A stretch of DNA of 37,771 nt from a virus (IMGVR_UViG_3300050196_000125:1-37771); one strand, 5' to 3'. Positions 1 through 37,771 are shown, counted from the first letter of the stretch. Notes: a model not told the origin generated them from the letters alone. A program made the numbers and translations.

Positions 1-137
1 GGACTTTTATTGCTAAATCACCTTGCTTGCAGTTCATGACCATCCCCCAAGCAGCACCGGCAGATAGCCAGACATCAGCAAGAACACACAGCCAAAAGCA
101 GCCACAGTGCCGACCAGATCACGCACGCGCCAAGGGC
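1..137. repeat. Terminal direct repeat / circular assembly overlap, copy 1
   Basis: 1-137 matches 37635-37771. The first 126 nt are identical, with mismatches at positions 127 and 134. Confidence 0.95.
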
Positions 138-192
138 TGTGGTCTTCGCGCAGGTTGCCGAACTCGTCAAAGTTCTTTTTGTATTGGTTCAT
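34..192 (-). CDS. Small hypothetical membrane protein
   Basis: MNQYKK... start preceded by a GGAG RBS. Hydrophobic C-terminus; overlaps neighbours by ATGA coupling. Confidence 0.6.
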   Translation of the reverse strand: MNQYKKNFDEFGNLREDHSPWRVRDLVGTVAAFGCVFLLMSGYLPVLLGGWS

Positions 193-419
193 TGCTGCTC
201 TCCTGTGTGGCACTTCAGCGATTCGCAATACTTGCGGGCTGCTTGCCATGTGTCGAAATACTCATGGGTTTCATCGGTGATTGATGGCTCGTCGTGGAGT
301 TGCCAGCCTCCGCACCAGTCACCCGCTGCTGTCTGATAGACGCAATAGAAGCCGCTATCAAACGTGAGCTGATGCTCTCTGGTGGTTGGGTCTTTCTCCC
401 AAGTTGGTTGCTTAGTCAT
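189..419 (-). CDS. Hypothetical phage early protein
   Basis: 76-aa ORF translationally coupled to both neighbours. Confidence 0.6.
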   Translation of the reverse strand: MTKQPTWEKDPTTREHQLTFDSGFYCVYQTAAGDWCGGWQLHDEPSITDETHEYFDTWQAARKYCESLKCHTGEQQ

Positions 420-784
420 ACAACTGCATTCCCAATTTCTGCCGCATTGCGGTCTATGTAATCAGCCGCTACCGCTTCACGCAGTGCAGCAACAAGTGGA
501 CATTCGCTATTCGCAAACACCGCCAAAAGCGCCTCTAGTGGCTTGCCGTAGGTCATGGCGTCCTTGATTGCTTCATCCATTTCTAGAGAGGCAATCACTA
601 CCCCGCTACTGCGTTCAAGCGGAAGGGGAAGGCTCAGGCGCTTGGGGTGAACCTTGCGCACCGTCACTGTCAGCAGTTCGCGTATCTCAGCGGCTGCGTG
701 TTGCTCTGCCTTGATCTGCCGAGCCAGCAAGCTGTCTTGCATGTCGCCAATCTCTGCTGCGTGTTCGATTGCGTCTAAGTGCAT
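416..784 (-). CDS. Hypothetical phage early protein
   Basis: 122-aa ORF with an AGGAG RBS, coupled within the leftward operon. Confidence 0.7.
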   Translation of the reverse strand: MHLDAIEHAAEIGDMQDSLLARQIKAEQHAAAEIRELLTVTVRKVHPKRLSLPLPLERSSGVVIASLEMDEAIKDAMTYGKPLEALLAVFANSECPLVAALREAVAADYIDRNAAEIGNAVV

Positions 785-785
785 G

Positions 786-1640
786 TCAATACTCCTGAGC
801 CTCTAGGCGAGTGATGAAGAAATGGATGCCGCTGGCGCATTCCTCTTGCCAGTTTTCATCGAATGAATCAGGGGTGACGCGCTGGCCTGCTCGGTATTCC
901 GTCTTGCCATCGTGCGAAGAAATAGCGACCTCTGCGCCAATCACTTCCAGCACATCCGCATATTCAGCACGGCACTTTCGTCCAAATGCGTGCGAGCGCT
1001 TTGCCGTCTCTGGAATGCGTAATTTGACAATCACGCTGTTCTTGCATTTCTTCCAGCCGATCAGGTCGCCATCAGGAAGAATGCGCGTTTTTGCAATGGC
1101 GATTTCTGCGCCTTTGGCATCCGCAAGGTAGGCATCCGCAAGGTTGGCACCCGCAAGGTTGGCACGCGCAAGGTTGGCACCCGCAAGGTTGGCATCCGCA
1201 AGGTTGGCACCCGCAAGGTTGGCACGCGCAAGGTTGGCACCCGCAAGGTTGGCACCCGCAAGGTAGGCACCCGCAAGGTTGGCACGCGCAAGGTTGGCAC
1301 CCGCAAGGTTGGCATCCGCAAGGTTGGCACCCGCAAGGTTGGCACGCGCAAGGTTGGCACCCGCAAGGTTGGCACCCGCAAGGTAGGCACCCGCAAGGTA
1401 GGCATCCGCAAGGTTGGCACCCGCAAGGTAGGCATCCGCAAGGTAGGCATCCGCAAGGTAGGCATCCGCAAGGTAGGCATCCGCAAGGTTGGCACCCGCA
1501 AGGTAGGCATCCGCAAGGTTGGCACGCGCTTTAACAGCTTGCTCCAGCACGTAGCGCATTGCCATGCCGCTCGATTGCTCTGGAACTTCGCATTCAAAAA
1601 GAACCTCATCGGTAAAACGGTGTTTGATTTGCTGCTTCAT
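786..1640 (-). CDS. Pentapeptide-repeat protein with DUF5758-like C-terminal domain
   Basis: 27 A(G/D/R)A(N/Y)L repeats, then C-terminal IGWKK...RKCRAEYA...ECASGIHFFITRLEA. AAGGAG RBS before the ATG at 1640. Confidence 0.9.
   Translation of the reverse strand: MKQQIKHRFTDEVLFECEVPEQSSGMAMRYVLEQAVKARANLADAYLAGANLADAYLADAYLADAYLADAYLAGANLADAYLAGAYLAGANLAGANLARANLAGANLADANLAGANLARANLAGAYLAGANLAGANLARANLAGANLADANLAGANLARANLAGANLADAYLADAKGAEIAIAKTRILPDGDLIGWKKCKNSVIVKLRIPETAKRSHAFGRKCRAEYADVLEVIGAEVAISSHDGKTEYRAGQRVTPDSFDENWQEECASGIHFFITRLEAQEY
1116..1529 (-). repeat. 15-bp tandem repeat array (27 units + 9 bp)
   Basis: Minus-strand unit GCG-(GGT/GAT/CGT)-GCC-(AAC/TAC)-CTT. Confidence 0.95.
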
Positions 1641-1813
1641 TAGTTGCTCCTTGAAAAACAAAAGGCCCCGATGTGGAGCCTTGTGATTTCCCCCTCGTTA
1701 GAAGGGGAGGGGTTTGTTGAATGAAGGTTTATTTGCTTGCGTTTGACAACTAACAGGATGACTAACCGAAAGACTTATGCTGGGTCGGGAAGGTGGCTAT
1801 CCCTCATTAACCC

Positions 1814-2128
1814 TTATGCCGCTTTACTAACTGCATCACTAACTGCGCTACTTTGCTTCGCTTCAAAACCATTGCATTCCTCAAGCCATACGGGGTCATA
1901 GTTCAGCGGATGCATGAACCATCCACTCTTGATGCCGTGCGGGTTTCCTTTCATAGTGATCTCTCCTTGTGTTGCTGCAATAGGGCCTACCCTTTGGCTT
2001 GCGTGCAGCGTTGCTATCAGCGCCAAAACGGGGTTCATTCCGTTTTCAAACGCAGGGTGCTTGCATTGACTGTGTGCATCGCCTGCAAGGTCTCGGCGGT
2101 GTTTGCACTCATAACAATTCGGTTTCAT
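1814..2128 (-). CDS. Hypothetical Cys-rich phage protein (first substantial gene of the PL operon)
   Basis: CYECKH...C and WFMHPLNYDPVWLEEC motifs; AAGGAG RBS. Confidence 0.75.
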   Translation of the reverse strand: MKPNCYECKHRRDLAGDAHSQCKHPAFENGMNPVLALIATLHASQRVGPIAATQGEITMKGNPHGIKSGWFMHPLNYDPVWLEECNGFEAKQSSAVSDAVSKAA

Positions 2129-2305
2129 TCGTTGCTCCTTGGTTGATGTGGCAGCGCACTTTCTGCAAATGCGCTCTCAAATCCGTCGCCATCGCCAGGG
2201 CGCTCTGCAACTTCCATTCGTTGCCTGTTCCATGTTTCCAGCCGTGGTAGCTGCTCGCTGTGGGGCATTCCCTTTGCTGCTCCGCTTTGTTTGCGGCATG
2301 GGTGT

Positions 2306-2348
2306 ATTACATCAAACGGTGTTAGCGATGTCAACACTATTTGATGTA
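2306..2348 (-). promoter_or_regulatory. PL promoter with OL operators
   Basis: Minus-strand TTGACA (2334-2329), 17 bp, TGTAAT (2311-2306). Inverted operator pair TACATCAAACGGTGT (2308-2322) / ACACTATTTGATGTA (2334-2348) matches OR. Confidence 0.85.
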
Positions 2349-2518
2349 AATTTGCATAAATTTTTTTCTAGGGAGTAACCCTAGGAGCCAAATGGACGTA
2401 AAAAAACCGCCTCGGTGGTGTGTTCATGCGGCGGGTGTTGGTTGCAAACCCACACTGACGGAGGAATTTGCAAAGCGGCGGTTGCTCAAATATGAGCAAC
2501 AGAGGACAATCTAGGGCT

Positions 2519-2848
2519 ATGCCAACAAAGAAGCACATTCACGCATCCGATCTCGTCCTGCGCTGCATTGCATTGGAGCGCCGTGGGTACTGGGTTGCCA
2601 TGTGCATTGATCTTGACCTGACTGTGCAGGCCGACACATGGCCTCAAGCACGCAAGCTTTTGCGCGGTCAGATTGCTAGCTATGTTTCAGACGCTATCGG
2701 CGTGGACAACGAGCATGCACGGTCGTTGTTAAGTCGCAAAGCTCCATTGCGTTACTTCGCCATGTATTACTACGCGAAGCTCATTCATAGCGCCAAAAGA
2801 GTGCTCTGCTTTGATGCGGCTATGCCGCTGACTCCTGCCATTGCATGA
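2519..2848 (+). CDS. hicB: HicB-like antitoxin (N-terminal fold only, no obvious DNA-binding domain)
   Basis: YWVAMCIDLDLTVQADTWPQARKLL motif; ATGA-coupled to the HicA-like gene. An alternative start exists at 2492. Confidence 0.7.
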   Translation: MPTKKHIHASDLVLRCIALERRGYWVAMCIDLDLTVQADTWPQARKLLRGQIASYVSDAIGVDNEHARSLLSRKAPLRYFAMYYYAKLIHSAKRVLCFDAAMPLTPAIA

Positions 2849-3081
2849 GTCGGTGGAAGCGGCCTCTCAAGGCCGCAGAGGTTCGCAAGATACTGCGCAA
2901 CCTAGGATTTACGCCAAGGCCCATAAAAGGCACAGGCCATGAGCACTGGGTTGCTGAAAACCCATTTCGAAAAGTCACTCTCAGCGCACACAATGAGCCG
3001 TTTGACGATTTCATCGTGTCAAGCATGGCTCGGCAGGCTGGGGTCTCTGTAAAAGAGTTCTACCAGGCACTGCAGACGTAA
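2845..3081 (+). CDS. hicA: HicA-family mRNA interferase toxin
   Basis: EVRKILRNLGF...GTGHEHW...KVTL...H...ARQAGVSVKEF, a typical HicA pattern with the GxH catalytic His. Confidence 0.85.
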   Translation: MSRWKRPLKAAEVRKILRNLGFTPRPIKGTGHEHWVAENPFRKVTLSAHNEPFDDFIVSSMARQAGVSVKEFYQALQT

Positions 3082-3104
3082 AAAACCGCCTCGGCGGGCG
3101 GTTT
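3080..3104 (-). terminator. Intrinsic terminator between convergent hicA and lipoprotein genes
   Basis: AAAAAACCGCC-TCGGCG-GGCGGTTT hairpin with a U-tract on the minus strand. Confidence 0.7.
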
Positions 3105-3123
3105 GCGATCTTCTAAGGCTTGA

Positions 3124-3462
3124 CTATCTAACTTCTATAGTTGTCACGCCGTTGTCTTTCCGCATATCAGGATTGGCAGATTTGGCAACGCATTTAAAGG
3201 TGAGGTTTGCACTACCCAAGCGAGTGCCGGGTATTGGAGTCTTGGCCTCTTGTGTGACCAATTGAAATTCTTTGCCAATATTTGCGCAAAAGGCGTTGCC
3301 CTCTTGAATAAGCTCAAGCATGACGGCATCCACACTACCGAACATGCCTCCTGTGTTTGTCTTGGTGGCGAAATAGGTGTCACCGCCGATTTTTGCTGGC
3401 GGCTGTCTACTGGCACACCCAGCCAAAGCAATTACGCAGGCAGGCAATATAAAACGCTTCAT
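3124..3462 (-). CDS. Lipoprotein, candidate superinfection-exclusion factor
   Basis: MKRFILPACVIALAGC signal peptide with lipobox; located in the immunity region downstream of cI. Confidence 0.75.
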   Translation of the reverse strand: MKRFILPACVIALAGCASRQPPAKIGGDTYFATKTNTGGMFGSVDAVMLELIQEGNAFCANIGKEFQLVTQEAKTPIPGTRLGSANLTFKCVAKSANPDMRKDNGVTTIEVR

Positions 3463-3568
3463 AAGTCACTTCCTTGGTTTAAATGCGGCCTTTGCGGCAC
3501 TAGTTGTCTATTTGGTCAAATTCCCCCGAATGGGGGATTACCTTCATTCGTACATCCTGTAACACTTG

Positions 3569-3588
3569 TACTGTGTTTGCATCCAGCA
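3569..3588. promoter_or_regulatory. LexA (SOS) box 1
   Basis: TACTG-TGTTTGCATC-CAGCA fits CTG-N10-CAG. Confidence 0.55.
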
Positions 3589-3668
3589 TTCATTGAAATT
3601 GATAAGACCATTTACTGATTTTTGTGATTTTAAAATGGAACCAAAAAGACAGCACAAGCCCTGCGAAA

Positions 3669-3688
3669 CACTGTATAAACGTACAGTA
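3669..3688. promoter_or_regulatory. LexA (SOS) box 2
   Basis: CACTG-TATAAACGTA-CAGTA, close to consensus, directly upstream of AAGGAGG and an ATG. Confidence 0.8.
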
Positions 3689-3701
3689 TTAAGGAGGCAA
3701 G

Positions 3702-3881
3702 ATGCAATTTAGCGTGTACAAAATGGACAAGAGCGCGACAGTAGCGCTCTCAGAAGAAGCGATGAAGCCGGATGAACTCGCGGCGCGTGTGGCCGAGCTT
3801 GAGCGGGAAAAAAGGCGATACATCGTGTTCCCCACTAATGCCTACATGGCTAGTTGGCAGCGCGCTTTGGCAGGAATTTGA
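3702..3881 (+). CDS. 59-aa SOS-regulated protein, candidate antirepressor (absent from the ORF track)
   Basis: MQFSVYKMDKSATVALSEEAMKPDELAARVAELEREKRRYIVFPTNAYMASWQRALAGI; AAGGAGG RBS at 3691-3697; follows the LexA box. Confidence 0.6.
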   Translation: MQFSVYKMDKSATVALSEEAMKPDELAARVAELEREKRRYIVFPTNAYMASWQRALAGI

Positions 3882-4242
3882 CCAGAGCTGCAACGGCTGC
3901 GTTATAGGCCGCGCTCTCCGTTCCGTCATCTTCATCAAAGCCAAACTGGTCAAAAGTCTTGGCTAGGTCATAGGCTACCTGCGAAAGATTGCCAGAGACT
4001 CCACCTGGCTCGAAATAGCCATCTCCTAGGCCAGCGTAGTTAGCCAGAGCATTGGCAACTGTGGGGCCGAATGAGCCATGCCCATACAAAATGTTGTTGA
4101 TCTGGTTGGACTTCCTATCGAAGTGCTTACCAATATCAACCACCGCCCACGTTCCATCGGGATTCTTCCATCCCTTTGACTCGCAGTATTTGCGGAACGC
4201 CTCTCGGCGCGCTTCCGTGTTCGGGTCTTGAGTTTTAGCCAT
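3850..4242 (-). CDS. cI: Phage repressor (CI-like, HTH only, no S24 peptidase domain)
   Basis: Divergent from cro across the operators; HTH-like segment DIGKHFDRKSNQINNILYGHGSFG; only 130 aa. Confidence 0.7.
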   Translation of the reverse strand: MAKTQDPNTEARREAFRKYCESKGWKNPDGTWAVVDIGKHFDRKSNQINNILYGHGSFGPTVANALANYAGLGDGYFEPGGVSGNLSQVAYDLAKTFDQFGFDEDDGTESAAYNAAVAALVKFLPKRAAN

Positions 4243-4264
4243 GGCGCGGTTTTACTCGCACAAA

Positions 4265-4307
4265 TACATCAAATAGTGTTGACAAGGACTACACTATTTG
4301 ATGTAAT
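4265..4307 (+). promoter_or_regulatory. PR promoter with OR operators
   Basis: Perfect 15-bp inverted repeat TACATCAAATAGTGT (4265-4279) / ACACTATTTGATGTA (4291-4305). TTGACA (4279-4284), 17 bp, TGTAAT (4302-4307). Confidence 0.88.
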
Positions 4308-4313
4308 TTGTCC

Positions 4314-4562
4314 ATGTCCTTCAAAACCTACTTCATGAGCCTCACGCCTGAACAGCGGGAGGACTTCGCGGATTCCTGTGAAACCAGCAGGGGCCATTTG
4401 CAAAACGTCGCTTATGGATACCGCACTTGCTCCCCTGAGCTTGCAGTCGCTATCGAACGCGAAAGCAAGAAGGCCGTGAGCCGCACAGCTTTGATTTCCA
4501 ACTGGAAAGCCATCTGGCCTGAGTTGGTCAAGAAGCAAAAGAAACAAGTCTCCGAGGTCTGA
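4314..4562 (+). CDS. cro: Cro/YdaS-like HTH regulator
   Basis: REDFADSCETSRGHLQNVAYGYRTCSPELAVAIERES...VSR is a Cro/YdaS pattern; first gene after PR. Confidence 0.85.
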   Translation: MSFKTYFMSLTPEQREDFADSCETSRGHLQNVAYGYRTCSPELAVAIERESKKAVSRTALISNWKAIWPELVKKQKKQVSEV

Positions 4563-4660
4563 CATGCAAGGCATTCATTGGTTTGAGTGCCTTCATTTTT
4601 CGCCAGCCTCAACTGGTAAGTCATGCGGTTAGTCGATTGTATTTTTCTAAAGGTAACGAA

Positions 4661-5002
4661 ATGAGCCAGCTAACTCTCCCGATGCTCACAGTGTACGAAG
4701 GCCCCCGCCTAGTGCCTGCTGATGTGGTTGCTGCTTGCAAGACCTACCGCGATGCAGTCCGCATGTGCTGGAACCTCAAGCCACGCACCCGCATGACCCG
4801 CGCTCAGTTGGCAGAGGAAACAGGCTGCTACGCCTCTCACGTCACCGACTACCTGAGCGAAGAACCCACACGCCGCAGCCTGCCTGCTGAACACATCCAA
4901 GCGTTTGAAGTGGCTTGCGGTAACCGCCTGATTACTCAGTGGATGGCAGCTCAAGCCCATTTCACGATTCTCGAAACCCTCCTGCAACAGAAGGCTGCTT
5001 AA
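4661..5002 (+). CDS. CII-like / XRE HTH regulator
   Basis: MTRAQLAEETGCYASHVTDYLS HTH and CGNRLITQW; located after cro. Confidence 0.7.
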   Translation: MSQLTLPMLTVYEGPRLVPADVVAACKTYRDAVRMCWNLKPRTRMTRAQLAEETGCYASHVTDYLSEEPTRRSLPAEHIQAFEVACGNRLITQWMAAQAHFTILETLLQQKAA

Positions 5003-5004
5003 CC

Positions 5005-5193
5005 ATGACACAGACAAAGAACAACCTCTCGGCCTTCCATTGGCAAGGCCCCTCCAAGGTAATCGACCAGTTTGGCCGAATCAAGTCTGAGCGCCAGCAC
5101 CTCTTGGACGCAACTCGCGTGAATCAGTACAGCGACGTTGCTCGCAGCACTGACAGCACCAAGTCACAACGCATCAGCAAGGCAGCTATCTAA
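5005..5193 (+). CDS. Hypothetical protein
   Basis: 62-aa ORF filling the gap between the CII-like gene and the replication gene. Confidence 0.55.
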   Translation: MTQTKNNLSAFHWQGPSKVIDQFGRIKSERQHLLDATRVNQYSDVARSTDSTKSQRISKAAI

Positions 5194-5958
5194 ATGGCAA
5201 ACCAGTGGCTCAGGCTCTGGCATGACATGCCAACAGACCCCAAGTGGCGCACCATTTCCAAGGTTAGCGGCCAGCGTATCGGTGACGTCATTGCAGTGTT
5301 CACTCACCTGCTTGTATGTGCATCGAACGCAACCGAACGCGGCAGAACGCATTCTTTCAATTGTGAAGATGTTGCGAGCGCACTAGACCTAGAGACCGAA
5401 CAAGTCACTGCAATCATTGATGCAATGCAGTCCCGAGTTTTGGACGGTGACAAGCTCAAAGGGTGGGAATCTAGGCAGGTTGCACGTGAAGACGGTAGCG
5501 CAGAACGTGCAAAAGCATGGCGTGAAGCTCAAAAAGCCAAGACTGAACGCACACCGAACGCACCCGAACGAAAACAAACCCCAGATAAAGATACAGATAA
5601 AGATACAGATAAGAAGAATACAAAGACAAAGGCTAGCGCCTTCGTCATCCCTGATTGGATTGACCAAGCTCATTGGGACACATGGCATAGCTGCGCTAAA
5701 CGCAATAAAGCCACTGACGAACAAAAAGCCTTGGCCGTAGAGACGCTCTCCGAGTGGAAAAACGCAGGCCTTGACTACAAGACCGCTCTGAAAAACGCAG
5801 CCGTTGGTGGTTGGCAGGGTCTGTTTTTGCCTGACCAACAAGCAGCTGGCAAGCCTGCCAAGCAACCCCTGAACAAGCAACAAGCCCTTGAGCAACGCAA
5901 CCGCGCAGTTGCTGAGGAATGGCTGCGCCAACAGGAGATCAATGATGCATCAGTCTGA
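5194..5958 (+). CDS. Phage replication initiation protein (O-like)
   Basis: MANQWLRLWHDMPTDPKW N-terminus, SAERAKAWRE, DKDTDKDTDK linker and C-terminal GWQGLF; contains internal iteron-like repeats. Confidence 0.8.
   Translation: MANQWLRLWHDMPTDPKWRTISKVSGQRIGDVIAVFTHLLVCASNATERGRTHSFNCEDVASALDLETEQVTAIIDAMQSRVLDGDKLKGWESRQVAREDGSAERAKAWREAQKAKTERTPNAPERKQTPDKDTDKDTDKKNTKTKASAFVIPDWIDQAHWDTWHSCAKRNKATDEQKALAVETLSEWKNAGLDYKTALKNAAVGGWQGLFLPDQQAAGKPAKQPLNKQQALEQRNRAVAEEWLRQQEINDASV
5325..5630. repeat. Candidate replication origin: GAACG(C) iterons plus AT-rich CAGATAAAGATA repeats
   Basis: Three GAACGC at 5325-5350 and three GAACG(C) at 5545-5570, about 10 bp apart, followed by CAGATAAAGATA repeats at 5582-5613. 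Confidence 0.55.
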
Positions 5959-6589
5959 AAAACCAAAGTTTGTCGGCCTGCTGGCTGACGTGATGGCGTA
6001 CTACCGCCAAGACACAAGCCCGTTCCTGATTAACGTCTGGTGGGATGCCTGCCAGAACGTGAGTTTTGAGGAAGTGGCTAAGGCCATCAACGCTCATGTG
6101 AAAGACGCAGAGCGCGGCCAATTTGCTCCGAAGGTTGCGGACATTGCTCGCACACTGGTCGGCACCACTACCGACAAGGCAGCGCTGGCATGGGGCACGG
6201 TGCAGGGAGCTATGGGTTCCGTAGGTGCGTATCAGGACGTATGTTTTGACGAGCCAGCGATTCATGCAGCGATTGTGGATTGTGGCGGCTGGACAAAGAT
6301 GTGCCGCACCGACCTGAACGAACTGAGCTACTTGCAGCACCGTTTCTGCAATGCCTACAAAGCCTATACAGGGCGCGGGGATTTTGAGTATCCCCGCCAG
6401 CTTTCCGGTGATCGTTCATCTGATGCGCTTTATGCCAAGCGTGGCCTTCCACCGCCTAAGCCTGTACTGGTCGGTAACCCTGAGCAAGCCAAGCGTGTCC
6501 TGGCATTGGGTGGCAACGGTGGCCCTCAGATCACATTCAGCAATGTCTTGAACAAGCTGGCTATTCCTGACCATCGGGAGGCTGCATGA
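5945..6589 (+). CDS. Replication protein partner (DUF6475-like, P-position gene)
   Basis: FAPKVADI...AW..V...VGAYQDVCFDEPAIHAAIVDCGGW; AGGAG RBS. Confidence 0.75.
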   Translation: MHQSEKPKFVGLLADVMAYYRQDTSPFLINVWWDACQNVSFEEVAKAINAHVKDAERGQFAPKVADIARTLVGTTTDKAALAWGTVQGAMGSVGAYQDVCFDEPAIHAAIVDCGGWTKMCRTDLNELSYLQHRFCNAYKAYTGRGDFEYPRQLSGDRSSDALYAKRGLPPPKPVLVGNPEQAKRVLALGGNGGPQITFSNVLNKLAIPDHREAA

Positions 6590-6699
6590 GCTACTCCGAA
6601 GCAGTCTCAATCCTGATTCGCGTTCGTGCTGGAGACAAAACGCCAACCTTTGCACAGATCACACAAGCACTGGTTTTGACCGGCGACTTGGATGTTTAG
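6586..6699 (+). CDS. 37-aa hypothetical protein
   Basis: MSYSEAVSILIRVRAGDKTPTFAQITQALVLTGDLDV; GGAGG RBS; ATGA-coupled. Confidence 0.55.
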   Translation: MSYSEAVSILIRVRAGDKTPTFAQITQALVLTGDLDV

Positions 6700-6877
6700 G
6701 GGCACGGAATGGCACCTACACGACTTAGCCAAATGGTACGCACATCTAGCAACACAGCAGGGATGGGGCGAGTACGTCAAGGCTCGACTCATGGAGCTGG
6801 AGCCGGAATGGGAAGGGCTGACGGAACTGGCTCGGCAGGAATGGAGAAGGCTGAATGAGATACGCCCGCCGAACTGA
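6692..6877 (+). CDS. Hypothetical protein
   Basis: 61-aa ORF overlapping both neighbours. Confidence 0.55.
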   Translation: MFRGTEWHLHDLAKWYAHLATQQGWGEYVKARLMELEPEWEGLTELARQEWRRLNEIRPPN

Positions 6878-7139
6878 CAACAACCAGACCGAAATAGTGC
6901 AGGCACTGCGCGAAGCCGGCGCGGTTGTAGAGGTCATCCATGAACCTGTAGACCTGCTGGTGTGGGCTGACAGCACTAAAGCCAAGTCGCCTATGTATGT
7001 AGAGGTCAAAAACCCCGCTACGAGCTATGGCCGCAAGGGACTGAACCCCAAGCAGCTAGGCGACATGGAGGGGCGTCCTTACGTCATGGTCACTGATGTG
7101 CAGGGCGCATTGGGTGCATTGCGGGTTTTGAGAGCATGA
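6855..7139 (+). CDS. PD-(D/E)XK nuclease, Holliday junction resolvase/VRR-NUC-like
   Basis: RRTDNNQTEIVQALREAGAVV...VDLLV...VEVKNP. Confidence 0.75.
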   Translation: MRYARRTDNNQTEIVQALREAGAVVEVIHEPVDLLVWADSTKAKSPMYVEVKNPATSYGRKGLNPKQLGDMEGRPYVMVTDVQGALGALRVLRA

Positions 7140-7567
7140 CCGCTCTAACGATCAACCTAGCCAACCGGCAGCAGGCATGGGACGCAATCAAGTTGCAGCT
7201 ATTCCCATTCCTAGCCGCTGGCCTGCAAGCCGGTAAGCGCTGGATTCTGACTGTTAAGCCAGAGACACGCAGCCAAGCCCAGAACCGCCTCATGTGGCCT
7301 TTGTTGGAGCAGTTCAGCAAACAGCTTCAATGGCCCGTCAGTGGGCAGATGGTGACTATGGACGCCGACGATTGGAAGGACGTTCTAACCGCTGCTTTCC
7401 GTGGAGAGACCGTGCGCCTAGCAATGGGCCTGAATGGTGGCGTTGTGATGCTTGGACAGCGCACCAGTAAGTTCACCAAGGCTGAGTTTTCAGAGTGGAT
7501 TGAGTTTCTATATGCAACGGCTGCGCAACGTGGCGTCAAGTTGCCAGCTTGGGAGGGTGAGGAATGA
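7136..7567 (+). CDS. ninB: NinB family recombination protein
   Basis: TRSQAQNRLMW...DWKD...RTSKFTKAEFSEWIEFLYA. Confidence 0.88.
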   Translation: MTALTINLANRQQAWDAIKLQLFPFLAAGLQAGKRWILTVKPETRSQAQNRLMWPLLEQFSKQLQWPVSGQMVTMDADDWKDVLTAAFRGETVRLAMGLNGGVVMLGQRTSKFTKAEFSEWIEFLYATAAQRGVKLPAWEGEE

Positions 7568-7845
7568 CCAAGCAAGAAAAAGAACACAAGCAGCGCCTAG
7601 CGGAAATGGGCTGCATGGTGTGCAAAAGACTCTACGGAGCGCACGAACCTGGCCCTGTGCAACTGCATCACCTCCGCACAGGTGGATGGGGCAAAGGTGA
7701 CTACACCACGCTGATACCGCTCTGCCCTGAACACCACACCGGAGACAGCGGGGTGCATGGGATGGGGACTCGCGGCTTCGCCAAGTACTACGGATTCACA
7801 CAACAAGATTTATTGGACGATGTAAGGAAGGAGCTACAGCAATGA
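7564..7845 (+). CDS. Ref-like (RecA-dependent) HNH nuclease
   Basis: GCMVC...QLHHLRTG...LIPLCPEHH...GVH. Confidence 0.75.
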   Translation: MTKQEKEHKQRLAEMGCMVCKRLYGAHEPGPVQLHHLRTGGWGKGDYTTLIPLCPEHHTGDSGVHGMGTRGFAKYYGFTQQDLLDDVRKELQQ

Positions 7846-8225
7846 ACGACACACACGAAGCATTGACATTTCACCCGCTTGAACAGGTGGGTGATGTGAA
7901 CAGCCAAGAGAAAGGCTCGGGCGCACGGTTTAACGCCGGTAAGCCTGATTTCAGCCTGATTCCGCTATCTACCTTGGAAGACGAGGCGCGAGTCTGGATG
8001 TACGGCAAACAGAAATACGCCGCATGGAATTGGGCAAAGGGTATGCCTTGGAGTGTCCCCCTTGCTTGCGCACTGCGTCACCTTGCCGCCTTTCAGCGTG
8101 GCGAAGACGTAGACCCCGAGTCTGGGCAACCGCACTTAGCACATGCCATGTGCAACCTGCGCATGTTGACGCTGTACAGCAAGACTTTTACAGAAGGCGA
8201 TGACCGTCCAAAGGAGTGGCTATGA
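7842..8225 (+). CDS. dATP/dGTP diphosphohydrolase-domain protein (DUF5664-like)
   Basis: GKPDFSLIP...YGKQKYAAWNWAKG...ALRHL...DPESGQPHLAHAMCN. Confidence 0.85.
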   Translation: MNDTHEALTFHPLEQVGDVNSQEKGSGARFNAGKPDFSLIPLSTLEDEARVWMYGKQKYAAWNWAKGMPWSVPLACALRHLAAFQRGEDVDPESGQPHLAHAMCNLRMLTLYSKTFTEGDDRPKEWL

Positions 8226-8476
8226 ATCAAACACGTCTCGGCTCATTTATTGAAGCCTGCATCAATGTCTTGATTGGGTTTTGGATTAACTTTTTCGCCA
8301 ACTTGGTGATTCTCCCGATGGTAGGCTTTCACATCACCGTTAGCCAAAACTTCTATATCGGGTTTCTGTACACCATCGTTAGCGTGGCTCGCTCTTACGT
8401 AATCCGCCGCTGGTTTAACGCCAAGCTGCAAAAGGCTGCACAACGATTGGCAGCAATGGGTGGCAAGGATGCGTAA
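8222..8476 (+). CDS. Small two-TM phage membrane protein
   Basis: QTRLGSFIEACINVLIG...SVARSYVIRRWFN; AAGGAG RBS. Confidence 0.75.
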   Translation: MNQTRLGSFIEACINVLIGFWINFFANLVILPMVGFHITVSQNFYIGFLYTIVSVARSYVIRRWFNAKLQKAAQRLAAMGGKDA

Positions 8477-8617
8477 GCAATGCCGCCGCAAGGTGTACGC
8501 CTTGGTGAATCCCATAAGCATGGCGATAGAGGGCGCTTGCTCAGTCAAGGCCGCAAAGACGCAGAGAAGGTGGCGCGACAAACCATCAATCTGATGAAAA
8601 AAGACATTCAGGAAATC

Positions 8618-8956
8618 ATGAACAAGGGGAACGCAGTGAGAGTAGGTAGTCGTATGTTGAGCGCAATGGAAATGTGCGAGGAGCGCGGAAAGATCACCAG
8701 CACCGACCTATATCGGGAATGGCCTGACCAGCATCAATCCAACTGCCGCAAGTACCTAGACCGTGCTGTTGTTCTTGGCTTCATGACCAGAGACAACACG
8801 ACTTATCCACACACATTCCGCTTAGTGGATGGCTGGAAAGAGCGCATCTATGGAGACAAGCCACGGCCATACGTGCGCCGACCCGTAGAAGCAAAGCAGA
8901 CACGTAAGCGCAGCGTGTTTGCAGGGGCTAACTCAATTTTTAACCTGGCAGCTTAG
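8618..8956 (+). CDS. Hypothetical, possible winged-HTH protein
   Basis: C-terminal part of ORF 8480-8956; AGGA precedes the ATG at 8618. Start is uncertain. Confidence 0.55.
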   Translation: MNKGNAVRVGSRMLSAMEMCEERGKITSTDLYREWPDQHQSNCRKYLDRAVVLGFMTRDNTTYPHTFRLVDGWKERIYGDKPRPYVRRPVEAKQTRKRSVFAGANSIFNLAA

Positions 8957-8965
8957 GGAGGGGAT

Positions 8966-9121
8966 ATGGAAAGCATCAAATATTTTTGGTTCTACATCTA
9001 CGGCAAAGGCTCTCACATGAACATGGCCGGAAAGCTAATTGTTGGTGTGCCTCTGTTTCCAGTAGTCGCAGTCTTCGCGCTGACTTGGACGGTGTTAGAC
9101 GCACTGTTTACCAAGAAGTAA
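8966..9121 (+). CDS. 51-aa membrane protein
   Basis: MESIKYFWFYIYGKGSHMNMAGKLIVGVPLFPVVAVFALTWTVLDALFTKK; GGAGG RBS. Confidence 0.55.
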   Translation: MESIKYFWFYIYGKGSHMNMAGKLIVGVPLFPVVAVFALTWTVLDALFTKK

Positions 9122-9176
9122 TCCATCCCTCCCGCCCATACAACCGCATCAATCACTACTTAGGCAGGGGCAAGAC

Positions 9177-9683
9177 ATGTTCATAGACCGTTATTCATCA
9201 GCCGTTAATTCCTCCAACCTCAAAAGCGAGGAACTCACAGACCGCAGCGATTCAGACGTGTTGACCGCTATGGGATGGGCAGCACAGCATCACCCACTAG
9301 GCGCAGCACTTCAGCGCTTATTCGTGGACAGCAAGCCTCAGCAAGTGATTGACCTGCTCGCAACGATGGCGCGGGAACGGTCTTTCAGGGTACGGGCGCG
9401 GATTACTGAGGTGCAGGCACGGAGCATCGCAGAGAAGACACTTGCTTGGTATCGCTTCGGCACATGTGGCGACTGCGGGGGAACGGGTAAGGAGCTGATT
9501 GCAGGCACTCCGCATCTGTCGGAACACGATTGCCCAACATGTGAGGGAACAGGTCGCCGCCCGTTTGAACGCGAGTTTCAACATGAAGTGCGGGAGATTG
9601 CGCTATGGCTACGGGATGAGATCGCCAAGCACCAGGCACGCGCAGGCCAAGCAGCTATGCGTTCTATCTCGCTGGAGCTGTGA
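9177..9683 (+). CDS. Late-gene antiterminator Q-like zinc-finger protein
   Basis: CGDCGGTG...CPTCEGTG; last substantial early gene before the late promoter. Confidence 0.75.
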   Translation: MFIDRYSSAVNSSNLKSEELTDRSDSDVLTAMGWAAQHHPLGAALQRLFVDSKPQQVIDLLATMARERSFRVRARITEVQARSIAEKTLAWYRFGTCGDCGGTGKELIAGTPHLSEHDCPTCEGTGRRPFEREFQHEVREIALWLRDEIAKHQARAGQAAMRSISLEL

Positions 9684-9763
9684 TGGATTACCCGTCCGCG
9701 TTATTTCTGGCGTGTGAGTACGTTGCATTTTTTGCGCTGATGTGGTGGATGTTTCGTAGATAA
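9683..9763 (+). CDS. 26-aa hydrophobic peptide
   Basis: MDYPSALFLACEYVAFFALMWWMFRR; GGAG RBS; TGATG coupling to Q. Confidence 0.4.
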   Translation: MDYPSALFLACEYVAFFALMWWMFRR

Positions 9764-9795
9764 AACGCAACATTCAGCCAAATGACGCATAAATA

Positions 9796-9824
9796 TTGCA
9801 CACATGGCGGAAAACTGTGATAAT
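9796..9824 (+). promoter_or_regulatory. Late promoter (pR'-like)
   Basis: TTGCAC, 17 bp, GATAAT, downstream of Q and upstream of a terminator. Confidence 0.65.
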
Positions 9825-9960
9825 GCAGTCACCTGATAAAAGGGCTGTATCGGCCCGAATAAGAGTAGAGGTGGCGAGTGGTGGATAAGCTCGCCCCTAC
9901 ATCAGCAGAATCCTTCCCGGGAACTGGTGCATAGTCGGATTTCCACGATGCCCCATAAGA

Positions 9961-9992
9961 AGCCAGCCTAACCCGCTGGCTTTTTTCGTTTT
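9961..9992 (+). terminator. tR'-like intrinsic terminator
   Basis: AGCCAGC-ctaaccc-GCTGGCT followed by TTTTT. Confidence 0.8.
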
Positions 9993-10252
9993 CGCTCGGC
10001 TCACTCCGTTACCAATCACTTCCTAGTGCACAAAGGGAGTAGACGCCGAGCAACTTCCCCAAAACCTACCCGCTAGACCTTCGGGCCAGCACATCGGCAT
10101 TCACTCCCTGCCGAACCGTGCAAAAGAGTAGGCCGCTTGCATATCGGCAAATATGCATAGCTCCAGCAAGAAAACCCCGCAGACCCGCCAAGCTCCACGG
10201 CAGTCTGTGGGGTGCTGGACATTCTGATTGCTCCTTGGTTGAAAGACCCTTC

Positions 10253-10285
10253 GCCGCCTTGGTAACTCTCGGCGGCTTTTTTATT
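10253..10285 (+). terminator. Second terminator in the late leader
   Basis: GCCGCC...GGCGGC followed by TTTTTT. Confidence 0.7.
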
Positions 10286-10302
10286 CCAGAAAGGCGCACA
10301 AC

Positions 10303-10833
10303 ATGAGCGCAAATGAAGGTGCAGTAGTTGACGCTGCACGATCTACCTTTTCCGCTGGTGTTGTTGGCCTAGTAGCTGCCGCAGCCGGTACGGACATCTT
10401 CACCATCACAGGCGCAAAAGATCGCAAGATCAAGGTTCTGCGTCTTGAAGTGTCTGGTATCGCTACAGCATCGCAAGCCATTCCTTTCAGTGTGGTGAAA
10501 CGAAGCACAGCAAACACAGGCGGCACATCAACAACCCCCAACGTGGTTGCACATGAAGCAATCGCAGGCTTGACAGCCTCCGCAACGGTACGCGCTTACA
10601 CAGCCAACCCCGGCACACTTGGAACGCTAGTCGGCACGATTCAAGCAAAGCGCGGAACACTGCTAACAGCATCGGCAGGCTCCCCAGCTTCTCCGACCCC
10701 ATTCGACTTCACCACAGCAGGAACCAAGTTCCCCACGCTGGTAAACGAAAACGAAGTAATCGCACTGAACTACGGCGGCTCAACTGCTGCGGGTAATGCG
10801 CTAGACATCTTCGTGACGTGGACTGAAGAATAA
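10303..10833 (+). CDS. Hypothetical Thr/Ala/Gly-rich protein, possibly virion-associated
   Basis: 176 aa with beta-rich composition; first late gene. Confidence 0.65.
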   Translation: MSANEGAVVDAARSTFSAGVVGLVAAAAGTDIFTITGAKDRKIKVLRLEVSGIATASQAIPFSVVKRSTANTGGTSTTPNVVAHEAIAGLTASATVRAYTANPGTLGTLVGTIQAKRGTLLTASAGSPASPTPFDFTTAGTKFPTLVNENEVIALNYGGSTAAGNALDIFVTWTEE

Positions 10834-10882
10834 ACAAACACATCAACGACCTGACGTTATTCAGGGAGCCTGAGAGGGCAAT

Positions 10883-11140
10883 ATGGCAGCACGACTAAAC
10901 AAACTTCACACAGAGGAAATCCGCACCAAGATCAAGACAAGTCAGTTACTGAATGTCTTGCAAGATCATGCACTTAGCGCGGACAAGGAAATATCCAAAG
11001 ACCGCATAAGGGCGATTGAGATTCTGTTGCGGAAGACTTTGCCTGATTTGAGTGCTGTGACTATCTCAGGCGACTCAGAGAACCCGCTGAACGCAAGCCT
11101 CACAGTCACATTCGTGGCACCAGATGGCAAGCCTTCCTGA
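10883..11140 (+). CDS. terS: Putative terminase small subunit
   Basis: Directly upstream of and overlapping TerL; IRAIEILLRKTLPDL motif. Confidence 0.6.
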   Translation: MAARLNKLHTEEIRTKIKTSQLLNVLQDHALSADKEISKDRIRAIEILLRKTLPDLSAVTISGDSENPLNASLTVTFVAPDGKPS

Positions 11141-12341
11141 GTGGGCTAAGAAGCTGTGGACGCCTTCACGATACAAGGTAATGCGCGGAGGTCGCGGAAG
11201 CGGTAAGAGCCGCACGGCAGCCACAGCGCTATTGCTGCAAGCCGCATCAGCCCAGCATCGTGTGCTTTGTGGGCGTGAGATTCAGAAGTCAATTAAAGAC
11301 TCTGTGAAGCGCCTGCTAGACGATGAGATTGAGCGCCTTGGCCTTGGTGACTTCTACGAGTCAGTAGAGAACGAGATTCGCGGCAAGAACGGCAGTCTGT
11401 TTATCTTTGCTGGCTTGCGTGGTAACTCGGCATCCATCAAATCGATGGAAGGGATTACACGCTGCTGGATTGAGGAAGCGCAGACGATCAGCCAATCATC
11501 GCTGGATGACCTGATTCCTACGATTCGCGGCAATGGCTCTGAGATTTGGTTCACATACAACCCGAGGTTTGACAAAGACCCGATTGATGTGATGTTCAAG
11601 GCAGAAGAACTGCCACCAAGCACCATCTTGCTGCATGTGAACTGGCAAGACAACCCTTGGTTTCCTGATGTGTTGCGTACTGAAATGGAGTACGACAAGC
11701 GCAGGGACATGGACAAGTACTTGCACATCTGGGAAGGTCAGTACCAGACAAGCAGTGAAGCGCGAGTCTTCAAGAATTGGACGGTTGAAGAGTTTGAGCA
11801 TCCCCCTGGCACTATCTTCCGGCTTGGTGCTGATTGGGGCTTCTCTGTTGACCCTTCAACTCTGGTGCGCTGCTCCATTGAAGGCAACCGCTTGTATGTG
11901 GACTACGAAGCGTGGCAAGTGGGTTGCGAGATTGTCAACCTGCCTGAACTGTTCATGGCGATTCCAGAGGCTGAGAAATGGCCGATTGTTGCCGACTCAG
12001 CGCGGCCCGAAACGATCAGCCACATGCAGCGCAACGGCTTCCCAAAGATACGCGCAGCCATCAAGGGCGCTAAGTCTCTAGAGGAAGGCGTTGAGTTCCT
12101 GAAGTCGTTTGACATCGTGGTGCATCCACGCTGCAAGCACTTGATTGATGAGCTGACCTTGTACAGCTACGAGACCGACCCGCTGACAAACGAAGTTATG
12201 CCGGTGCTGGCTGACAAAGACAACCACTTGATTGATGCCCTTCGCTATGCGTGCGAGGGAGCTAGACGCGCTGGCCTCAAACGTGAGCGCGTACCCCTCA
12301 AAACAACGCCTGACTATTCAGAAGGTGGATGGATGACATGA
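11124..12341 (+). CDS. terL: Terminase large subunit (PBSX family)
   Basis: Walker A GGRGSGKS, Walker B CWIEEAQ, TYNP, nuclease motifs GADWG and NHLIDALRYA. Confidence 0.95.
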   Translation: MASLPEWAKKLWTPSRYKVMRGGRGSGKSRTAATALLLQAASAQHRVLCGREIQKSIKDSVKRLLDDEIERLGLGDFYESVENEIRGKNGSLFIFAGLRGNSASIKSMEGITRCWIEEAQTISQSSLDDLIPTIRGNGSEIWFTYNPRFDKDPIDVMFKAEELPPSTILLHVNWQDNPWFPDVLRTEMEYDKRRDMDKYLHIWEGQYQTSSEARVFKNWTVEEFEHPPGTIFRLGADWGFSVDPSTLVRCSIEGNRLYVDYEAWQVGCEIVNLPELFMAIPEAEKWPIVADSARPETISHMQRNGFPKIRAAIKGAKSLEEGVEFLKSFDIVVHPRCKHLIDELTLYSYETDPLTNEVMPVLADKDNHLIDALRYACEGARRAGLKRERVPLKTTPDYSEGGWMT

Positions 12342-14434
12342 CCAAAGATGATGTTCTAGAACGGGCTAAAAAGCGGTTTGAGTATTCGCTTGAGCGAAGC
12401 TCGCACAACCGCGACAAAGCCAAGCAGGACATCAAGTTCGCTGCTGCGTCACCTGACGACCCTTGGCAATGGGAAGACACGGCAGTTAAACAGCGTCAGT
12501 TGGAAAAGCGCCCTCGGTTGACCATCAACAAGCTGCCCCAACACATCCGTCAGGTCACGAACGACATCCGGCAGAACCGCCCGTCTATCAAGTTCCGTCC
12601 TGCTGACAATGACGCAGACGTTGAAGTTGCAGAAATTCTGAATGGATTGGCGCGTCACATCGAGGCGAACTCTGATGCTGATGTGGCGTATGACTTTGCG
12701 TCTGACAACCAAGTCACGCACGGCACTGGCTACATCCGAGTGATGGCCGACTATGTGAAAGAGGATTCGTTCGATCAGGACATCTTCATTCGCGCTGTTC
12801 GGGACACATTCAAGTGCTTTGATGACCCAGACGCAGAAGACCCCGCAGGCGCTGACCGTCGCTTCTTTGGCATTGAAGACTACCTGACAGAAGCCGACTT
12901 CAAGGCTCAATACCCAGACGCTGAACCTGTTGACTGGAACAACATCGGCAGTGGTGATTGGTATGACCGTGCGCAGAAATATGTGCGGGTTGCTGAGTAT
13001 TTCGAGACTGAAGACAAAGACGCTACCTTGCTCATGTGGGCCGATGGCTCCACTGCGTTTGAGGGAGACCCGCTGCCCCAGACAGTGCTTGAGGGTGAGC
13101 TGCCAATCAAGAAGCGCAAAGCTAAGAAGCGGATTGTCAAATGGTACAAGCTCTCCGGCGCTGAAGTGCTGGACGAACGCGAGTTCCCATGCTCCATGAT
13201 TCCCGTCGCCCGTGTGTTGGGCAATGAGTGGGTGGTTGATGGCAAGACCTACGTTAGCGGCTTGGTGCGCAACGCTAAAGACTCGCAGCGCATGTACAAC
13301 GTGGCGCAATCTGCCATTGTTGAGCGTGTTATGCAGGCTCCTAAAGCACCTTGGATTACGCCTGCTGAAGCTGTTGAAGGCTATGACAAGAACTGGCAGA
13401 ACGCCAACTCTGGCAACGCTGCTTATTTGCCCTACAACCACGTTGACGCAGAAGGCAACCCCATCCCCGCGCCACAACGTCAGATGCCTGCACCGGTTGA
13501 GCAAGGACTCAGCCAGATTGCAATGTCTGCCTCTGATGACATCAAGAGCGAAACAGGCCAATACGATGCATCGCTAGGTCAAAAGAGTAACGAGACTTCA
13601 GGCCGCGCAATCATGGCGCGTCAACGTGAAGGCGACAACGCAACTTATCACTACGTTGACAACCTTGGCCGTGCCATCCGTCATGTAGGTCGAATCATCC
13701 TTGACATGATTCCCCGCATCTATGACACACAGCGAGTTGCACGCATCTTGGGTGAGGATGGAAGCCCAGCCAACGTCACGCTTGACCCAAACAACCCTGA
13801 ACCATTGACAGAGGTTGAAGACGACAAGGGCGACATTCAGCGCATCTTTAACCCGAATATCGGCTGCTATGACGTTTATACGACTTCTGGCCCGTCTTTC
13901 ACGACTCGCCGCATGGAAGCTGTAGACGCAATGACCGCGATGACACAAGCCAACCCTCAGTTGTGGCAAGTGATCGGGGATTTGCTGGTCAAGAACATGG
14001 ATTGGCCTGGTGCTGATGACATGGCAAAACGTCTAAAGCTCACACTTCTGCCGCCTATCCAGCAAGAGATTCAAGGTGAAGAAAAGGGCGAACAAGTACC
14101 GCCTCAGATTCAGCAGGCTATGGACCAGATGCAGCAACAAATTCAGCAGCTTGGACAAGCACTGGAAAACGCATCGAACCATGCCGAGCAGTTGGAAAAA
14201 GAGCTTGAGAGCAAGACCAACGAGCAGCTAATCAAGGCATACGGCGAAGAAACAAAGCGTATCAATGTGGTCGCTCCCGCGATGTCTCCTGAGGATGTGC
14301 AAGCCCTTGTTATGCAGACGCTACAGCAGGCATTGAGTACGCCTCCACCTGCACAACCGGTCATAGAAGACCTCCAAGAGTACGAACAATCCGAACCGCC
14401 TCAGAGCGGTTTTTTTACGCCTGAAGGAATGTGA
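12338..14434 (+). CDS. Portal protein (P22 gp1-like)
   Basis: About 700 aa; RPRLTINKL, GLVRNAKDSQRMYN, NETSGRAIMARQ and a Q-rich C-terminal barrel. Alternative start at 12329. Confidence 0.92.
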   Translation: MTKDDVLERAKKRFEYSLERSSHNRDKAKQDIKFAAASPDDPWQWEDTAVKQRQLEKRPRLTINKLPQHIRQVTNDIRQNRPSIKFRPADNDADVEVAEILNGLARHIEANSDADVAYDFASDNQVTHGTGYIRVMADYVKEDSFDQDIFIRAVRDTFKCFDDPDAEDPAGADRRFFGIEDYLTEADFKAQYPDAEPVDWNNIGSGDWYDRAQKYVRVAEYFETEDKDATLLMWADGSTAFEGDPLPQTVLEGELPIKKRKAKKRIVKWYKLSGAEVLDEREFPCSMIPVARVLGNEWVVDGKTYVSGLVRNAKDSQRMYNVAQSAIVERVMQAPKAPWITPAEAVEGYDKNWQNANSGNAAYLPYNHVDAEGNPIPAPQRQMPAPVEQGLSQIAMSASDDIKSETGQYDASLGQKSNETSGRAIMARQREGDNATYHYVDNLGRAIRHVGRIILDMIPRIYDTQRVARILGEDGSPANVTLDPNNPEPLTEVEDDKGDIQRIFNPNIGCYDVYTTSGPSFTTRRMEAVDAMTAMTQANPQLWQVIGDLLVKNMDWPGADDMAKRLKLTLLPPIQQEIQGEEKGEQVPPQIQQAMDQMQQQIQQLGQALENASNHAEQLEKELESKTNEQLIKAYGEETKRINVVAPAMSPEDVQALVMQTLQQALSTPPPAQPVIEDLQEYEQSEPPQSGFFTPEGM
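14394..14416 (+). terminator. Terminator-like hairpin in the portal 3' end
   Basis: AACCGC-ctcaga-GCGGTT followed by TTTTT. Confidence 0.6.
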
Positions 14435-14436
14435 CC

Positions 14437-15921
14437 ATGATGGTTCAATATTGGGGAACAGCAAATTACAACGAATTCCCGCTAACGGGTGTTTTGCGTC
14501 TGTGGACAACCGGACAGTTGCAAGATGTGCCTGATGCTATAGCTGCTCGATTGGTTGCCGCTGGCGTTGGCTTTCAATACGACTCCAGCAGCTTGAAGGG
14601 CGAGCCTGCAATTGTGGTTAGTGATCCCCTCACCGGAGTGATTCGGTTGAATGATGGCTCCCTGAATCCGCAATCAATGCAGCGCGTTGGCTATCGCGGA
14701 CAATCGCTTTTCACGTTTTCAGATACGGCAAACTGGACGTTTATCTTTGGCGGTTCCGGTGGCTCCATAGTCTCGGACACCACAAACAAGAAAGCCAGCA
14801 CCAACGGGCTTGCAGTAAACACCGGATCGTCCTCTTCGGATGGCGTGAAAAAGTCTTTTGGCGCAGCTACTTTTGCCATTCAATCGGGTTCAATTATTCG
14901 CTTGATGCTGTATGTGCCCTATTCGGCGTTGACTGGCACAAATACCCTGAGCATTAAGTTTTCGTCAGACAACAACGCCACAAAGGGCTTGGCGTTTACG
15001 TTCGGCAATGCTTACTTCCAAAACGCAGGCTGGCAAGTCCTGACGGCGAAGGCGGGTGAAGATGGCACGCAAGAATTCCAGAGCGGCGCTACTTGGACTG
15101 CAACAGGTGGCGAAGCGTGGGGAGCCAACTTTAATTACTGCCACATCGTTCTAAACAACTTTAACGGCTCCACCATCACACTCGATTCGTTGCTCGTTGG
15201 GGCAAAGGATGTGCCTCGGGTGGTGTTCAGCTTTGATGGCGTGGCTCCATCTGTATCCAACGCAGTTGCGCGCTCCCTTGCCGCACATGGCTGGGCTGCT
15301 GGCATTTTCACTGATGGCGACACTGTGAGCATTGCAAATGACAAGGCCGGTGCGCTGTCCCTTGTGAATGATTACGGATGGTCATGGGGAACGCAGGGTA
15401 TCGCCCACACAAACTACACATCCAACGGGCGCGACATTGGGGCTGACTTTGATACCGCTGCTGCAAACATGATTGCTGTGGGGGCTGCGCGTCCCACTAC
15501 CTTTGCTTACCCTGTCAACCAGTCAAACAAGGTGCTTGATGCAACGCTTGCTGGCCGTGGGGTGGTATGGCGTCGCTCATACGGGGAGGACATCATCAAT
15601 ACTGTGGGTTACGGCATCCCCAATAGCGATGACGGAATGGTGCGCTCTGGCTTTACTCAGCACCTTGCAGCCAACTACAACCTGGGCACGGCCTATCAGC
15701 AAGTCAAGAACCGTATTGACCGTGTGTGCGCTGTGGGCGGTGTGCTTTCGCTGTTTACGCACAAAGAAACGGCACTCTCTACAGATTGGTCATTGGGTGG
15801 CGACTTAACTCAGTGGTACATGCTGGTGGAGTATCTGTGGCAGATGCGGAATCAGTACGGACTTGAAGTGGTTACGCCAGAGCAAGTAAAGCCGCTGCTG
15901 ACCGCACAGCGATTCGTTTAA
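14437..15921 (+). CDS. Polysaccharide deacetylase (NodB/CE4)-like domain protein with N-terminal beta-rich region
   Basis: VVFSFDG, GTQGIAHTNY, TFAYP and LFTH motifs in the C-terminal half. Confidence 0.7.
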   Translation: MMVQYWGTANYNEFPLTGVLRLWTTGQLQDVPDAIAARLVAAGVGFQYDSSSLKGEPAIVVSDPLTGVIRLNDGSLNPQSMQRVGYRGQSLFTFSDTANWTFIFGGSGGSIVSDTTNKKASTNGLAVNTGSSSSDGVKKSFGAATFAIQSGSIIRLMLYVPYSALTGTNTLSIKFSSDNNATKGLAFTFGNAYFQNAGWQVLTAKAGEDGTQEFQSGATWTATGGEAWGANFNYCHIVLNNFNGSTITLDSLLVGAKDVPRVVFSFDGVAPSVSNAVARSLAAHGWAAGIFTDGDTVSIANDKAGALSLVNDYGWSWGTQGIAHTNYTSNGRDIGADFDTAAANMIAVGAARPTTFAYPVNQSNKVLDATLAGRGVVWRRSYGEDIINTVGYGIPNSDDGMVRSGFTQHLAANYNLGTAYQQVKNRIDRVCAVGGVLSLFTHKETALSTDWSLGGDLTQWYMLVEYLWQMRNQYGLEVVTPEQVKPLLTAQRFV

Positions 15922-16014
15922 CCCATCCCCTCAGCACTGGGAACCTCTTTCGGGCACACGCCCAAAACCGTACCTGTTCGGTCTAACAGGGCATTGCCGA
16001 AAGGCCAATAACTC

Positions 16015-16788
16015 ATGTCTAACGACGCACTTGAAGAAGTGGGCTTGCCCACGCCTGCCGAATCGGAGGCAGTAAATCCAGCCGAGCCAAACACCCCATT
16101 AGAGACTGCTGCTGATGGTGTCGTGGAAGAAAAGCAGGAAGAACCCGCAAAGACGTTCACACAAGCTGAAGTTGATGCAATGGTTCAAAAGCGGCTCTTG
16201 AAGGAGCAGCGACGGTTAAGCCGAGACCTTGAGCGCAAGCTGACAGAACAGCAGCAAGCTAAGGCACTTGTCCCGCCCGAGCGTAACGCCTTCAGAGACG
16301 ATGACGAGTTTTTGCAGGCTCAGATTGACCACCTTGCAGAGAAGAAAGCGGCTGAAAAAATCGCAGAGCGTGAACGCGCAAAAGAGGCAGAACAGCGAAG
16401 CGAGAGCTTCATGGAGAAAGCCGAAAAAGCGTCTGAACGTTATGTGGATTTCCAAGCCGTAGTTGGTAACCCAACGTTGGCAATCAACGAGTCTATGGCC
16501 GAGTTCATCGCAGACAGCGACCTAGGCCCAGACGTTGCCTATCACCTCGGCAAGAACCCTGCAAAGGCTGCGCAGATCGCGCAGATGTCACCCGTCAAAG
16601 CCGCACGCGAGCTGGCCCGCATTGAAGCGGAGATAGCAAGCAAACCCAAAGCCAAACCTAGCAACGCACCGGAACCAATCAATCCCGTGGGTTCGCGTGG
16701 CAAGTCAACGACCAGCTCCTTGCCGAGTGATGACGATGACATTGAAACGTGGATGCGCAAGGAACGAGACCGACAACGCAAACGCTAG
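16015..16788 (+). CDS. Scaffolding protein
   Basis: KTFTQAEVDAMVQKRL, coiled coil, GPDVAYHLGKNP and APEPINPV; directly before the capsid gene. Confidence 0.85.
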   Translation: MSNDALEEVGLPTPAESEAVNPAEPNTPLETAADGVVEEKQEEPAKTFTQAEVDAMVQKRLLKEQRRLSRDLERKLTEQQQAKALVPPERNAFRDDDEFLQAQIDHLAEKKAAEKIAERERAKEAEQRSESFMEKAEKASERYVDFQAVVGNPTLAINESMAEFIADSDLGPDVAYHLGKNPAKAAQIAQMSPVKAARELARIEAEIASKPKAKPSNAPEPINPVGSRGKSTTSSLPSDDDDIETWMRKERDRQRKR

Positions 16789-16800
16789 GACACGACACAG

Positions 16801-16824
16801 ACCGCCCACCGAGGCGGTTTTTTT
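16801..16824 (+). terminator. Terminator-like hairpin before the capsid gene
   Basis: ACCGCC-caccga-GGCGGT followed by TTTTTT. Confidence 0.65.
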
Positions 16825-16842
16825 ACGCCCTAAGGAAACATC

Positions 16843-16939
16843 ATGCCAAACAGCATTCTTACCCCCACAGCGGTTACCCGCAAAGCCCTCGCAATCCTGC
16901 ACCAGAAGTTGAACTTCGTGGGTTCTATCAACCGTCAGT
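16843..16939 (+). CDS. Major capsid protein exon 1 (P22 coat family)
   Basis: TAAGGA RBS; MPNSILTPTAVTRKALAILHQKLNFVGSINRQ plus the T of a split Tyr codon. Confidence 0.92.
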
Positions 16940-17692
16940 AAACATACCGTCTAGCTGACATTAAACCCCGTTAATTGCTGGAAACCCCTTAAGCATCACT
17001 GACCACAACGTAGCTGGAAACGGCAAGCGTGAAGGTTTGAAAACAGTGGTGATTGGGCAATCAGCAGCCAAGCGTCTTACCAGTTAATTGTGGTATGATG
17101 AAGGTTCAACGACTAGCCGTAAGGCGTACCCTCAAGCGAGGGGAAATGCGGGGCCAAATATGTACACAAAACGTCCAACGAAAGAGCGATTTTTAGAGAA
17201 GGTTGTAGAGCAGCCTTCTGGTTGTCATGAATGGAGTGGTTGCCTTATGCCAAATGGCTACGGGCAATTTCATTTAAACGGCAAGACAGCGTATGCACAT
17301 CGTGTTGCATATGAGTTAGCAAATGGGCCTTTTCCTAAAGAGGCATTTGTTATGCACTCATGTGACAACAGAAAGTGCGTCAACCCAGCCCATCTATCCC
17401 TAGGGACATTTGATGCAAATATGGCTGATATGGTTGAGAAAAGTCGTCAGGCGCACGGAGCAAAAAATGGCCGTGCAAAACTTACACCTGACCAAGTTCG
17501 CGCTATTCGCTTAGAAGTTGGAACGCACAAAGAGATTGGAGAGCGCTACGGCGTTGGACAGCCTCTTGTAACCATGATTCGCAGTGGTCGAATCTGGAAA
17601 CATATTTGAGAAGATATAGTCTGTTCTAGCAGGAAACTGTTAGCTGCCGAAAGGCGGGTAAGTTTGTCGCGCAACTTACTGAACATTAAAAG
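16940..17692 (+). ncRNA. Group I intron (IA-like, with P7.1/P7.2), 753 nt
   Basis: The 5' exon ends in U paired with IGS GCTGAC (16954-16959). P AATTGCTGGAAA (16973), Q AATCAGCAGCC (17059), R GTTCAACGACTA (17104), S AAGATATAGTCT (17611); terminal G at 17692. Confidence 0.95.
17160..17609 (+). CDS. Intron-encoded HNH homing endonuclease with C-terminal HTH
   Basis: AHRVAYE...VMHSCDNRKCVNPAHL...N, then AKLTPDQVRAIR...WKHI; sits in the P8 loop. Confidence 0.92.
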   Translation: MYTKRPTKERFLEKVVEQPSGCHEWSGCLMPNGYGQFHLNGKTAYAHRVAYELANGPFPKEAFVMHSCDNRKCVNPAHLSLGTFDANMADMVEKSRQAHGAKNGRAKLTPDQVRAIRLEVGTHKEIGERYGVGQPLVTMIRSGRIWKHI

Positions 17693-18783
17693 ATGACGAC
17701 TCTTTCGCCAAGTCCGGCGCGAAGATTGGTGACTCCCTGAAGATTCGCCTGCCCAACCAGTACACAGTGCGTACCGGTGCCAACTTGTCCACACAGGACA
17801 CAGCAGAAACCAGCACGACTCTGCAAGTCGCAACCCAGAAGGGCGTTGACGTTACGTTCACATCGAACGAGTTGACCCTCTCCTTGGATGACTTCTCTGA
17901 TCGCATCTTGGAACCTGCAATGTCCGTGCTTGCTGCCAACATCGAAGCTGACGCTTTGAACATGGCGCTTGACGTTTACAACGCAGTGAACAACGTGGGT
18001 TCTGCAATCACCTTCAACAAGGCGCTGGCTGCTCGCAAGCTGCTGGTTGACAACTTGGCCCCTGGCTCTGATCGCACTCTGTTGCTGAACACCCAAGACA
18101 ACCTTGACTTGGTTGACGGTTTGAAGGGTCTGTTCCAAGACTCCACAGAGATCAGCAAGCAATACCGCGAAGGCTTGGTCGGTCGCACTGCTGGCTTCGG
18201 CACCATCTACGAAAACACTCTGTTGGCTAACCAGACAACCGGCACCGCCTTGTCTGCTACTACCTACACAGTGAACGGTGCTAACCAGACCGGTTCCGGC
18301 GTGATCGTTGCCACTGGCTCCACGACCTTCAAGAAGGGCGACATTGTGACCTTCGCAGGTTGCAACCGCGTACACCCCGAAACCAAGGTGGACACTGGTG
18401 TTGCACAACAGTTCGTTGTGACTGCTGACTACGCTGGCGGCGCTGGTACTTTGGCAATCTCCCCTGCCATTGCTACTTCTGGCGCTACTCAGAACGTGTC
18501 CGCATCGCCTACCAACGGCGGCGCAGTGACCAAAGTGGGCGGCGCTTCTGCGATCTACAAGCCTTCCTTGGCCTTCCACAAAGATGCCTTCACCTTCGCC
18601 ACTGCCGACTTGATCTTGCCTGGCGGCGTGGACTTCGCAGCCCGTGAAGTGTTTGACGGTATTTCTATGCGTATCGTGCGTCAGTACAATATTTCTAACG
18701 ATACGCTGCCATGCCGGTTGGATGTGCTTTACGGATATAAGACTATCCGTGCCCAGCTAGCAGCACGTATTTTGTCGAACTAA
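17693..18783 (+). CDS. Major capsid protein exon 2 (spliced product 395 aa)
   Basis: T+AT GAC GAC TCT restores RQYDDSFAKSGAKIGDSLKIRLP, in frame with ORF 17767-18783; C-terminal CRLDVLYGY. Confidence 0.93.
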
Positions 18784-18851
18784 GTAGGCGATACGATGTA
18801 AACCCTGATGTGGTAAGATGTGGCAACGCATCTGCCACATCGGAGGTTTAT

Positions 18852-19646
18852 ATGAATGAGTTTTTGGATCACACGGTTTGCTGCATCAAGGGGTGCGACT
18901 TGCCAACATTGGCATTAGGTCTTTGCAATAAGCACTGGCGCAGAACAAAGGCGTATGGCTCTCCCGCAGTCACTCAGCGACATAGCGGGATGTTTATTGG
19001 AAAGAGTCCTGAAGTCAGATTCAAGATGCAATACAAGGTTGCTGAATCTGGATGCTGGGAATGGATAAGCGGAAAAGATGCCGACGGATACGGATTGTTT
19101 TCTGGATTGGTGAACGGCACGCCATACAAGAGGGCGCATCGTTGGTCATGGGCATTTCACAACAATGAAGTGATCCCAAAATGGGGGAATATCTGCCACA
19201 AGTGCGACAATCCCTCATGCGTCAATCCAGAGCATCTATGGCTTGGAACTGCACATGAAAACCAAGCGGATAAATGGAACAAAGGCCGCGCAAATATGCC
19301 ATTCGGCGAGCGCATTCCGGGCGCTAAGTTGAAAGAGGATCAGGTTAGAGCAATCCTTGCAGACCCTAGGCCAGCGTCAAGAATTTCTGCTGATTACGGA
19401 ATTTCAGCAGGAACCGTAAACGACATAAAGCGGCGCAAGTCATGGGCGCACCTTGATGTTGAGAATGTTGTTAGACCCAAGCGTGAAAGCCCTATGAAGG
19501 GACGTAGCGACAAGCTAAACGAAGATGCTGTTAGAGACATTCGCACAAGCACTTTGTCTGGATTGGAACTAGCTGCAAAGTATGAAATCTCACCGCAGCA
19601 GGTTTGTGGGATACGAAAACGCAGAGCGTGGAAACACGTTGAATAA
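18852..19646 (+). CDS. Free-standing HNH endonuclease (N-terminal Zn finger, two C-terminal HTH repeats)
   Basis: CCIKGC..LCNKH; AHRWSW...CHKCDNPSCVNPEHL; two KL..x.VR.I...YxIS...W.H repeats; GGAGG RBS. Confidence 0.9.
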   Translation: MNEFLDHTVCCIKGCDLPTLALGLCNKHWRRTKAYGSPAVTQRHSGMFIGKSPEVRFKMQYKVAESGCWEWISGKDADGYGLFSGLVNGTPYKRAHRWSWAFHNNEVIPKWGNICHKCDNPSCVNPEHLWLGTAHENQADKWNKGRANMPFGERIPGAKLKEDQVRAILADPRPASRISADYGISAGTVNDIKRRKSWAHLDVENVVRPKRESPMKGRSDKLNEDAVRDIRTSTLSGLELAAKYEISPQQVCGIRKRRAWKHVE

Positions 19647-19648
19647 CT

Positions 19649-19673
19649 AAGGCCCTTTGGGGCCTTTTTCTTT
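19649..19673 (+). terminator. Intrinsic terminator after capsid/HNH
   Basis: AAGGCCC-tttg-GGGCCTT followed by TTTCTTT. Confidence 0.75.
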
Positions 19674-19682
19674 GGAGAAAGC

Positions 19683-19868
19683 ATGTTTGCTGAATATCCC
19701 AAGTCGCTATATCGCGGCACTGTTGAAGATCACTTGATCGTCAACGACAAAGAACAAGAAGCCGCAGCCCGTGCTGATGGCTATGAGATGTATGCCGAGA
19801 TTCACGCTCGCGCAGAAGAACCCGCACCCGCCAAGCGCGGACGCCCCGCCAAAGACAAGGCCGAGTAA
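19683..19868 (+). CDS. Small head-region protein
   Basis: EYPKSLY...KRGRP; GGAG RBS. Confidence 0.7.
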   Translation: MFAEYPKSLYRGTVEDHLIVNDKEQEAAARADGYEMYAEIHARAEEPAPAKRGRPAKDKAE

Positions 19869-20573
19869 ATGACCACAGCGCTAGACCTCATCAAACGCGC
19901 CCATCGCTTGATTGGTGTGTACTCGATTGGCGAGACACCTAGCGCGGACGAGTGCGCCGATTCTCTGATGGCGATGAACTCCATGCTTGACGGCTGGTCG
20001 AATGAATCTCTCATGATTTATGCGGCTTCGCTGGATAGCATCACGCTCACCCCTAGCGTGGGCACCTACACCATCGGGCCGACTGGCACAACCGTAACAG
20101 CTCGCCCCGTTTCTATTGATGAGTCGTCCTACCTTGAGTGGAACGGCGTGTCCTATCCCTTGGACATCATCACCCTGCAAGAGTACAACGGCATTCGCCT
20201 CAAGTCTCTGCAAACCACATTGCCAAGCGTGCTGTGGTATCAGCCCTCCATGCCTGACGGACAAGTCACGCTGCACCCCGTTCCTACAGTGCCAATGACC
20301 CTGAAATTGTGGTCTTGGAAGCCTCTTTCCACCTACGGACTGACCGACACATTCACCCTGCCACAAGGTTACGAACGGGCCATTGCCTACAACCTCGCGT
20401 GTGAGCTGGCACCTGAAAACGAGGTTCCTATTCCCGCTGCCGTGGGCAAGGCTGCTGTCATGTCCAAGAAGCTCCTGAAGCGCACAAATCTGCAAGTGCC
20501 ACAGCTTGGGTTTGATGCCGCTGTATTGGGTGGCTCTGCACGTTTCAACATTTACACCGGTAACCCGCAATGA
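19869..20573 (+). CDS. Head-to-tail adaptor (P22 gp4-like)
   Basis: TALDLIKRAHRLIGV...LPQGYERAIAYNLACELAPE. Confidence 0.8.
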   Translation: MTTALDLIKRAHRLIGVYSIGETPSADECADSLMAMNSMLDGWSNESLMIYAASLDSITLTPSVGTYTIGPTGTTVTARPVSIDESSYLEWNGVSYPLDIITLQEYNGIRLKSLQTTLPSVLWYQPSMPDGQVTLHPVPTVPMTLKLWSWKPLSTYGLTDTFTLPQGYERAIAYNLACELAPENEVPIPAAVGKAAVMSKKLLKRTNLQVPQLGFDAAVLGGSARFNIYTGNPQ

Positions 20574-21970
20574 ACCTGCAACCCGTTCCGCTGTTCGGCC
20601 TTGGTAATCAGGGCAAATCCGCGAATGTGGACGCACAGGCACGCACCAACCTCTATGTTGAAGTGCAGACCGACCCAGAGAAGAACGTTCTCACGCTCTA
20701 CCCAACGCCCGGACTTCTGACCTTTGTGTCTTTTGGCGTTACGCCCATTCGTGGCATCTATGAGCGCGGGGATGTGTTCTTTGTAGCGCACAACAACAAG
20801 CTGTACAGCGTCACCAACAACGGCACCAAGACCACATTGGGCACGCTTGACACCTATTCTGGGCGCGTGTTCTTTGCTGACAACGGCAAAGAGATCATTC
20901 TTGCTGATGGCCCCAATGGGTACATCTGGAACGTGGACACATCCACCTTTACCAAGATAAGCGCTTCTGGTTTCCCTGGCGCTGCCTCTGTTACGTTCTT
21001 TAGTGGCCGCTTTGTGGTCAATAAGCCCAACAGCGCGGAGTTCTACATATCCGGCATCTATGACGGGCTGACTTGGGACGCCTTGGACTACGCAACCGCA
21101 GAGGCAGACCCTGACAACTTGGTGCGTGTCATTGCTGACAGCGGCCAACTCATCATGTTTGGTGAGCGTACAACAGAGATTTGGGGCGATTCTGGTGCTG
21201 CCGACTTTCCCTATGCGCGTATCGGTTCCGCTGCGATTGAGTGGGGACTTGCCGCAAAACTCAGCCTGACCAAGTTCCAAGATTCGCTGATCTTCTTGCG
21301 CAAGAACCGGCTTGGACAAGTGCAAGTCGCTGTTCAGTCTGGTTCTAATTCTCAGGCGGTCTCTACTCCTGAGATGGACTACATCTTCAGCCAATACAGC
21401 GCTGTTTCTGATGCTACCGGCTTCAGCTACATGCTGTCGGGTCATCCGTTCTATCAGATCAACTTCCCCACGGCTAACGCCTCTTGGCTATATGACGGGC
21501 AGTCTAAGTGCTGGTCTAAATTGCAATACGGCTATTCCGGCAGGCATCGCGCAGAAATGCAGGCGCAGTTGCTGGCGAAAAACTACGTCACCGACTACGA
21601 CAACGGCAAGCTGTACATGTTCCGCGAAGGCATTTATACAGACGATGGCGCGACGATTGTGCGGGAGTTTGTAAGCCGCCATCAAGCCTCTGGCGACTAC
21701 TCGCACATTTCCCAACTCTGGCTGGAAATGGAAGCTGGTGTAGGTCTCCAGCTTGGTCAAGGAACCACCCCGCAACTCATGATGCAGATCAGCCGAGACG
21801 GTGGGCACGAATGGGGCGCTGAAGTGTGGCGCGAGATTGGCGCTGTCGGCAAGTACAAAGCCCGCGCAGTGTTCAACCGCTTGGGCCGCGCCCGTGATTG
21901 GTTGTTCAAGTTCCGAGTTACAGACCCTGTAAAGACCGTCTTTGTCGCAGCTTGGGGGCGTAGGTCATGA
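20570..21970 (+). CDS. Tail hub / DNA stabilization protein (P22 gp10-like)
   Basis: LYPTPGL, ATAEADPDNL, FGERTTEIW, SRDGGHEW, RLGRAR...FRVTDPV. Confidence 0.88.
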   Translation: MNLQPVPLFGLGNQGKSANVDAQARTNLYVEVQTDPEKNVLTLYPTPGLLTFVSFGVTPIRGIYERGDVFFVAHNNKLYSVTNNGTKTTLGTLDTYSGRVFFADNGKEIILADGPNGYIWNVDTSTFTKISASGFPGAASVTFFSGRFVVNKPNSAEFYISGIYDGLTWDALDYATAEADPDNLVRVIADSGQLIMFGERTTEIWGDSGAADFPYARIGSAAIEWGLAAKLSLTKFQDSLIFLRKNRLGQVQVAVQSGSNSQAVSTPEMDYIFSQYSAVSDATGFSYMLSGHPFYQINFPTANASWLYDGQSKCWSKLQYGYSGRHRAEMQAQLLAKNYVTDYDNGKLYMFREGIYTDDGATIVREFVSRHQASGDYSHISQLWLEMEAGVGLQLGQGTTPQLMMQISRDGGHEWGAEVWREIGAVGKYKARAVFNRLGRARDWLFKFRVTDPVKTVFVAAWGRRS

Positions 21971-22221
21971 GCTTTGAATATCCCAGCAATACGCCCGTTG
22001 TATTTCCTGAGTCCAGCAAGGCAACAGACGAATGGAATGCGTGGTTCTCACGCGCTCACATGATTGTTTCCAGCCTTCAACAGTCGGGAACTACAGCAGA
22101 TCGGCCAACCTCGCAGCTCTGGATTGGTCGGCAGTATTTTGATACCGACCTTGGCAAACCGGTGTTTGTAAAAGCTGTGCGCCCCTCTGTGTGGGTGGAT
22201 GGAGTCGGCAATGTTAGTTAA
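21967..22221 (+). CDS. Small tail-associated protein
   Basis: SGTTADRPT...IGRQYFDTDLGKPVF...WVDGVG. Confidence 0.7.
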   Translation: MSFEYPSNTPVVFPESSKATDEWNAWFSRAHMIVSSLQQSGTTADRPTSQLWIGRQYFDTDLGKPVFVKAVRPSVWVDGVGNVS

Positions 22222-22684
22222 GTACGGCGCTGGATTTGTCTCGAAGGTCAAACCCATGCGCGAGAAAGTGCAAGCCCTTGAGGATGTGCTTTTAGACATG
22301 GAGCAGGCTGAGTGCCCTGTCCGTCATCACTTCGCCCCTGGCATGTACGCCCGAGAAATCACCATTCCCAAAGGTGTTGTCTTGACCGGCGCGATTCACA
22401 AGACAGACAACCTCGTTGTCTTGTCCAAGGGCAAGTTGCAGCTAGTGACAGAGGAGGGCACGACGATTATTGAAGCCCCCTGCACGTTGATGTGCAAAGC
22501 CGGTGCCAAGAATGCCGCGCTTGCATTGGAGGAATCTGTGTGGACTAACTTTTTCCCGACCACAGAGACCGACGCAGACAAGCTGGTTGAACTGCTGACC
22601 GAATCCAAAGCCTCTGAGCTTTTGGGCGGCAAAGACAACAGGCAGCTTTTAAGAAATCAAGAATTTTCCAAGTTGGAGGCATAA
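22211..22684 (+). CDS. Cupin-like phage tail-region protein
   Basis: HHFAPGMYAREITIPKGVVLTGAIHK. Confidence 0.75.
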   Translation: MLVKYGAGFVSKVKPMREKVQALEDVLLDMEQAECPVRHHFAPGMYAREITIPKGVVLTGAIHKTDNLVVLSKGKLQLVTEEGTTIIEAPCTLMCKAGAKNAALALEESVWTNFFPTTETDADKLVELLTESKASELLGGKDNRQLLRNQEFSKLEA

Positions 22685-22686
22685 CC

Positions 22687-23370
22687 ATGTCATTTGCAGT
22701 TTCAGCGGCCACAGTAGGTAGCGCCCTCATAGGCTCGGCGGCATCACGCAGCGCAGCCAGCCAGCAAGCAGACGCAGCACAGCGAGCGACAGAAGCGCAA
22801 GCAGCCGCAGCAGCACAGCAACGTGCAGACCTGCAACCTTGGCGTCAAACAGGCGAAGCAGCCAACAACAAGCTGGCCGCAATGCTTGGCTTGAATGGTC
22901 AAACCTCCGACTTCACCACCGACCCGAGCTATCAATTTCGATTGGCTGAAGGCCAGAAAGCCGTGGACAACTCAGCCGCAGCCCGTGGCTCTACGCTGTC
23001 CGGCGCTGCTTTGAAGGCTCTGACCAAGTACGGGCAGGGCATGGCCTCTACCGAGTACCAAAACAGCTTCAACCGCTTGTCTGGTGTGTCTGGTCAAGGC
23101 CAGAGCGCAGCAGCAGGGCAGGGCGCTGGTTCTATGCAGTTCGGCAACTCGCAGGCCAACAACCTGATGGAAGCAGCCAACGCAAACACTGCCGGAACGG
23201 TAGGCGCTGCAAATGCGTGGAGTGGCGCTATTTCTCAGGGCATCAATAGCTGGAACCAAAACAACATGATCAACAACTATCAGCAAAACGAGCTGATGAA
23301 AATGATTGCTGGGAAAGGTTTGGGAAGCTCCACAAAGTCGGCGCTGTACGGCGATGCAGGTTACGGTTAA
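22687..23370 (+). CDS. DNA ejection/pilot protein (P22 gp7-like)
   Basis: Ala/Gly/Gln-rich; DPSYQFRLAEG...SAAARG...SGAALKAL. Confidence 0.8.
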   Translation: MSFAVSAATVGSALIGSAASRSAASQQADAAQRATEAQAAAAAQQRADLQPWRQTGEAANNKLAAMLGLNGQTSDFTTDPSYQFRLAEGQKAVDNSAAARGSTLSGAALKALTKYGQGMASTEYQNSFNRLSGVSGQGQSAAAGQGAGSMQFGNSQANNLMEAANANTAGTVGAANAWSGAISQGINSWNQNNMINNYQQNELMKMIAGKGLGSSTKSALYGDAGYG

Positions 23371-23379
23371 GGAGATTAC

Positions 23380-24663
23380 ATGCCACTAAGAACAGACCTC
23401 ATCCTTGGCTTCAAGCCTGCACAGATTGAAAGCCCCGTCAATCAATTGGCGCAGGTCATGCAGTTGCAAGGCGCACAGCAGGCGAACCAATTGAACGCTC
23501 TGAAAATGGATGAGTACAACCGTGGGGTTGAACGCCAAAACAAGTTGCGTCAACTGATGGGTGGTCTTGCTCCCGATGCAACTGATGAGCAGCGAGTATC
23601 TGCTTTGCGTGGTGGCTCGTACTTTGACGAAGCCGACAAGTTGGAGTCGGGGATTTTGAGCCGGAAGAAAACCGATTCAGAAATACTTGGCAAAGACGCA
23701 GAGTCTGAAAACAAAGTCATTGCCGTTTACCGTGATTTGGCGGCTGCGGCCAAAGACCCTGCATCGGCTGCTGAGTACGTCAAGGCCATGCACTCAGACC
23801 CACGCCTCAAAAACACTGCAATGGCTCGCGTCCCTCTTGAGCAGGCTTTATCCCAGATTGGACAAGACCCAGAGTCGTTCAATGCATGGAAGCAGCAGTT
23901 CGGATTGGGTGCAACTAAGTTCATTGAACTGAATAAGCCAACCTACAAAGATCAAAACTTGGGCGGCACGATGCAAACTCTGGCCTTGCCCGGTCTTGGC
24001 GGCGCTGCAACGGTTGCCAATAGCGCACCTATTACACAAAGCGAAAACAGCAAGGCAGAAATTAAATCGCGTGAAAGCGAAGGCGCTAAGTCTCGCGCTG
24101 TGCAAATTCGCGGACAAGACTTGACAAACGCCCGCGCTGGTGAGGCTCTTACGTTTGAAAAGACAAAAGAAGCGAACAAGACAGGTGCAGACAAAGCATC
24201 CCATGCAACAGAGGGCGAGCGCAAAGCCGCAACGCTTCTGCAACGCATGCAAAGCTCAGAGGCGCAACTTGAAGCCGCATTGAAACTAGACCCCAGCGCA
24301 GCAAAACCCGCGCTTGTTCCTCAAGGGCTGAACGCTATCGGGATGGGCACTACTGCGAACGCGCTTACCCCCGAAAACCGTCAGAAGGTAGAGGCCGCGC
24401 AGTTGGACATTCTGGACGCTGCTTTGACGCTTGGCACTGGTGCTGCTTACACCAAGGAACAGTTGGAAGGCTATCGTAAATCGTACTTCCCTCAGATCGG
24501 CGACAAGCCAAACACCATCAAAGACAAGCAAGACCGCCTGAACAACGTTTTGACTGCTGCTCGCATCGCTGCTGGCCGTGCGGCTGGTCAAGTCACTGCA
24601 CCGAATCCAAGCGCTAGCAGCGGGTCAACCGGCAAAACAGTCAACTTTGGAGACTTGAAATAA
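23380..24663 (+). CDS. DNA ejection protein (gp20 position)
   Basis: 427-aa helical protein in the ejection cluster. Confidence 0.65.
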   Translation: MPLRTDLILGFKPAQIESPVNQLAQVMQLQGAQQANQLNALKMDEYNRGVERQNKLRQLMGGLAPDATDEQRVSALRGGSYFDEADKLESGILSRKKTDSEILGKDAESENKVIAVYRDLAAAAKDPASAAEYVKAMHSDPRLKNTAMARVPLEQALSQIGQDPESFNAWKQQFGLGATKFIELNKPTYKDQNLGGTMQTLALPGLGGAATVANSAPITQSENSKAEIKSRESEGAKSRAVQIRGQDLTNARAGEALTFEKTKEANKTGADKASHATEGERKAATLLQRMQSSEAQLEAALKLDPSAAKPALVPQGLNAIGMGTTANALTPENRQKVEAAQLDILDAALTLGTGAAYTKEQLEGYRKSYFPQIGDKPNTIKDKQDRLNNVLTAARIAAGRAAGQVTAPNPSASSGSTGKTVNFGDLK

Positions 24664-26399
24664 TGGACGTCAAACTACCTGATGGCACGGTTATTCAGGG
24701 AGTGCCGGACAACATTACCAAAGCTGATTTGGTTGCGCGTCTTCAGCGTAACGGCTACGACACCAGCAAGCTAGGCTCTGCTCCTGAAGAAAAGGGCACG
24801 CTTGAAACCATTGGCGCTGCTCTTGGTAAGGCTACCGGCGACACAGTGCTAGGCGCGCAGAAGCTGGTGGGCATGGGTGTTAAGAAGCTTGGCGGCGTTG
24901 GTAGTGAACCCAAGCTGTCTGACTTGATCGTAGGCAAAAAGCAGAACATGGTGGAGCGTGCCGGTCAGTGGCTGATTGATGACGCAGACCAAGGCAAGGC
25001 CAAACTTGCAGCCGAAAACCAGCCATTTAAAGATGCCAACCCCATCACCAGCGGCGTGGCTGAAGTTGGTGGACAAGTCTTGACAACTCTCCCCGTTGGT
25101 GGTTTGTTGGCTAAAGGCATGTCTGCGGCTGCTCCAGCAGTGGTGAAACTTGCCCCAAGTGCTGCGCCTGCATTTAATGCACTGACTCAAGCGGTGGGCA
25201 CATCTGGCATGACAACCGGCGTAAAGGTTGCCCCTGGCTTGCTTCCTGCTGCTCAAAACTTGGCGACTCGGGCTGTGGGTGGCGGCATTACTGGCGCAAC
25301 ATCTTCTGCATTGTTTGACCCCAATAGTGCAGATACTGGCTTCATGATCGGTGCAGGCTTGCCCGTAGTTGCTCAAGGTGCAGGCAAGGTTGCAAACTCT
25401 TTGGGCAAGGTTCTCCGAGGCCCAGAAGTTGCGCCAGAAATGCAAGCTGCAATCAAGAGCGCGGTTGATGCTGGTTATGTCATTCCACCGACTCAGGCAA
25501 AACCAACGCTGACCAATCGCTTGATGGAAGGCTTGGCCGGAAAGATCACCACAGCGCAGAACGCAAGTGCCAAAAATGCAGGCGTGACAAACGCACTGTC
25601 TGCCAAGGCTTTGGGTCTGTCTGATGATGTGAAGCTGACGCCCGAAGTGTTGGCAGACATTCGCGCAAAGGCTGGCAGCGCATACAAGGCCATTGGCGAC
25701 GAATTGCCGATTCGACCTGCACAAGCTGCTGACTCCCTGACAAACCGGCCAGCAATAGAGGCAATCGACCCCAAAAAGATGGTGTTTGATTTGCGCAAGG
25801 CACGCAACGAAGCAGACGCTTGGTTCAAGTCTTACGGACGCACGGCAGACCCTGATTCGTTGGCAAAAGCAAAGGCGGCAAAGTCCGCAGCGCAAGAGCT
25901 GGAATCTACGTTGGAGAGTTACGCCAAATCGATGGGCCGTGAAGACCTGATTCCAGAAATGGTGAAGGCTCGGCAATTGATCGCCAAGACCTACAGCGTA
26001 GAAAGCGCGCTGAACAGCACTACCGGCAATGTGGATGCCAAGAAACTTGCGCAACAGTTGGCAAAGGGCAAGCCGCTATCTGGTGAACTGAAACAGGCCG
26101 CAGAGTTTGCAGCGCGATTCCCTAAGGCTGCGCAGACAGTTGAAGGCATGGGAAGCCTGCCACAGACTAGCCCGCTGGATTGGGCGGCTTCTGGTGCGAT
26201 TGGTGCGGCAACCTCCAACCCATTGGCCTTGTTGGGTGTGGCTGCGCGTCCTGCTGCTCGGTTTGCCGCTTTGTCTAGCCCCGTGCAAAACCGGCTTTCT
26301 TCGTCTCCAACTCAAAACCAACTGTTGCAGTTGTTGAGTAGCCCAGAGGGGCAGCAATTGCTCTACAGGGCAGCGCCTCCGGTGATTACTTCCCGTTAA
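24663..26399 (+). CDS. DNA ejection protein (gp16 position)
   Basis: MDVKLPDGTVIQGVPD N-terminus; Gly/Ala-rich hydrophobic stretches. Confidence 0.7.
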   Translation: MDVKLPDGTVIQGVPDNITKADLVARLQRNGYDTSKLGSAPEEKGTLETIGAALGKATGDTVLGAQKLVGMGVKKLGGVGSEPKLSDLIVGKKQNMVERAGQWLIDDADQGKAKLAAENQPFKDANPITSGVAEVGGQVLTTLPVGGLLAKGMSAAAPAVVKLAPSAAPAFNALTQAVGTSGMTTGVKVAPGLLPAAQNLATRAVGGGITGATSSALFDPNSADTGFMIGAGLPVVAQGAGKVANSLGKVLRGPEVAPEMQAAIKSAVDAGYVIPPTQAKPTLTNRLMEGLAGKITTAQNASAKNAGVTNALSAKALGLSDDVKLTPEVLADIRAKAGSAYKAIGDELPIRPAQAADSLTNRPAIEAIDPKKMVFDLRKARNEADAWFKSYGRTADPDSLAKAKAAKSAAQELESTLESYAKSMGREDLIPEMVKARQLIAKTYSVESALNSTTGNVDAKKLAQQLAKGKPLSGELKQAAEFAARFPKAAQTVEGMGSLPQTSPLDWAASGAIGAATSNPLALLGVAARPAARFAALSSPVQNRLSSSPTQNQLLQLLSSPEGQQLLYRAAPPVITSR

Positions 26400-26478
26400 G
26401 GCCCTTCCAGAAGTTCCAGACGATAGCCAACACGACGATAACGCCAGCCTTTAACAGCATGTAGTCGGTGTATTCCAT
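26386..26478 (-). CDS. 30-aa single-TM peptide, candidate superinfection exclusion (absent from the ORF track)
   Basis: MEYTDYMLLKAGVIVVLAIVWNFWKGLNGK; TAAAAT lies 6 nt upstream of the ATG. Confidence 0.55.
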   Translation of the reverse strand: MEYTDYMLLKAGVIVVLAIVWNFWKGLNGK

Positions 26479-26489
26479 CCGGCAATTTT

Positions 26490-26520
26490 AGCCCCAACGT
26501 GAAAACTGCGGGGCTTTTTT
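26490..26520 (+). terminator. Terminator-like hairpin
   Basis: AGCCCC...GGGGCT followed by TTTTT. Confidence 0.6.
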
Positions 26521-26538
26521 CATGGAGCCAATCAATGG

Positions 26539-27036
26539 CTAAATAGTGCAACCTTGATGCAGGGTTCTTTTTGCTGCTAGGTATGCTTCATGAGCCAACT
26601 CTGGAGTGTCAAACCGGCCTAAATTCCATGTTTTCTTGTTGACCGAAATTACCGCCCTATACCTACCAGCATTAAGACTGACACCTAGAAAACCACATTT
26701 ATTGTTTTTCATTGGGCTGCGCTTGTTTTGCATGTTGACTGCATGATTAGCCTCCCTGAGATTAGAAATCCTGTTGTCGCTTGGCTCTCCATTTATGTGG
26801 TCTATTAGTTTTGGCCAATATCCATAAACATAGAACCATGCCAAGCGATGCGACAAATAAACACGGTTGTCTACTTTTAGCCGAAGGTGTCCGTCCGACA
26901 AAGGTGCACCTTGAAGTGGGCCAAGCGCTACATTCTTAGATGCAGCGATTCTGGTGAAAACGCCAGTTTCCGAATCGTAATGAATTAGCTGCTTGAGCCT
27001 TTCAACGGTCAAGCCTTTAAAATCCTTGTCAGCCAT
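26539..27036 (-). CDS. HNH-AP2 homing endonuclease
   Basis: HRLAWFYVYG...IDHINGEPSDNRISNLRE, then AP2-like GFLGVS...YRAVI...LGRFDTPELAHEAY. Confidence 0.92.
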   Translation of the reverse strand: MADKDFKGLTVERLKQLIHYDSETGVFTRIAASKNVALGPLQGAPLSDGHLRLKVDNRVYLSHRLAWFYVYGYWPKLIDHINGEPSDNRISNLREANHAVNMQNKRSPMKNNKCGFLGVSLNAGRYRAVISVNKKTWNLGRFDTPELAHEAYLAAKRTLHQGCTI

Positions 27037-27039
27037 GAT

Positions 27040-27108
27040 GACTCCTTAACAGTCTGATTGGTTAGAAGCCTCGTCGTGTGTCCAGCACTTCGGGGCTTCG
27101 CTATTTTA
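27040..27108 (-). repeat. 69-bp leader repeat, copy 1 (upstream of HNH-AP2)
   Basis: Identical to 32233-32301. Confidence 0.95.
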
Positions 27109-27117
27109 ACTTTTAGT

Positions 27118-27141
27118 AGCCCTCCAAGCGAGGGCTTTTTT
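27118..27141 (+). terminator. Terminator-like hairpin before the tail fibre gene
   Basis: AGCCCTC-caagc-GAGGGCT followed by TTTTT. Confidence 0.7.
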
Positions 27142-27161
27142 GTGCCTGAAAGGATATACAA

Positions 27162-28715
27162 ATGGCATTCTTTTTGAGTCCCATCTGCAACGACCAGCAG
27201 ACTGACGCTAACGGCAATCCTCTTGTCGGCGGCAAGGTCTACACCTATCTGGCAGGCTCCAGCACTCCCGCTGCGACCTACACAGACAGCACGGGCGCAA
27301 CTCCGCAGGCAAACCCCATCATCCTGAACAGCTTGGGGCTTCCTGCTTCGCCCATCTGGTTAACCGGTGGCGTATCGTACAAGTTCGTCATCAAGACGGC
27401 CGCAGACGTCACCGTGCGTACTGTTGACAACGTTACTGGTGTGAATGACGTTTCCAGCACTGCGCAAGAGTGGAATGAAACCGGATTCGTCCCGACCTAT
27501 CTGAGCGCTACACAGTTCTCAGTTCCAGGCGACCAGACCGCAACCTTGCAAGTGAACCGCAGGCTGCGCAACAAGGTTACATCTGGTTATGCCTATGGGC
27601 GCGCGAGCGTGTCCACCTTCTCTGCCGGTGTCACCACTGTAACGATGGTGAACGATGGCACTCCGCTTGATTCCGGCTTGTCAAGCGTAGCAACTAGCTT
27701 TCTTAGTGCCTCTCCGACATCGATTCCTTACGGTGCCTATCAGACTGTTGGCGATGCCTCGCAAGTGCTGTCAAAGATTCAGCCCATCTTGGCAACCGTC
27801 AACGGCTCAGGTGGTGCGCCTGCTAATGGCGTGCGCGTCACGTTGAATCCTACTTGGCTGGATTTCCGCAGCACAACAGCAAATTCAGGCGCTGTTTCAA
27901 CGATTCAGGTTCCCTCTGCGTTGACCTTGGATGTTCCATCGGGCGCAACGCTAGGGACTATCAGCGCTGTAGCGTCAAAGATTGCAATTCTTGCCATCAA
28001 CAACGGCGGCACAGTGGAATTAGCTGTTGTCAATACCGCTTCTGTGCTTCTGGATGAATCTGGAACCATCAACACAACGGCAATTAGCGGCGCGGCTTCA
28101 GGGTTGACAACCGTTTATTCCGCTGCGGCTCGTTCGTCTGTTGCATACATGATTGTGGGTTACTTCATTAGCACACAAGCAACGGCGGGGACTTGGGTAA
28201 CTGTCCCGACATTGGTTCAAGGTGTGCGCGGTTATACGCCTATTACTCAGGCGGCAACCCTTGGAACAGCCGTTACCACATCCGGCGCTAACTCCTACGA
28301 CATCACCGGCATCGCAAGTTATGCGAAACGCATCACCGTGACGTTCAACCAAGTGAGCGACACGACCCCCAGCAACATGCTGATTCAGCTTGGCTCTGGC
28401 TCCGTTCAGACAACCGGCTACGCAGCTACCGGCATTTTTGCTGGAACTTCAGCCTCTGGGGCGACAAGTACCGCAGGCTTCCCTGTTGTTGTATCCCAGA
28501 ACGGCACTTCCCTAATTTCGGGGCAAGTGGTGTTCACACACATGGGCGGCAACACTTGGTCATGTTTCGGAGTCTTGGCGCGTACCAATGAAAACCTGAT
28601 GCAGTTTTGCGCGGGTGTTGTGACTCTTTCCGGTGCGCTTGATCGCTTGCGCTTGACCACAGCCAGCGGCACATCTGCCTTTGATGGTGGTTCGATAAAC
28701 ACGCTGGTGGAGTAG
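27162..28715 (+). CDS. Tail fibre/tailspike with P22-like head-binding N-terminal domain
   Basis: DANGNPLVGGKVYTYLAGSSTP..TYTD...NPIILNSLG...YKFVIK; Thr/Ser/Gly-rich body. Confidence 0.85.
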   Translation: MAFFLSPICNDQQTDANGNPLVGGKVYTYLAGSSTPAATYTDSTGATPQANPIILNSLGLPASPIWLTGGVSYKFVIKTAADVTVRTVDNVTGVNDVSSTAQEWNETGFVPTYLSATQFSVPGDQTATLQVNRRLRNKVTSGYAYGRASVSTFSAGVTTVTMVNDGTPLDSGLSSVATSFLSASPTSIPYGAYQTVGDASQVLSKIQPILATVNGSGGAPANGVRVTLNPTWLDFRSTTANSGAVSTIQVPSALTLDVPSGATLGTISAVASKIAILAINNGGTVELAVVNTASVLLDESGTINTTAISGAASGLTTVYSAAARSSVAYMIVGYFISTQATAGTWVTVPTLVQGVRGYTPITQAATLGTAVTTSGANSYDITGIASYAKRITVTFNQVSDTTPSNMLIQLGSGSVQTTGYAATGIFAGTSASGATSTAGFPVVVSQNGTSLISGQVVFTHMGGNTWSCFGVLARTNENLMQFCAGVVTLSGALDRLRLTTASGTSAFDGGSINTLVE

Positions 28716-28717
28716 CC

Positions 28718-28951
28718 ATGAACTACCAAGACCTCATCAACATAGCGGCAGGAACGGTACTAACGGTTATGGGCTGGTTTGCTCGCCAACTCTGGGACGC
28801 TGTGAAGGGCTTACAAGCTGACCTCTCAGCATTGCGGGAAGAAATCGCTAAGGACTACACCCGACGCGATGACTTCAAGGAACTGGCAACAGAGATTCGC
28901 CAGATGTTCCGCGAGATCAGCGACAAGCTAGACAAGAAGGCCGACAAATGA
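28718..28951 (+). CDS. Holin-like/hemolysin-like membrane protein
   Basis: One N-terminal TM segment plus a coiled coil ending KLDKKADK; start of the lysis cluster. Confidence 0.6.
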   Translation: MNYQDLINIAAGTVLTVMGWFARQLWDAVKGLQADLSALREEIAKDYTRRDDFKELATEIRQMFREISDKLDKKADK

Positions 28952-29415
28952 TTACCGCACTCCTATCCTTCCTCGGCGGCAATGTGTTCCGGATGATCTT
29001 CGGGGAGGTCATTAGCTATCTGAACAAGAAGCAAGACCACGCGCAAGAACTTGACCGCATGAAGCTGCAAAACGCGCTAGATGCTGCCCAGCATGAGCGC
29101 AACCTCAAAGCCATCACGGTGCAGGCTGAACTAGGCGTAAAGACCATTCAGGTGCAGGCAGAGGCGGCTATAGGTGAGATTGAGGCGCAAGGCTGGCTAG
29201 AGGCTGTAAAGTCCACATCCACCAAGACCGGCATTGTCTGGGTTGATGCTTGGAACGCAGTTATCCGGCCTGCTGTTGCTACATGGTCTGTAGCAATGAT
29301 GACCTTGGCTGAGATTGGCGCAGTCGCTCAGTTGTCAGAGCAGACATGGGCCATCTGTGGCGCTGCTCTGGGTATCTACCTAGCAGATCGCGCACTGTTT
29401 AAGCGGGGTAAGTGA
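28948..29415 (+). CDS. Lysis-cluster membrane protein (putative holin)
   Basis: Hydrophobic N-terminus, VIRPAVATW and C-terminal TM segments; coupled to the lysozyme gene. Confidence 0.6.
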   Translation: MITALLSFLGGNVFRMIFGEVISYLNKKQDHAQELDRMKLQNALDAAQHERNLKAITVQAELGVKTIQVQAEAAIGEIEAQGWLEAVKSTSTKTGIVWVDAWNAVIRPAVATWSVAMMTLAEIGAVAQLSEQTWAICGAALGIYLADRALFKRGK

Positions 29416-29858
29416 TGACAGACGCTGTGCAAGTTGCCGCAGCGTTAGCCCGAAGGTTTGAGGGTCTGTACCTGACCCCATACCTGTGCCCAGCGGGTGT
29501 GCCAACTATTGGCTATGGGGCGACCTACTACGAAGACGGTACGCCCGTAACCATTCGTGATGCAGCTATCACCAGAACACGCGCAGACGCTTTGCTTCTG
29601 TGGATGGTGCGCAAGGTCTATCTGCCCGCAGTAGTGGTGCTGTGTCCATACATCACCGACCCAAACCGCCTGGCCGCAATTATTGATTTTGCTTTCAACC
29701 TTGGCAGCAAGAGGCTCAAAACCTCCACGCTCCGGCGCAAGGTCAATGCAGGCGATTGGGAAGCCGTGCCCGCAGAGCTGCGCAAGTGGACTAAGGGCGG
29801 TGGTGTGGTTCTTCGTGGCTTGGTGCTTCGTCGTGAAGCTGAGATTGCCCTCATTTAG
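29415..29858 (+). CDS. Endolysin (GH24 lysozyme)
   Basis: FEGLYLTPYLCPAGVPTIGYG, FAFNLG, STLRRKVNAGDW, LRGLVLRR. Confidence 0.93.
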   Translation: MTDAVQVAAALARRFEGLYLTPYLCPAGVPTIGYGATYYEDGTPVTIRDAAITRTRADALLLWMVRKVYLPAVVVLCPYITDPNRLAAIIDFAFNLGSKRLKTSTLRRKVNAGDWEAVPAELRKWTKGGGVVLRGLVLRREAEIALI

Positions 29859-29866
29859 GAGGTTCT

Positions 29867-30043
29867 ATGCGTATCTTTTTGATGACCATGCTTCTCTCGT
29901 TCTCGGCTACAGCCCAGACACCCCCCGTAGAAGTCGGTGCCATGTGCGACAAGCACGGCAACATTCTGATAGCAGTCGCAGCGCATCAGGCGGGTCTCTA
30001 CAAGTTCACGCTACCCGTCAACTTCTGCGGTGTAGGCGTATGA
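29867..30043 (+). CDS. 58-aa secreted protein (absent from the ORF track)
   Basis: AGGAGG RBS; MRIFLMTMLLSFSATA signal peptide; two Cys residues. Confidence 0.6.
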   Translation: MRIFLMTMLLSFSATAQTPPVEVGAMCDKHGNILIAVAAHQAGLYKFTLPVNFCGVGV

Positions 30044-30399
30044 AGACAACCCCCGAGCATGTAGAGGAATTTGCCCTCTACATCGCAGAGTTTCAGAACC
30101 TGCTCAACCTCAGAGACTGGCGCATAGAGCCAAGCGGGAAGCCTGCCAGCAAGGGCGCAATGGCTGAAGTTGGCATATCTCTGGATGACCGTCTCGCTGT
30201 TTGGAGCCTTGGGAAAGATTGGGGAAACATGCCAATCAACTCCAAGACGCTGCGAGAGACCGCACTGCATGAAGTTCTCCACATCTTCATGAAACCTCTC
30301 ATCGATTCAGCCATGCAGCGCGATGAATCAGCTATTGCAACGCTCGAGCATTCCGCGATTGTGGTGCTGGAGAAGTTGCTTTCACAGGTGAACACATGA
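30040..30399 (+). CDS. HEXXH metallopeptidase-like protein
   Basis: MKTTPEH start coupled by ATGA; TALHEVLHIF. Confidence 0.7.
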   Translation: MKTTPEHVEEFALYIAEFQNLLNLRDWRIEPSGKPASKGAMAEVGISLDDRLAVWSLGKDWGNMPINSKTLRETALHEVLHIFMKPLIDSAMQRDESAIATLEHSAIVVLEKLLSQVNT

Positions 30400-31550
30400 A
30401 TTACAAAGACTTGACGCAATACGCCACACAGCGCGAGCTTGATTACATCGAAGCCCTAGACAAGCACGGCAGCACCCGCAAGGCTGCAAAGGCGCTAGGC
30501 GTGGCTCGTAGCGGCTTCTGTGAAGCTCTGGCACGGCTCAAGAAACGTGCAGCACTCAAAGGCTACAGCCCTGAACACGACATGGTGCATACGGTGCCGG
30601 ATGGCTTCAAGGTCAAGGGCGTGTCCACCTACTACAACGCAGAGGGAAAACCGTCAGGCCAGTGGGTGAAGTCTTCGGCTGACGCTGAGAGACAAGCGGA
30701 GTTGATGCGGGAAATGATCGATGCCATGTGCAGAGACGTTCCCAAATTGGGCACGGTCATACCCCCAGAGGGTACGAGTTCCAAGCTGTTGAACGTGATT
30801 CCTATGGGTGACCCGCACCACGGTTTGTACGCATGGGCGGCGGAATCTGGCGACGATTTTGATAGCGAGATTGCACGAAAGTTGACTCTTGGCGCGGTTG
30901 ATCGCCTCATGGCGGCGGCCCCCAATGCTGAAACGTGCGTCATTCTTCCTCTGGGTGACGTTTTCCACGCCAACGACCAAAGCAACGTAACGCCAGGACA
31001 CAAGCACCAGCTTGACGTTGATTCGCGCTTCGTGAAGGTGCTAGGAATTGGCATTGAGACATACCGCTACGCAGTCATCAAGGCGCTGGAAAAGCATCAG
31101 AAGGTGATTGTTCGGTTTGTCTCTGGCAACCATGACCCGCAGGCAGTGTGGGCGCTTGCCTTCACCATTCAGGCGTATTTCTCAGATAACCCTCGGGTAA
31201 CGGTTGACCTATCCCCCTCTAAATTCTGGTTTCACGAATTTGGAAAGGTGCTGATTGGCGCAACCCACGGCGACACGGTGAAGCATGAAGCGCTCTTAGG
31301 CGTGATGGCTTGCGACAAGGCCGAAGCATGGGGGCGCACCAAACACCGGTATTGGTACACCGGACACGTTCACCACAAGAGCGTTAAAGAGTTCCCCGGC
31401 GTTGTGTGCGAGTCATTCCGCACCCTAGCGGCAAAAGACGCTTACGCAGCAGGACACGGCTACAGGGCAGGGCGCGATATGCAGTGCATCACGCACCACA
31501 TCGAGCATGGAGAGATTGAGCGTCATCGCTGCGATGTTGGGATGCTTTAG
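30396..31550 (+). CDS. Calcineurin-like metallophosphoesterase with N-terminal HTH
   Basis: GDPHHG, LGDVFH, GNHD, THGD and GHVHH motifs; HGSTRKAAKALGV HTH. Confidence 0.88.
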   Translation: MNYKDLTQYATQRELDYIEALDKHGSTRKAAKALGVARSGFCEALARLKKRAALKGYSPEHDMVHTVPDGFKVKGVSTYYNAEGKPSGQWVKSSADAERQAELMREMIDAMCRDVPKLGTVIPPEGTSSKLLNVIPMGDPHHGLYAWAAESGDDFDSEIARKLTLGAVDRLMAAAPNAETCVILPLGDVFHANDQSNVTPGHKHQLDVDSRFVKVLGIGIETYRYAVIKALEKHQKVIVRFVSGNHDPQAVWALAFTIQAYFSDNPRVTVDLSPSKFWFHEFGKVLIGATHGDTVKHEALLGVMACDKAEAWGRTKHRYWYTGHVHHKSVKEFPGVVCESFRTLAAKDAYAAGHGYRAGRDMQCITHHIEHGEIERHRCDVGML

Positions 31551-32229
31551 CGTGTCTTGCCTTTGCAGCCGCTGAGAGCTTTGCTCTCCACTCAGGGGTA
31601 ATAACTCGCCCCTTCAATGCTGCGCTGACTTTCGCCCTCATCTCTGGGGTTTTATTCTTGAGCGCAGTAGCTGCGCCTACTATGGCGCGGTGCTCGGCTG
31701 ATATTTGCTTCCCCTTGTGAACCTTGCTGATTGCAAGCCTATGCTCGGCTGAAGGGGAAACGCGCTTACTGCTCAGACTCATTTTGAGTTTTGTTTCTTC
31801 GCTGTGCTTTCTGCCCTTGAAAGAAACGCAGTACTCCAGCCGCTTTTCGTATGGGATGGCTTTTTGCCCTTTTGACATCTTTGCTCTGGCTTCGTCAGAG
31901 TGCTTGTAACCCGCAGCCGACCCGCCAACGACCAAGGTGTTATAGCCATCAATTCCATTCGCGCTGTTGAAGAATGAAACGTAGTGCGTTTCGCGCTCAA
32001 AAATCTTGCTTTTGTCCGCAACGATTTCCAAAATGGAAAACTCAAACGCGTCGGCTCCGTATTTGTTCCAAGCCCTTTGCAAGGCTGCCGAATGGTGGGT
32101 GTTTTTACGCAGCGATGATCTGTGGCCGCTCCATCGAGCTTTGATGTTCACGGATGAACCGATATACACCTTGCCGTTGACAAGGTTCTTTATCTGGTAG
32201 ATGCCAGATGCGATAATGGCATGAGCCAT
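31489..32229 (-). CDS. GIY-YIG homing endonuclease with NUMOD3-like repeats
   Basis: SGIYQIKNLVNGKVYIGSSVNIKARW..H; HSDEARAKMS, HSEETKLKMS and SAEHR repeats. Confidence 0.93.
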   Translation of the reverse strand: MAHAIIASGIYQIKNLVNGKVYIGSSVNIKARWSGHRSSLRKNTHHSAALQRAWNKYGADAFEFSILEIVADKSKIFERETHYVSFFNSANGIDGYNTLVVGGSAAGYKHSDEARAKMSKGQKAIPYEKRLEYCVSFKGRKHSEETKLKMSLSSKRVSPSAEHRLAISKVHKGKQISAEHRAIVGAATALKNKTPEMRAKVSAALKGRVITPEWRAKLSAAAKARHAKASQHRSDDAQSLHARCGA

Positions 32230-32232
32230 GGC

Positions 32233-32301
32233 GACTCCTTAACAGTCTGATTGGTTAGAAGCCTCGTCGTGTGTCCAGCACTTCGGGGCTTCGCTATTTT
32301 A
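32233..32301 (-). repeat. 69-bp leader repeat, copy 2 (upstream of GIY-YIG)
   Basis: Identical to 27040-27108. Confidence 0.95.
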
Positions 32302-32320
32302 CATCTTTGACGCCAAAACA

Positions 32321-32367
32321 GCTATTCACAAAGCTATTCATTACTCTATTCACGAATAGCGAATGGC
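32321..32367. repeat. Candidate integrase arm-type / Xis binding sites
   Basis: CTATTCA three times at 12-bp spacing (32322, 32334, 32346), then inverted GAATAGC and GAATGGC. Confidence 0.5.
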
Positions 32368-32532
32368 GATTAAACGTGCTGGGGATTTTTTGGCATATCG
32401 CATAGAAACGGGCGTAAAAAAGCCCCGTAAAAACGAGGCTGGTTTACTGGTCATGCGCCAACGGTTGCGGCAACGATGCGCCAATTCTTGATTGCTGCTA
32501 TGTTTTTCGTAGCAATCAAGCCACTGTATTAG

Positions 32533-32589
32533 TGGTGCCCAGGGCCGGACTCGAACCGGCACGCCTTGCGGCGGGGGATTTTGAGTCCC
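32533..32589 (-). other. attP core: 3' half of tRNA-Leu(CAA)
   Basis: Minus strand GGGA-CTCAAAA-TCCCC, long variable arm, GCCGG-TTCGAGT-CCGGC, CCTGGGCACCA. No 5' half; adjacent to the integrase 3' end. Confidence 0.9.
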
Positions 32590-32697
32590 ATAGCGGAATG
32601 GCTTAACCATGCGGGTTTTCGCCCGATTATTGGCGCATCAAATCCAGATTTACCAGAATGTTTTTCATTCGTAAGCCTGAATTATGCGCCTATGGTT

Positions 32698-33699
32698 TTA
32701 CCGCACTGCCTTGAGCCTTGTGCCCTTGGTTCGGTAGTGGTCGTCCGTCACCTTTTTGCTGCTGTGCTGGAGTAGCTTGCTGGCTGCGTCGTTGTCCTCT
32801 GCCAGATCAGCCGCACGTTTGCGCATATCACGTAGGTACATGGCGCGGATGTCCTTTGCAAGCGCTGGATTGGCCTTTGCAGCCGCTTCTCTGGCTTCGT
32901 CGTACCTATCCCGCAGCATGGACGCTGAAACCTGCCTGCCGGTCTTTGTGGTCAACAGCATGACGCTATCGGCGTTCCCTCGGCGTTCAAGCAGGGCGGT
33001 TAGCACTGGCGACTGTGCGACCTCAAAATAAGCCCATTTCCCCGTCTTTCCTGCCTTGAACCGCAGTCGGCCATCTACCGGCATACGCACGGTGCGAACA
33101 TCGGTCAAGCGCATTCCGGTTGCCGTGGCTATGTCCATCGCATCGCGCAGCACTTGGTCAGCCTTTTGATAAACGGCGTCAAACATGGCGTCTGTTACTT
33201 CAAATTGCCGTGCGCTCTCTGGGTTCTTCCAATCCTTCAGGCCAGCGGCAGGCCATTGAAGCTCAGTCATCCCCCACAGTCTTGCCTTCCCCCACACGAT
33301 AGACAGCACCGACAATTCGCGGTTTCCTTGCGTCTTGGCTGTGCGCAAATCCAAATAGGTGCGCAACACCGGCAAGTTCACTTCATGCCATGCCATCTGC
33401 CCGAAAGCTGCTTCCACCCGCCTTAGTTGCTTGGTGTAGTCGTTTCTGGTTCCGGTGTTCCCGTACTTGGGGATTTCAAACTCGCGCCAACGGTCTATGG
33501 CCTCTTGAATCCTGCCCACTGTTAACGGCTGGTCAAGGTGCAGCTTCTTCCATTGTTCAATGGCTAGGGCGTAGTCAGTGCCAAGCCTTACATCGGGTTT
33601 CCCTGTTCCCCGCATGTCGTAGGTGTAATAAACCCAGACCTGCCCTCCAGCGCCTTTGTAGGTCTTGGAGCGCAAGCGGGGATACTTTGACTTCTTCAC
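32698..33699 (-). CDS. int: Tyrosine recombinase (phage integrase)
   Basis: TGMRLTDV, KAGKTG, LRDMRKRAA, LLQHSSKKVTDDHY. Confidence 0.93.
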   Translation of the reverse strand: MKKSKYPRLRSKTYKGAGGQVWVYYTYDMRGTGKPDVRLGTDYALAIEQWKKLHLDQPLTVGRIQEAIDRWREFEIPKYGNTGTRNDYTKQLRRVEAAFGQMAWHEVNLPVLRTYLDLRTAKTQGNRELSVLSIVWGKARLWGMTELQWPAAGLKDWKNPESARQFEVTDAMFDAVYQKADQVLRDAMDIATATGMRLTDVRTVRMPVDGRLRFKAGKTGKWAYFEVAQSPVLTALLERRGNADSVMLLTTKTGRQVSASMLRDRYDEAREAAAKANPALAKDIRAMYLRDMRKRAADLAEDNDAASKLLQHSSKKVTDDHYRTKGTRLKAVR

Positions 33700-33902
33700 T
33701 TGATGCCTGCCAAGTTAAGCCCACCGGAATGAACGACATTCCTTCCGGCCAGCCAGTTGCGCACATGCTCACGGCTCACGATAACGCGCCTGCCATCCTG
33801 ACGGAAGGCTACTCCTTTTTCTTTCAGCCAGGTTACTTGTGCATTTGGCCGTGCATAGCCGGTGAGCTGGTGAAGTTCTTGGGTTTGCAAAAATTCAGTC
33901 AT
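33696..33902 (-). CDS. xis: Excisionase-like protein (DUF4224-like)
   Basis: FLQTQELHQLTGYARPNAQVTWLKEKGVAF; immediately upstream of int. Confidence 0.75.
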   Translation of the reverse strand: MTEFLQTQELHQLTGYARPNAQVTWLKEKGVAFRQDGRRVIVSREHVRNWLAGRNVVHSGGLNLAGIK

Positions 33903-34324
33903 TGAACCTCCTTCTTGAGCCAATCGACGTAATAGGGCAGCAAATCAACCTTATTGATGTTCCCGTACTTGTTGACGGTCATCACGTTGAAGCCTATGTC
34001 GTAGTAGCCAAAGTCAATAGCCATCTTTCCGTATGTGCGCAGCTTGTCGCCGGACATCGGGCTATGAATCTCCACCTCAAAGAAAATCAGTGATTCCTCG
34101 TCTTCGTCGTGGTGGATTGCAAAGCCATCCGGTATCAGGTCAATCCTGTCAACGAGAATCTGAATGTCGGCAATGTCCTCATGGTTGCAAAACTCGGCAA
34201 TGGTTTCAGTCTTCCAGTTCTTCGTTTTGATTTCTGGGTACGTGTCCAAAAGCGCCTGAAGAACATGGGCCTGCTTTACGTCTGAAATGCCAACGTAATG
34301 TTGTGCGGCTTGTTTAACGTCCAT
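33899..34324 (-). CDS. Acidic protein with a PD-(D/E)XK-like motif
   Basis: IPDGF...IFFEVEIH; GGAG RBS. Confidence 0.6.
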   Translation of the reverse strand: MDVKQAAQHYVGISDVKQAHVLQALLDTYPEIKTKNWKTETIAEFCNHEDIADIQILVDRIDLIPDGFAIHHDEDEESLIFFEVEIHSPMSGDKLRTYGKMAIDFGYYDIGFNVMTVNKYGNINKVDLLPYYVDWLKKEVQ

Positions 34325-34541
34325 TCCACTCCCTCCGAGGCAAGAGCTTGCATTCCATGGTTGCAGGGTCAATCTCGATCACGCCATAGTCGCCATATTC
34401 AAAATACTCTCTGGAGAAATCCTCACGCTGTTTTGCCATGCGCGGCGTAATGTCGTCCTCATCCTCTGGAAATGGGTGTTTGCTGTTGACGATTTCCCAA
34501 ATAGCGTCTGGGTCTTTGAATTGAATTTGAATCTTGCTCAC
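34314..34541 (-). CDS. Hypothetical protein
   Basis: 75 aa; IQIQFKDPD...YFEYGDY; coupled to neighbours. Confidence 0.65.
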   Translation of the reverse strand: MSKIQIQFKDPDAIWEIVNSKHPFPEDEDDITPRMAKQREDFSREYFEYGDYGVIEIDPATMECKLLPRREWNGR

Positions 34542-34750
34542 TTCCCTTCCTCCTTCTGCTGCAATTCGCGCATAACGTCTGCGTCAATCTGTCGGCGCAA
34601 ACTCTCGACACCGATTGCGGTTGCTACCTTGTAGGGGTTGCTTGCGTCAACGCTTGCTGGTGCTTCTTTCTTGAAGATGCGCAACCAGTTCGCATTGAAC
34701 TTCTCTTGGTCTGTCGGGCGCTGTGTTGAACCTTTGCCTCCGTCGCTCAT
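34538..34750 (-). CDS. Hypothetical protein
   Basis: MSDGGKGSTQRPTDQEKFNANWLRIF; GGAGG RBS. Confidence 0.65.
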   Translation of the reverse strand: MSDGGKGSTQRPTDQEKFNANWLRIFKKEAPASVDASNPYKVATAIGVESLRRQIDADVMRELQQKEEGK

Positions 34751-34827
34751 GATTTCCTCCGTGGGCACTCGCGCCCCTGGTTGCACTTCTGATTGCATGG
34801 TGGGCAGATTGGGATAAATGGGGTCAT
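34747..34827 (-). CDS. 26-aa Cys-rich mini-protein
   Basis: MTPFIPICPPCNQKCNQGRECPRRKS; GGAGG RBS; ATGA-coupled at both ends. Confidence 0.6.
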   Translation of the reverse strand: MTPFIPICPPCNQKCNQGRECPRRKS

Positions 34828-35198
34828 TTCGCCTCCGGTGGAGTTGGCGCGGCTGCAAGCATTGCGCTGTAGATTCTTCGATAGTCTGAATCGGTGTCTT
34901 CTACATTGCGCCCAAACACATCGCGTCCCGAGAGCAGCATCTCTTGCGTAGGCTCCACCGGCACCAGCTTTGCAGCAAGGGCGTCACGAGACTCATGCAG
35001 TTCACTAGCGCGCAAAGTTTCTTTTTCAAATAACGCTTGGACGCGGTGACACTCGTCTTTCCAAGACTCTAGTTTTTCTTTTAGCCGCTCGTTCTCAGCT
35101 TGCAGCGCTTCAATGGCATCGGCGGCTTCTGGCAGCAATGCGTAAACATTGATTTTTGGGTCGTACCCTGCTTTGCGCAGTCGTTCAATTAGTGTCAT
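34824..35198 (-). CDS. Ead/Ea22-like coiled-coil protein
   Basis: LIERLR...EAADAIEALQAENERL...VPVEPTQEML...YSAMLAAAP. Confidence 0.7.
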   Translation of the reverse strand: MTLIERLRKAGYDPKINVYALLPEAADAIEALQAENERLKEKLESWKDECHRVQALFEKETLRASELHESRDALAAKLVPVEPTQEMLLSGRDVFGRNVEDTDSDYRRIYSAMLAAAPTPPEAK

Positions 35199-35320
35199 TT
35201 CGGCTCCTTCGGAGTAGCTATAACGATTGGCAACATCAGAGAAAGCAGAGTGCATTTGCAGGCACAGCACACCCAGCCTTTGCCGTAACTGGTGACGTAG
35301 CGGTGTTCACAGTTGGTCAT
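35195..35320 (-). CDS. 41-aa Cys-containing protein
   Basis: MTNCEHRY...CCACKC; AAGGAG RBS; coupled to neighbours. Confidence 0.5.
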   Translation of the reverse strand: MTNCEHRYVTSYGKGWVCCACKCTLLSLMLPIVIATPKEPK

Positions 35321-35700
35321 TTCGGCTCCTTGCGTGTGAATAGGGGCTGCGACAAATAGCCAAGGGCTTTGAGCTGAATGCTTGGCTCTGGCTGAAATGC
35401 CAGCTTCGCAAGCTCTGGTTTTTTCCGTGGTGCCCATAGGTATGCGCTAGGCTCTTGTGCAAGCTGGCTTGCTGCTCCCTGAGCGAAGGCTTGGCGTAGT
35501 TGGTCGGCGGTGAACTCTGGTGCGCTGCATTCATTTTTAACAAACGCATCCCACGCATCACTAGGCAACTCCGCACTAGCCAGCTTTGCAAGAATCGCGG
35601 CTTGTAGTGCTTTGGCAATGTTGTAGCGGGACTTCCCGTAGCCACAAGGCATAGGACCGTTCCAGCAAACGTCTATTTCATCGTCACTCAGTAAGCTCAT
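35317..35700 (-). CDS. Hypothetical phage protein
   Basis: 127 aa; GGAGG RBS. Confidence 0.65.
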   Translation of the reverse strand: MSLLSDDEIDVCWNGPMPCGYGKSRYNIAKALQAAILAKLASAELPSDAWDAFVKNECSAPEFTADQLRQAFAQGAASQLAQEPSAYLWAPRKKPELAKLAFQPEPSIQLKALGYLSQPLFTRKEPK

Positions 35701-35735
35701 ACATCCTCCGTGGGGCCGTAGCCCCGTTGTTCAAA

Positions 35736-36056
35736 TCAAAAAGGTATATCCAAGGTGTCTTCGGGCGGCACGTACTGCTCACGCTGTGGCGGCAACTGGC
35801 GAGCGCGTGCGGCGTCCTGGCTGGGCTTCTTGTAGCCAGATTGCGGAACACTTGCAGGCTGCTCCTTGCGTTGGAAGGACAAGCTGCGGAACTGCTTGCC
35901 GCTGGAGCTGGTGCGGTTCCAGCTACTCACCCAATATTCCACGCCATCAATCAGCGCAGAGCCTTTGCCATCGGGGTGGTTTTCCTGCTCTTTACGCTCG
36001 TTTTTGAAGATCGAACCGGAGTTGTCTTTTTGTTGGTAGGGTGTGTCGTAGGCCAT
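35736..36056 (-). CDS. Single-stranded DNA-binding protein-like
   Basis: NSGSIFKN...HPD.KG...GVEYWVSSW; acidic tail ending DIPF; follows ERF. Confidence 0.75.
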   Translation of the reverse strand: MAYDTPYQQKDNSGSIFKNERKEQENHPDGKGSALIDGVEYWVSSWNRTSSSGKQFRSLSFQRKEQPASVPQSGYKKPSQDAARARQLPPQREQYVPPEDTLDIPF

Positions 36057-36068
36057 GAGGTTTCTCCT

Positions 36069-36710
36069 TTAAGCGGCTTTTGGTTGATTGGCTTTGCGCA
36101 GTGCTGTGCGCACATGGCTGGGTAATTGGCGGTCAAGGTAGAGCGATTCATCACCTTGAGGGCCAAAGGCGCGGATGGTTGCCAGAGCTTGCGCGGGGTT
36201 TCCGCTTTCGCAAATCTCCGTCACCTCTGCGGCTAAGTCTTTGAGCGCTTCCTTGGATTCCTCCGGCAGATCGTCACCAATGCCGGACAGTGCGCCCATC
36301 TTTTTCACTTCCTTGAGGGCTGGCTTGTTGTCCGCACCTTGCGAAGCATCAACGGCGTCATGCTCTACAATCTCCAGCGCAGCAACCCACAGATAGCGGC
36401 GCAGGTAGGTTTGCACTGCTCCGAGGTTTTGCACCTCGTGGCAGCCCTTGAGAGCCGCTGTGGACATCGGGGAAGTGATCTTCACCTCGCCTCCGTCCTC
36501 AAGGTCAACAATGGTCATGGTTGCTTCATCTGCTCCAAAGCTGATAAACGCAAACAGACCGCACTTCTTGAACACATCCAGCGCAGGGATAAGGAAGTCC
36601 CCGAGTTCAAAGTAGTAGTAACCGGCAAACTTGTTATGGCCGGACTTCTTGAGCTGCAATGTGTGGAACTGCTCACGCGCATTGCTGAGTTTTTGGTAAA
36701 TCTTGGTCAT
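36069..36710 (-). CDS. ERF-family ssDNA annealing protein
   Basis: KKSGHNKFAGYYYFELGDF...QNLGAVQTYLRRYLWVAALEIVEHD. Confidence 0.88.
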   Translation of the reverse strand: MTKIYQKLSNAREQFHTLQLKKSGHNKFAGYYYFELGDFLIPALDVFKKCGLFAFISFGADEATMTIVDLEDGGEVKITSPMSTAALKGCHEVQNLGAVQTYLRRYLWVAALEIVEHDAVDASQGADNKPALKEVKKMGALSGIGDDLPEESKEALKDLAAEVTEICESGNPAQALATIRAFGPQGDESLYLDRQLPSHVRTALRKANQPKAA

Positions 36711-36853
36711 GCTGTTTCTTCCTCTCGTTCAATCTCTGTGTGGTCATCAGCTTGTGGCGGGTAGGGCGTACCCAATGCAGCGCAGATTTCGTGCATTAGG
36801 TCGCCTGCTGTGTTGCTCTCCATCGCCATCGCGTAAAGGTCGGCAGGTGTCAC
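36707..36853 (-). CDS. 48-aa hypothetical protein
   Basis: GTG start; coupled on both sides. Confidence 0.45.
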   Translation of the reverse strand: MTPADLYAMAMESNTAGDLMHEICAALGTPYPPQADDHTEIEREEETA

Positions 36854-36945
36854 ATCGCCCCCTTTGCCAGCCATCCAGCAATAAACCCAATGAAGAAAAT
36901 GCAGACGGTGAACACCTGAAAACAGAAGCGGATTTCTTTGCTCAT
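36850..36945 (-). CDS. 31-aa membrane peptide
   Basis: MSKEIRFCFQVFTVCIFFIGFIAGWLAKGAM; GGAGG RBS. Confidence 0.5.
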   Translation of the reverse strand: MSKEIRFCFQVFTVCIFFIGFIAGWLAKGAM

Positions 36946-37253
36946 ACAGCCTCCGCAGACTTGAACGCTAACGTCTCACCGTCATAAACCAGCTTCAGAT
37001 TGCAGCCAGCCGCTACGGGGTAGCCATCAGACACAAGCGCCACCCTGAAGCCGTTGATTTCAGAGATAGGCCGAGCAATGCTGAATAGAACAATGTCGGG
37101 CTTTGGCTTTGGCTTGATGCGGTAAAGGACTGTTTCACTCCAACTTGGAGTGCTGTGGTGTTTCAAGAACGTATCTCGAAATGGGTCGTAAAACTCAATT
37201 TCTGCCACATCTGCCCACGCCTTAATCAGTTCTGCATGTACATGTGGTTTCAT
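36942..37253 (-). CDS. Hypothetical phage protein
   Basis: MKPHVHAELIKAWAD...YRIKP...NLKLVYDGET. Confidence 0.7.
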   Translation of the reverse strand: MKPHVHAELIKAWADVAEIEFYDPFRDTFLKHHSTPSWSETVLYRIKPKPKPDIVLFSIARPISEINGFRVALVSDGYPVAAGCNLKLVYDGETLAFKSAEAV

Positions 37254-37375
37254 TTGCTGCACTCCCATGCTGTAGTTGCGGAAAGACGAACGCCCCAAGC
37301 GTTGCGTCTGTAGAGCTTGAACAAGAACCAGAACTTAGAAAGCCGGTTCTCTTTCTTCCATTTGCGCTCGCTCAT
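37250..37375 (-). CDS. 41-aa basic protein
   Basis: MSERKWKKENRLSKFWFLFKLYRR...; AAGGAG RBS; coupled to neighbours. Confidence 0.5.
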   Translation of the reverse strand: MSERKWKKENRLSKFWFLFKLYRRNAWGVRLSATTAWECSK

Positions 37376-37671
37376 GCTGTCTCCTTCGTGGGGACTGGTG
37401 CCCATTGCAATGTCTCGTCCTCTCCGTCGTTGTCTCGGATTGGGCGCAGATCAGCATCCAAGCAAGACCAAAAACATCCGCTTTCTGGGTTTCTTGTGCT
37501 TCCTTTGTATTCAACAATCCACCTCGCTCCGATTGGCGCTCGCCCTCCAGATGCAAGGTATGCGCCGTGTACGCCTGCAAAGGAAGTAACTCTGACAAGC
37601 GCTCCTGCACCAATAAAAGCGCCATCTGTGGCGTGGACTTTTATTGCTAAATCACCTTGCTTGCAGTTCAT
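37372..37671 (-). CDS. Hypothetical phage protein
   Basis: MNCKQGDLAI...DADLRPIRDNDGEDETLQWAPVP. Confidence 0.7.
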   Translation of the reverse strand: MNCKQGDLAIKVHATDGAFIGAGALVRVTSFAGVHGAYLASGGRAPIGARWIVEYKGSTRNPESGCFWSCLDADLRPIRDNDGEDETLQWAPVPTKETA

Positions 37672-37771
37672 GACCATCCCCCAAGCAGCACCGGCAGATA
37701 GCCAGACATCAGCAAGAACACACAGCCAAAAGCAGCCACAGTGCCGACCAGATCACGCACACGCCAATGGC
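37635..37771. repeat. Terminal direct repeat / circular assembly overlap, copy 2
   Basis: Matches 1-137. The leftward ORF series continues across the junction. Confidence 0.95.

Follow-up and report, generated by a model that had tools for sequence, protein, structure and literature searches.

A near-identical repeat at the start of two unrelated putative homing endonuclease genes in a P22-like phage resembles SymR/Sar-type antisense RNA genes

The described systems closest to the locus studied here are cis-antisense RNAs acting on translation. SymR (RF01809), the antitoxin of symE in Escherichia coli, overlaps the start codon and the RBS and blocks translation (PMC4147584), and Sar of phage P22 (RF00262), antisense to ant, blocks ant translation (PMC13397905). 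A further example is the IS10 RNA-OUT, a 69-nt cis-antisense RNA that blocks ribosome binding on the transposase mRNA, its control being weak in single copy and stronger with more copies (PMC5006887). Meanwhile, T4-type homing endonucleases (I-TevI, segB, mobE) are under translational restraint by RBS-sequestering hairpins, and the T4 review that outlines promoter timing and these sense-strand hairpins presents the control of most free-standing genes as untested (PMC2988022). How the free-standing homing endonucleases of temperate phages spare the lysogen is poorly known, and an RNA of the SymR/Sar type would be a simple and testable answer to this question.

The 37.8-kb window analyzed here is a whole virus record, from a P22-like temperate phage with genes for a terminase, P22 portal and coat proteins, a lysozyme, an integrase and an ERF-family annealing protein. 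Direct comparison over the whole window confirmed the original prediction of 69 identical nucleotides (27040-27108 and 32233-32301), extending to 76 matches in 78 (27031-27108 and 32224-32301) through ATGGCT, with both mismatches at 27038-27039/32231-32232. The copies are spaced by 5,193 bases, an exact 69-mer pair is expected about 3e-32 times by chance, and the border of identity is sharp, at the start codon of both ORFs. Mis-assembly of one copy had been considered, and the unitigs of four of the 24 listed runs (X3, flagged as a possible source, and the unflagged X6, X8 and X12) were aligned to the region. In X3, X6 and X8, unitigs stop at 27069 and 32262, 30 nt inside the identical core, and restart at 27079, as they do at 32272 in at least X3 among the rows listed, with similar depth. 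Such breaks at both copies are the signature of a true two-copy repeat, seen also in runs other than the flagged one, and since they lie inside the core at both copies, both ORFs are joined to the repeat; the check covers these ORF-repeat junctions, the phase of the upstream flanks to the ORFs lying beyond it.

Regarding the genes, copy 1 precedes an HNH_3-AP2 endonuclease gene of 165 aa (26539-27036, minus strand) and copy 2 a GIY-YIG-NUMOD3 endonuclease gene of 246 aa (31489-32229, minus strand), both with Pfam and PHROG matches. As had been claimed, the proteins are unrelated, both by their domain calls and by BLASTP, which found no similarity between them (best E 0.82), and both genes are antisense to the late genes, copy 1 lying between an injection-protein-like gene and a tail gene and copy 2 at the end of the late genes. 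Each protein combines a nuclease with a DNA-binding domain (AP2 or NUMOD3) and catalytic motifs, as free-standing homing endonucleases do, and the HNH motif residues are conserved in an alignment of the HNH-AP2 protein. Both genes are thus putative free-standing homing endonucleases, with cleavage and homing predicted from their domains.

Each repeat is probably the gene for a cis-antisense RNA of about 78 nt, of the SymR/Sar type, that would block translation of the nuclease. The predicted RNA of copy 1 occupies 27031-27108 on the plus strand, as delimited by the fold, a covariance model and a SymR-like 5' register, and that of copy 2 occupies 32224-32301 on the same strand. Its 5' hairpin (27031-27063 in copy 1, 32224-32256 in copy 2) has an AGCCA/UGGUU outer stem and an inner stem over the anti-RBS, opposite the Shine-Dalgarno sequence AAGGAG of the nuclease genes (minus strand, 27042-27047 and 32235-32240). 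It is followed by a terminator-like 3' hairpin (27065-27099 in copy 1) with a U-rich tail, together spanning 27065-27108 and 32258-32301. The plus strand folds as two hairpins with z-scores of -4.0 and -1.9 for the two copies, whereas the fold of the minus (mRNA) strand is insignificant (z -0.7 and -1.1), its hairpin having a C-A mismatch where the plus strand has a U-G pair.

Relatives of the cassette were collected by pattern, the loose patterns giving many chance matches. The viral set had 119 candidates with hairpin, Shine-Dalgarno sequence and ORF, 76 of them distinct, from which seven were dropped by eye (L123, L135, L137, L159, L170, L192 and L204), so that 69 remained, among them P22 and both window copies. 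The genome set had 94 matches, 85 distinct, of which 66 had a Shine-Dalgarno sequence and an ORF, several of the 19 dropped resembling true cassettes. The antisense strand gives the more stable hairpin in 67/69 viral-set and 61/66 genome cassettes, counts which, as all those of the family, are inflated by related sequences. In addition, 124 of 980 pairs are G-U on the antisense strand, compared to 17 of 850 on the other, the 8 nt past the hairpin hold 4.6 T on the antisense side and 1.5 on the sense side, and the folds of the family differ from shuffles by a median z of -5.4 (antisense) and -3.1 (sense). The two-hairpin fold is therefore favored on the antisense strand and ends in a hairpin with a U-tract, as in SymR/Sar-type RNAs.

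For covariation, 36 relatives chosen for an ATGGCT/ATGACT-like start and both copies were aligned with MAFFT. The score of this 38-sequence alignment, which relatedness can inflate, was 0.304, whereas shuffling gave 0.121 and slid controls did not exceed 0.09. Helix 2 has two-sided changes at all five of its pairs, and the outer 5' stem changes from C-G to U-A in 6/38 sequences (ATGGCT/ACCA to ATGACT/ATCA), altering codon 2; the inner GUG/CAC stem aligned poorly (62% paired), and the YUNR loop motif was uninformative (55 sense and 64 antisense, n=116). The hairpin originally read on the minus strand does exist, but G-U pairs, z-scores and covariation place the conserved fold on the strand opposite to the ORF.

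The predicted antisense promoters lie inside the nuclease ORFs. In copy 1, a -10 TAAAAT (27018-27023, plus strand) is found inside HNH codons 5-7 and 7 nt upstream of the predicted start, and in copy 2, an extended -10 TG-c-GATAAT (32209-32217, plus strand) is found inside GIY-YIG codons 5-7, 6 nt before it; GATAAT is not a strict TAnnnT, the sole such case among the 69 viral-set cassettes. An antisense TAnnnT occurs within the first eight codons in 68/69 viral-set cassettes, compared to 4-14 of 65-69 in control windows deeper in the same ORFs, and in 64/66 genome cassettes, compared to 1-12 in the controls, this hexamer being no part of the search patterns. As the predicted RNA starts at the first base of the repeat, the identity extends through ATGGCT and then ends. 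Thus, as for SymR and Sar, the sequence predicts an opposite-strand RNA over the RBS and start codon with its -10 inside the ORF. The antisense -35 is poorly conserved (at least 4/6 in 37/132 cassettes), the copy 1 promoter lacks both a TG extension and a clear -35, and a simple sigma-70 consensus scan listed neither predicted antisense promoter.

A candidate sense -10, also TAAAAT, overlaps the antisense U-tract at 27103-27108 in copy 1 (minus strand), without a good -35, and likewise at 32296-32301 in copy 2. A TAnAAT just upstream of the hairpin on the sense strand is present in 16/21 nuclease-linked and 0/97 other cassettes when three truncated ORFs lacking an assignment, all bearing the hexamer, are left out, and in 13/17 and 6/104, respectively, by Pfam calls only. 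The TATAAT and TAGAAT variants at this site fit a -10 better than a U-tract; a TG extension accompanies it in 5/33 cases, with no -35 consensus. From these hexamers, the cassettes of the nuclease branch are likely self-contained pairs of facing promoters.

When compared with described RNAs, the predicted RNA is closest to SymR in length (78 and 77 nt), in starting over codon 2 (AGCCAU and AGUCAU), in the -10-like hexamer inside the ORF, with the same 7-nt spacing as copy 1 before AG(U/C)CAU, and in its two hairpins with a GUG-loop-CAC core. With P22 Sar, it shares the GAAGCCC...GGGCTTC outer stem, a nearly equal distance from hairpin to ATG (64 and 63 nt), and the placing of the annotated promoter inside the first ant codons and of the terminator at the hairpin; copy 1 even occupies the position of immI in P22. 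However, Sar has no AGCCA/UGGUU stem and begins immediately ahead of the ATG, and ant comes after arc, in the same orientation as the late genes. The targets differ as well, being HNH_3-AP2 and GIY-YIG homing-type nucleases instead of SymE, which places the copies outside the SymE/SymR type I toxin-antitoxin pair and outside P22 immI (arc-sar-ant), although 19 of 55 viral relatives precede antirepressor-type domains. The likeness to the RNA-OUT/RNA-IN pair of IS10, an antisense block on the DNA-cutting enzyme of a selfish element, is an analogy only, the Rfam scan giving no match to it, and only the first 35 nt pair in IS10. The T4-type hairpins differ in being on the sense strand and relieved by late promoters, the conserved fold here being antisense.

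In the Rfam scan, neither window copy matched sar or symR at E<=10, and neither reaches the membership thresholds of symR (61 bits) or sar (43 bits). Among 20 relative loci scanned, matches below these thresholds lay in the equivalent interval of the antisense strand, for symR at six loci (39-43 bits) and for sar at seven (24-36 bits). The best Rfam match of both copies was the antisense RNA of plasmid R1162 (Plasmid_R1162, RF00043; 23.9 and 21.5 bits, E 0.03 and 0.13), with which they share hairpin-CUAACCA...AAGGAG...AUGGCU, but it falls on the mRNA strand and far under the 55-bit threshold. One group I intron elsewhere in the window is the sole Rfam match at the gathering threshold. Conversely, a covariance model built from 38 seeds with neither SymR nor sar among them (R1), whose E-values are rough, recovers E. 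coli SymR with a match beginning exactly at the annotated 5' base (27 bits, E 4e-6) and the P22 sar interval (21 bits, E 0.003), a likeness to both members at the level of the model. The locus had been proposed as an undescribed system, which does not hold, as it aligns in position and structure with SymR and sar; what is new is the SymR/Sar-type antisense control predicted on nuclease genes, the mechanism class itself being decades old.

Besides the sequence itself, a strand-biased and covarying fold, a -10 conserved in position and the resemblance to SymR and sar lead us to infer transcription, termination and repression as follows. Transcription of the antisense RNA would begin at the promoter within the earliest nuclease codons and stop at the 3' hairpin. 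The RNA would then pair with the nuclease mRNA over its leader, RBS and start codon, blocking its translation. Because the copies are nearly identical, the RNA of either could pair with both mRNAs, resulting in a shared control of the two nucleases; the duplex energies computed for all four RNA-mRNA pairs are -154 to -163 kcal/mol. By analogy with the described systems, a DNA-damaging selfish gene would stay quiet once the RNA accumulates, with no more than brief expression following DNA entry. The phage thus offers a natural test of cross-regulation, as two unrelated nucleases share one RNA sequence.

Other explanations of the repeat were weighed against this antisense RNA. The mRNA leader itself might fold over its own RBS, as in T4 I-TevI and Aeh1 mobE, making a separate RNA irrelevant; a 4-bp stem over AAGGAG can form on the mRNA, the sense folds of the family do beat their shuffles, and hairpins that sequester the RBS are known from homing endonucleases (PMC2988022). 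This is unlikely, since the G-U pairs and the stability favor the opposite strand, the sense folds of the window itself are insignificant, and a leader of this kind leaves unexplained why unrelated ORFs have an antisense -10 at a constant position. The bias of the 3' hairpin, taken alone, also fits a plus-strand terminator of late transcripts, and the element could have that sole role, insulating the antisense nuclease gene while the rest is a hitch-hiking leader: both sites have a hairpin and U-tract on the late-operon strand, and copy 2 ends the late genes. Such a limited role is highly improbable given the covarying 5' hairpin and the conserved in-ORF -10, relatives that lie both with and against the adjoining genes, and a separate terminator already present past copy 1 (27118-27136).

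The two copies form an almost perfect direct repeat that breaks off sharply at the start codon, and the element could also act at the DNA level, as a recombination module at which nuclease ORFs are swapped or the 5.2-kb tail-lysis block is deleted or exchanged, and a second phage (G026) carries cassettes identical at 73/81 positions before different nucleases. Nevertheless, the 5' border coincides with the predicted RNA start, the strand-specific G-U pairs indicate an RNA, two full cassettes are found in just 2/50 records searched, the in-ORF promoter restricts the ORFs that can swap in, and deletion of the block would lose tail and lysis genes, all of which makes this quite improbable. No observation spoke for a deletion or an exchange of the block. 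Finally, a structured RNA adjoining HNH and GIY-YIG genes might be bound by the nucleases as a guide or scaffold, in the manner of HEARO or omega-RNA. We give this next to no weight, because most of the genes preceded by the same RNA fold are not nucleases, two unrelated nuclease folds have an identical RNA, and both proteins have their own DNA-binding domains (AP2, NUMOD3).

The genes headed by the relatives show that the cassette is neither specific nor general to these nucleases. The 66 genome cassettes precede 28 Icd-like genes, eight nucleases, three methylases, three ArdC-N, two integrases, one ArdA, one DUF7447 and 20 ORFs with no domain assignment, as called by NCBIfam on all 66, Pfam on 29 and PHROGs on three. 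Among 55 viral cassettes not selected on TAAAAT, with five near-duplicates left out of the domain scan, 13 precede nucleases and 19 antirepressor-type domains, and the cassettes adjoin many unrelated genes in both orientations relative to their neighbors. Consequently, the portable structured regulatory element of the original prediction does occur on unrelated nuclease families, but its nuclease-specificity was lost once downstream families were tabulated, with antirepressor, integrase, Icd-like and anti-restriction genes headed as well. A cassette general to the two nuclease families is also ruled out, as R1 matched at the ORF start of 3/80 GIY-YIG relatives and of 0/2 and 9/80 HNH-AP2 relatives, with looser versions visible by eye. 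A BLASTn search of the repeat in phages gave no full-length match, the best being the arc-like/ant interval of Salmonella phage Oslo (E 0.3); weak matches to Xanthomonas plasmids also appeared. Titles and abstracts in the literature, with subscription papers sparsely covered, held no description of antisense cassettes on homing endonucleases, and the term 'SymR-like' had no match.

It is possible, although rather doubtful, that SymR, Sar and these cassettes form one large uncatalogued superfamily of antisense modules of about 75 nt. Its nuclease branch, with face-to-face promoters, would be a self-contained expression unit enabling homing endonucleases of at least four families to land anywhere, fire briefly on DNA entry and silence themselves. 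Variable loops would set the specificity, and identical cassettes would put unrelated nucleases under one RNA, with a resident prophage silencing an incoming nuclease that matches. The results suggest that sar and symR in Rfam are narrow samples of one wide family, which would head toxic or entry-timed genes (Icd-like, antirepressor, integrase, ArdA/ArdC-like, methylase, nuclease).

The identity of the two copies is most likely due to recent recombination or gene conversion between already homologous cassettes, with the HNH-AP2 type as the inferred donor. Four metagenome loci carry a hairpin nearly identical to that of the copies, and each is followed by an HNH-AP2-like ORF (judged by eye and by one BLASTP); the four best leader matches also head ORFs of this type, while cassette-bearing GIY-YIG relatives carry other leaders. 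One of these relatives (L240), at 40% protein identity, has its own cassette. An exchange of nuclease ORFs at the start codon was first proposed, but one open to any ORF is unlikely because the antisense promoter lies in the ORF, each ORF supplying its own, and because that GIY-YIG relative already has a cassette. That identical copies are common in the family found no support, the two records with two full cassettes having pairs identical at 73/81 (G026) and 62/79 positions. The ERF-family annealing protein of the phage was counted in favor of the recombination account.

The family of cassettes, the elements of about 78 nt predicted to encode a SymR/Sar-type cis-antisense RNA over the start of the downstream ORF, is probably wider than the covariance model R1 detects, because seven HNH-AP2 relatives in which R1 gave no match (loci L473, L479, L483, L484, L513, L516 and L550) keep both the in-ORF antisense hexamer and the antisense-favoured fold; their hairpin stems differ. 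Among the other relatives, one Xenorhabdus contig carries a near-identical pair of cassettes 5 kb apart (L410 and L435), each followed by an Icd-like ORF.

Regarding the positions taken by these genes, the window ORF at 30396-31550, assigned to phrog_704, is overlapped by the GIY-YIG ORF, and its apparent homologue, judged by eye, is flanked in locus L471 (1353-3974; record G040) by two cassette-bearing HNH-AP2-like genes. The phrog_704 neighbourhood is a possible insertion hot spot. On either side of the HNH-AP2 gene of the window, one block on the plus strand (26490-26545 and 27118-27167) comprises a terminator, a T-tract, an RBS-like stretch and ATGGC. The left block, which overlaps the stop codon of the HNH gene, may be the place where the tail gene once began and mark the insertion; a comparable terminator and RBS adjoin the cassette of the relative L467.

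The window also contains a third free-standing HNH gene (18810-19646, +), in front of which the R1 search found no cassette match, and an HNH ORF (17088-17609) inside a group I intron (16914-17643, +; Rfam RF00028, 70.5 bits). In the ORF directly 3' of this intron, the match to the P22 coat protein starts at profile position 68, and the coat gene is probably interrupted by the intron.

The interval that separates the GIY-YIG cassette from the integrase contains the 3' part of a tRNA, Leu-CAA-like by eye (32534-32589), which is likely the attP core; in the unitig comparison, this site showed high depth and loose ends in all four runs. Several short repeats resembling GCTATTCAC adjoin it at 32320-32362, possibly being integrase arm or excisionase sites.

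Elsewhere, an ORF of 496 aa that weakly matches polysaccharide deacetylase (14431-15921, +) is located between the portal and scaffold genes, and a gene for a pentapeptide-repeat protein with DUF5758 (786-1661, -) yields a periodic array with a 15-nt period. Two related, palindromic, A+T-rich 45-mers (2308-2352 and 4265-4309) are possibly operators or promoters. Finally, the ends of the window (1-137 and 37635-37771) form a terminal direct repeat of 137 nt, 99% identical, suggesting a circular assembly.
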